The notes under the pieces: generated by a model
Told to the model about the DNA's origin: nothing
The model's input: only the letters and a program-made list of their open reading frames with translations
Database searches by the model: none
Origin: Candidatus Daviesbacteria bacterium RIFCSPHIGHO2_01_FULL_40_11
GTDB lineage: Bacteria; Patescibacteriota; Microgenomatia; Daviesbacterales; UBA10151
DNA: 42,030 nt
NCBI GenBank assembly: GCA_001776635.1
Contig: MFCP01000021.1
Span: 1-42,030 of the forward strand
Direction: 5' to 3'
Program-made: the position numbers and the translations under genes
Shown here: piece by piece, positions 1 to 42,030 of the stretch
Layout of the letters: every line of letters begins with the position of its first letter
Position numbering within the stretch: position 1 is the first letter of the stretch

Positions 1-2976
1 TAAAACAATTATTGCAAAAACTGCAATAACTGAAACATACTTTGGTAACCTAAAAACTACCAAAGAAAACATTACACCACTGGCAAGAGAAGCTATATAA
101 AGACCATAGTAGGAAAATTGAATTGTATTCCAGGGATTTCCCGACTGAACAAATAACATTGGGATCAAAAACGAAAGAAGAGCAAGAATAAAAATAAACA
201 ACAACTTTTCATCTTTAATGATGCTTTTTATTTTAATAAGCGATAGAAGACTGACAACCCGTAAACCTAAATTGCCGGCAATAAATATTCCTAGACTTAA
301 TGCTTCCGCTGAAATAAACTTAAACCAGTCTCCTTTTAAAAACCCTGCTTCTCTTGCCAAAGACAACCTAACCCATCCAACCCTATCCGGGGAATCTACC
401 ATTGAGTGAATAAACCAAAATGGCGCAAAGACCAGCAGGTTTGAATTTATATCAGAATTAGGCAAGAATATTAATACAGAAATCAATGATGCGCCGGTAA
501 AAACTGCAAGGTAAGAAAGCTGTCTTTTTATCAAACCTACAAGCAGTATTGATGCCAACACTAAAATAGCGCCATAAGATTTAAAACCGATTAAAAACCC
601 TGCTAAAAGTATCGCTAAAAAAATATTCTTCGTCCGGGAAAAATTTGATAAGTTAAAAAGGATATGGAATAAAGCTATAACAATGACCAAAGAAACCGCA
701 AAAGGCGGGTTTAAGTTAAAAGAAACTGCCTGGTTTGCCCAAAATGCCGACTCTCCTCCGAAATGCCTCTCCCGTAAAAATTCAACTATCCAACCAAAAC
801 TTCCTGCAAAATAAATTAGATAGAGACTAAAAAGGGACGCGACTTGCGCCTTTTTAACTCCAATTCTCCCTTCAAAAAGCCTCATTACCAGAAAATAAGA
901 ACCAACTCCAAGCATCAGAGAAAATGCAACCGGATAAAATCTAAATATAAGATCGGAAACCGGGAGTCTTGATAGATAATTTGTACCTGCTACTGCTAAA
1001 TCATAAAAGAAATGATAATTTTTCAAAACTGTACCTGAATAGACCGGGTTTTCAGCTGGCACGGACTTTATCAATTGATTAATTAATGCCATATGCCAAA
1101 CTCCATCATGGGTATTTGGCCCCCAGAACCCTATGCCATATCCAAATGTTAAACCGCTCTTAAATGTAGGTATGACCTGAAAAGCTGTTCCGGCTAGAAT
1201 AATTAAAATTAGAATTAAATTAAACGATCCCCGAATTTTTGGTAGGTTGACAATTAGATTACTGTAAAGTTTAAAGCGGAAGAAAAAGAACAAGTTTATT
1301 AAAATATAAACAAAAACTAATGGTCTAATTTTCAGTAAACTAGTTATATAAAACAGTAACGTAAAAACTACAAATCCCACCGCTGCGGAAATAAATATTC
1401 TTAAAAAGAGAGGCGTATCCTTTCTAAAAGTTTTATTTGTCAACACAAATCCGGGCAGAACTATTGCCAGGACTAAAAAGGTCAAAAACTCAAAAACCTT
1501 TTGTACTGCCGATACCACAGACCATTTCGAAGAGCTGTCGGATATGGCAGAATTTTTTACTGCCGGAGTTTCTTTTTTAGTTGCCGCAAGTATGGCCGTG
1601 TCAATAGAAAAAACTTTTCCGTCAATGCTGATATCCCGCGGAAGTAATCCTATTTGTCTTAAATTCCCAGCCTCATTTGTATAACTTATGACAAATTCTT
1701 CGTCCTCTTTCTCTATCTTAAAGTTAATAATTTTACCCTGATCTACCACCCAACTGTTTCCGAAACTCACTTCATCCAGGACTCGAGTGGCGCTGATTGC
1801 AAAGTTCACTGCTTCGCATCTTGCCTTAAAACATAATTCCTCTTCACCGTCAATATATTGTCTTAAATCCCTGAAGACAGATCCATCAGCATTGTAAAAC
1901 CAACCGACTCGAAAGAAAGGGTTCATAAACCAAACCACCTTTTTAGGACTTCCCAAGGGATCGTCTGCAATAATTAATTGTTCAGGAGAAAGATTTGGAA
2001 AAGCTGATTTATACCAAGTGGCAAAGTCCTTCATTGAGACAATCGAGAGCTGATTGGCATTTTTTTTCTCAAGTAGTATTTTAATCTGGTTCTCATATTC
2101 TGCTGAATACTCACCCCATGAATAAGAATTCTCCAAACCGACAACCAAGTGGCCGAACTGATTAAATCGTTGTTTTGTGTATATGTCGACCAAAGACGAA
2201 AAATATTTAGTATTCAAATCGTGATAATCACGATAGTCGTTGGCTTGAACACTAAAAGTACTTTCCAAAACTCCATTGCCATACCCATTCACCGGATCCC
2301 TGGCAGCCCATTGCAGGATGACAACATCCAATTTATTTTCTTTAGTTTGAGCAGGATGCAGGGCATTATTTCTAGAAGGATAATAGGGAGTAGAAAAATA
2401 TTGTCCCCAAATCTGATAATTATCGGTTGAGTATTGATCTGAAACAATTAAAGCGGCAGTGATCCCGTATTTTTTTTGCATATATCCCAGAGAATAGCTA
2501 TCAATCCACCAAGCACCAACTGAAACTGGGTAAAACCCGAAAGTGCTTTTAAATTTCTCAAAACTTGCATCTATCAGTTCTTCACGCTCCGACCGCTCAT
2601 ATCCTGTTAAAAAAGCACTGCCTGCGCTATGCCAACTGTCTGATTGATGATAAGTAACTTTTGCCTGAGTCCCCCAAGTTGGAGTAACTTCTAAAAATAA
2701 TCCCTTCTCGTCAGAAGGCCTATTTTTTAGCATATCGATGATGTTTTTGTTATCCAGTGCATCAAACCGCAGTAGCCAAGTGGCTGGTAAGTTGAATCTA
2801 TCTAAAATAGCCGTCTGTCCTAAAATAACGGTCTCTGGTTTCTGGTCTTTTATGTCCCAAAAATCAGCGCCTCTGACCGGATTTACAATCGAAACAAAAG
2901 AATCACCTTGGGCAAAAGTTTTTGGTACTAAAATTATAGAAAATAAAAACATCAGCAAGAATATTATTTTTTTCAT
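1..2976 (-). CDS. Partial CDS (C-terminus runs off the left edge, at least 992 codons): signal peptide, then a ~430-aa secreted domain of unknown family, fused to a large polytopic membrane domain (GT-C / O-antigen-polymerase-like)
   Basis: Absent from the ORF track because it has no in-window stop. My hand translation of the minus strand starts at the ATG at 2976..2974 (MKKIIFLLMFLFSIILVPKTFAQGDSFVSIVNPVRG...). It stays open for all 992 codons to nt 1, and the track reports no competing minus-strand ORFs here. The start overlaps the upstream stop by 1 nt (TAATG). The N-domain is a clear paralog of the 35938..38019 product (NPVR, FLEVTP, SDSWH, VGAWW[IV]DS[YF]SL, LQWAARDP[VL]NGY, MKDF..WY...FPNLSP). 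From about aa 480 onward there are many hydrophobic segments. Confidence 0.8.
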   Translation of the reverse strand, partial: MKKIIFLLMFLFSIILVPKTFAQGDSFVSIVNPVRGADFWDIKDQKPETVILGQTAILDRFNLPATWLLRFDALDNKNIIDMLKNRPSDEKGLFLEVTPTWGTQAKVTYHQSDSWHSAGSAFLTGYERSEREELIDASFEKFKSTFGFYPVSVGAWWIDSYSLGYMQKKYGITAALIVSDQYSTDNYQIWGQYFSTPYYPSRNNALHPAQTKENKLDVVILQWAARDPVNGYGNGVLESTFSVQANDYRDYHDLNTKYFSSLVDIYTKQRFNQFGHLVVGLENSYSWGEYSAEYENQIKILLEKKNANQLSIVSMKDFATWYKSAFPNLSPEQLIIADDPLGSPKKVVWFMNPFFRVGWFYNADGSVFRDLRQYIDGEEELCFKARCEAVNFAISATRVLDEVSFGNSWVVDQGKIINFKIEKEDEEFVISYTNEAGNLRQIGLLPRDISIDGKVFSIDTAILAATKKETPAVKNSAISDSSSKWSVVSAVQKVFEFLTFLVLAIVLPGFVLTNKTFRKDTPLFLRIFISAAVGFVVFTLLFYITSLLKIRPLVFVYILINLFFFFRFKLYSNLIVNLPKIRGSFNLILILIILAGTAFQVIPTFKSGLTFGYGIGFWGPNTHDGVWHMALINQLIKSVPAENPVYSGTVLKNYHFFYDLAVAGTNYLSRLPVSDLIFRFYPVAFSLMLGVGSYFLVMRLFEGRIGVKKAQVASLFSLYLIYFAGSFGWIVEFLRERHFGGESAFWANQAVSFNLNPPFAVSLVIVIALFHILFNLSNFSRTKNIFLAILLAGFLIGFKSYGAILVLASILLVGLIKRQLSYLAVFTGASLISVLIFLPNSDINSNLLVFAPFWFIHSMVDSPDRVGWVRLSLAREAGFLKGDWFKFISAEALSLGIFIAGNLGLRVVSLLSLIKIKSIIKDEKLLFIFILALLSFLIPMLFVQSGNPWNTIQFSYYGLYIASLASGVMFSLVVFRLPKYVSVIAVFAIIVL

Positions 2977-4451
2977 TATCTTTTTTTGAATTGATTTTTA
3001 ATTAAAGGGAGCAGTTTTGGTTCAAGTATAAAGACCGCCAATGAGTAGGATATTAGACTGACCAAAACCATAACAATTACCTGTTGCAAAGATACAATGA
3101 AGATATTCTTTGTGAGAAATACACAAACTCCCATCAAACTACTTGCAAGTAAAGGTTTCCCAACGCTTTGCAAGTAGTTTATATCAACATATTTAGAGAC
3201 CAGATACAAAGCAACGAAAGAACTAAATCCTACCAATGTAAAACCCAAAGCTGCTCCGTTTACCCCATACAAAAAAGCAAGCAAGGGAACAAAAATCCAA
3301 GTAAGGGCAGTCCACATAATCATTAGTTTAAAAGTAAGAGTTATTTTACCTATAGCGTTTAAAGTGTTTGTCAAAGGAGTAGTAATTGCTGCCAAACCGG
3401 AAGTGATTGTTAAAATAGACAACGCAAATAACGCAGGACTCCACTTACTATATTTGGGAATAATTTCTACTAAAACCGGCGCCAAAAGCACCAGTATGAC
3501 TAAAGAAGGAAAAACCAAAAGGCAAACAAAGAAGATAGATTTGGTAACCAAATCCGACAAATCTTTTCTGTTATCCTGCAGCCGGGAAAATGCCGGGAAT
3601 GTCACTTTTATTACCTGATCCATAAAAAACCTCAAGGGGGCATAAGCCCATTTCTGGGCCCACCCCAAAAGTCCAATTCCGGATGCACCAATTATCCCTC
3701 CCAAAAAAAGAGTCATACCGTCATCTTTTACCATAGCAAGAAGGGTATTAAATTGATATGGAACACCGAATTTTAATACTGATTTAAAAGCTTGAACCGA
3801 AAAAGCAACTCCGGGAAACCATGGCTGAACTATGTATGTAAGAAAAAGTCCTATCAAGCCGGACAAAACTATGGCTATTGACAGACTTGTTATCCCAAAA
3901 CCCTGCCAAGCCAAAAAGACTGCTGTCAGGTTAAAAATAATATTCTCGCTAATCTGAGGGATCACCCATTTGTTAAACTCCATTTTTCTTTCCAGTAAAA
4001 CCGAAGGTATAGTTTTTAAAGAGGAGAGAAGTAAAGAAAAAAGAAGAGCCCAAAGTAAATAAACGGCTTGCTGATTTAAACTATAAATACTCTGAATCAA
4101 TGGAGTTGATATAAATACTATTAATAACAACGTCAAAACAAGTGCTTGTTGCGTTGTGAAAACGGTTTTTAGTTCAATATCTGTTAGTTTTTCTTTTTTC
4201 TGAATTAAAGCTGCGGCGAAACCAATATCGCTAAAATAAGCCAAGAAGTTTTTTATTGCCGATACCACAAAATAAATACCGAATTCGGCAGGAGCAAGGA
4301 AAACAGTTAAAAGCGCCATCGAGAAAAAAGATACTCCCTGCATTAAAATCATCCTTCCGGTTAGTATTGCTGCGCCTTTAACTGCTCGCACCTTGATACT
4401 ATCCGTAGTCAGCTCCTGGGTCGGATCAATTTGTTCAACGCTTTCTTGCAT
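2976..4451 (-). CDS. Wzx-like oligo/polysaccharide flippase (MOP superfamily polysaccharide biosynthesis protein)
   Basis: 491-aa multi-TM ORF. The N-terminal region VKGAAILTGRMILMQGVSFFSMALLTVFLAPAEFGIYFVVSAIKNFLAYFSDIGFAAALIQ matches the usual Wzx/Polysacc_synt pattern. It sits inside a glycosyltransferase operon, with a 10-nt gap upstream and a 1-nt overlap downstream. Confidence 0.7.
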   Translation of the reverse strand: MQESVEQIDPTQELTTDSIKVRAVKGAAILTGRMILMQGVSFFSMALLTVFLAPAEFGIYFVVSAIKNFLAYFSDIGFAAALIQKKEKLTDIELKTVFTTQQALVLTLLLIVFISTPLIQSIYSLNQQAVYLLWALLFSLLLSSLKTIPSVLLERKMEFNKWVIPQISENIIFNLTAVFLAWQGFGITSLSIAIVLSGLIGLFLTYIVQPWFPGVAFSVQAFKSVLKFGVPYQFNTLLAMVKDDGMTLFLGGIIGASGIGLLGWAQKWAYAPLRFFMDQVIKVTFPAFSRLQDNRKDLSDLVTKSIFFVCLLVFPSLVILVLLAPVLVEIIPKYSKWSPALFALSILTITSGLAAITTPLTNTLNAIGKITLTFKLMIMWTALTWIFVPLLAFLYGVNGAALGFTLVGFSSFVALYLVSKYVDINYLQSVGKPLLASSLMGVCVFLTKNIFIVSLQQVIVMVLVSLISYSLAVFILEPKLLPLIKNQFKKR

Positions 4452-4461
4452 AATTTTTAGT

Positions 4462-6171
4462 CTAATTCATTCTTTTTCTGTAATATGAAATCCATTGACG
4501 GACCCTTTGAAAAGAAATTAAAAATAAGATTGCGCTTACTGCCAAACCTACGAGGGTTATTAAATTAGCTAGCGACCGAATCGGAGTATCATAAAGCCTG
4601 GCCGTAATCGCATGATCTCCTTTTCCTAATATCAAGGTCATCAGACCCAAGTTATTATTTTTATATTCCACTTCTGCCTCTTTACCATCTATAAATATCT
4701 TCCAATTAGGAAAGTAGTATTGCGATAAACGGATGATTGTATGAGAATTGGTCTTTACGTTTAAAACGATCCAGTTCGTACCCTCATGAAAATCAAAAAC
4801 TTGGCTGTCTCCTGTTAGAATTTCATATCTTGCTTTTGCAAGTTCCGCCGGTGGTTCTTTTGCATATATAGGCAAATAATCAAAAATTGACCGCTTTATT
4901 TGTCTATCCCAATCTTGACCACTTAATAGTTTTTGATCACTTGTCTGTATAAACTTTTCCGGCTTAAAGTAGGAGAAATTTAAGACCACCACCAGAAAGA
5001 CTGATGCTCCCCACAATAAATTCCTGTGTTTAAAATTCAGACGGAATAAACTACCTGACAGTAGTGAAACAAAAAATATTACAATAAGCAAAAACCGCCA
5101 AGGAAATTGTAAGTATTTTAACGGATCAATAGCTTTCCATATAAATTCTGACCTTGGATGAATCATAAAAACAGCCAAAAAAGTTACCAGAGAACAAAAT
5201 ATGATTATCGAGCTCAACCACTTGTTTTTCTTCCATAAAACCTTAGCGGTAACTCCTGCGAGAAACCATCCAAGAAGGTGTACCCACCCAATTTGGTAAG
5301 AAAGCCCATCCTTTTCTCCACCCGGGACTTCCCTTATTGATGAACCATACTCCCATGACCTATCTAAAAATAATTTCCTAATTCCCTTAAAATGTTCTGT
5401 ATAGGAAAAGTACCCTCCTACTGTAGTTTCAAGATGTACCAAATTCTTCTCGAATATTGCAGGCAGTAGATAGAACGCAGATAGTAGTATCGCAACAATA
5501 GCCGAACCAAAGCAGAACCATAGAAATTGCTTGTTCTTTTTTTTTAAGAATAATAAAACTATCCATAAAATTATAATCGGCAAAAAAATCATAGCCGATA
5601 AATTGTGGGATGTAATCAAGGCCGCAACAGAAACTCCAAAAAGTAGTAGATTGGCAATATTTACTTTTTCTTCTAATCTTGTAACCGCCCAAAAAATTAA
5701 CGGAAATAACATCAAAGCCCACATCTCACCCATTGCTCCCCTTATGTAAAGATCAAGCGCATGGTATGGTGCAAAACTATAGAAAACAGCCGAGAGCGCA
5801 CCGCCCATCTTACCCCAAAATTTTAGTGCCAGTAAATACATAAAGATATAAGCACCCAAGAAACTTACAGCAAACATTACCTTAACCGAAATGAGTAAAC
5901 TGTGCGTTACAAAATAGATGAGTTCTCCAAAATAATAAGGCAAAGGGGCATAATAGTTAAAAATAGGATATCCGTATAAGCCGCCCAAGTCAGGCACCCA
6001 GCGGCAGGGAATTTGATAATCTTTGAAACATTTATCCATCTCGTAAAGCCTAATTACCTGAACATCATCATGATGAGTAAAGTAAGGCGCTGCAAAAAGA
6101 GGCCAAAGCAAAGAAAAAGTAAGTATAAATCCAACTAAAAAATACATATGGGAAAGAAGAAATTTTTTCAT
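4462..6171 (-). CDS. GT-C-type polytopic membrane protein (YfhO / PTPS-related-like), tandem paralog B
   Basis: 569 aa. First loop: FTHHDDVQVIRLYEM...IPCRWVPDLGGLYGYPIFNYYAPLPYYFGE. It has a multi-TM core, a C-terminal soluble domain (YYFPNWKIFIDGKEAEV...DTPIRSLANLITL) and a final TM. The ATG overlaps the upstream stop (ATGA at 6168-6171). Confidence 0.65.
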   Translation of the reverse strand: MKKFLLSHMYFLVGFILTFSLLWPLFAAPYFTHHDDVQVIRLYEMDKCFKDYQIPCRWVPDLGGLYGYPIFNYYAPLPYYFGELIYFVTHSLLISVKVMFAVSFLGAYIFMYLLALKFWGKMGGALSAVFYSFAPYHALDLYIRGAMGEMWALMLFPLIFWAVTRLEEKVNIANLLLFGVSVAALITSHNLSAMIFLPIIILWIVLLFLKKKNKQFLWFCFGSAIVAILLSAFYLLPAIFEKNLVHLETTVGGYFSYTEHFKGIRKLFLDRSWEYGSSIREVPGGEKDGLSYQIGWVHLLGWFLAGVTAKVLWKKNKWLSSIIIFCSLVTFLAVFMIHPRSEFIWKAIDPLKYLQFPWRFLLIVIFFVSLLSGSLFRLNFKHRNLLWGASVFLVVVLNFSYFKPEKFIQTSDQKLLSGQDWDRQIKRSIFDYLPIYAKEPPAELAKARYEILTGDSQVFDFHEGTNWIVLNVKTNSHTIIRLSQYYFPNWKIFIDGKEAEVEYKNNNLGLMTLILGKGDHAITARLYDTPIRSLANLITLVGLAVSAILFLISFQRVRQWISYYRKRMN

Positions 6172-7805
6172 TTGAACTTGTATCTTTTTATCGCAAATAT
6201 TCCTACCACCAAAAGAAGTGAAAACAAAGATATTACATTACCGATCGCCCTGACAGGCGTATCTTTAAATTCAACTCCAACATTATATTGGCCCTTTGGC
6301 AATTCAAACCTGATCAACCCCTGCTTGGATGGTGATTGCAGATTGATTGATTGATTGTCAGTTCTGACTTCCCATCCCGGGAAATATGTGATTGGTAATT
6401 CGATCACGCTATCAGTTATCACGCTGAAACTACCTTGTGCAGATTGGGATCGTTTAGTAAAAGAGTTGACCCGTATTTCCCCTTTTTCAGCCCGGGGAGT
6501 ATCAAACCTTTCCCCGTCCACTGTTTGCACCCAAATCGGCAGATAGTCTTTAGTTAAATCTACACCCTTATGCATACTCTCGATATGCAAAAATTTATTA
6601 AAAAAACTGTCATCAATGTACTCTTTCGGCCTAAAATACTGAAAATTAATTAAAATTATAGATGCAATCAAGATAAAATATATTACCCCAAATTTCTTTT
6701 TGAAATAATCTGCCACAACTCCTCCTGTTATCGCTACAATAAAAACTGAAATTGCCAAAAATCTCCATGGAAATTGAATAAAAGCCATTGAGGGAATAGC
6801 TTCCCAAATAAATGCAGATTTGTTGTGCTGCAAAAAGATCGATAGGAAAAAGCTTAATCCTAAAAATGCAAGTAGACCCAGTAGTTTCTTCTCTTTTCTA
6901 AAAAGAAGTCCATAAACTCCAGCCAATACTAAAATAACCCAATTAACCAAGCCTAATTGAAACGACATACCGTCTTTCGACCCCCACAGCGAAGATCCAT
7001 ATCCCCAAAACAAAGAGAAAAACTGCTGATAAGCCACAAAATGCGCTCTAAAATCAAAATACCCAACGATTAGGTATTTTGTTTGAATAAATTGCCTCTC
7101 AAAAAAAGCCGGCAGCAAGAAAAATGCCGCCAAACCCAAACCCAAAACAAAAGCTGCCAAATTAGGCAGAATAAGTTTTAAGTTTATTTTTGTTAATGCA
7201 AGATACATCCACCACAAAAGCAGAAATGGTATGAACATTAGTATTGTAACATTATGAGTCAAAAATAGTCCTGCCAGAGAGAAAGCAAATAAGATAATTC
7301 TTTTGAAAGTTGCCTTCTCGAATATTTGTAAAGACGCATAGAAGATCAACGGAAAAAACACAAATGCCCAAGCTTCGGATAACGCTCCTCTAACATAAAG
7401 GTCGACTGCCCGATATGGCGCCCAGATGTAAAGAGTGCTTGCCAAAATTGCCGCCCTTTTAGAAAAAAGTTTACGACAAAAAATATACATAGTCATGGCA
7501 GACAGAATACTTGACAGCATAAACAATATTTTTGCTACCCAGATGAAATTAAACCCTAAAAGCCCAATTGCTGCGCCAAGGTAATAAGGAAGCGGTGCAT
7601 AGAAATTAAACAGCGGTTCGCCATAGCGCAGATCCGGTGCCCATCTGACTGGGAAGATTCCATCAGATAAAACAGTACTCATTTGACTTAGTCTTGCTAT
7701 AAAAATATGATCTTGAGTATAAAAAAACTTAGCATTGAAAAAAGGTAGAAGGGAAGGTAGAGTTAATAAAATCAAAACCAAAGGGATAACGAGGGATTTC
7801 TTCAT
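6168..7805 (-). CDS. GT-C-type polytopic membrane protein (YfhO / PTPS-related-like), tandem paralog A
   Basis: 545 aa, same architecture as 4462..6171. Shared motifs: FYTQDHIFIARLSQM...FPVRWAPDLRYGEPLFNFYAPLPYYLGA, and C-terminal TYFPGWEVRTDNQ...DTPVRAIGNVISL plus a final TM. Confidence 0.65.
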   Translation of the reverse strand: MKKSLVIPLVLILLTLPSLLPFFNAKFFYTQDHIFIARLSQMSTVLSDGIFPVRWAPDLRYGEPLFNFYAPLPYYLGAAIGLLGFNFIWVAKILFMLSSILSAMTMYIFCRKLFSKRAAILASTLYIWAPYRAVDLYVRGALSEAWAFVFFPLIFYASLQIFEKATFKRIILFAFSLAGLFLTHNVTILMFIPFLLLWWMYLALTKINLKLILPNLAAFVLGLGLAAFFLLPAFFERQFIQTKYLIVGYFDFRAHFVAYQQFFSLFWGYGSSLWGSKDGMSFQLGLVNWVILVLAGVYGLLFRKEKKLLGLLAFLGLSFFLSIFLQHNKSAFIWEAIPSMAFIQFPWRFLAISVFIVAITGGVVADYFKKKFGVIYFILIASIILINFQYFRPKEYIDDSFFNKFLHIESMHKGVDLTKDYLPIWVQTVDGERFDTPRAEKGEIRVNSFTKRSQSAQGSFSVITDSVIELPITYFPGWEVRTDNQSINLQSPSKQGLIRFELPKGQYNVGVEFKDTPVRAIGNVISLFSLLLVVGIFAIKRYKFK

Positions 7806-7813
7806 AAATCTTT

Positions 7814-9331
7814 TTATGGCAATACCTGATATAAAACAGTGGCGTCTTGCGGAGCATCTAAACTTTTAAATTTAGGGTATTCTTTGATTAACACTACATT
7901 TTCTACACTGCCTTCTAGACTTTTTTTATTACCTAAAAAGTAAGTTAAATTGTCTTTGGCAGCATTCCTAATCTGGGCAGAAATGGTAGCGCTACTACCA
8001 ACTATTGCTATTTCTGATTTATCCAAATAAATTTGTATCCCGTCAGGCAATGTTCCAAAAAAACCCTCTGTCCCTAAAACAACTTTTCTCTCTTTGCTTT
8101 TTTCCAAAAGAAAGTTTGAAATATCTTTGAATCCATAGCCTGCTGTCCAATCCTCGAAATATCCTTTTCTTTCTTCCCTTGGCAGAGTCGCTTTATCGGG
8201 CGAAGTTAACAGAAAATAATTAAAATATAAAGGAAGCGGCAAGAGTACTATCAGCATCAGTATCACCGGGAACCTTTTTATATAGGCAAGCCTTGGGAGT
8301 AGTTTAGTTACACCAAATCCGGCTACAACTAAAAACAGCGGAATTGATGGCAAGAGGTAGCGAGCCGTGAAAGTTCTAAGAAAACCCATATTCAAAAGTA
8401 ATGGAATAAACGCCCAAAGCAGAATTATCCCACCTAATAAGGATTGCCCTCTAAAAGATTGTTGCCAGATTCCAAATAAGATGTAAATTATCCCCATCAG
8501 AACACTAAGTAAAATCGGCCAAGTAAAAAGTCTTGGAAACCAATCGGCAATGTCGTGAAAGTGCGGAATAAATGGATCTAGCGGCCTGCCCATAAGCTCC
8601 AGTGGAGAAAAAACATAATCTGTATTTCGTGAGGACAACATTTGAAAATTTGGTCCTAGCCTTAACATGTTATACATGATAAGGGCAATCGCGATAGCCA
8701 CTCCGCATAAAATTATCAATTTCGCTAAAGTATGGCTCCCGCCTTTATTCTTAAAACCTATTATTGTTAATGGTAGTAAAAAAAGATTTAATAGTCCGGG
8801 AGTTTTCGTTAAGACTGCACCTCCTAACAAATAGCCTAAAACCATAGCAATATCTAACCTTAAACTAGTTACTAACCATATGGCAAAATAGACCACCCAG
8901 ATAGTAAAACCGGAGAGCATCGAATCAACAAGAGCCATCCGGTCAAAAAAAACTGTGTAAGGAGTAATCACATAAAGTAAACTTGCCCAAAAAGCGGTCC
9001 GGATATTGAAAACTTTCTTGGACAAAAAAAATACTCCCATTAGTGTAAAAAAACCAGAAACCACTGATAACAACCTTCCCGCAAGAAGTGGATCTTGTAC
9101 AAATTTTAGAAAAGGGATCATAATCCACATAAATAGGGGAGTCTTACCGTCAAATAGAGGTAAAAAACGCAGCGTTGGTTCGGCCCTCATCACTTGTGCC
9201 CATCTAATATAAATAGCCTCATCTGCAAAAATAGGCTGCAAGGTTAAATTAGGTAATCTGAGAATAAAATACAGCGCTACTAGACCAGCAATAACCAGAA
9301 GCTCCTTGCGATGTTTAACTAAAAAATCCAC
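7814..9331 (-). CDS. ArnT/PMT-like glycosyltransferase (GT39/GT83-type GT-C)
   Basis: 505 aa and polytopic. The first extracytoplasmic loop carries the GT-C acidic motif (LQPIFADEAIYIRWAQVM). It has a C-terminal soluble domain. GTG start at 9331, with TGgTATAAT 6 nt upstream. Confidence 0.75.
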   Translation of the reverse strand: MDFLVKHRKELLVIAGLVALYFILRLPNLTLQPIFADEAIYIRWAQVMRAEPTLRFLPLFDGKTPLFMWIMIPFLKFVQDPLLAGRLLSVVSGFFTLMGVFFLSKKVFNIRTAFWASLLYVITPYTVFFDRMALVDSMLSGFTIWVVYFAIWLVTSLRLDIAMVLGYLLGGAVLTKTPGLLNLFLLPLTIIGFKNKGGSHTLAKLIILCGVAIAIALIMYNMLRLGPNFQMLSSRNTDYVFSPLELMGRPLDPFIPHFHDIADWFPRLFTWPILLSVLMGIIYILFGIWQQSFRGQSLLGGIILLWAFIPLLLNMGFLRTFTARYLLPSIPLFLVVAGFGVTKLLPRLAYIKRFPVILMLIVLLPLPLYFNYFLLTSPDKATLPREERKGYFEDWTAGYGFKDISNFLLEKSKERKVVLGTEGFFGTLPDGIQIYLDKSEIAIVGSSATISAQIRNAAKDNLTYFLGNKKSLEGSVENVVLIKEYPKFKSLDAPQDATVLYQVLP

Positions 9332-9337
9332 TTTAAC

Positions 9338-9368
9338 ATTATACCAACTCCGAAGCCCAAATTGTCTA
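9338..9368 (-). promoter_or_regulatory. Promoter of the GT39 gene
   Basis: Minus strand: TAGACA, 19 nt, TGgTATAAT, 6 nt, GTG(9331). Confidence 0.5.
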
Positions 9369-9376
9369 ATTAAACA

Positions 9377-10126
9377 TCAATCCCTGTACTTGCCTCTTAA
9401 GTCATTCCACCTGATTCGGAGCATATCATAAATTGCCGCCATGGCGTCTTTAACTACCTGTACTCTTTCAGTATCAACATACCTCCACTCCACCTCTACT
9501 TCAGCGATCTTAAAGCCATACTTTTTGGCTAGGTATAAAAGTTCAACATCAAACCCGGCATTAACTGCTCCTCCGCTAAAGTGCACCACTCCCCACTCAC
9601 TTTTTATTCTAGGAATAATTTTATCAATTGAAGTCTTACTAAATGCCTTAAATCCACACTGAGTATCTTTAAATGGTAGTCCTAAGATTATCCCACGAAG
9701 CAGCGAAAACCCCCACGCTGATAATTTCCTAACTAAAGGCGCACCTTTTCTGCCATGCCTTGAACCGATCACAATATCAGCTCCCTTTTCAAATTCTGAC
9801 ATAAATTTCTCAATTTGGTTAATCGGTGTAGCCTGATCCATATCGGTAAAAAGAATTATCTTCCCCCTCGCTTTAAGCATTCCTGTCATCACAGCATTTG
9901 CTTTTCCTCCATGAAGGTTTTGAATAAGAAAAAAATTTTTATGGCTTGTAATAAACTTCTTTATAAGTTCAACTGATTGATCTGAAGAACCATCGTCAAC
10001 GACAATAACCTCAAAGGGGATCTTAAGACTTTCCAGATAATCTCCGACCTCTTCTAAAACTCCTTTTTTAAGATTTTTTTCTTCGTTATATGCAGGTATG
10101 ACTACTGACAGTTTTAGGATGTTCAT
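9377..10126 (-). CDS. GT2 polyprenyl-phosphate hexosyltransferase (ALG5/DPM1-like, soluble)
   Basis: 249 aa. Motifs: VVIPAYNEE, VVDDGSSD, HGGKANAV, FTDMDQATP (DXD), GSRH, TQCGFKAF, FDVELLYLAKK. The start overlaps the upstream stop (ATGA). Confidence 0.8.
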   Translation of the reverse strand: MNILKLSVVIPAYNEEKNLKKGVLEEVGDYLESLKIPFEVIVVDDGSSDQSVELIKKFITSHKNFFLIQNLHGGKANAVMTGMLKARGKIILFTDMDQATPINQIEKFMSEFEKGADIVIGSRHGRKGAPLVRKLSAWGFSLLRGIILGLPFKDTQCGFKAFSKTSIDKIIPRIKSEWGVVHFSGGAVNAGFDVELLYLAKKYGFKIAEVEVEWRYVDTERVQVVKDAMAAIYDMLRIRWNDLRGKYRD

Positions 10127-12294
10127 GGCTTGCCACTTGGATTGTGAACTAATTTATATATCTTAACCCCGAAAAGATCCTGCATCCACTCAACTTTCGA
10201 CCAACCAAAAGCTGCAACTTCATATTTTGGACTGTGGGTTGGGTCGCAAACTGAATCTTCACAGACAACGAATAACTGCTCGGTTATATCAAACGGGACT
10301 TGTTTTGGCTTATTGCCATATCGGTCTAGATAAAATTGATAAGCAGAATCATAATTGCTTTTGGCAATTAGGGCAAAATTCAAATCCTGACCACCGGCCT
10401 GATTGATCACAAATTTGGCCACATCTTGAGTCCTTTTGAGTTGATTATTTGGAGGATTTAAAAGTGGATTCCTCTGCAAATTAAGCACCGTCAGAACTAA
10501 CAGTAAAATTACTATACCTGCATTTACTAACCATCTTGTCTTATTTGAAATATTAGATGCATAAAAAGCAACTGCCCCCAACAGTAAAAAAGGCACCGGA
10601 TTCATAAATCCTAAGTAATGGTCATAAATACTCTGTTGGTAGAAAGTGAGTCCCAAAAGCCCCACCACCAACCAAATGCCTAGGACTAACTTTGGCCAGT
10701 AGAAAAACTTGTATAGTAGCGCCGCAACCACTAACAAAGACAAAATTATCATCAGGTAATAATTTTCCGCTGCCATGTATCTACCTATCAGGTTATAAGA
10801 ATAAATCGCCGGTATCCGGGCAATATTTGTCAAGATGTCAGCCTTCACAGCGCTGCCGCCGCCCAGTAGCTCGGTAATTGCCCGATAATTTAAAAAGTTG
10901 TGTCTTAAATCAAACCAAACCAATGGCGACATCATAACCAAAAATGCCACAACTGCACCCAACGTACCACTAAAGATATGCTTCCTGTGGACACCTGGAA
11001 GGTGAACAACGAGGACACCTAGTAACCATAAGATTATAAATACAGGGAGCAAAATTAATGCCAAATAATGCATCTGGACTGCTGCAGCCGCTGCTATTCC
11101 TGTCAAAATTAACCATAAGAAATTACCGGTTTTCCAAAGCCTGTAAAAACCAAAGATCGCCAGCAACGCAAAAAATGGAGCAGGGTTTGGATTCCAGGAA
11201 GACCTGGCATAGATGACTGTCACAGGTGATATAGCATACAGATAAGCTGCCACCAGTCCTGCCTGCCGATTGAACCAACTCCTACCTAGGTAATAAATAA
11301 AGGCCACTGTTAAAACTCCCAAAAAGGCATTCATGCCGGCAGCTGCCACCGGATTCAACCAGAAAATCGCCATGGGAGCGGCCATCATGTAATAATAAAG
11401 TGGACCTAAGTAAATATTTCCCACGGAAGTAGGAGGACCGATCAAAGGGAAATCATAATCAACTAACATCTTTTTGATAATGATGGCATCCCGTCCCTCA
11501 TCCCCTAGAAAAGTCATATACTCCGAAAGTCTAAAGAACCTTAAAAATGTTGCCAGCGCTAGTATGCCTACCAGTAGAATAAATAACAACTTTTGATCTT
11601 TTAGTTTCCACCAAAGTTTAAAAAGATCCATAAATGATTTAATTATTACTCTTAAATTTGACCCTGTTGGTCTACCGAAGAGTCTGGGGTAATGATTAAC
11701 TCCTATCTCAGCAATTTTAAAGCCGGATTTTTTGGCGGAAATGGCCAGCTCCGCATTAATCATCGCACCTCTGGTAGATTCTAAATGAGGAATTTTTTCC
11801 AAAACCTCTTTTCTAACCATTTTAAAACCGCAATCAACGTCTTTTAAAGTTAATCCGAAAGAAGCCCAAAGTGATAATTTCCAACCCTGTTTAAAAAGTA
11901 TTCTGAAAAATGGGTCTTGTCGCTTTAACCTATATCCGATAATCAAATCATAATCCGAGATCTTATCCAAGAATTTCGTCACCTCTGCAAAATCAAACTG
12001 TCCATCCCCATCCGTATAGACTATGGTGTCATAGCGCGCATTATAAAAGCCGGACTTTAAAGCCTCACCGTAACCTAAATTTTGGGGATGGTGAATAACT
12101 CTGATATTAGGATTTTGCCGAGCCAAGAAGTCTGCAATTTTACCGGTTTTATCAGTTGAGCCATCGTCAACAATAATAATCTCATACTTGAGCTTAAGCT
12201 TTTCTAAAACCTCCCTTGCCTTTTTCACACCATTTTCAATATTGCCCTCTTCGTTAATACAAGGAAAGAAAACAGAAAGCGAATCAATACTCAT
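10123..12294 (-). CDS. Fusion protein: N-terminal GT2 polyprenyl-phosphate sugar synthase plus C-terminal GT-C membrane glycosyltransferase
   Basis: GT2 part: VFFPCINEEGNI, IIVDDGSTDKT, YTDGDGQFD, DVDCGFKMV. From about aa 240 it is polytopic, with FLGDEGRDAIIIKKMLVDYDFPLIGPPTSVGNIYLGPLYYYMMAAP. That motif is shared with 27215, 28737 and 32116. I prefer the ATG at 12294 (MSIDSLSV...) over the GTG at 12315 used by the ORF track. Confidence 0.75.
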   Translation of the reverse strand: MSIDSLSVFFPCINEEGNIENGVKKAREVLEKLKLKYEIIIVDDGSTDKTGKIADFLARQNPNIRVIHHPQNLGYGEALKSGFYNARYDTIVYTDGDGQFDFAEVTKFLDKISDYDLIIGYRLKRQDPFFRILFKQGWKLSLWASFGLTLKDVDCGFKMVRKEVLEKIPHLESTRGAMINAELAISAKKSGFKIAEIGVNHYPRLFGRPTGSNLRVIIKSFMDLFKLWWKLKDQKLLFILLVGILALATFLRFFRLSEYMTFLGDEGRDAIIIKKMLVDYDFPLIGPPTSVGNIYLGPLYYYMMAAPMAIFWLNPVAAAGMNAFLGVLTVAFIYYLGRSWFNRQAGLVAAYLYAISPVTVIYARSSWNPNPAPFFALLAIFGFYRLWKTGNFLWLILTGIAAAAAVQMHYLALILLPVFIILWLLGVLVVHLPGVHRKHIFSGTLGAVVAFLVMMSPLVWFDLRHNFLNYRAITELLGGGSAVKADILTNIARIPAIYSYNLIGRYMAAENYYLMIILSLLVVAALLYKFFYWPKLVLGIWLVVGLLGLTFYQQSIYDHYLGFMNPVPFLLLGAVAFYASNISNKTRWLVNAGIVILLLVLTVLNLQRNPLLNPPNNQLKRTQDVAKFVINQAGGQDLNFALIAKSNYDSAYQFYLDRYGNKPKQVPFDITEQLFVVCEDSVCDPTHSPKYEVAAFGWSKVEWMQDLFGVKIYKLVHNPSGKP

Positions 12295-12303
12295 TAGGAT
12301 TAG

Positions 12304-12312
12304 AGTGTAGCA
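12304..12312 (-). promoter_or_regulatory. Extended -10 for the GT2-GT-C fusion operon
   Basis: Minus strand: TGcTACACT, 9 nt, ATG(12294). Confidence 0.4.
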
Positions 12313-12328
12313 CACAAACCCATTTTTC

Positions 12329-12337
12329 TGCTATGAT
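12329..12337 (+). promoter_or_regulatory. Extended -10 for the 12345 gene
   Basis: TGcTATGAT, 7 nt, ATG(12345). Confidence 0.5.
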
Positions 12338-12344
12338 TTGGTAG

Positions 12345-13514
12345 ATGAGTAAGTCAGTCAAAGATTGTATTATCCTGGCGCTTTTAACTCTAGCTGCCAC
12401 TTTTCTAATATGGCTACCTCATATTTTAACTATGCCTAATCTTTGGGGGCTATCCTTCAAAGAAGGATTTTCTACAATTTATCGAAACTTTGATGGTTTG
12501 GAATATGTCGTTATTGCAAAAACTTTTTATGATCCAGCCGCCATTTCTGCCCTACCACTGTCCCTACCGGCTAATTATTTTGCCTCACATTTTCCCGGAT
12601 ATGCCCTTTTAATTGCGGTTTTTTCTCCGATATTAGGATATTTAAAATCAATGCTTTTTGTGTCAGTCTTATCCACAATTCTCGCTAGTTTAGTCTTTTA
12701 CTTTTTAGTTAAAGATTTTAAGTTAAGCAATCATCCACTTTTTTTGTCTTTTATATTTTTAATTTTTCCTGCCAGGTGGTTAGTAGTTCACAGCGTCGGT
12801 TCATCAGAACCTACCTTTATTCTTTTTATTATCGCCGCCATTTATTTCTTTATGAAATTTGAGCAGTCAAAAAAAGTTCCCAATATTATCTTGGCAGGGC
12901 TCTTTGGACTCTTGGCTCAAATTACCAGACCCCCAGGAATACTGCTTTTCATTGCTTTTGCTTCATATATCTTTTATAAATTCTACCTTCAAATCAAACT
13001 GGTTGTATTTCAAAAAGCATTGGCGGATCACTTAAAGTATTTTCCCCTGATACTAATCCCATTAGGACTTATGGGCATATTCTACTTGTATAACCAAACA
13101 TATGGAGATTTTTGGGCTTATTTTAAAAGCGGAGACAATATTCATTTAACATTTCCACCCTTTCAAGTTTTCAATAAGGGGCAGTTTTGGGTAGGAGATA
13201 TTTGGCTGGAGGACATCATCTATATTTTTCTGCTGGGATTTTTAGGAGCAGTAATGCTCCTGAAACAAAAGCTTTTACCCTTAGCTTTTTTTGTTCTAAC
13301 TTATCTTACCGCCTCTACCTTAGTGGCCCACCGCGACATAAGCCGCTACCTTTTACCTATTAGTCCTTTTATCTTAATTGCTTTTGAGAAAATCTTAACC
13401 AGCCGAGAATTTAAAATTATCCTCCCGATAATACTACTGGCAATATACCTTTATGCCCAAAATTTTATACTAGCAAATACTGCCCCCATTCCCAACCTTG
13501 AAATGTTTAATTAA
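12345..13514 (+). CDS. Polytopic membrane protein, probable GT-C mannosyltransferase-like (PIG-V/DUF2029-like)
   Basis: 389 aa, about 10 TM. Loop motif: YRNFDGLEYVVIAKTFYD...HFPGYALLIAVF. TGcTATGAT lies 7 nt upstream of the ATG. Confidence 0.5.
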   Translation: MSKSVKDCIILALLTLAATFLIWLPHILTMPNLWGLSFKEGFSTIYRNFDGLEYVVIAKTFYDPAAISALPLSLPANYFASHFPGYALLIAVFSPILGYLKSMLFVSVLSTILASLVFYFLVKDFKLSNHPLFLSFIFLIFPARWLVVHSVGSSEPTFILFIIAAIYFFMKFEQSKKVPNIILAGLFGLLAQITRPPGILLFIAFASYIFYKFYLQIKLVVFQKALADHLKYFPLILIPLGLMGIFYLYNQTYGDFWAYFKSGDNIHLTFPPFQVFNKGQFWVGDIWLEDIIYIFLLGFLGAVMLLKQKLLPLAFFVLTYLTASTLVAHRDISRYLLPISPFILIAFEKILTSREFKIILPIILLAIYLYAQNFILANTAPIPNLEMFN

Positions 13515-14698
13515 TTCTCCTCTCGGCGCCAGGTAATCAAATGATTAACTGTAAAATTCCAAAGCATGACCGGCGGGATGGTTGCAAAAAAATAGAAATT
13601 ATTATAAGCAATAGGGCGACCAAATATAATGACAAATCCATCTCCGTAAGTTAAATGTAAATATTTAACTATCAAAACCCCAATAATAAGTCCTCCCAAG
13701 GAAACTACATTAAATATTCCAAGCTTTTGCCAGAGATTTGTTTTAGTTTTTCTATATCTAAAAGTCCAATAATTGTTCAAGATAAAATTATTGATGATCG
13801 CTATTTCTGTAGAAAAACCCTTTGCGGTTGCTGGAGTTAAATTTAAGAAATTGATAAACACCTTATAAAAAAGAAAGTCTACTAAAGTTCCTATCGCTCC
13901 AACTAAACTAAATTTGACTAAAGTTTTTGCTCTTCTGGATAAACGATAAAAAGGAATATTGAACCCTAGCGAATGCATTCTTGCATCCAAACAATAAACA
14001 ATAACATCATAGGTGTAGTTAAAAACTTTATTTTTGGAATAACCCTCTAAACGATTTTTAAAAATGAGCGGTACTTCTTTATACTTTGCCCCGGCGAGTA
14101 CTGCTTCATGCAAAAAAGCCGGCTGAATAATAAAAGTCCGCTCTTGCCAAGGCAATCTCCCTAAATTAATTTTATTAAAAAGCGCCGGAGTAAAAGCTCT
14201 GGCGGAATTTGTAACTTCTCTAATATCCCAAGGACCCATTACTAATCGACAAAAAATTGAGGCTCCATATGTAAAAATTCTTCTTACAAAGGATAACTGA
14301 TTTTTCCCACCGCTTACAAACCTGGAACCTATTGCCAGAGAATATCCTTCCTCTATAGTTTTAATAAGTCTTACCAGAACATCCGGCACCACCTGTCCGT
14401 CTGCATCGAGTTGAGCTAAAACATCTGGATGTAAGTTATCTAGCGCATACTGATGACCTTTAATAAGCCCAACGCCTAAACCTGGTTCCACTTTTATGAA
14501 ATGCACTCTCCTATTCTTCCTAATTAATTCTTTCGCAACTTGTTCTATCCCATCAGAAGACCTGATATCATCTGCAATTACAACACTTATTTCGAAGTTG
14601 GGTATATTTTTTTCTTGTTCAAAAACTTTCTCAACGGTCTTTGCGATATTCCCTTTTTCATTATAAGTAGGTAAAACTACACTGACTATTTTTTTCAT
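13511..14698 (-). CDS. Bifunctional GT2 (DPM1-like) / GtrA-family protein
   Basis: 395 aa. GT2 part: VVLPTYNEKGNI, AQLDADGQ (DXD), GSRF. C-terminal 4-TM GtrA-like module: KFSLVGAIGTLVDFLFYKVF...NNFILNNYWTFR...WNFTVNHLITW. Confidence 0.75.
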   Translation of the reverse strand: MKKIVSVVLPTYNEKGNIAKTVEKVFEQEKNIPNFEISVVIADDIRSSDGIEQVAKELIRKNRRVHFIKVEPGLGVGLIKGHQYALDNLHPDVLAQLDADGQVVPDVLVRLIKTIEEGYSLAIGSRFVSGGKNQLSFVRRIFTYGASIFCRLVMGPWDIREVTNSARAFTPALFNKINLGRLPWQERTFIIQPAFLHEAVLAGAKYKEVPLIFKNRLEGYSKNKVFNYTYDVIVYCLDARMHSLGFNIPFYRLSRRAKTLVKFSLVGAIGTLVDFLFYKVFINFLNLTPATAKGFSTEIAIINNFILNNYWTFRYRKTKTNLWQKLGIFNVVSLGGLIIGVLIVKYLHLTYGDGFVIIFGRPIAYNNFYFFATIPPVMLWNFTVNHLITWRREEN

Positions 14699-14706
14699 AT
14701 TGATCG

Positions 14707-14735
14707 ATTGTAATGGAAGATAAAAATATTAGCAA
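14707..14735 (-). promoter_or_regulatory. Promoter of the GT2-GtrA gene
   Basis: Minus strand: TTGCTA, 17 nt, TACAAT, 8 nt, ATG(14698). Confidence 0.5.
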
Positions 14736-14758
14736 TGTTGTTTTTGGGAAACAGAAAG

Positions 14759-15775
14759 TTAAGAAAATTTTGCCAAGTCTGCATGAACCATAATTCTGAC
14801 TAAATCTTTGAATTTAGTCTTTGGTTCCCATCCTAAAACCTTTTTGGCTTTTGAAGCATCACCAGTCAGCGGACCTGTTTGCACCGGAGGTACAAAATGT
14901 GGATCTGTTTCCACATAATCCTTCCAATTTAAACCCACAACAGAGAAAGCTTCGTCGGCAAACTCTCCAACAGTATGCATCTCCCCAGTCGCAGCCACAA
15001 AATCATCTGCTTTGTCCTGTTGTAACACCATCCACATGAGTTCCACATAATCAGGGGCATAACCCCAATCTCTTTTGGCATCAAGATCTCCCAATTTTAC
15101 TTTTCCATTTTTTACAATCGGTTCACCTATCTCGTTTAAAGGTATCCCCTCTTTTCTATTATTCTTAATTACTGCTACGGCGGCAGTTATTTTTCTTGTT
15201 ACAAAATTTAAACCACGTCTGGGACTTTCATGATTGAAAAGGATTCCGCAAGAAATAAACTGCGGTTCCTTCCTATCATTCCTTGCAATAGTTGCCATTC
15301 TGTGTGCAAATTCTTTGGCGGCTGCGTAAGGATTGGCAGGATTAAAAGGAGTATCTTCGTTTTGAGGAACTTGTTTTGGTACACCAAACATCTCGGATGT
15401 TGATGCTTGATAAATCTTAGCATCGGGCACAACCCGCTTAGCTCGCTCGAAAACATGCAGGGCACCTACCCCTGTAACCATAATTGCTCCAAGTTTATCG
15501 CTAAATGACCCAAGCGGAGAAGAAAGTGCAGCCAGGTTATATATTTCATCCGGTTTAAAATCTAAAAGAGCTAGGGCAATAGATTCCGGTGAATGTAAAT
15601 CTCCATAATAAACTTTTACCTCATCTTTAATTTCGTTAATATTACCTAAATCCAGAGCCGCATTTCTTCGGACCAAACCTGCCACCTCGTACCCTTTATC
15701 CAAAAGAAGTTCGGTAAGATAGGAACCATCTTGTCCAGAAATCCCGGTTATAAAAGCTCTTTTTTTATTTGCCAT
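14759..15775 (-). CDS. gmd: GDP-mannose 4,6-dehydratase
   Basis: 338 aa. Motifs: KRAFITGISGQDGSYLTELLLDKGYEV, QASTSEMFG, YAAAKEFAH, ILFNHESPRRG, RDWGYA. Confidence 0.9.
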   Translation of the reverse strand: MANKKRAFITGISGQDGSYLTELLLDKGYEVAGLVRRNAALDLGNINEIKDEVKVYYGDLHSPESIALALLDFKPDEIYNLAALSSPLGSFSDKLGAIMVTGVGALHVFERAKRVVPDAKIYQASTSEMFGVPKQVPQNEDTPFNPANPYAAAKEFAHRMATIARNDRKEPQFISCGILFNHESPRRGLNFVTRKITAAVAVIKNNRKEGIPLNEIGEPIVKNGKVKLGDLDAKRDWGYAPDYVELMWMVLQQDKADDFVAATGEMHTVGEFADEAFSVVGLNWKDYVETDPHFVPPVQTGPLTGDASKAKKVLGWEPKTKFKDLVRIMVHADLAKFS

Positions 15776-15824
15776 ATTTTATTTTGGGCTTTTCTTACCA
15801 TCGTAAGACGGCAAGTTCATTTTA

Positions 15825-16724
15825 CTATAGCTGATTTCTTGCTTGCTCGTCAATCTCTTTTTTGAAAAGTACAAGACCTTCTTCAACCGTATGTAATATT
15901 CCCTCCCCAAATTCCCGCTCAAACTTCGTCGGATTTAACCAAGAAAACTTTAACAGTTTTGCCTTTTTTTCTTTATTATATTCATCAAGGCCTATTGAGT
16001 TTATCAATGAATAATTAAGCTTAAAAACCTCGGCAATCGTTTTGGCAAATTCTAACGGAGTAACACTATCTGTGCTACTGACGTGATAAAGCCCGCTGGA
16101 GCCTGCCTCAACCAGATGCGCTAGCGCTGCAGCAATATCAGAGACTACAGTTGGAGTAACTCTTTGGTCTTCAATTGCTTTAATGCTCCTTCCCGCCTGC
16201 AATTCCTCCAAAAAAAACCTGGCAATATCTTTTTTCTCCTGATAGAAGCTTGAAAAAGGCATTGATATTCTAACTATGGTTGACAAACATCCACTTTCCG
16301 CAACAAACTCCTCCCCAAAAAGTTTAGTAATTCCATACCAATTGATTGGACTGGGTTTATCTTCTTCCGTATAAGGACTATTCTCTTTCCTGCCATCAAA
16401 GACATACTCTGTTGAAATATGGATTAATTTTTTACCAAACTCTTTACAAACTTCTGCCACATTTTTAGCCCCCACTGCATTTATCAAATAGCAGATCCCC
16501 TCTTTATCCCGTTTTTGGGCTTCAGCATCCTCAACTTGGGTAAAGGCGGCAAAATTAATAATAGTATCCGGATTAGACTGTTGGGTAAATTTTAAGATTT
16601 GATCTTTATTTAATATATCTATTTCTTGGCTTTGAGGCGCGCTAATATCAAACTGGTTGGCATTTAGTTTCACAAATCTTGATCCCACCAGACCGCTACC
16701 ACCAAACACCAATACTTTTTTCAT
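15825..16724 (-). CDS. rfbD: dTDP-4-dehydrorhamnose reductase
   Basis: RmlD-type layout: KVLVFGGSGLVGS, PDTIINFAAFTQVEDAE, ISTEYVFDGRKENSPYTEEDKPSPINWYGITKLFGE. Adjacent to rfbC and rfbB. The ATG at 16724 overlaps the rfbC TGA by 1 nt; the ORF track starts at the GTG at 16727. Confidence 0.75.
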   Translation of the reverse strand: MKKVLVFGGSGLVGSRFVKLNANQFDISAPQSQEIDILNKDQILKFTQQSNPDTIINFAAFTQVEDAEAQKRDKEGICYLINAVGAKNVAEVCKEFGKKLIHISTEYVFDGRKENSPYTEEDKPSPINWYGITKLFGEEFVAESGCLSTIVRISMPFSSFYQEKKDIARFFLEELQAGRSIKAIEDQRVTPTVVSDIAAALAHLVEAGSSGLYHVSSTDSVTPLEFAKTIAEVFKLNYSLINSIGLDEYNKEKKAKLLKFSWLNPTKFEREFGEGILHTVEEGLVLFKKEIDEQARNQL

Positions 16725-17275
16725 CACTTAAACTTCTCCGGGAATAGATCTCTTAAGTTTGGGTTATTTCTATCTCTTTCAGAGATAATAGGATTTTCGA
16801 TAGGCCAATTTATTTGCAAATCAGGATCATCCCAGGCAATTGCTCTGGTATCCGAACCGTCATAATAGCTATCCACTAAATAAATATAATCCACGCTCTT
16901 TTCTCCAGTTACACAAAGCGAATTAGCCAGTCCATTGGGTATAAAAAGCCCAATCCGATTATCGTCACCTACATTAAAAGTTTCTACTTTGGCAAAAGTT
17001 GGGGAATCCGGCCTTATATCAACTATGGCTATGAAAACTTCTCCGGAAACCGGATAAATAATTTTATTCCATTTTTCGGCGTGTATCCCCCTGATTACCC
17101 TGGGAACAGAATTTGAATGATTCATCTGTATACCATCAAATTTAAAACCGATAATTTTTTCTAGTTCATCTTTATGAAACAGTTCCCTAAAAAAGCCTCT
17201 CTCGTCCGAAAAGATTGGTCTTTCTAAAATCAGAAGACCGGCAATTGTTGTAGTTTTAATGAATTTTTGATCCAT
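16724..17275 (-). CDS. rfbC: dTDP-4-dehydrorhamnose 3,5-epimerase
   Basis: Cupin-type motifs: FSDERGFFRELF, VIRGIHAE, GEVFIAIVDIRPDSPTF, LFIPNGLANS, AWDDPDLQINWP. I prefer the ATG at 17275 (MDQKF...) over the TTG at 17302. Confidence 0.85.
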   Translation of the reverse strand: MDQKFIKTTTIAGLLILERPIFSDERGFFRELFHKDELEKIIGFKFDGIQMNHSNSVPRVIRGIHAEKWNKIIYPVSGEVFIAIVDIRPDSPTFAKVETFNVGDDNRIGLFIPNGLANSLCVTGEKSVDYIYLVDSYYDGSDTRAIAWDDPDLQINWPIENPIISERDRNNPNLRDLFPEKFK

Positions 17276-18269
17276 AAGATTTTTGGGCCATCCGATCGAC
17301 AATTGGTCTGCCTTCTTTTAACGGTTTCCACCACCATTCATTTTCTTTATACCATCCAACTATTCTTTGTAGATCAGAATCCACGCTGTGCTTTCGTTCC
17401 CAGCCTAGACTTTTAAGTTTTTCTCCATTGATAGCGTAACGGAAATCATGGCCTAACCTATGCTCCACAAATTCAATCATTGATTCATCCAAACCCATTA
17501 TACTAAGAAGCGTCTGTGTGATTTCCATATTGGTTTTCTCTTCTCCTTGGATTAAATAAGTTTCACCAACTTCACCTTTTTGTAAAACAAAATCAATAGC
17601 TTCTGCATGATCTCCTACATGCAACCATTCCCTGATATTTTCTCCTTTTCCCATTAAGGGAACTTTTTCCCCTTCTAAAAGGTTGGTGATAAATCGAGGG
17701 ATCAGCTTCTCCGGATCGTGATAAGGACCATAGTTATTGGCACAATTTGTAATAGTAACAGGCAGACCATAGGTTTCAAAATATGCTCTGACCAAATGAT
17801 CAGATCCGGCCTTGGATGCAGAATATGGAGTGCGAGGATTGTAAGGGGTGTCTTCTGTAAACGGAGGATCTTCTAGTCCCAACTCACCATAGACTTCGTC
17901 TGTTGACACATGATGAAACCTTTTTATTTTTGCTTCAAGCGCTGCATTTAAGAGCACTGCAGTTCCTAAAACATTTGTTCTGACAAACTGCAAAGGATCA
18001 ATAATCGAGCGGTCAACATGTGACTCTGCGGCAAAATGCACCACTACATCAATACCATCCATGGCTTGCTCCACAGTATTTCCATCAGCGATATCCCCTT
18101 TAATAAATTGATAATTAGGGTTAGTCTCAATATCCTTCAAGCTTTCCGGATGTCCTGCATAAGTCAATGCGTCCAGATTAACAATTCTATCTTGCGGATG
18201 AGACTTTAACCAATAATGGATAAAATTAGAGCCGATGAACCCGGCGCCTCCTGTAATTAATAGTTTCAC
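17256..18269 (-). CDS. rfbB: dTDP-glucose 4,6-dehydratase
   Basis: 337 aa. Motifs: KLLITGGAGFIGSNF, HFAAESHVDRS, VSTDEVYG, YSASKAGSDHLVRAY. GTG start. Confidence 0.92.
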   Translation of the reverse strand: MKLLITGGAGFIGSNFIHYWLKSHPQDRIVNLDALTYAGHPESLKDIETNPNYQFIKGDIADGNTVEQAMDGIDVVVHFAAESHVDRSIIDPLQFVRTNVLGTAVLLNAALEAKIKRFHHVSTDEVYGELGLEDPPFTEDTPYNPRTPYSASKAGSDHLVRAYFETYGLPVTITNCANNYGPYHDPEKLIPRFITNLLEGEKVPLMGKGENIREWLHVGDHAEAIDFVLQKGEVGETYLIQGEEKTNMEITQTLLSIMGLDESMIEFVEHRLGHDFRYAINGEKLKSLGWERKHSVDSDLQRIVGWYKENEWWWKPLKEGRPIVDRMAQKSYGSKIH

Positions 18270-18280
18270 GTTTTTTGAAT

Positions 18281-18345
18281 CCTTTCAAAAAAGGCAAGGT
18301 TCTGATGTCTGAGCAGTAAAATATTAACATACTGCGAAGACATCA
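18281..18345 (-). other. Two intra-operon stem-loops between rfbA and rfbB
   Basis: Stem 1: 18303-18318 pairs with 18330-18345 (14 of 16 bp, 11-nt loop). Stem 2: ccttt-caaa-aaagg at 18281-18294; on the mRNA its 3' arm contains the only SD-like AAAGG(A) ahead of the rfbB GTG. Confidence 0.5.
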
Positions 18346-18360
18346 TTGGTCCTTTTATAT

Positions 18361-19443
18361 CTAAATTTGGATCTTACATTGTTCCCCTACAAAAAGGGAA
18401 GTCCTGGCCTCCTTGCCATCAACCCCAATTATCTCACTGTCTGTCCCAATCAAGCTAATCTCAATCGGATGCAATTTTACATCCAAAATCTTTACTCCAC
18501 CCATCAATATACTACTTCCTACGATACTTCCAGCAATATCACATTTATCACTTATAGAGGTAAAGGGTCCAATTTTAGAGTCTTTAATAGTCACATTATC
18601 TCCTATTATCACCGGCCCTTCTATTTGGGAATTGATTATCACCGAGTCTCTTCCTATCGAAACTTTACCGGAAATCTTTGAAGTCGAATCTATTTGACTT
18701 TCCCTAATCTCTTCCAATTCATGTTCCAACAGATACTTATTTGCTTCCAACCAATCATCGAATTTTCCAGGATCCATCCATATGCCTTTATATTCTAAGG
18801 CTTCTACCCTAAACCCCTGATCTATTAACCAATTATAAGGAGCGCTAATTTCCAGTTCCCCCCGCTCTGACGGTCTTATTGCATTCTTACCTTTAAAACA
18901 TTTAAAAACATTTGAATCAAAAAAATAAAGTCCCGGAATACCGAAGTTATTAGGCGGATTTTCCGGTTTTTCAATATATTGGATAAACTTACCCCCCTCA
19001 TCAAAAAGAGGTACACCAAGCCGCCTGTTATCTTTATGCGCAAGCACTGTGACAAGAGCGTTTGGTTTCTCTTTCAAAAAATAGACCACTAAATCTTTTA
19101 TTCCATTGATAAAAATATTATCCCCGTTATGCATAACAAAAGGTGAACCTGCTAGGTATTCCTCGCAGACCTGAAAGATATTAGCCAAACCTTTGGGTTC
19201 TTTCTGCAATACATAAGTAAAACTTATCCCCCATCTTGATCCATCACCTAAGAGTGCCTTTGCTTCTTCTAACCCTCCGGGGTTATATGTCAGCGCAATA
19301 TCTTTGATACCTGCTTCTGCAACCGTTTCTATTGGATAAAAAATTAACGGTTTGTTGGCAATCGGAATAAAGTGTTTATTGGTTGAAAAGGTTAATGGCC
19401 GCATTCTAGTACCCCGACCACCTGTTGGTATAATTGCTTTCAT
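18361..19443 (-). CDS. rfbA: Glucose-1-phosphate thymidylyltransferase, long form with C-terminal left-handed beta-helix
   Basis: 360 aa. It begins MKAIIPTGGRGTRMRPLTFSTNKHFIPIANKPLIFYPIE, and the C-terminus has hexapeptide-repeat-like segments. First gene of the rfb block. Confidence 0.8.
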   Translation of the reverse strand: MKAIIPTGGRGTRMRPLTFSTNKHFIPIANKPLIFYPIETVAEAGIKDIALTYNPGGLEEAKALLGDGSRWGISFTYVLQKEPKGLANIFQVCEEYLAGSPFVMHNGDNIFINGIKDLVVYFLKEKPNALVTVLAHKDNRRLGVPLFDEGGKFIQYIEKPENPPNNFGIPGLYFFDSNVFKCFKGKNAIRPSERGELEISAPYNWLIDQGFRVEALEYKGIWMDPGKFDDWLEANKYLLEHELEEIRESQIDSTSKISGKVSIGRDSVIINSQIEGPVIIGDNVTIKDSKIGPFTSISDKCDIAGSIVGSSILMGGVKILDVKLHPIEISLIGTDSEIIGVDGKEARTSLFVGEQCKIQI

Positions 19444-19599
19444 CTAATAGATAACTCCCAAAATTAGGATCAAAACCAAAATAGCAGTTAAAAGATACTC
19501 CAAAAAAATAGGTAAAGTCAAACTTTTATTGCGCTTGTGGTGAAAAAGTGCCCATAAAAGATAGATTAAGATACCTATGCTTAAAATTTTCAAGATCAT
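19444..19599 (-). CDS. Small two-TM membrane protein (51 aa), below the ORF-track size cutoff
   Basis: Hand translation: MILKILSIGILIYLLWALFHHKRNKSLTLPIFLEYLLTAILVLILILGVIY. Its ATG overlaps the upstream TGA (ATGA at 19596-19599). Its TAG is followed immediately by the rfbA ATG. The ORF fills the whole intergenic gap. Confidence 0.5.
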   Translation of the reverse strand: MILKILSIGILIYLLWALFHHKRNKSLTLPIFLEYLLTAILVLILILGVIY

Positions 19600-20471
19600 A
19601 GTATTGCTCCCGGACTTGCCATAAATAGACTGCCTGCTGCGAGAGAAAGTAATGCCATATGGGCAATATTATGCGAAGTGAACCTAAAAACTCCTCTTCT
19701 TTTTAGCACCCAAACATCAACCGTTAACAAAATAGCAATCAAGAAAATGACTGAAAGGCCTGCTACTTTAGATACTGCATATGGGTTTATTAATACATTT
19801 GTATTTGGTCTAGTCTCTGTGACCGTAAGGGCCAGTGTCGGTTTGTTTGTCAAATCCTCTTCCGGTACTGTAATTTGTCTTCCTTGGACTTCCATACTAG
19901 GCTTAGCTGCAATATTTGAGGCAGTACCAAATTCCTGGACTACTAAAATAGTTTTTTGCCCATTTAAATTTCCTTCTGCTACTGCTATTCCGATATCTTG
20001 ATATTTAGGATTTAAAAGGTTATCCCGATGGGTAGGGGACGCCATCCAAGCTTTGACCACAGCATCGGAAGAAGTGAAATTTTTTGCCAAATTCTCGCCA
20101 GCAAAAGTAAATTTATAACCAGCATTTAAGATAAAATCCCAAGGGGTCTTCCCAGAAGGGGCAAAATGAGCCCAATAATTCTCTGAAAACATATTTTGGG
20201 CTTTGGCAGCTGCTGCTTGATCTAAGGCGCCGTTTTCAGAAACAGGCGGCAGTCCCTTTTTTTGCCTTTCAATATTAGTCAGCTCAATCAGCTTTTTTTG
20301 GTCAATATTTCCAGCAATCCCTAAAACTCCAGGTTCTACATAGCCCACTATAGAAAAACCTACCTGCAGTAAAATAAAAAGAAGGATATATATAACTAGG
20401 CCTTCCCAAGAGATTAAGTGAGCTTTTTTATGGGTGTCTTTATGAGGTAAAAACCAGTTTTGCCAAACCAT
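19596..20471 (-). CDS. CAP/SCP (PR-1, YkwD-like) domain protein with an N-terminal anchor and a C-terminal TM region
   Basis: 291 aa. CAP core: NIERQKKGLPPV...LDQAAAAKAQNM...YWAHF...AGENLAK...AVVKAWMASPTHRDNLLNPKYQDIGIAV. Confidence 0.8.
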   Translation of the reverse strand: MVWQNWFLPHKDTHKKAHLISWEGLVIYILLFILLQVGFSIVGYVEPGVLGIAGNIDQKKLIELTNIERQKKGLPPVSENGALDQAAAAKAQNMFSENYWAHFAPSGKTPWDFILNAGYKFTFAGENLAKNFTSSDAVVKAWMASPTHRDNLLNPKYQDIGIAVAEGNLNGQKTILVVQEFGTASNIAAKPSMEVQGRQITVPEEDLTNKPTLALTVTETRPNTNVLINPYAVSKVAGLSVIFLIAILLTVDVWVLKRRGVFRFTSHNIAHMALLSLAAGSLFMASPGAIL

Positions 20472-20477
20472 ATAGAA

Positions 20478-20486
20478 AGTATATCA
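20478..20486 (-). promoter_or_regulatory. Extended -10 for the CAP / small ORF / rfb operon
   Basis: Minus strand: TGaTATACT, 6 nt, ATG(20471). Confidence 0.5.
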
Positions 20487-20509
20487 TTGTTAGGAAGAAA
20501 CATTCACTA

Positions 20510-20543
20510 GTACCAAAATTACGCAATTGCGGAAAAATGGTAC
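20510..20543 (-). terminator. Imperfect hairpin immediately after the tsaB stop (possible terminator)
   Basis: Arms gtaccaaaattacgc / gcggaaaaatggtac pair at 11 of 15 positions, with a U.U internal loop. The downstream U tract is weak. Confidence 0.35.
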
Positions 20544-20846
20544 CTAATAATTCAGTTGGGTCTCAAACTTCTTACCGTTAACTGTAATTCCAAGGGCAAA
20601 GCCCAGAGCGTTTGCAACAGACACCCCTACCCGAAGTCCGGTAAAAGACCCAGGCCCGGTTTCAACTTCTACCCCTTGCAGAGTTTTGAGTTCAGAGCTC
20701 GTAGTTCTTAGTAATTTGAAAATCAATGGCAAAAGCACTTGTGACCCATACTCCCGACTTTCACTTAAACTCTTCACTGCTTTACCCTCCTTTTTCAGGG
20801 AAACCCTAATAATCTTTTGGCTTTTGGTATCAATATGCAAAATCAT
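20544..20846 (-). CDS. tsaB: Short TsaB-like protein (N-terminal half only, ~100 aa)
   Basis: MILHIDTKSQ... then TGPGSFTGLRVGVSVANALGFALGI, the TsaB/YeaZ signature. It ends about 25 aa after that motif. The ATG at 20846 is preceded by TGtTAAGAT plus 6 nt; the ORF track starts at the GTG at 20852. Confidence 0.65.
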   Translation of the reverse strand: MILHIDTKSQKIIRVSLKKEGKAVKSLSESREYGSQVLLPLIFKLLRTTSSELKTLQGVEVETGPGSFTGLRVGVSVANALGFALGITVNGKKFETQLNY

Positions 20847-20852
20847 GTTCAC

Positions 20853-20861
20853 ATCTTAACA
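20853..20861 (-). promoter_or_regulatory. Extended -10 for tsaB
   Basis: Minus strand: TGtTAAGAT, 6 nt, ATG(20846). Confidence 0.45.
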
Positions 20862-20964
20862 TCTTAAGTTAGTCTTTAAAATTATCCTATAGTTGAATAC
20901 TCCAGTTTTGGTAAAATTCGTTCCTAATTAATGTCAACTTTAGCTTAGAAGGATATTTACTTAA

Positions 20965-21209
20965 ATCGTATCACAGACTTGTCGCAGCCTTACAGAAAGA
21001 GGACTTGGAACAGAGCGGAAAGGTAACTGATAACCTCCTCTATCGTCAACAGATCCGTCTTTTAATACTGAGCCAGGGTTAGCCGGCAAGCTGTCGACAG
21101 AAGATGCAGTTCTACCTACAAGTGCTGACACCGTTGATACCCTTATACCTCTAATATCAGGCACCCTACCCATATTAGACAAACATTCAGGACTTCTACC
21201 CATATTAAG
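20965..21209 (-). ncRNA. Structured RNA candidate with RNase P RNA-like conserved blocks (atypical/reduced); 3' end uncertain
   Basis: The locus is GC-richer than its flanks. It has its own promoter (TTGACG, 17 nt, TAGAAT). Minus-strand blocks occur in RNase P order: GAAGUCC (21190-21196), GGGUAGGGUGCC (21160-21171), AAGGGUAUCAACGGUG (21129-21144), CGACAGCUUGCCGGCUAA (21079-21096). Terminal pairing is UUAAUA/UAUUAA and GGGU/ACCC. The overlapping 80-aa ORF has an R/S/G/P-rich composition unlike any other protein in the window. Confidence 0.45.
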
Positions 21210-21214
21210 TAACT

Positions 21215-21243
21215 ATTCTATTTCCTCTTTAATCATTCGTCAA
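21215..21243 (-). promoter_or_regulatory. Promoter of the RNA candidate
   Basis: Minus strand: TTGACG (21243-21238), 17 nt, TAGAAT (21220-21215). No start codon follows at leaderless distance. Predicted TSS is near 21208. Confidence 0.55.
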
Positions 21244-21256
21244 GACCACAAATTCC

Positions 21257-21265
21257 TGCTATAAT
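21257..21265 (+). promoter_or_regulatory. Extended -10 for prfB
   Basis: TGcTATAAT, 6 nt, ATG(21272). Confidence 0.55.
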
Positions 21266-21271
21266 TTCCGC

Positions 21272-22342
21272 ATGGATGAGATAAAAAACCAATTAGAAGA
21301 GGTCGAAGTGAGATTTGAGAAAGTTTCAGAATCAATAAATCGGGATAGTTTACGAAGAGAAATTAGGGAGTTGGAAGCCGAAACTATGAAAGAAGGCTTC
21401 TGGAGTAGTCCCGAGGAGTCTTCAGCTATCAGTCGGAAGCTTAGTGATAAACAGAAAACGCTTACTGTCCTGAATAATTTGGAATCCAGGATTAACAACG
21501 CTATTGAGATTTCAGAAGAATCTTCCATGCAGGAAGATCTCAAAAAAGAAGTTAGCGAGATCACAAAAGAATTAGATAAATTAGAACTGAAGTTATTTTT
21601 AGCAAAACCACACGATGAATCCGAAGCAATTTTATCTGTCCACTCAGGAGCCGGTGGGGTTGAGGCCATGGATTGGGCCTCCATGTTAGTCCGGATGTAC
21701 CAGCGATATTTTGATAAATCAGGATGGAAATATGAAGTGACGGATGAAAATCCGGGTGAGGAGGCCGGCATAAAAACAGTTTCCATGATCGTCCACGAAC
21801 CCTTTGCTTTCGGCTACCTAAAAGGTGAAGCAGGAACACACAGGTTGGTAAGACAATCCCCTTTCAATGCGGATAACTTAAGACAAACCTCTTTTGCTTT
21901 AGTTGAAGTATTACCGGTAATAAGTGCCCAAGAAGCTGAGATCAATGAATCCGATGTAGAATTTGAAGCTTTCAGAAGCGGTGGCGCCGGAGGGCAAAAT
22001 GTCAATAAAGTTTCCACTGCAGTAAGACTAAAACATATCCCTACCGGCACTGTAGTGACTGCCCAAACCGAGAGATCGCAATTGCAAAATAGGGAAAATG
22101 CCATGAAACTCCTGATGGCAAAGTTATGGGCCCTAAAACAAGCTCAGGGTAAAGAAGTAGAACGGCAATTGAAGGGTGGCAAAACTTTAGGATCCTGGGG
22201 AACACAAATCCGCTCTTATGTCCTACATCCTTATCATATGATCAAAGACCTCCGAACCAATGTGGAAACCTCTAATACAGATGCCGTATTAGATGGGGAT
22301 CTAAATGCCTTCCTTGAAGCAGAGCTCAAAATGGTGGCTTAA
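21272..22342 (+). CDS. prfB: Peptide chain release factor 2, single reading frame
   Basis: 356 aa. SPF tripeptide in RQSPFNADNLRQTSFA, GGQ in SGGAGGQNVNKVSTAVR, and C-terminal IRSYVLHPYHMIKDLRT. No CTT TGA frameshift site. Confidence 0.93.
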   Translation: MDEIKNQLEEVEVRFEKVSESINRDSLRREIRELEAETMKEGFWSSPEESSAISRKLSDKQKTLTVLNNLESRINNAIEISEESSMQEDLKKEVSEITKELDKLELKLFLAKPHDESEAILSVHSGAGGVEAMDWASMLVRMYQRYFDKSGWKYEVTDENPGEEAGIKTVSMIVHEPFAFGYLKGEAGTHRLVRQSPFNADNLRQTSFALVEVLPVISAQEAEINESDVEFEAFRSGGAGGQNVNKVSTAVRLKHIPTGTVVTAQTERSQLQNRENAMKLLMAKLWALKQAQGKEVERQLKGGKTLGSWGTQIRSYVLHPYHMIKDLRTNVETSNTDAVLDGDLNAFLEAELKMVA

Positions 22343-22346
22343 ATAA

Positions 22347-22365
22347 CAGTACAGACTTCGTACTG
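22347..22365 (+). terminator. Weak hairpin after prfB
   Basis: cagtac-agacttc-gtactg (6-bp stem, 7-nt loop), followed by gacTTTTcg. Confidence 0.3.
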
Positions 22366-22429
22366 GACTTTTCGTGAGGAATACTTAATAACAGATACTG
22401 TGCAATCAGAGAAGTCCAAAACTTCAGGG

Positions 22430-22459
22430 TAGACAAATTACTCATTTTATGGTTAATAT
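22430..22459 (+). promoter_or_regulatory. Promoter of the 153-aa gene / ftsEX unit
   Basis: TAGACA, 18 nt, TAATAT, 7 nt, ATG(22467). Confidence 0.4.
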
Positions 22460-22910
22460 AGACTATATGGATCAACAGACAAAATTAGAAGAAAAGATCA
22501 CCAAACCAATAGTGAGTCTAGAAAACCCTATGCGTACCATTTTAGGGGTAGTGATTGCCGCACTAGTTTTGGGTACTCTGACAGGATATCTTCTCTCAAC
22601 CAAATCTAGTGGCTCAAAAGTTTCCTCTCTTGTGGCAGGAAAGGCAAAGAGCGCGGAACAAGATACCACAACCTTCAGGGACTTCGCGGAAGGTGTTATC
22701 AAAGCCAAACCTCAACCTTCTGATCCTGAAGAAAATACCGAAGGAACGCATTTACTTATAAGAGAAGGTGCTGTTCCTGTAACCTTAACTTCATCTGTGA
22801 TAGATTTATCAAAATACGAAGGTAAAAAAGTCAAGGTTTTTGGTGAAACTCAGGCAGTACCTAGAGTAGAATGGTTCATGGATGTTGGTAAAGTAGAAGA
22901 AATTAAGTAA
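22449..22910 (+). CDS. Hypothetical single-pass membrane protein with a small C-terminal extracytoplasmic domain
   Basis: 153-aa ORF with one TM (ILGVVIAALVLGTLTGYLL). The alternative start at ATG 22467 (MDQQTK...) is favoured by a promoter (TAGACA, 18 nt, TAATAT, then 7 nt). Confidence 0.6.
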   Translation: MVNIDYMDQQTKLEEKITKPIVSLENPMRTILGVVIAALVLGTLTGYLLSTKSSGSKVSSLVAGKAKSAEQDTTTFRDFAEGVIKAKPQPSDPEENTEGTHLLIREGAVPVTLTSSVIDLSKYEGKKVKVFGETQAVPRVEWFMDVGKVEEIK

Positions 22911-22936
22911 TCATCCACTACGACCTTAAAATCTGT

Positions 22937-23611
22937 ATGATTCATTTTAATTCTGTCTCAAAGAAGTTTGGTTCATCTCTTGCCTTAGAGGACATCTCGT
23001 TGGAAATCAAACAAGGCGAATTTGTCTTTATTGTCGGGCCATCCGGTGCAGGTAAATCCACGCTTCTTCGCATTCTTACAAGAGAACTTTTGCCTACAAA
23101 CGGTGAAATCTTGGTGGGTAAAGTAGATATTACTAAAATTAAGGATCGTGACGTACCTCATTTTAGAAGAAAAGTTGGTATAGTCTTCCAAGATTTTAAA
23201 TTATTAGATGATAGGACCGTTTTTGAAAATGTGGCTTTAACTTTAGAAGTACAGAATAAGTCTGACGAGGAGATCCAGAAGATGGTTGAACATACCCTAA
23301 AATTGGTAGAGATTTGGGGGCAAAGGAATCTCTTCCCAAGACAACTATCAGGAGGAGAAGCTCAAAGAACCGCCATTGCTAGAGCTGTAGTTGGCAAACC
23401 GGATATAGTTTTGGCTGATGAACCAACCGGAGATTTAGACCCTAAAACTGCTTGGGGAGTAATTCAGCTTCTAAATGAGATAAACTCCTGGGGCACCACA
23501 ATTTTAATGGCCACTCACAATCAAGAAATTGTTAATACCTTAAAAAGAAGAGTAATAAAACTTAAAGCAGGTAAAATAGTTAGTGATACTAAAGAAGGAA
23601 AATATGATTAG
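22937..23611 (+). CDS. ftsE: Cell-division ABC ATPase FtsE
   Basis: 224 aa. Walker A GPSGAGKST, signature LSGGEAQR, Walker B ILADEPTGDLD. Followed by ftsX. Confidence 0.9.
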   Translation: MIHFNSVSKKFGSSLALEDISLEIKQGEFVFIVGPSGAGKSTLLRILTRELLPTNGEILVGKVDITKIKDRDVPHFRRKVGIVFQDFKLLDDRTVFENVALTLEVQNKSDEEIQKMVEHTLKLVEIWGQRNLFPRQLSGGEAQRTAIARAVVGKPDIVLADEPTGDLDPKTAWGVIQLLNEINSWGTTILMATHNQEIVNTLKRRVIKLKAGKIVSDTKEGKYD

Positions 23612-24476
23612 AGCAATCGCGTTTACGAAAAGGAATATAAGGCGTACGCCTTTCCAAGCATTGGCCGCTTCAATGGTGATGTTTTTAACATTCTTAGTGC
23701 TGCAGATTTTTGTAATTCTGGCAGCTGGATCGCAAACTTCTTTACGTTATTTTGAGAGCAAGCCTCAAGTAATCGCCTTTTTTAAGGATGGTATCAGTAG
23801 TCAAGATATATCTGCTATAGAAAATGCGCTGCAACAGGAAGGAAGAGTCACCAATACAAAATTCGTTTCCAAAGAGGATGCTCTACAAATTTATCGGGAG
23901 AGGAATAAGAACGACCCGATGTTACTGGAACTTGTAACTGCCAGTATTTTACCTGCGTCACTGGAAATTTCCACCCAAAGCCCACAAGATCTGGCTCCAG
24001 TTGCCGAGATTCTAAAAAAGGAGCCTGTTATATCGGATGTGATAGTTCCGGAAGATCTTGTGACGACCTTGACATCGGTCACCAGAATTATCAGAACTGT
24101 AGGTGTAGCCACTGTCGGATTCTTAATGGTTTTTGCAACCTTAGTAATAATCATGATTATTGGTTTTAAAATAAGGTTAAAAAGAACGGAGATAGAAATT
24201 ATGAGGCTACTGGGAGCATCCTCTTCCTTCGTCCGAACCCCCTTCATTTTAGAAGGATTATTTTATGGTTTGACAGGAACTGCCTTAGCTTGGGTTATTA
24301 GTTATGGTTTGCTTTGGTATTTCACACCATTTTTGCAAGGGTATCTGGGAGAGGTCAAGCTACTGCCGGTTAACCCACTATTTATGTTGGCGCTTCTGGG
24401 AGGAAGTTTAGCTTTGGCTTGTTTTGTGGGAGGATTAGGTTCAATTGCAGCTGTCAGGCGATATTTAAAAATCTGA
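23604..24476 (+). CDS. ftsX: Cell-division permease-like protein FtsX
   Basis: 4-TM FtsX layout with a large first extracytoplasmic loop. I prefer the ATG at 23604, which has GAAGGA 4 nt upstream (23594-23599) and an 8-nt overlap with ftsE. The ORF track starts at 23583. Confidence 0.85.
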   Translation: MIRAIAFTKRNIRRTPFQALAASMVMFLTFLVLQIFVILAAGSQTSLRYFESKPQVIAFFKDGISSQDISAIENALQQEGRVTNTKFVSKEDALQIYRERNKNDPMLLELVTASILPASLEISTQSPQDLAPVAEILKKEPVISDVIVPEDLVTTLTSVTRIIRTVGVATVGFLMVFATLVIIMIIGFKIRLKRTEIEIMRLLGASSSFVRTPFILEGLFYGLTGTALAWVISYGLLWYFTPFLQGYLGEVKLLPVNPLFMLALLGGSLALACFVGGLGSIAAVRRYLKI

Positions 24477-24485
24477 TGAACCCTG

Positions 24486-25676
24486 ATGAAAAAGTTACTA
24501 CTATTTCTTTTAGTATTTAGTTTTGTCACTTTTGTTTCCCTATACCCTATACCCTATACCCTATACCCTATTTATGCTCAGTCTACGGATGAACTAGCTC
24601 AGCAACTTAAGGACAAGCAAGCAGAAATTCAAAAACTGGAAGCTCAACTTGCCGAGGCTAAAAATCAAGAGAAAACCTTAAAATCCCAACTTAATCTCAT
24701 TGACGGACAAACTAAAGTTACCGAATTAAAAATCGAGGAAACAAATTTAAAAATAGAAAAACTCAAAAGAGAAATCTCTGATCTTTCAACAAGGATTAAC
24801 AGGATTGGTGCCACGCTGGATTCATTATCGGAAATTTTGCTTCAAAGAATCATTCAAACTTATAAATATAGTAATGCCGTTTCCACAATTGACCTCCTTT
24901 TCTCATCTCACGGATTCGCAGATTTGATAGAGAGGCTCAAGTATATCCAGGTTGCCCAAGCCTATGACAAGAAAAAATTATACGAACTTCAAGCCACAAA
25001 GCTTGCCTACAATGACCAAAAGCAGGATAAAGTAACCAGACAAACCGAGGCTGAAAAATTAAATAAGGATTTGGAAGTTTACAAACAACAACTTGACGAG
25101 CAAAAGAAAACTAAAGATGAGCTGCTGAAAGTTACAAAAAATGATGAAGCCCGCTACCAAACTTTAATAGTCCAACTCAAAGCTGATACAGATTCAATAA
25201 GACGCGCTTTAAGCGGAGCGGGTGTGAAAAAGGGACCCGTTAAAAGAGGGGAGACAATTGCCGTTGTAGGAAATTCAGGTTGTTCAACAGGATCGCATTT
25301 GCATTTTGAAGTAATGAACAATGCCAAGGTGGAAAATAATACGGTAGTTGGGCGTGAGAATAAAGTTGATCCAAAACCCTTTTTAGATTCAGGGCAATTT
25401 GAAAAACCCCTGGCAAGTTATGATGGCAGTGAATGCGGATCATCTTGTAGGGTAGGACAAATTAGTACTAAATTCGGGGAAATATACTTTTTAGGCGAAC
25501 ATAAGGGTTTAGATATAGCAGAATATGCCGGAACTCCAATTAGAGCCGCCGCTGATGGAGTAGCTTATGAATTTTCCGATTCAAGTGCCTGTTATTTAAC
25601 CGGAACGGTAGGGAGAGGTGTCGTGATAGACCACGACAATAGCGATTACGTAACTTTGTATTGGCATATCCCCTAG
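24486..25676 (+). CDS. Secreted coiled-coil M23/LytM peptidase (EnvC/PcsB-like FtsEX partner) with permuted M23 motif order
   Basis: 396 aa: signal peptide, then a ~200-aa heptad-rich coiled coil. GNSGCSTGSHLHFEV...VDP comes next, followed by HKGLDIAEYAGTPIRAAADGVA...VIDHDNSDYVTLYWHIP. Located directly after ftsEX. Confidence 0.85.
   Translation: MKKLLLFLLVFSFVTFVSLYPIPYTLYPIYAQSTDELAQQLKDKQAEIQKLEAQLAEAKNQEKTLKSQLNLIDGQTKVTELKIEETNLKIEKLKREISDLSTRINRIGATLDSLSEILLQRIIQTYKYSNAVSTIDLLFSSHGFADLIERLKYIQVAQAYDKKKLYELQATKLAYNDQKQDKVTRQTEAEKLNKDLEVYKQQLDEQKKTKDELLKVTKNDEARYQTLIVQLKADTDSIRRALSGAGVKKGPVKRGETIAVVGNSGCSTGSHLHFEVMNNAKVENNTVVGRENKVDPKPFLDSGQFEKPLASYDGSECGSSCRVGQISTKFGEIYFLGEHKGLDIAEYAGTPIRAAADGVAYEFSDSSACYLTGTVGRGVVIDHDNSDYVTLYWHIP
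24538..24572 (+). repeat. Heptanucleotide tandem repeat (CCCTATA) x4 perfect plus 1 copy at 6/7, inside the coding sequence
   Basis: ccctata ccctata ccctata ccctata ccctatt, read directly from the sequence. It encodes SLYPIPYTLYPIY at the end of the signal peptide. Confidence 0.95.
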
Positions 25677-25685
25677 TGTTACTAT
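25677..25685 (+). promoter_or_regulatory. Extended -10 for the surface-protein gene, embedded in the 3' end of the M23 gene
   Basis: TGtTACTAT, 6 nt, GTG(25692). The 9-mer is identical to the one at 32100-32108. Confidence 0.45.
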
Positions 25686-25691
25686 AAAGAT

Positions 25692-26810
25692 GTGTTGGCA
25701 ATCTTTCTGGGACTGCTAAGTTTATTGGTTTTTGCTAAACCAGTTATAGCTGGAGAACCGCCAACCCAGATAAGTCCTAGTAACAATTCTACTGTTTCCT
25801 CTTCAACTCTTAATTGGCAAGCCCCCTCGTATCAACTTTACTCCCCAAATCCTTACAGAGTGCAAGTTGATGACGATTCAACATTCTCAAGTTTAAACAA
25901 GGATTATTACACTAATAATACTTATTACACTCCTACTCTAAATCCAGGAACTTGGTTTTGGAGAATAAAAGCAAAGGATATATCTGGCACATGGAGCGAT
26001 TGGAGTGCTACCTGGTCATTTATTTTAGCAACCTCAATGCCTTCGTCTTCTCCAACCCCATCAGTACCACCTAATCAATCGCCATCCTCAACTCCTCCGC
26101 CTTCCTCCGTATCCCAACCTACATCCTCCTTTGTAATTTCAAACACTCCATCCCAAATAGATTCCGATCAATCTTTTAACGTCTCCATAAGTTTATCATT
26201 ACCTGATAGTCATAATACTGACTTATATCTGAAGGGAGCTTTTAAGAAACCAGACAGTTCTAATTACTTTGGACAAACAAAAGTTTCGGGGAGCTGGGTA
26301 AAAAATGGTAGTAGTTATTCCAGTCAATATCCCATTACCACAGATAGCTCAGGCAATTGGTCGGGCAATTTAGAGATACAACCTGATAGTGACGATTCTG
26401 GTTTTACCGGAACCGGCGACTACATCTTTAAAGTAGGCAGATACACCTCTTCCGGCTCAGGCCCTACTTGGAGTAATGAATCAACCATTAAAATAATATC
26501 TCTCGGAAACAATGACCAGGACAGTGTTTCAACAAACAGCCCCTCCTCTACAACCAACCCATCCACCTCTCCATCGTCTGTTAAGACAAAGACAACCAGT
26601 TCAAGTCAATCGAAAAGTTACGATACACTTGTCTATCGTAGTGCCTCCGTAGCCGGAGCGAGTGCATCTGCCATACCGGAATCTAAAATTGAAGTTAAAA
26701 ATCAAAAACAGACAAATCCAATGGTTTGGATCGGATTAATTTTCATATTTGCCGGAATCGGGTCAATAGGATATATTTACTTAAAGAAAAATGGCAAAAT
26801 ACCTTTCTAG
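25692..26810 (+). CDS. Surface protein: signal peptide, FN3-like beta-sandwich, Ser/Pro/Thr-rich linkers, C-terminal TM anchor
   Basis: 372 aa with a GTG start. Motifs: PSNNSTVSSSTLNWQAP...YRVQVDDDSTFSS...GTWFWRIKAKDISGTWSDWS. It has S/P/T-rich low-complexity stretches and ends MVWIGLIFIFAGIGSIGYIYLKK. Confidence 0.7.
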   Translation: MLAIFLGLLSLLVFAKPVIAGEPPTQISPSNNSTVSSSTLNWQAPSYQLYSPNPYRVQVDDDSTFSSLNKDYYTNNTYYTPTLNPGTWFWRIKAKDISGTWSDWSATWSFILATSMPSSSPTPSVPPNQSPSSTPPPSSVSQPTSSFVISNTPSQIDSDQSFNVSISLSLPDSHNTDLYLKGAFKKPDSSNYFGQTKVSGSWVKNGSSYSSQYPITTDSSGNWSGNLEIQPDSDDSGFTGTGDYIFKVGRYTSSGSGPTWSNESTIKIISLGNNDQDSVSTNSPSSTTNPSTSPSSVKTKTTSSSQSKSYDTLVYRSASVAGASASAIPESKIEVKNQKQTNPMVWIGLIFIFAGIGSIGYIYLKKNGKIPF

Positions 26811-27225
26811 CTCGGAAAAGCAGACACAACAAATAGCACGGCAATTGGCAAAAATGGTTCGACAAGCTCACCATAAAAGAAAGGTATTTGCTTTAACCGG
26901 CGAGCTCGGAGCCGGCAAGACTATTTTTGTCCAGGGATTTGCAAAAGGATTAGGAATTAAAGACAAAATTATCTCACCTACTTTTATTTTAATCAGGCAA
27001 CATAAAATTCCTGATACAACACAAACTCTTTATCATATAGACCTGTACCGCTTAGAGGATACGAAAGATTTTAGACATATGGGACTTAAAGAAATTTTAT
27101 CAGATCCAAATAATATTGTTTTAATTGAATGGGCAGAAAAAGCAAAAGAACTTTTGCCAAAAAATACTGTCAAGATAAACATCTCTAAAGGGGACGACCA
27201 AAATAGAGTCATTGCTATTTCTTAA
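26791..27225 (+). CDS. tsaE: tRNA t6A biosynthesis ATPase TsaE
   Basis: 144 aa. P-loop LTGELGAGKT, SPTFILI, YHIDLYRL, IEWAE. Confidence 0.85.
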   Translation: MAKYLSSSEKQTQQIARQLAKMVRQAHHKRKVFALTGELGAGKTIFVQGFAKGLGIKDKIISPTFILIRQHKIPDTTQTLYHIDLYRLEDTKDFRHMGLKEILSDPNNIVLIEWAEKAKELLPKNTVKINISKGDDQNRVIAIS

Positions 27226-28744
27226 CCTCACGCCTTACTTCAAGCTCTAAAGAACCTAACATTTCTTTTGAAACAAATTCCATATCTTTAAAATCATTTT
27301 CCCAAGCCTGTCTCATTTGGATTCTGTCCGGTTCCTTTATTAAGAATATGAGTCCCGAGAAATTGTCTTTTACGCCTTGGAATTTTTCTTGACTTGGAAT
27401 GTAGGTTGGTTTATTGGGAGAATAAACATATTCCCCCGGAATATATCCATATTTTTTCTGCCCATACCACCAAAAAAGATACTGATACGGATAATCATAA
27501 ACCGAAGGCAGATAAGTATATACTTTAAAGTTTTGCCCCGCTGCTTTTTGATAAACATAATCTATAGCCGATATTTCATTCTTATATAACGAAGGGTCCA
27601 AATTAGGTTTTCCCAAGTCGTTTAGAAAAAAGTTGCCAATATTGAGTAGTCCAAACCAGACAATTGAAATCGAAAGAGCAACAGATATCAATTTGCTAAC
27701 TATCCTTCCCTCCATGAGTTTTTTAAGAAGATATGCTATCAATATTAGCGAGACCGCCATATCTCCCCCCAAATGCCAAGGATTAACAGTAACAGGTAAA
27801 ATTAGGTAACCAAGAAAGGGAACAGCAATAAAAATCATACTAACGTAAACTAACTTATCTTTCTTTGCTTCTTTTATAAAATTGTAAGCTAAAGGAACAG
27901 AAAGAAGTAGGATTATACCGGTAAACATTTTATGGTTCATCAGTATCGGCAAAAATGTGTCATAAAAACTGGAGGCAATAACTTGGAAACGATTCAAAAA
28001 GTTGAATCCATTACCGGAATTTTCCGACAAGTGCCTCAAAATTGCCCTACTCATTATAAATTGATGTCTTAAGTCAAAAATAATTTGTGGCAACAAAGTT
28101 AATGCAAAAGCGCCAACTCCTACCCAAAACCCTTTTTGTTTCAGAAGCTTTAAATTTTTTGTCAAAATTACACTAGCAAGGATTATTAATGGGATAAATA
28201 TTCCAAAATTCATCTCGAAATTAAAAAACAATCCGCCTAAAAACCAAGCAGAGATTACGTAAATTACCTTTCCATTTTCTAAATATTTAACTAATAAATA
28301 GATAAATAAAGGCGAAAGGAGCGTTACCGGATTTGGGTTAAAAGCATAAAGGTTAGTTAAAACTATGTAGTTTGAGGCAATCCAGATAGCACCTATGGGT
28401 ATTACCAGAAAGCTACTCCATCTGTTCACTAACTTCAGCAGGAAAAATCCCCCAATTGCCCAAAGCAGAATCTCCATTAAAATCGAAGTATACGGGTCAC
28501 CCCCTGAAAGCACAAAGGGTATTGCGAGTAAATAATACCATGCCGGGCCGTTATAAAAACCCTCGATTGCAGACGTCGGACCTATAAGCCGCAGTTTTGG
28601 TAAAACTACCATCTCCCTTACATCAACCATATCCCGGGCATTATCCATGTTAAAAAGAAAATTCCCGTTTGCTGTTAACGCCAGCCGGTACAAAATACCA
28701 ATAAATAAAATTACCAGGACAACAATTGTGAGATTTCTACTCAT
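27215..28744 (-). CDS. GT-C-type membrane glycosyltransferase-like protein (D-x-x-RD / LIGP-TS family), tandem paralog
   Basis: 509 aa and polytopic. Motifs: FNMDNARDMVDVREM...LRLIGPTSAIEGFYNGPAWYYLLAIP. C-terminal domain with FWWYGQKKYGYIPGEY. Confidence 0.7.
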   Translation of the reverse strand: MSRNLTIVVLVILFIGILYRLALTANGNFLFNMDNARDMVDVREMVVLPKLRLIGPTSAIEGFYNGPAWYYLLAIPFVLSGGDPYTSILMEILLWAIGGFFLLKLVNRWSSFLVIPIGAIWIASNYIVLTNLYAFNPNPVTLLSPLFIYLLVKYLENGKVIYVISAWFLGGLFFNFEMNFGIFIPLIILASVILTKNLKLLKQKGFWVGVGAFALTLLPQIIFDLRHQFIMSRAILRHLSENSGNGFNFLNRFQVIASSFYDTFLPILMNHKMFTGIILLLSVPLAYNFIKEAKKDKLVYVSMIFIAVPFLGYLILPVTVNPWHLGGDMAVSLILIAYLLKKLMEGRIVSKLISVALSISIVWFGLLNIGNFFLNDLGKPNLDPSLYKNEISAIDYVYQKAAGQNFKVYTYLPSVYDYPYQYLFWWYGQKKYGYIPGEYVYSPNKPTYIPSQEKFQGVKDNFSGLIFLIKEPDRIQMRQAWENDFKDMEFVSKEMLGSLELEVRREVKK

Positions 28745-30227
28745 TTGTTTTTGGGACCCTTACTTGCAGTTTAATAGAACCATAACTTATCTCTTTAGTC
28801 AATTTTGTTTTACTGTTCTCCGTATCCGACTCTTCATTGTAAAATCTTGGCGGGATCCCATCAGCAGGCTCCATTATTAAAAATGATTTATCTTGTGGTT
28901 TATCAATTTTTTTCAAAGACTCAACCCCTAATAAACCAACCTGGTCATGGCCGTAAAATGCTGGAACATACCCATATTTACCTTTACCATACCAGGAATA
29001 CAGATAAGCCCAAGTGGTATTGGTCCAAAGGGGGAGAGTAACAGTATTGATTGAGAAGGCGCTGCCTGATGCCTCTTTGTATGTTTCATCAATTAAACTC
29101 AATTGATTTTTTAAATTCATATCATTTGGAATGACCAAAATAACTTGACCATCGGGATTATACTTAAAAATTGCTGCCAGATTGGAAAGCAGGCTTAAAA
29201 AAATAACTGCAAAAACCAGTATCTTACTAACCCTCCAAATACTCCGAAGCAACACTACAACCGCTAGAATTGCCGGAGTTGAGAGTCCGATATTTGCATA
29301 AGTGTTTGTATGCCCACCAAATAAAAATATGGGAATATTCGAGAAAAGATAGAAGTAAAGTATGCGCTCCTTTCTAATGAAATAGACAACAACAAAAGAG
29401 AGAACCCCTCCTAATAAAACGTTCGTAGGGAAGAAATTAAATGTAAAGATTTCTGTAAACCTATTAATATAATTATGGAATAACTCATCAAATTGGGGTC
29501 TAAAATCAATCTGTCCGGCTGTCCCGATATTAGAAAAACCAAGAAATATTTTTTCAAAAGTTTTAAATTTAACTGCTGCAACAAAAAAGTTAATTAGCCC
29601 CAAAAGGGCAACTAGGCAAGATATACCGATTACTTTTGGGTGCGTTTTGATTTTAAAAATAATTCCAAATATCGGGATTAAGAAAAAAAGATAAATCAGG
29701 AAAAATTGAAATTGGGTAGACAGTGCAGCTAAAAGAGTAGCTAAATACAATCCATAAGTTTTACCTTTCTGCCACTCTCGTAAGAACAGAAAGAATAGGG
29801 CAATAGTGAATACCGCAGGAGCAGGATTGGAAATCCAAGAGGCATATTGGGTTGCCTCAAAAGATACCACAAAAAGAAATCCAGCAAGAATAGCCCATTT
29901 AGTACTCTTAAAAAGATCCTTAGCCAAAATTACGATCGGGATGATCACAATGGAATTGAGAAATGATAGGAAAATCGCCACGACCCTAGGATCTCCTTGA
30001 CCCAACATGTAAAAAGGAGCAATCAGATAATAATAAAAAATACCGTGGTAAAGCCCCGATGTTGAAGTCGGAGGACCTAAAACTTTTAAGTCATGATTTT
30101 TCCAAATCTGCTCTGCTTCATAGGCATCCCTCGCCATATCATAATGAAACGACACACCTCCCTGGTAGATAAAGAGTATCCTGATAATAAATGCCAGTAT
30201 TACCAACACAAAAATTGCCTTAATCAT
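28737..30227 (-). CDS. GT-C-type membrane glycosyltransferase-like protein (D-x-x-RD / LIGP-TS family), tandem paralog
   Basis: Motifs: FHYDMARDAYEAEQIW...LKVLGPPTSTSGLYHGIFYYYLIAPF, and C-terminal YSWYGKGKYGYVPAFY. I prefer the ATG at 30227 (MIKAIF...), supported by TTGCAA, 17 nt, TACATT, then 7 nt. The ORF track uses the TTG at 30263, which lies inside that -35. Confidence 0.7.
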   Translation of the reverse strand: MIKAIFVLVILAFIIRILFIYQGGVSFHYDMARDAYEAEQIWKNHDLKVLGPPTSTSGLYHGIFYYYLIAPFYMLGQGDPRVVAIFLSFLNSIVIIPIVILAKDLFKSTKWAILAGFLFVVSFEATQYASWISNPAPAVFTIALFFLFLREWQKGKTYGLYLATLLAALSTQFQFFLIYLFFLIPIFGIIFKIKTHPKVIGISCLVALLGLINFFVAAVKFKTFEKIFLGFSNIGTAGQIDFRPQFDELFHNYINRFTEIFTFNFFPTNVLLGGVLSFVVVYFIRKERILYFYLFSNIPIFLFGGHTNTYANIGLSTPAILAVVVLLRSIWRVSKILVFAVIFLSLLSNLAAIFKYNPDGQVILVIPNDMNLKNQLSLIDETYKEASGSAFSINTVTLPLWTNTTWAYLYSWYGKGKYGYVPAFYGHDQVGLLGVESLKKIDKPQDKSFLIMEPADGIPPRFYNEESDTENSKTKLTKEISYGSIKLQVRVPKTNE

Positions 30228-30234
30228 CACCTCT

Positions 30235-30263
30235 AATGTAACCACACTAAACTTTTTTTGCAA
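30235..30263 (-). promoter_or_regulatory. Promoter of the tandem GT-C pair
   Basis: Minus strand: TTGCAA, 17 nt, TACATT, 7 nt, ATG(30227). Confidence 0.5.
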
Positions 30264-30310
30264 TCCTCCCTTTTTGTCATTCTGATCCGGCTTTGTCGGA
30301 GAAGAATCTG

Positions 30311-30319
30311 TGTTAAAAT
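30311..30319 (+). promoter_or_regulatory. Extended -10 for galE
   Basis: TGtTAAAAT, 7 nt, ATG(30327). Confidence 0.5.
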
Positions 30320-30326
30320 TAATCTC

Positions 30327-31247
30327 ATGAGGGTTTTAGTTACAGGTGGGGCCGGATTCATCGGATCCCATGTCAATAAATTACTGCTGGATCAGGGGCA
30401 TTCAGTTACAGTTGTTGATGACCTATCAAAAGGACACCAAGACTCCATAGATGCTAGGGTAGATTTTCACCAAATTGGCCTTGAAAACCAGGAGGAACTT
30501 GAAAAAATTCTGCCGGGCCACGACGGCGTTATCCACATGGCTTCTTTTATAGAAGTTGGCGAGTCGGTTAAAAAACCGGTGGAGTTTGCTCAGAATAATA
30601 TTGTAGGAACTGTGAAATTACTTGAGGCCATGAAAAATGCTAACGTAAAAAAAATGATTTTTTCCTCAAGTGCTTGTGTTTATGGCAAACCTGAAAAATT
30701 GCCTATCACGGAAGAAGATCCTTTAGGAGAGCAAGAAAATCCGTATGGAATAACCAAAGTAACTATGGAAGAGTTTTGCAAGCTATTCCATACCCTACAC
30801 AATTTTGATGTTACAATTCTTCGTTACTTTAACCCCTACGGCCCGGGTGAGCTACATGAGCCGGAAACCCATGCCATCCCTAACTTTGTAAAATCAGCTC
30901 TTACTAAAACCCCGATTCCCTTATTTTGGAAAGGTGAACAAATTAGGGATTTTATTTTCATTGATGATTTGGCCCAGGCCCATATCCTGGCTCTAACCCT
31001 GACAGGATTACATATATATAATGTAGGAACGGAAAGCGGGGTAAAAGTCGCTGATGTCGTAAAGCAGATTTTTGAAATTGTCGGGTACGAAGTTCCTATA
31101 GATGATAAAGGAGAAAGAAAGGGTGATGTGCCGGCTTTAGTTGCATCATCTGAAAAACTCAAAAAAGAATTGGGCTGGAACGCAAAAGTAAACCTAGAAG
31201 AGGGCCTTAAAAAAACCATCGAATTCTTCAAAAATCAAAACCTTTAA
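30327..31247 (+). CDS. galE: UDP-glucose 4-epimerase-like NAD-dependent epimerase
   Basis: MRVLVTGGAGFIGSH, SSSACVYG, YGITKVTME (YxxxK), RYFNPYGPG. I prefer the ATG at 30327, with TGtTAAAAT 7 nt upstream. The ORF-track N-terminal extension (from 30258) is implausible. Confidence 0.8.
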   Translation: MRVLVTGGAGFIGSHVNKLLLDQGHSVTVVDDLSKGHQDSIDARVDFHQIGLENQEELEKILPGHDGVIHMASFIEVGESVKKPVEFAQNNIVGTVKLLEAMKNANVKKMIFSSSACVYGKPEKLPITEEDPLGEQENPYGITKVTMEEFCKLFHTLHNFDVTILRYFNPYGPGELHEPETHAIPNFVKSALTKTPIPLFWKGEQIRDFIFIDDLAQAHILALTLTGLHIYNVGTESGVKVADVVKQIFEIVGYEVPIDDKGERKGDVPALVASSEKLKKELGWNAKVNLEEGLKKTIEFFKNQNL

Positions 31248-31248
31248 T

Positions 31249-31284
31249 GGTTCCATTTTTTCGCAATAGCGAAATTATGGTACC
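31249..31284. terminator. Hairpin between convergent galE and the CofE-like gene (possible bidirectional terminator)
   Basis: Arms ggttccattttttcgc / gcgaaattatggtacc pair at 13 of 16 positions, with loop aata. It starts 2 nt after the galE stop. Confidence 0.45.
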
Positions 31285-31298
31285 TTTCTAAAAGGTCT

Positions 31299-32054
31299 CT
31301 ATCTATTCCCTCCACCGCCTTTTTTCCAAGGGACTGCAGATAAAAAAGGATAAAATAAGTCTTCTTTCTCGGGAATTTCAAAACTATCATCGGAAGTTTT
31401 GGGTTTAAATTCTTTATCAATAAATTCTATATATGGGATATCTGTAATAATAGCCAAGGGTTGTTGTTCTACCCCTTCCCCCATCTCTAAAACTGCTGCC
31501 GTTGCCAGACAGTCCGCTATATCGGTTGTTTCCATTTCAAACCGGCGGCCAAATAAATCTACCATCCCCCGGTAATCCTTTAGCGGCTTAAATCCAAAAT
31601 ATGAAATTGCCATCCCCAAAACTCCCCTCCTTAAAGGGGTTACCCGGGAATCGGTAATAATAACTCCTAGGTTTTTAAGCTGGAATTTTTTCCTTAAAAA
31701 CTGCCAAATCTTTCTTGCTGAAAATGCCGGATTTTTCGGCCACAGGATATAGTAACCGTCGGCGTTACTTTCATCAATCCCGGCAGTTGCTACCAATAAG
31801 TTATTTTTAATTGTATATATGGTCCATTTATTTAGTGAAAGTTCTCTCGGCAAATATTTATCTGATTCCTGAGCAATGAGTTCATCTTTAGCAATGCTGC
31901 CTATTGGAATACAGCGCTCTTCCCCAATTGCCACCACCTTAGAAGTCACCGCCACGACTGAGCGTTCTTTTAAAGTTTTTATTGCAGAGAGCAAATCCCA
32001 TAAATTATCTTTTGGCGGTAAAAATTTTCTTGTCGTAATTGCTTGAACTTTCAT
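31299..32054 (-). CDS. CofE-family (F420-0:gamma-glutamyl ligase-like) protein
   Basis: Motifs: VVAVTSKVVAIGEER, ATAGIDESNADG, VIITDSRVTPLRRGVLGMAISYFG, TDIADCLATAAVLEMGEG. I prefer the ATG at 32054 (MKVQAIT), with TGaTAGACT 8 nt upstream. Confidence 0.75.
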   Translation of the reverse strand: MKVQAITTRKFLPPKDNLWDLLSAIKTLKERSVVAVTSKVVAIGEERCIPIGSIAKDELIAQESDKYLPRELSLNKWTIYTIKNNLLVATAGIDESNADGYYILWPKNPAFSARKIWQFLRKKFQLKNLGVIITDSRVTPLRRGVLGMAISYFGFKPLKDYRGMVDLFGRRFEMETTDIADCLATAAVLEMGEGVEQQPLAIITDIPYIEFIDKEFKPKTSDDSFEIPEKEDLFYPFLSAVPWKKGGGGNR

Positions 32055-32062
32055 AGACCCAA

Positions 32063-32071
32063 AGTCTATCA
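32063..32071 (-). promoter_or_regulatory. Extended -10 for the CofE-like gene
   Basis: Minus strand: TGaTAGACT, 8 nt, ATG(32054). Confidence 0.45.
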
Positions 32072-32079
32072 GGAAGCGA

Positions 32080-32108
32080 TTGCACATTCAAATCGCAACT
32101 GTTACTAT
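32080..32108 (+). promoter_or_regulatory. Promoter of the 32116 GT-C gene
   Basis: TTGCAC, 17 nt (spacer ends in TGt), TACTAT, 7 nt, ATG(32116). Confidence 0.5.
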
Positions 32109-32115
32109 CATTTAG

Positions 32116-33588
32116 ATGCGCAGATCCCATTTATTAATCCTGGCGTTAATTTTAGTTATTGGCCTATTTTTTAGATCCTATCAATTAACTGAGCGGTTTG
32201 AATTTGCCCATGACGGAGACCTATATTCCTGGATCGTCAAAGATATTGTCGTAAACCATCACTTCCGCCTCATAGGACAATTAACATCTGCTCCTGGCAT
32301 TTTTATTGGAGGTTTATTCTACTACTTACTGATTCCATTCTTCTTATTGTCAAATATGGATCCTATCGGCACAACTAGTTTTGCAATAATAATTGGCCTG
32401 GTAACAATATTCAGTTTATATTTTGTATTATCAAAATTATTTAAAACTGAAGTAGGTTTAATCGCTTCCTTCTTGTATGCAACTTTACTTACCACCGTCA
32501 ACGCCGACCGGTGGATTGTCCCGACTGTTACCACTAATCTTTGGGTTATCTGGTATTTCTACGGAGTCATCAAGATCGCTCGGGGTGATTATAGAGTCCT
32601 TCCTATTTTGGGGATACTCATCGGTTTAATATGGCATGTCCATATTGCCCTGATCCCGGCACTAATTGCAATCCCTGCCGCAATCTATTTTGCAAAAAAA
32701 TTACCTAATACGAAACAAGTTGCCCAATTTTTTATTGCATTATTCGCAACTTCTTTACCGCTTCTGATGTTTGAAGCAAGACATGGATTCGGACAAACTC
32801 TTAGCTTAATAAGTAATTTCACTACCCCTCAGGTAGGTGCAACCGGATTATACAAGCTCACTCTGGTTTTAAATATGGTCGTAAAAAATATAAGCGTCCT
32901 CTTCTTTGCTCCACAATCTTTCAGTCAGACATTTAACATATTTTTTGTTTTAATAATTATTCTTTTAGGATTTTTATTGATAAGAAAAAAGATTTTATCT
33001 CAAAAAGAGTTTCTAATTTTCTTAATCTGGATTGCCGGAGTAATTGCTTTCTTTGGACTCTCTTCATCACCAATCTCCGAATATTATTTTTCCAACATTG
33101 GAATAATCTTTTTAAGTCTGGTCAGCCTTTTGCTATATCTGATATTTAAATCCTCCTACTTAGGTAAGGCTTTGGTAGCCGGCCTTTTGATACTTATTCC
33201 CATTAAGAATGGTTATTTTATGATTACTCAAGATTATTATCACAAGGGGTATATAGAGAAAAAAGCAGTTGTGAATTTTATAAAGACGGACTCGGAAAAT
33301 AGAGGTTTTCCCTGTATAGGAATAAGCTATATCACAGCAGCAGGGGAGAATGTTGGGTTTCGATATTTCTTTTATCTTAAAAACATGCATCTAGTACATC
33401 CATCTCTTAACATCCCTGTCTATAACATAGTTATCCCTGACGAGCTATCTTTAGGGGAAGCTAAACAAAAATTCGGTCACATCGGAGTAATTCCACCAAC
33501 TAAAGTTCCGTCACTAGAGACCATACAGAAAACCTGCCAAACCCCTAATACCAATTTAACCGATTCACTGTTTGGGTATGTAGACTAA
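32116..33588 (+). CDS. GT-C-type membrane glycosyltransferase-like protein (D-x-x-RD / LIGP-TS family)
   Basis: 490 aa and polytopic. Motifs: FAHDGDLYSWIVKDIV...FRLIGQLTSAPGIFIGGLFYYLLIPF. Has a C-terminal soluble domain. Confidence 0.7.
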   Translation: MRRSHLLILALILVIGLFFRSYQLTERFEFAHDGDLYSWIVKDIVVNHHFRLIGQLTSAPGIFIGGLFYYLLIPFFLLSNMDPIGTTSFAIIIGLVTIFSLYFVLSKLFKTEVGLIASFLYATLLTTVNADRWIVPTVTTNLWVIWYFYGVIKIARGDYRVLPILGILIGLIWHVHIALIPALIAIPAAIYFAKKLPNTKQVAQFFIALFATSLPLLMFEARHGFGQTLSLISNFTTPQVGATGLYKLTLVLNMVVKNISVLFFAPQSFSQTFNIFFVLIIILLGFLLIRKKILSQKEFLIFLIWIAGVIAFFGLSSSPISEYYFSNIGIIFLSLVSLLLYLIFKSSYLGKALVAGLLILIPIKNGYFMITQDYYHKGYIEKKAVVNFIKTDSENRGFPCIGISYITAAGENVGFRYFFYLKNMHLVHPSLNIPVYNIVIPDELSLGEAKQKFGHIGVIPPTKVPSLETIQKTCQTPNTNLTDSLFGYVD

Positions 33589-33592
33589 AACA

Positions 33593-34426
33593 CTAAATTA
33601 CCTTTAATAATTTTATTGCTTTAGGCAAAAGCGGCAAAACATCGCTTGCTAAAACCCCTGCATTACCGATCTTTTTTCTTAATATTTCCCCTGCCAATCC
33701 ATGAATATACACTCCGACTGCAGTCGCATCAAAAGGTTTTAAACCCTGAGCCAACATTCCGGCTATCGCTCCGGCCAGGACATCACCGGTACCGGCAGTA
33801 GCCAAAGCCGGATTGGCGAAAGGGCTTAAAAGCACCTCCCCGCTGGGGGAGACAATCACAGTATTTGTTCCTTTAAGTACTAAAACTTTTTCCCATTTCT
33901 TGGCAAAATATTGTGCGACGTCAATTCGGTCTGACTGGATTTCTTTAATAGTTAAACCTGTTAACCTGGCCATTTCCCCCGAATGGGGAGTCACTACAAC
34001 TTCTCCCTTTAAACTTCTCCACCACTCCCCTACTTTGGATAAAATATTTAACCCATCACCATCAATCACCGTTGGGGGCAAATTGCTGTTTAGAAGATCT
34101 TTCACTAGCTTTACCGTTTGATCGCTTTGTCCCAAGCCTGGACCAATCAATACAACGTCATATTCATTGATTTTTCCAACTACCTCATGGGGCGGTAGAA
34201 AAGTTACCTCAGGCAATTTTCTGGAGACTATTATCTTAACTGTCTGTTCTGTGGCCAAAGTTACCAGACCGGCTCCAACCCGGTAACAAGCTACACAAGC
34301 TAAATATGGCGCCCCCGGATAGTTTTCCGATCCGGCAATAACCAGTACCTTCCCAAATGTTCCTTTATGGGCATTTTTAGGTCTGGTTGGTAATTTTTTA
34401 GCTACCCACTCTTTAGTCAATTCCAT
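33593..34426 (-). CDS. nnrD: ADP-dependent NAD(P)H-hydrate dehydratase (YjeF C-terminal-type)
   Basis: 277 aa. Motifs: HKGTFGKVLVIAGS, YPGAPYLA, GAGLVT, LIGPGLG, TPHSGEMARL, LKGTNTVI, ATAGTGDVLAGAIAG. Confidence 0.85.
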   Translation of the reverse strand: MELTKEWVAKKLPTRPKNAHKGTFGKVLVIAGSENYPGAPYLACVACYRVGAGLVTLATEQTVKIIVSRKLPEVTFLPPHEVVGKINEYDVVLIGPGLGQSDQTVKLVKDLLNSNLPPTVIDGDGLNILSKVGEWWRSLKGEVVVTPHSGEMARLTGLTIKEIQSDRIDVAQYFAKKWEKVLVLKGTNTVIVSPSGEVLLSPFANPALATAGTGDVLAGAIAGMLAQGLKPFDATAVGVYIHGLAGEILRKKIGNAGVLASDVLPLLPKAIKLLKVI

Positions 34427-35957
34427 AAAACTTCAGTCTCTCTGATTGAAGATTTGTTTGGTTTTCAATTCTGGAAGGCAAAACAAAAAGATGGGTACTA
34501 CCGCCATTTTTCTTAATTTCTTTATATTGAGTAAGAAATTGTCCTAAATCCAAGCCCTTGCAATCTTCACAGTAGAAAAAAGTTGGCGGATTTTTATTAA
34601 ACAATTCATGTATTTTTTTGTGAAACTCCGGAATGCCACTCGTCCAAGCATAGTAACCAAATAATTTAGGGGGGTGGTGAGTATCTGATTGCCAATAAAC
34701 AAGCCAAGCATCGGGCGAGACAAATAAAGTATCTTCCGGATTTTTCATAATATTAATAATTTGGCCAATATCGGTATGTGTTGAATAATTAGTTGTATAT
34801 TCTTTTTGTAGATCACTCTTTACAAATAAAGCTTCTTTTGCATAACTCAAACCTGCAAGAAAAGATGCCGTTATTATTACAATAGTAATAATCTTAAAAA
34901 GTCTACCAACATTTTGTTTGAATTGTTCGGTAGAAACTAATAAACTAACAAAGATCAAAACCGAATACCAAGGTAATAAGTGAAAACCTCCGTAAGAACC
35001 GACTCCGGGAGACACAAACCTAATATTACTTAATCCCAACAAAACCACTAACATCAGAGCCCATCTTAACTTACCTCTTTGAATCAAATAAATTATATTT
35101 ATTATCAACATTATCGAGAGCAACCTAATTATCCAAAGGATAGAAGTAACATCGGTCCTTATAAAAGAAAACAGAGGGCTGGCGAAGGCTTTAAGGATCG
35201 TCGCAATCCATGGCTCCCTATAGTATGAAGCATGATATGCTGGGATTGTATAGACAAAGTTAAGAAATAGATAGTTGTAAATATAGCCGGTGAAAGAGCT
35301 ATATTTTCCTACCAAAAAAGCTACCGCCAAAATGGCCAAGAATAAATATAATAGTTTTTGTTTTGAATAATTTTTAAGCTGAAAGATAAGTAAGCTGCCT
35401 AAGAAAGCTAATGCCGGCCAAATTGGACCCAATGTAAAGAAGGTCAAAGTTAAAGAAATTCCTAAAATGATTAGTGTTAGCTTGTTTAATGTTTTGCGAT
35501 ATAAAACAACGCCTACTATAAACAATAAAGGATAAACTACTATCGATTCTGCCAAGAAAAGGTTTCCGAACATGTAACTTTTGGTGAGTTCGTATAAAAC
35601 TACAAACAAAAATCCCCCTATCCCAAAATAGGTAACTATAACTAGCGCCCAAATACCGGACCAGATAGCAACAGCGACTCGATGAGCCACCAGTAATGAA
35701 AAGGTGGTATTTGGGTTTTTTACCTCTTGCACCAAAGCGCTTAAGATATGAGTTATAGGTTGATGGTTTGTAATAATGTCATCATAGAGAATTTCGCCTT
35801 TCGTCAAATACTTTCCAATAGCAAAATTGTATTGCTCGTCAACAAAGGGAAAAGATAAAGCTGTGCTTTTATAGAAAAATCCAGTTACCAATAAAAACAA
35901 TACGGTGACTACAAACATAAACCTGAACTTAACAGTATTATTGAAGCTTTTTATCAT
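34413..35957 (-). CDS. Polytopic membrane protein, GT-C-like
   Basis: 514 aa, about 11 TM. The first loop has an acidic motif (FPFVDEQYNFAIGKYL). The C-terminal soluble domain contains CEDCKG. It overlaps both neighbours (20 nt and 14 nt). Confidence 0.5.
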   Translation of the reverse strand: MIKSFNNTVKFRFMFVVTVLFLLVTGFFYKSTALSFPFVDEQYNFAIGKYLTKGEILYDDIITNHQPITHILSALVQEVKNPNTTFSLLVAHRVAVAIWSGIWALVIVTYFGIGGFLFVVLYELTKSYMFGNLFLAESIVVYPLLFIVGVVLYRKTLNKLTLIILGISLTLTFFTLGPIWPALAFLGSLLIFQLKNYSKQKLLYLFLAILAVAFLVGKYSSFTGYIYNYLFLNFVYTIPAYHASYYREPWIATILKAFASPLFSFIRTDVTSILWIIRLLSIMLIINIIYLIQRGKLRWALMLVVLLGLSNIRFVSPGVGSYGGFHLLPWYSVLIFVSLLVSTEQFKQNVGRLFKIITIVIITASFLAGLSYAKEALFVKSDLQKEYTTNYSTHTDIGQIINIMKNPEDTLFVSPDAWLVYWQSDTHHPPKLFGYYAWTSGIPEFHKKIHELFNKNPPTFFYCEDCKGLDLGQFLTQYKEIKKNGGSTHLFVLPSRIENQTNLQSERLKFYGID

Positions 35958-38019
35958 TGTCCTTTATTCGCCAAATTTGCGCATTAGCATTCTCGAAGAT
36001 GAGTTCCACATTATAATCACCTGGAGAAAACGGCACTATTTCGGAATAGTTTTCGTATTTAACTACATAAATGTATTTAGCTACCAGACTATCTAACTTC
36101 TTCTTCCCTTCCGGTCTACTCTCGGCAACAAAGATAGAACGGTTGTGAACAATCGGTTTTTTGCTAATTGAACTCACATATCCTCGGATATTGGCAAACA
36201 CCGCCGGCATATAACGGTTGTGCCAGATACATTTTAAACAAGTCTCGTCATAAACAATTACTTTCCCCGGCTCCAGTGCTCTTAAATGCAGGAGCGCATC
36301 GGTTTCCGCTTGGCTTACCGAATAGATTCTCAGCTTAGAAATTGCAAAAAGTGTTGATCCAATCATAAAAATAACACTAAAAACCCAAAAAGCTTTCTTA
36401 TGATAGACCTTAAACTTATAAATAATAATAAGAGAAACAATTAAAACTAACGAGATTAAGGCTAATCTTTTTTGGGTATTTGTTTTAGAAAGATTATAAC
36501 TATTCAAAAGATAAAAAAACTGTGGAGGGAGACTTCGAAAAGTCATGCCTTCCGGAGGAGCGATCCAATGCTCGGCAATGCTTACTTCGGTGGAATGGGG
36601 CAAATCCTTAATTTTCAATAGATCTGAATTTTTGATATATGGGGGTAGATTAACTTCCGAAAAAGTAATTTTATTTTCCTCAAATATTAGAAGTGGATTA
36701 TTAGTCTCAAAAAGAGAATATTTTTCGGCTTTACCAATACTTGAAAAAATTCCTTTAACAGGAATCTGCCAGACGCTCTGTGGATTACTAATTTGGTCAA
36801 TTAAAGAAGGAATATTGATGTAAAGATTAAGTTGGGTATTGGGAGTAAGATAAAACGGTTCTTGGAAATTATCTTGAAAGGTGCGCCAATCAACAATTTT
36901 TAATTCTTGGTTTTCCCCATTATAAGTCAAACCAATACGGTAAGCCGGGGATTGATACCATACAGATTTTATTTTACTACCCAGCAGATCATCGGCTTCA
37001 ATCACATGGGCTGGTGACAAATTAGGAAAAATCTGTCTGTACCATAAACTAAAATCCTTCATATTGGTAACTGTTATGTTCTCTTGAGTGCTGATTCTTT
37101 GAATCATATCCAAATGTTGTGCAAACTTTTCACGATAAGTTTCCTCCGGAAAATCCCCCTCTAAACCTAAAGTTATTTGACCAAATTGATTTTTGTTTTT
37201 AAGAGCATATAATTTAATGAGTTTCTCGTAATATTCATCAGGCAAGTCTCGTGTGTAATAATCCTGAGTGCTGTAAGAGCTGGCTCGCTCCCCGCTATAG
37301 CCATTGAGAGGATCTCTGGCTGCCCATTGGAGCAAAACCAGATCTAATTTCGTTTCAGTGTTCCTGGCAGGCATACCGGCATGATTTTTGCTTGGATAAA
37401 AAGGCGTGGACCAATATTGACCCCAGAGGGAGTAACCATCTGTGTAAAATTGATCTGCACAGCCAAGGGTTGAAGTAATATTGTACTTATCCTTCATATA
37501 GTTTAAAGAAAAACTATCTACCCACCAAGCACCAACTGATTTCGGATAGTATCCGAAATTATTTTTAAATCTCTCAAAAACAACATCTATTAATTTCTTT
37601 CTGTCGTCTTGGCTATATCCGATTAGGAAAACCGAGTTTGATCTGTGCCATGAATCGGTTTTGTTATATGTAACTCCGGCATTTTCGGCAAAATTGGGTG
37701 TCACTTCCAAAAAAATTCCCAGATCCTGTTGTTGATCCATTTGTTTAGCAAAAGTAGCCACTTCTTTGTTTTCTAAAACATCATAGGTAAAAAGCCAACT
37801 CGCCGGTAAATTCCTTTTGCTTACTTCAAAATACTGCGATGCCAGACTTTTAGCCGAATCTTTCGTGTAGGCAGAAACTCTAACAGGATTGACTAGGGTG
37901 ATGAATTGCCCACTGCTTTCACTGCTCTGGCTCTGAGTAAACCCTAATTTTGGTAACAACAGAAGAACACTCAAACAGATACAAGTTTGGGTAAATATTT
38001 TTAATTTGGATAATGGCAC
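35938..38019 (-). CDS. Secreted protein of unknown family (paralog of the 1..2976 N-domain), with 2 TM and a C-terminal domain
   Basis: 693 aa with a GTG start and a signal peptide. Shares NPVR, FLEVTP, TDSWH, VGAWWVDSFSL, LQWAARDPLNGY and MKDFSLWYRQIFPNLSP with the 1..2976 product. An 18-nt stretch is identical at 37522-37539 and 2506-2523. Confidence 0.7.
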   Translation of the reverse strand: MPLSKLKIFTQTCICLSVLLLLPKLGFTQSQSSESSGQFITLVNPVRVSAYTKDSAKSLASQYFEVSKRNLPASWLFTYDVLENKEVATFAKQMDQQQDLGIFLEVTPNFAENAGVTYNKTDSWHRSNSVFLIGYSQDDRKKLIDVVFERFKNNFGYYPKSVGAWWVDSFSLNYMKDKYNITSTLGCADQFYTDGYSLWGQYWSTPFYPSKNHAGMPARNTETKLDLVLLQWAARDPLNGYSGERASSYSTQDYYTRDLPDEYYEKLIKLYALKNKNQFGQITLGLEGDFPEETYREKFAQHLDMIQRISTQENITVTNMKDFSLWYRQIFPNLSPAHVIEADDLLGSKIKSVWYQSPAYRIGLTYNGENQELKIVDWRTFQDNFQEPFYLTPNTQLNLYINIPSLIDQISNPQSVWQIPVKGIFSSIGKAEKYSLFETNNPLLIFEENKITFSEVNLPPYIKNSDLLKIKDLPHSTEVSIAEHWIAPPEGMTFRSLPPQFFYLLNSYNLSKTNTQKRLALISLVLIVSLIIIYKFKVYHKKAFWVFSVIFMIGSTLFAISKLRIYSVSQAETDALLHLRALEPGKVIVYDETCLKCIWHNRYMPAVFANIRGYVSSISKKPIVHNRSIFVAESRPEGKKKLDSLVAKYIYVVKYENYSEIVPFSPGDYNVELIFENANAQIWRIKDNDKKLQ

Positions 38020-38025
38020 TTTTTA

Positions 38026-38034
38026 ATACTATCA
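38026..38034 (-). promoter_or_regulatory. Extended -10 for the 693-aa secreted-protein operon
   Basis: Minus strand: TGaTAGTAT, 6 nt, GTG(38019). Confidence 0.45.
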
Positions 38035-38052
38035 AAATAGGGAACCGTACAA

Positions 38053-39072
38053 TTATTGTTTTAATGTACTACCCATCAAAATACTGTTTGCAAAGTAAAA
38101 TCCAGTTTCGCTATTGGGTAATAAATCATATGTTTTATTATCCCAGTATGGAATAAGTTCAGAACTTAAGATTATTGAGCCATCATAGTTTTGTCCTACC
38201 TGTAATTGTCCCGCTTCTAAACCATCAATAGTTGGGTGGTTAGGTGATACCCAAAGTTCCCTACCATCGCTTAAGGTTAAATGAACTACACGATGACTAG
38301 CAGGTGCTTGTGTAGATGATACTTTTATTATATCTACTACAATTTTTTTGCCTTGTTCATTTACAGAATAGACCTTCATTCCTACTTTTAAATCCTTAAC
38401 ATTGACGTCCCCTGTTGGAGTTGCTATCTGGGTATTTGATGCAAGGCAAATCGGACAATTTCTTGGTTTATTAGCCAGTTCCTCAACTTCACAAAAGTAT
38501 CCTGGGGGTTTATCTCCTTCTCTGGCAACAGGTGGACCACAAGCTTGAACACACTTATAACCATCAGGGCAACTATTGTCACTGGGTTCTGAACAGCTGA
38601 CTTTACTTATTGGGTTAGTACAAATATTTCTATGACATACTAATCCCGAATAACAATCGTTATCGGTTTGGCAAGAACCACCTTCTGTTAGTTTGCATTG
38701 ACCCTTAATAATTTTAGTTGTTGGCTGACAAGATGCTTCCGGTAAAGTAAAGGTTCCAGTACTCACCTTGTTTGTACCTTCTGGACAAACTGTTCCTTCA
38801 CCCTCTAAAACCTGACATTTATAACCGCTGGTGCACTGAGAATCATCTGTACAATTTCCGCCCCTTGAAGTATTTAAACTTGTCGGACTCGGAGCTAAGG
38901 AAGGTTCTTGCGAGCCATAAGGAGATGGACTGGGTGTAAGTTGGACATTGTTTATATTATTGACTTTACTTAAATTATTTTTAATATAAAAAGAGCCTCC
39001 TATAATTCCGACGGAAACTATTATAATTCCTAATATAAAAATAATTTGCATAAAACCTTTTTGGGTTGGCAT
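38053..39072 (-). CDS. Membrane-anchored Cys-rich protein with a C-terminal Hint (Hedgehog/intein-like) domain
   Basis: TM anchor (IIFILGIIIVSVGIIGG), an S/P linker, and three C-x5-7-C-x5-C-x3-9-C modules. The Hint domain follows: CLASNTQIATPTGDVNVKDLKVGMKVYS ... LWVSPNHPT ... FYFANSILMGSTLKQ. I prefer the ATG at 39072 (TTGACT, 17 nt, CATTAT, then 7 nt). The ORF track uses the TTG at 39108, which lies inside the -35. Confidence 0.8.
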   Translation of the reverse strand: MPTQKGFMQIIFILGIIIVSVGIIGGSFYIKNNLSKVNNINNVQLTPSPSPYGSQEPSLAPSPTSLNTSRGGNCTDDSQCTSGYKCQVLEGEGTVCPEGTNKVSTGTFTLPEASCQPTTKIIKGQCKLTEGGSCQTDNDCYSGLVCHRNICTNPISKVSCSEPSDNSCPDGYKCVQACGPPVAREGDKPPGYFCEVEELANKPRNCPICLASNTQIATPTGDVNVKDLKVGMKVYSVNEQGKKIVVDIIKVSSTQAPASHRVVHLTLSDGRELWVSPNHPTIDGLEAGQLQVGQNYDGSIILSSELIPYWDNKTYDLLPNSETGFYFANSILMGSTLKQ

Positions 39073-39079
39073 TAATTTA

Positions 39080-39108
39080 ATAATGAAGGTTTCAAATCCA
39101 GAAGTCAA
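39080..39108 (-). promoter_or_regulatory. Promoter of the Hint-domain gene
   Basis: Minus strand: TTGACT, 17 nt, CATTAT, 7 nt, ATG(39072). Confidence 0.5.
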
Positions 39109-39111
39109 AAA

Positions 39112-41835
39112 CTAATTAGGATAGTGACAGCGTTTGTATTTTCTACCTGACCCACACCAACACGGATCATTTCTGCCAATTTTTCCATGAGCTTTAGTCA
39201 GTTGTCCCTGATCTCCATAAGTTTCTTGAGCAATCACTTCTCCGCCTCTTTCTATAGTTACTTTGGTCATTGCATCACCCGGAGGTAGATCGGGTGGTGG
39301 GATGGCTCTTTCCACCTTAACCTTGACTTCCGCTGCTTCTTGTTCTACCCCACCAATTTCTACTTGTGGATGAACCTCTACTGCCTTCCCAGTAACCGAT
39401 GCTGCAGCAACGGGGGCTTGTCCCTGTACTGCCACTTTATAAATCCTGTGAACTATCTCATAATCAATTGTCACCATTAACTTTTCAAACAGATCAAACC
39501 CTTCTCTCTTGTACTCAATCAAAGGATCTCTTTGGGCGTACCCCCGAAGGCCAATTCCTGAACGCAAGTCATCCATGGTATCCAAATGTTCAATCCATAA
39601 AATATCGATGGTGTTAAGGTATATAAAAACCTCCATTTGCCTGGCTATCTCTTCACCTACTTGTTTCTCCCTTTCTTCATAAAAATTACTGGCTAGATCT
39701 GTCAAAAACTTTATAATCTCTTCCGGACCGGACAAAGCCGCAACTTGTTTTTCTATACCTTTTTGACTGTTTTCATCCACTGGAATCATACTTGCAAATT
39801 CTTTTACAATTTTTTCCGCATCAGCTCCCTCTTCGCTGTAGACGGTAACAACACTGGCAAGTTCTTTTGCTATCTTTTCCATGATCTCTTCTTTTAGAGA
39901 AGTATCCTTGCTTCCGGCTGTTTCCAAAACCTTTTTTCTGACCTCATAAATAATTTGCCTTTGCTGGTTCATCACATCATCATATTCAACGGTGTGTTTG
40001 CGGATATCAAAGTTGTGCCCTTCTACCTTCTTTTGGGCGCCTTCAATCGCTTTGGAGATCAACCCATGTTCAATCGGCACGTCTTCCGGCATTTTCAGGA
40101 AATTCATCACTTTAGAAACTTGTTCCCCACCGAAAATCCTCATCAAGTCATCCTCCAAAGACACAAAAAACCTGGTCTCTCCAGGATCTCCTTGTCTACC
40201 GGAGCGACCTCTTAGCTGATTATCTATACGTCTTGATTCATGCCTCTCTGTTCCAACTACATACAATCCTCCTAAGTTTGCTGTTCCTTTGTCTAAAATA
40301 ATATCTACACCTCTACCTGCCATATTGGTGGCTACAGTTACAGCACCTTTTTCCCCAGCTTTGGCAATAATTTCCGCTTCTTTTTCGTGATTTTTGGCAT
40401 TTAAAAGCGCGTGAGATATACCCTTTCTTTTCAAAAGTTCGGACAGAAATTCGTTTTTATCAATAGCTGTTGTCCCAACCAGAACAGGCTGTCCCTTTTT
40501 ATGTAGTTCCTCAACTAAATTTGCAACTGCCGTATATTTCGCGCCTTGGGTTTTATAAATTGTATCCGGGTGATCCGTCCTAATCATTGGGTTATTTGTT
40601 GGTATTACCACTACTTCCAGCTTATAAATTTTGTTAAACTCCTCTGCCTCAGTTGCCGCAGTTCCGGTCATCCCTGATAGTTTCTGATACATCCTAAAGT
40701 AATTTTGAAAGGAGATAGTCGCCAGAGTTTGCGATTCTTGTTGGATTGGGACACCTTCTTTGGCCTCAATTGCCTGATGTAATCCTTCCGAATATCTTCT
40801 TCCAAGCATCAACCTTCCCGTGAACTCATCAACAATAATTACCTCCCCATCTTTAACTACATAATCCTTATCCTTTGCAAATAGTGTTTTAGCCTTTAGT
40901 GCTTCTTCCAAATGGTGGAGCGTAGAAAAGTCCTTTTCATATAAATTATCTACTCCCAGCATTTTTTCGATCTTTAAGGTTCCATGCTCAGTTAAATGAG
41001 CTGTTTTTAGCTTTTCATCAACGCTGTAGTCAGAAGAAGAAAGGGAATCTATTATTTTGGCAAACTGGTAATACTTTTCCGTTGCCTCTTGGGCAGGCTG
41101 AGAAATAATTAAAGGGGTCCGTGCTTCATCAATTAAGATTGAATCTACTTCATCAACCACTGCAAAAAAGTGTCCGCGCTGTGACTGATCTGGAAGCCTA
41201 AATACCATGTTATCCCGCAGGTAATCAAAACCAAACTCATTATTAGTGCCATAAGTAATATCTGTCTGGTAAGCTTCCTTTCTTGTAACCGGACGCAAAT
41301 GTTGCAAGCGGGAGTCGCTATGAGAAGTATCTTTATACTTTGGATCGAAGATAAAAGCTGCATCATGAACTATAGTGGCACAGCTTGCGCCCAATGCATG
41401 GTATATCGGCCCCATCCATCCGCAATCCCTCTGAGCCAGATAATCATTGACCGTCACAAGATGAACACCTTTACCTGCGACCGCGTTCAAAAATAGGGCG
41501 GGAGTGGCCGACAGTGTTTTTCCCTCTCCGGTTTTTTGTTCGGCAATTTTACCTTGATGCAAAACAACTCCCGCCATCATCTGGACATCGAAATGGCGCT
41601 GTTTTATTGTCCTTTTGGAAGCTTCTCTGACGAAGCTAAAAACTTCAGGCAGAAGCTCGTCTAAACTTCTCCCGCGCTCGTGTTCCAGTTTAAGCTTAGC
41701 AAAGCTGCCTTTAAGCTCCTTATCGGTTAATTTTGCATTCCTTTTCTCGAAAGCGTTGATCGCTTCAACAATGGTTTGAAGCTTTTTGATCTCTCTTTCA
41801 TTTGAATCTAGTAACTTGCCTAAGAAACCTAGCAT
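39112..41835 (-). CDS. secA: Preprotein translocase ATPase SecA
   Basis: 907 aa. Motifs: MLGFLGKLLDSNEREIKK, QKTGEGKTL (Walker A), VDEVDSILIDEARTPLIIS, TNMAGRGVDI. C-terminal Zn finger CWCGSGRKYKRCH. Confidence 0.95.
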   Translation of the reverse strand: MLGFLGKLLDSNEREIKKLQTIVEAINAFEKRNAKLTDKELKGSFAKLKLEHERGRSLDELLPEVFSFVREASKRTIKQRHFDVQMMAGVVLHQGKIAEQKTGEGKTLSATPALFLNAVAGKGVHLVTVNDYLAQRDCGWMGPIYHALGASCATIVHDAAFIFDPKYKDTSHSDSRLQHLRPVTRKEAYQTDITYGTNNEFGFDYLRDNMVFRLPDQSQRGHFFAVVDEVDSILIDEARTPLIISQPAQEATEKYYQFAKIIDSLSSSDYSVDEKLKTAHLTEHGTLKIEKMLGVDNLYEKDFSTLHHLEEALKAKTLFAKDKDYVVKDGEVIIVDEFTGRLMLGRRYSEGLHQAIEAKEGVPIQQESQTLATISFQNYFRMYQKLSGMTGTAATEAEEFNKIYKLEVVVIPTNNPMIRTDHPDTIYKTQGAKYTAVANLVEELHKKGQPVLVGTTAIDKNEFLSELLKRKGISHALLNAKNHEKEAEIIAKAGEKGAVTVATNMAGRGVDIILDKGTANLGGLYVVGTERHESRRIDNQLRGRSGRQGDPGETRFFVSLEDDLMRIFGGEQVSKVMNFLKMPEDVPIEHGLISKAIEGAQKKVEGHNFDIRKHTVEYDDVMNQQRQIIYEVRKKVLETAGSKDTSLKEEIMEKIAKELASVVTVYSEEGADAEKIVKEFASMIPVDENSQKGIEKQVAALSGPEEIIKFLTDLASNFYEEREKQVGEEIARQMEVFIYLNTIDILWIEHLDTMDDLRSGIGLRGYAQRDPLIEYKREGFDLFEKLMVTIDYEIVHRIYKVAVQGQAPVAAASVTGKAVEVHPQVEIGGVEQEAAEVKVKVERAIPPPDLPPGDAMTKVTIERGGEVIAQETYGDQGQLTKAHGKIGRNDPCWCGSGRKYKRCHYPN

Positions 41836-41842
41836 AATTGCT

Positions 41843-41871
41843 ATTATAGCTGATTATGACGTTTTTGCGAA
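41843..41871 (-). promoter_or_regulatory. Promoter of secA
   Basis: Minus strand: TTCGCA, 17 nt, TATAAT, 7 nt, ATG(41835). Confidence 0.5.
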
Positions 41872-41928
41872 GCAAAAAGGCAAAGTTCTTTGAAAAGGTC
41901 CTTATATAAGACCCTTATATCTTGTTGA

Positions 41929-41957
41929 TTGACAATTTGTAATTCCTTTTATACACT
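41929..41957 (+). promoter_or_regulatory. Promoter of the right-edge gene
   Basis: TTGACA, 17 nt, TACACT. Here the ATG (41983) is 25 nt downstream, so this transcript would not be leaderless. Confidence 0.4.
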
Positions 41958-41982
41958 AACAATATCTAAATAATCTGTCCTA

Positions 41983-42030
41983 ATGGATAATCAGAACGAT
42001 CCAAATTCAACTAATAACCCAAATTATCCG
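41983..42030 (+). CDS. Possible 5' end of a CDS running off the right edge
   Basis: ATG at 41983, open for 16 codons (MDNQNDPNSTNNPNYP). A promoter lies upstream: TTGACA, 17 nt, TACACT. Too short to judge. Confidence 0.25.
   Translation, partial: MDNQNDPNSTNNPNYP

Follow-up and report, generated by a model that had tools for sequence, protein, structure and literature searches.

The Hint protein gene and its surroundings

In the window, the whole 42,030-nucleotide stretch of Candidatus Daviesbacteria DNA that was analysed, a gene on the minus strand encodes an anchored, cysteine-rich protein with a Hint domain at its C-terminus. The full open reading frame (38053..39108, minus strand) reads 351 residues from a TTG codon in the ORF list; the start found in homologues and by gene callers is Met13 (ATG at 39072), which gives a protein of 339 residues (P0001) and is supported by the N-termini of 360 homologues (M-x-QKGF...). 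From Met13 onwards, the translation is identical to P0001; residue numbers given here (Cys221, Ser347 and so on) follow the 351-residue numbering from the TTG. From the N-terminus onwards, the protein consists of a transmembrane (TM) anchor, a Ser/Pro-rich linker, a 16-Cys ectodomain and the Hint domain (Cys221–Ser347), after which only TLKQ follows. The preliminary description of this DNA gave no strand; all of its sequence statements hold on the minus strand.

38053..39072, minus strand: coding sequence of the anchored Cys-rich Hint protein, 339 residues from Met13, stop codon included
39080..39108, minus strand: promoter-like match TTGACT-17-CATTAT (uncertain), in the 39-nt gap after the secA stop

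The gene lies directly downstream of secA, as had been described, and this adjacency is lineage-specific. The gene downstream of it encodes a 693-residue membrane protein, and a search for a second copy of the Hint protein within the window found none. Two further claims about the context turned out to be weak: the gene's supposed own promoter is a 9/12 match to the consensus, of a kind no more frequent in the region than in shuffled sequence (7 vs 4.6 ± 2.0), and the glycosylation genes said to lie beside it amount to one sugar epimerase/dehydratase approximately 7 kb away and several ORFs without a Pfam match.

Anchor, linker and Cys-rich ectodomain

The N-terminal TM anchor and the S/P-rich linker of the preliminary description are both present in the sequence, with coordinates on the minus strand, and are followed by a Cys-rich region whose last part adjoins the Hint domain.

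38983..39051, minus strand: N-terminal hydrophobic anchor MQIIFILGIIIVSVGIIGGSFYI, signal-anchor or uncleaved signal, from sequence
38854..38946, minus strand: Ser/Pro-rich linker, from sequence
38455..38853, minus strand: Cys-rich ectodomain with 16 Cys (C86–C218), the Cys pattern invariant in 36 aligned relatives
38449..38595, minus strand: junction module C-x7-C-x5-C-x3-CGPPVAR...Y-x-C...PR-x-C-P-I, which travels with the Hint domain

An AlphaFold2 (AF2) model places a helix across P0001 residues 8–38, in the anchor region, and homologues hold a TM helix or a lipoprotein signal in the same place. A prepilin-type signal, suggested by the QKGF N-terminus, was rejected, there being no NCBIfam prepilin match and no Glu at +5. 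The linker is modelled as low-confidence coil (pLDDT about 50) and varies in length between homologues.

The ectodomain is modelled with a pLDDT of 91. Three Cys-rich modules had been reported here, and the sequences quoted for them are exact, but four more cysteines (C127, C138, C206 and C218) were omitted. Searched alone against PDB folds, the ectodomain gave nothing significant (best E 0.33); short knottin-like pieces of it, 23–36 residues long, match PDB entries at E > 1. Weak matches to the Pfam EB, Lustrin and toxin models and to the NCBIfam TraA model were set aside as reflecting Cys-rich repeats. Within the junction module, C172, C180, C186, C190, C206 and C218 are invariant in the alignment. 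Mean pairwise identity across phyla is 58% for this module and 54% for the Hint domain, and the two co-occur at differing positions in homologous host proteins.

The C-terminal domain is a Hint domain

Both profile searches and fold comparison identify the C-terminal part of the protein, which begins at Cys221 as previously proposed (TGC codon at 38446-38448, gca on the plus strand and tgc on the minus strand).

38068..38448, minus strand: Hint domain Cys221–Ser347, 127 residues, of mini-intein size and without endonuclease, from profiles and fold

The Pfam Hint_2 model (PF13403) scores 30.0 bits (E 7.7e-7) with the whole protein and 32.7 bits with the core alone, above its cut-off of 28.4, over profile positions 1–83 of 147, and it matches the cores of all relatives examined (74/74). 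TIGR01445 (intein_Nterm) is likewise above its cut-off, at 28.7 bits vs 24.5, whereas the Hog model PF01079, at 15.7–18.1 bits, stays below its cut-off of 29.7 and is matched by only 5/74 relatives. The AF2 model has a pLDDT of 85.8 overall and above 90 across the Hint domain. Foldseek relates it to inteins, bacterial intein-like (BIL) domains and Hedgehog with a probability of 1.00, an E of 1e-7 and TM values of 0.69–0.79 (TMt 0.79 for BIL 2lwy, 0.77 for the MchDnaB intein and 0.72 for Hedgehog 1at0), and a PDB profile search with the Hint domain matches the same three groups. The assignment of a genuine intein/Hedgehog-type Hint domain is solid and far beyond chance.

Residues kept and residues lost

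Residue conservation was read from alignments of 73 full-length sequences and 74 core sequences, and the roles of positions B:7 and B:10 and of the step-3 residues were taken from PMC4031507.

38446..38451, minus strand: predicted scissile junction Ile220|Cys221 (Hint residue 1), Cys1 invariant in 74/74 and 73/73 sequences
38293..38295, minus strand: invariant His272, 73/73 members and 90% or more in the 74-member alignment
38236..38247, minus strand: block B Ser288-Pro-Asn-His291 (B:7 and B:10, step-1 assisting), Ser and His invariant
38125..38133, minus strand: block F Thr326-Tyr-Asp328 (F:4 Asp), T326 and D328 invariant
38101..38106, minus strand: Thr335-Gly336 in place of the intein His F:13, from the gp41-1 alignment
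38062..38070, minus strand: terminal Ser347-Thr348-Leu349 (G:7, +1 and +2), near-invariant, then Lys-Gln-stop

Around the predicted junction, 242/279 members have Ile at -1 and 252/279 have Cys at -3; the C-P-I-C motif is present in about 90% of members. One inspected member has Ser1 rather than Cys1, with Cys-3 kept; Ser is the only other residue able to carry out step 1. Block B had been recognised before, and both Ser288 and His291 in its SPNH motif are invariant in the two alignments. The Thr326-Tyr-Asp328 stretch aligns to the 'YDL/IDI' motif of inteins. Invariant His272 matches none of the known Hint catalytic residues in the profile alignment, where it aligns to Hh Gln53.

The C-terminal end is conserved in a different form. 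Although block G opens with 'ANGIL', which aligns well with intein sequences, its catalytic end is replaced: the profile alignment with gp41-1/CatC (ANDIL-THN|S vs ANGIL-LGS|T) bears out the earlier observation that the terminal His-Asn is Gly-Ser here. The F:13 position is Thr in 280/287 members and His in none, G:6 (intein His) is Gly or variable and never His, and G:7 is Asn in 1/287. Across the same 287 members the S-T-L end is held by Ser in 282, Thr in 281 and Leu in 278, with Ser at +1 in 4. It was also correctly noted that no extein follows, the protein ending ...ANSILMGSTLKQ directly before the stop; the tail after S-T-L has at most 4 residues in 248/282 members. Neither this near-invariant S-T-L end, with its Thr at +1, nor the conservation of Cys at -3 was mentioned in the preliminary description. 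By alignment, the Hint domain keeps the residues assigned to step 1 and has lost all of those assigned to Asn cyclisation.

Cysteine counts add to this pattern. The number of Cys in the N-extein is even in 236/279 members (85%; binomial p 2e-33, from sequences that are not independent), and in 272/279 members the Hint domain has no Cys after Cys1, so that Cys1 is the odd one and presumably a free thiol. Cys-3 and Cys1 form a C-x-x-C, which could in principle form a disulfide.

A large family of C-terminal Hint cassettes

The survey of relatives that had been suggested revealed a large family, which forms at least 1,117 clusters when grouped at 50% identity and in which the Cys-rich plus Hint fusion also occurs in relatives of the window protein. 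Its members share the motif '…CPI|CLA…ANGILxG-S-T-L', and about 148 of the 150 best representatives carry the cassette at their very C-terminal end. The cargos are unrelated, extracytoplasmic and N-terminally anchored, and include Cys-rich stalks as well as lipoproteins and proteins with dockerin or Kazal domains; the N-extein of the shortest members is hardly more than the anchor and the conserved module. This spread over unrelated cargos, well beyond epibionts, was missed in the preliminary description.

Carriers are found in Patescibacteria, Chloroflexota and Dormibacterota, as well as in some bins labelled archaeal. The bin labels Gammaproteobacteria, Nitrosotalea and Sulfotelmatobacter look unreliable, and at two archaeal-labelled loci (L060 and L071) the Pfam families of neighbouring genes were uninformative on archaeal origin. 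Neighbourhood look-ups and clustering of all ORFs at 80 loci detected no partner gene conserved from clade to clade, which is what a self-contained module would lead one to expect. Synteny is clade-specific only, with secA nearby only in a Daviesbacteria-like relative and a MoxR/DUF58-like gene set only in Dormibacterota-type loci. A literature search on Hint or intein-like domains in Patescibacteria/CPR, Chloroflexi and DPANN and on PF13403 returned no paper on this family, which is large and apparently undescribed.

Comparison with known Hint systems

The best profile matches are to class 1 mini-inteins (gp41-1, DnaB and the consensus DnaE 'Cat'; E 2e-7 to 1e-5), over blocks A, B and F and the start of G, and the two groups are similar in size and share Thr at +1. 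Unlike these inteins, the cassette interrupts no host protein, and His F:13, His G:6 and Asn G:7 are replaced, which excludes splicing and C-terminal cleavage by Asn cyclisation. The best structural match is the type A BIL of Clostridium thermocellum (2lwy, rmsd 2.3 Å), which is also matched in sequence; common to both are a small Hint domain in secreted bacterial proteins, Cys1, block B, an intein-like block F and a dominance of cleavage. Type A BILs end in His-Asn and have no +1 nucleophile (PMC4031507), whereas the family described here ends in Gly-Ser, has Thr at +1 and lies at the extreme C-terminus rather than between two protein segments. Type B BILs resemble the cassette in the Hint_2 match above cut-off and in the absence of the terminal Asn, from which only cleavage uncoupled from splicing would be expected in both. 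The C-terminal half here resembles blocks F and G ('TYDLL...TG-Y-ANGIL'), which may separate it from type B BILs, since published accounts give these no block G similarity.

The protein had been called Hedgehog-like, which holds for its architecture only. An exported N-terminal cargo, a C-terminal Hint domain without the Asn, an expected N-to-S shift only and the fold (1at0) are shared. A Hog domain consists of a Hint module and a sterol- or adduct-recognition region (SRR/ARR; PMC2362128), and there is no such region here, since the protein ends 4 residues after the Hint domain; moreover, the Hog profile stays below its cut-off. A Hedgehog-like general base was sought and rejected, D46 (Asp46 of Hh-C) aligning to position 265, which is variable (K/H/R/S). 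The junctions also differ (G|C-F in Hedgehog, P-I|C-L-A here), the cargo here is TM-anchored and the organisms are prokaryotic. BIL2 of the Tetrahymena BUBL system (6tmm/6y75) matches in fold (TMt 0.70–0.73) at 13% identity; BIL2 itself is cytoplasmic, is flanked by ubiquitin-like domains and keeps its C-terminal Asn, the crystallised form being the mutant N143A.

Secreted bacterial proteins with a C-terminal Hint-like domain, such as Myxococcus MXAN_6253 and Photorhabdus plu1731, have been described by Bürglin 2008 and by Dassa and Pietrokovski (PMC2362128). They resemble the present family in their signal peptide, conserved upstream cysteines, C-terminal Hint-like domain and lack of a terminal Asn. 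In a comparison by motifs, …SC|M/I… and …FAGGxLVGD… stand against …CPI|CLA… and …ANGILxGSTL here, and the taxonomic range differs. Judged on its sequence features, the family is not a Hog domain, not a type A BIL and not an intein.

A proposed processing mechanism

The protein is probably a type-II-anchored, disulfide-rich surface protein whose last 131 residues would act as a single-turnover, self-processing Hint cassette. With an invariant step-1 set and the Asn-cyclisation residues lost, an N-to-S shift with cleavage at Ile220|Cys221 is the most reasonable reading; autoprocessing thus appears likely, and cleavage itself is what we infer from it. After export and oxidative folding, the unpaired Cys221 would attack the carbonyl of Ile220 in an N-to-S acyl shift, assisted by Ser288, His291 and Asp328. 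The thioester would then be broken by water or another nucleophile, the Hint domain would detach, and a membrane-anchored ectodomain ending in ...Cys-Pro-Ile would be left. Intein-style excision would play no part, being impossible with all three of the intein residues at F:13, G:6 and G:7 replaced. Support for this mechanism comes from the fold, the selective retention and loss of residues, cysteine parity, the C-terminal position and the diversity of cargos. Given cleavage, hydrolysis and transfer of the acyl group are about equally probable.

Some observations sit less easily with self-cleavage. The Hint domain and the adjoining module are conserved (54–58%) beyond the needs of a disposable cleavage module, and neither Ser347-Thr348-Leu349 nor His272 has a part in a simple cleavage scheme. 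Since the cargo is N-terminally anchored, cleavage would release only the Hint domain, and the gain from plain hydrolysis is unclear.

A sub-case of this mechanism, put forward in the preliminary description, is that the thioester is passed to an acceptor such as a cell-wall amine or hydroxyl, an S-layer glycan, a lipid or a host-cell molecule. The protein, N-anchored in the membrane, would thereby have its C-terminus covalently tied, in an ATP-free, enzyme-free 'one-shot' ligation outside the cell. By analogy with known systems, we regard this as possible, if tentative. The two Hint systems with a natural acyl fate known to us are both ligations. In Hedgehog, the Hint domain ligates the acyl group to cholesterol. 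In Tetrahymena BUBL BIL2, which is among the best fold matches, the upstream domain is ligated to a lysine via the Hint thioester, without ATP (PMC8616854). All cargos of the family are N-terminally anchored, so cleavage alone would free nothing useful. In the shortest members, barely an anchor and the conserved module precede the cassette; strong conservation of the Hint domain would also fit recognition of a conserved acceptor. However, no adduct-recognition region follows the Hint domain, nothing conserved stands in for the Hedgehog general base, no gene related to an acceptor is linked, and the lineages, which include free-living Chloroflexota and Dormibacterota along with presumed epibionts, have very different envelopes.

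It is rather unlikely that the Hint domain is non-catalytic and forms the stable head of a Cys-rich stalk, with a binding or structural role and a Cys218-Cys221 disulfide or redox switch. The unusual conservation of the entire Hint domain and adjoining module and the prevalence of C-P-I-C would agree with such a role, and a Cys-3/Cys1 disulfide blocks the engineered DnaE 'redox trap' intein 3nzm, itself a fold match. Cysteine parity, however, argues that Cys-3 pairs upstream and leaves Cys1 free, and the residues found to be invariant coincide exactly with the step-1 catalytic set; in the Ser1 member, which keeps Cys-3, nucleophilicity is preserved and the disulfide is not.

Quite improbable, in our estimate, is a course through splicing steps 1 and 2, in which the acyl group would move from Cys221 to Thr348 (or Ser347) and, with Asn cyclisation impossible, stay there. 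The product would be a stable branched ester in which the N-terminus of Cys221 is free, in effect a stored oxy-ester. Step 2 can properly use Thr at +1 as its nucleophile (PMC4031507), and the position is held by Thr or, in the 4 exceptions mentioned, Ser, even though only 1–4 residues follow; G:7 Ser is as constant, and Asp F:4, the step coordinator in inteins, is invariant. Yet no branched intermediate is known to serve as a physiological dead end, and Leu349, which is equally conserved, suggests that the S-T-L end serves packing or structure.

The chance that the cassette is a decayed intein remnant or the PT-HINT domain of a polymorphic toxin is negligible: over blocks F and G mini-inteins are the nearest in sequence, and 1/74 members gives a weak PT-HINT match, but both ideas are effectively refuted by architecture and conservation, with no interrupted host protein or endonuclease, no match of the window protein to the Pfam PT-HINT model, no toxin domain (the protein ends after the Hint domain) or immunity gene downstream, and strong purifying conservation across the whole set of clusters.

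Implications

What is new here is the Hint cassette family itself, carried almost always at the extreme C-terminus of unrelated anchored cargos. To our knowledge, Hint is the only protein module that can convert a peptide bond to a reactive thioester with no need of cofactors, and we know of no use of its chemistry outside inteins other than in Hedgehog and the ciliate ubiquitin-like system. The family places a strongly conserved Hint module on anchored surface proteins of lineages whose cell-surface biology is almost unknown, and, with step-1 and step-2 residues kept and step-3 residues removed, it constitutes a natural experiment on intein mechanism.

As a speculation that we consider doubtful, the cassette may be a self-contained covalent-attachment device, widespread in the ultra-small Patescibacteria, in Chloroflexota and in Dormibacterota, and an ATP-free and enzyme-free counterpart of sortase or Lpp-peptidoglycan attachment, which would link an N-anchored surface protein through its C-terminus either to the envelope of the same cell or to a host cell, the thioester possibly being parked as an ester on the +1 Thr. 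If self-cleavage is all that the family does, it would represent a maturation signal of surface proteins that is both new and widespread. Ligation would amount to a new way of making covalent attachments outside the cytoplasm and might offer a tool for protein engineering, in the form of a compact, 127-residue, Asn-less Hint domain working in a disulfide-rich context.

Layout of the Hint protein

We number residues of the window protein by the 351-aa translation of the mechanically called reading frame; translation almost certainly starts from the ATG at 39072, giving a protein of 339 aa, because every close homologue begins at the equivalent of Met13 (M-x-QKGF...). Checked against the minus-strand sequence, the peptides and coordinates quoted in the preliminary description were all correct. 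The following features were read from the sequence:

38053..39108, minus strand: mechanical ORF, 351 aa from TTG
38983-39051, minus strand: hydrophobic anchor
38854-38946, minus strand: Ser/Pro linker
38455-38853, minus strand: 16-cysteine region (C86-C218)
38446-38448, minus strand: Cys221 codon
38236-38247, minus strand: S288-P-N-H291
C-terminus of the protein, minus strand: protein end ...ANSILMGSTLKQ-stop

The ectodomain was modelled confidently, and a PDB fold search with the predicted model returned no significant structural relative for it. The N-terminal motif M-x-Q-K-G-F-(A/I)-(P/N), followed by a hydrophobic helix, lies at 39052-39072 (minus strand) and recurs in relatives P0002-P0011 and at loci L052, L080 and L085; M-x-Q-K-G-F is found on CPR proteins with differing ectodomains. 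We rejected a prepilin-type (class III) signal for this N-terminus, the likeness being faint, with neither Glu at +5 nor an NCBIfam prepilin match. About half of the CPR relatives (e.g. P0011, P0013-P0015 and the one at locus L044) carry a four-Cys module, 'ACTxEAKxCPDGSxVGRxGPxCEFxxCP', directly after the membrane anchor; it is absent from the window protein.

A Hint fold that has step-1 and lacks step-3 residues

HMM and structure checks bear out the Hint domain proposed earlier. Pfam Hint_2 matched at 30.0 bits for the whole protein and 32.7 bits for the core alone (cut-off 28.4), with the match confined to positions 1-83 of the 147-position profile, and NCBIfam TIGR01445, 'intein N-terminal splicing region', matched at 28.7 bits (cut-off 24.5); NCBI annotates some family members as 'Hint domain-containing protein'. 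An AlphaFold2 model built from 73 relatives averages a pLDDT of 85.8 and stays >90 across the whole Hint. All 50 matches listed by Foldseek against the PDB are Hint folds, among them the Ssp DnaB mini-intein, the MchDnaB and gp41-1 inteins, Tetrahymena BIL2, the Clostridium thermocellum BIL domain 2lwy (TM 0.79, rmsd 2.3 Å) and the Drosophila Hedgehog C-domain 1at0 (TM 0.72). Using sequence only, a profile of 74 family cores recovered the consensus DnaE intein (E 2e-7), gp41-1 (1e-5), a BIL domain (1e-3) and Hedgehog (0.02-0.04). As modelled, the Hint fold is complete, extending beyond the N-terminal half seen by Pfam.

The active site was mapped through gp41-1 and CatC alignments, with intein blocks named as in Mills, Johnson and Perler (PMC4031507). 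All residues of step 1, the N-to-S acyl shift, are present (Cys221 as residue 1, Ser288 as B:7, His291 as B:10, Asp328 as F:4), whereas the positions of step 3, Asn cyclisation, are all replaced (His F:13 by Thr335, His G:6 by Gly346, Asn G:7 by Ser347); the +1 residue is Thr348. None of 73 full-length and 74 core sequences varies at Cys1, Ser288, His291, Thr326 or Asp328. Among 287 members, F:13 is Thr in 280 and His in none, G:6 is Gly, Ala, Asp, Lys or others and never His, and at G:7 282 members have Ser, 3 Thr, 1 Asn and 1 Asp. The earlier description of an Asn-less Hint stands. The single member with Asn, P0028 (...LGN|TLDD), has the canonical intein state. This pattern, which retains the thioester-forming machinery and loses that for C-terminal cleavage, is the strongest sequence argument for a working N-terminal autoprocessing module rather than a dead relic.

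Cysteine counting provides a second, independent argument for such a module. With the first 35 residues removed, 236 of 279 members have an even number of cysteines upstream of Cys1 (2e-33 against 50:50, in sequences that are related), and in 272 of 279 the Hint has no further cysteine, so Cys1 is presumably the single unpaired thiol of an exported, disulfide-rich protein. The window protein, with 16 + 1 cysteines, fits this rule. In the one member whose residue 1 is not Cys, Ser takes its place while the Cys at -3 is still there, a variant that would keep the nucleophile and not the disulfide.

Comparison with known Hint systems

By analogy, the window Hint would work like a Hog or BIL domain, but strictly it belongs to neither. 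It differs from Hog domains in its junction and in lacking SRR/ARR, scores 15.7-18.1 bits against the Hog profile (cut-off 29.7), and belongs to a family without an Asp46 equivalent. Unlike type A BILs, it has no His-Asn and does have a +1 nucleophile; its C-terminal half looks like blocks F and G of inteins, whereas type B BILs are described otherwise. It is not an intein, having neither an interrupted host nor the Asn, and not a PT-HINT, the protein containing no toxin. C-terminal Asn-less Hint-like domains were noted earlier in secreted proteins of Myxococcus, Photorhabdus, Yersinia and others, with conserved upstream cysteines (PMC2362128), but their motifs (junction …SC|M…, end …FAGGxLVGD…) set them apart.

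A mobile cassette on many cargos

A protein search returned 360 relatives. In an exhaustive HMMER scan, the core of 146 residues matched 1,491 clusters (50% identity) at E ≤ 1e-3, 1,117 at E ≤ 1e-10 and 269 at E ≤ 1e-30; scanning species-representative genomes confirmed 283 matching stretches. The CGPPV Cys-rich module of the window protein also occurs in about half of 292 classified family sequences, where the conservation of C172, C180, C186, C190, C206, C218 and the 'CGPPVAR…PR-x-CPI' module matches that of the Hint (mean pairwise identity 58% for the module versus 54% for the Hint). A Hint of 50-60% identity with the ends '…C-P-I|C-L-A…' and '…ANGIL-x-G-S-T-L' also closes proteins of quite other kinds. 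In Chloroflexota and Dormibacterota these are lipoproteins carrying an 'ELKY…FPDFFFCDPDFYPVAR' domain; Parcubacteria, as well as bins labelled Nanoarchaeota and Thaumarchaeota, have it on proteins with a 'EGSFLIQKIYPD…' domain; further carriers are long proteins that contain dockerin, Kazal or DUF5667 domains. Every carrier has an N-terminal TM helix or (lipo)protein signal, and the Hint ends <=4 residues from the C-terminus in 248 of 282 members and in ~148 of the best 150 representatives.

Exceptions are two related metagenomic proteins, P0138 and P0163 (66% identity across the N-terminal half that aligns), in which Cys-rich module and Hint are internal to a host bearing a C-terminal dockerin, with 205-358 residues after the cassette (residues 138-314 of 671 in P0138; P0163 has 525 aa). 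In P0124, a homologous host, the cassette is C-terminal (residues 512-687), so module and Hint shuffle as one unit. P0138 and P0163 are also natural cases with a real 'C-extein'.

Several metagenome-assembled genomes hold two cassette genes on separate contigs (loci L046/L052, L067/L069 and L056/L065), so one genome can harbour more than one family member. Many bin labels look unreliable: CPR-type genes occur in bins labelled 'uncultured Gammaproteobacteria' (L009, L015-L017, L023, L031, L040, L043, L045, L046, L052, L059), the Dormibacterota-type lipoprotein in bins labelled Nitrosotalea and Sulfotelmatobacter (L054, L075), and the archaeal label of L060 and L071 found no confirmation in their neighbouring genes.

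Gene neighbourhood

The nearest named relative (59-62% identity) is in a Candidatus Daviesbacteria genome, where secA likewise precedes it by a few genes and a gene for NAD(P)H-hydrate dehydratase lies downstream. The window DNA accordingly very probably comes from a Microgenomates-type member of the Patescibacteria (CPR). Look-ups of relatives' loci and ORF clustering found no neighbour gene that recurs across clades, and the secA adjacency in the window (G+C 38%) is lineage-specific. The preliminary description gave the gene its own promoter after secA; the 39-nt gap from secA stop to ATG contains TTGACT-17-CATTAT, which fits the consensus at 9 of 12 positions, but matches of this kind are no commoner here than in shuffled sequence, and co-transcription with secA is equally possible. 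The supposed neighbouring glycosylation genes reduce to one NAD-dependent sugar epimerase/dehydratase (30258-31244) and Pfam-less ORFs. A cluster of uncharacterised ORFs surrounds the Hint gene, several of them, of ~500 aa, having no Pfam match:

35938-38019, minus strand: immediately downstream 693-aa protein with a hydrophobic N-terminus and hydrophobic stretches near the C-terminus; sole Pfam hit DUF3863, sub-threshold
27215-30263, 32116-33588, 34413-35957: entry for the four Pfam-less ORFs of ~500 aa around the Hint gene

At 9-11 Dormibacterota/Chloroflexota-type loci (e.g. L054, 1-3324), a MoxR-like AAA ATPase gene, an ORF of 396 aa and a large ORF for a membrane protein are found upstream of the gene for the Hint lipoprotein, in divergent orientation, a clade-specific synteny.

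Proposed autoprocessing and its alternatives

A single-turnover reaction has the best support; the fold, the residue pattern, the cysteine parity and the architecture are established, the cleavage itself inferred. After export and disulfide formation, Cys221 would attack the carbonyl of Ile220 with help from Ser288, His291 and Asp328; a nucleophile would then resolve the thioester, releasing a 131-residue C-terminal fragment and leaving the ectodomain in the membrane, ending …Cys-Pro-Ile. Judged from sequence and fold, cleavage probably occurs. At its core, an Asn-less, probably self-cleaving Hint, the original interpretation is supported; its Hedgehog likeness holds for architecture only.

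Plain hydrolysis is the conservative assumption for the fate of the acyl group, but it brings no evident advantage, since the cargo stays anchored and just the Hint is freed. Specific transfer to an acceptor, with covalent attachment as the hypothesised outcome, would explain why a protein anchored by its N-terminus has an activated C-terminus, and both of the understood Hint systems that lack Asn or ligate take this route. The Hedgehog Hint transfers its acyl group to cholesterol. The BUBL BIL2 Hint transfers to lysine (PMC8616854). Ligation is nevertheless rather doubtful here: the protein has no adduct-recognition region and no counterpart of Hedgehog Asp46, and no linked gene was found at relatives' loci. 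That the Hint has a structural rather than a catalytic role, with Cys218 and Cys221 joined by a disulfide, is unlikely, both cysteine parity and the Ser1 variant speaking against it. Less probable still is transfer of the ectodomain onto Thr348 to give an irresolvable branched ester, even with Thr at +1 a legitimate step-2 nucleophile of splicing (PMC4031507). Architecture and conservation effectively exclude a decayed intein or pre-toxin Hint.

The simple cleavage scheme leaves three conserved features unexplained. Ser347-Thr348-Leu349 (38062-38070, minus strand) is ~98% invariant in 287 relatives, though almost no residues follow it; His272 (38293-38295, minus strand) is invariant in 73 of 73 full-length relatives and present in at least 90% of the 74 Hint cores, and has no counterpart, by profile alignment, among known catalytic residues of inteins, BILs or Hedgehog; and the Cys at -3 is retained in 90% of members, unrelated cargos included. 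The S-T-L end is distinctive for the cassette family. We found no description of the CPI|CLA...GSTL family in the literature, for CPR or other organisms. The gene represents a large, strongly conserved, apparently undescribed cassette family that sits on many unrelated anchored surface proteins, in presumed epibionts and beyond.
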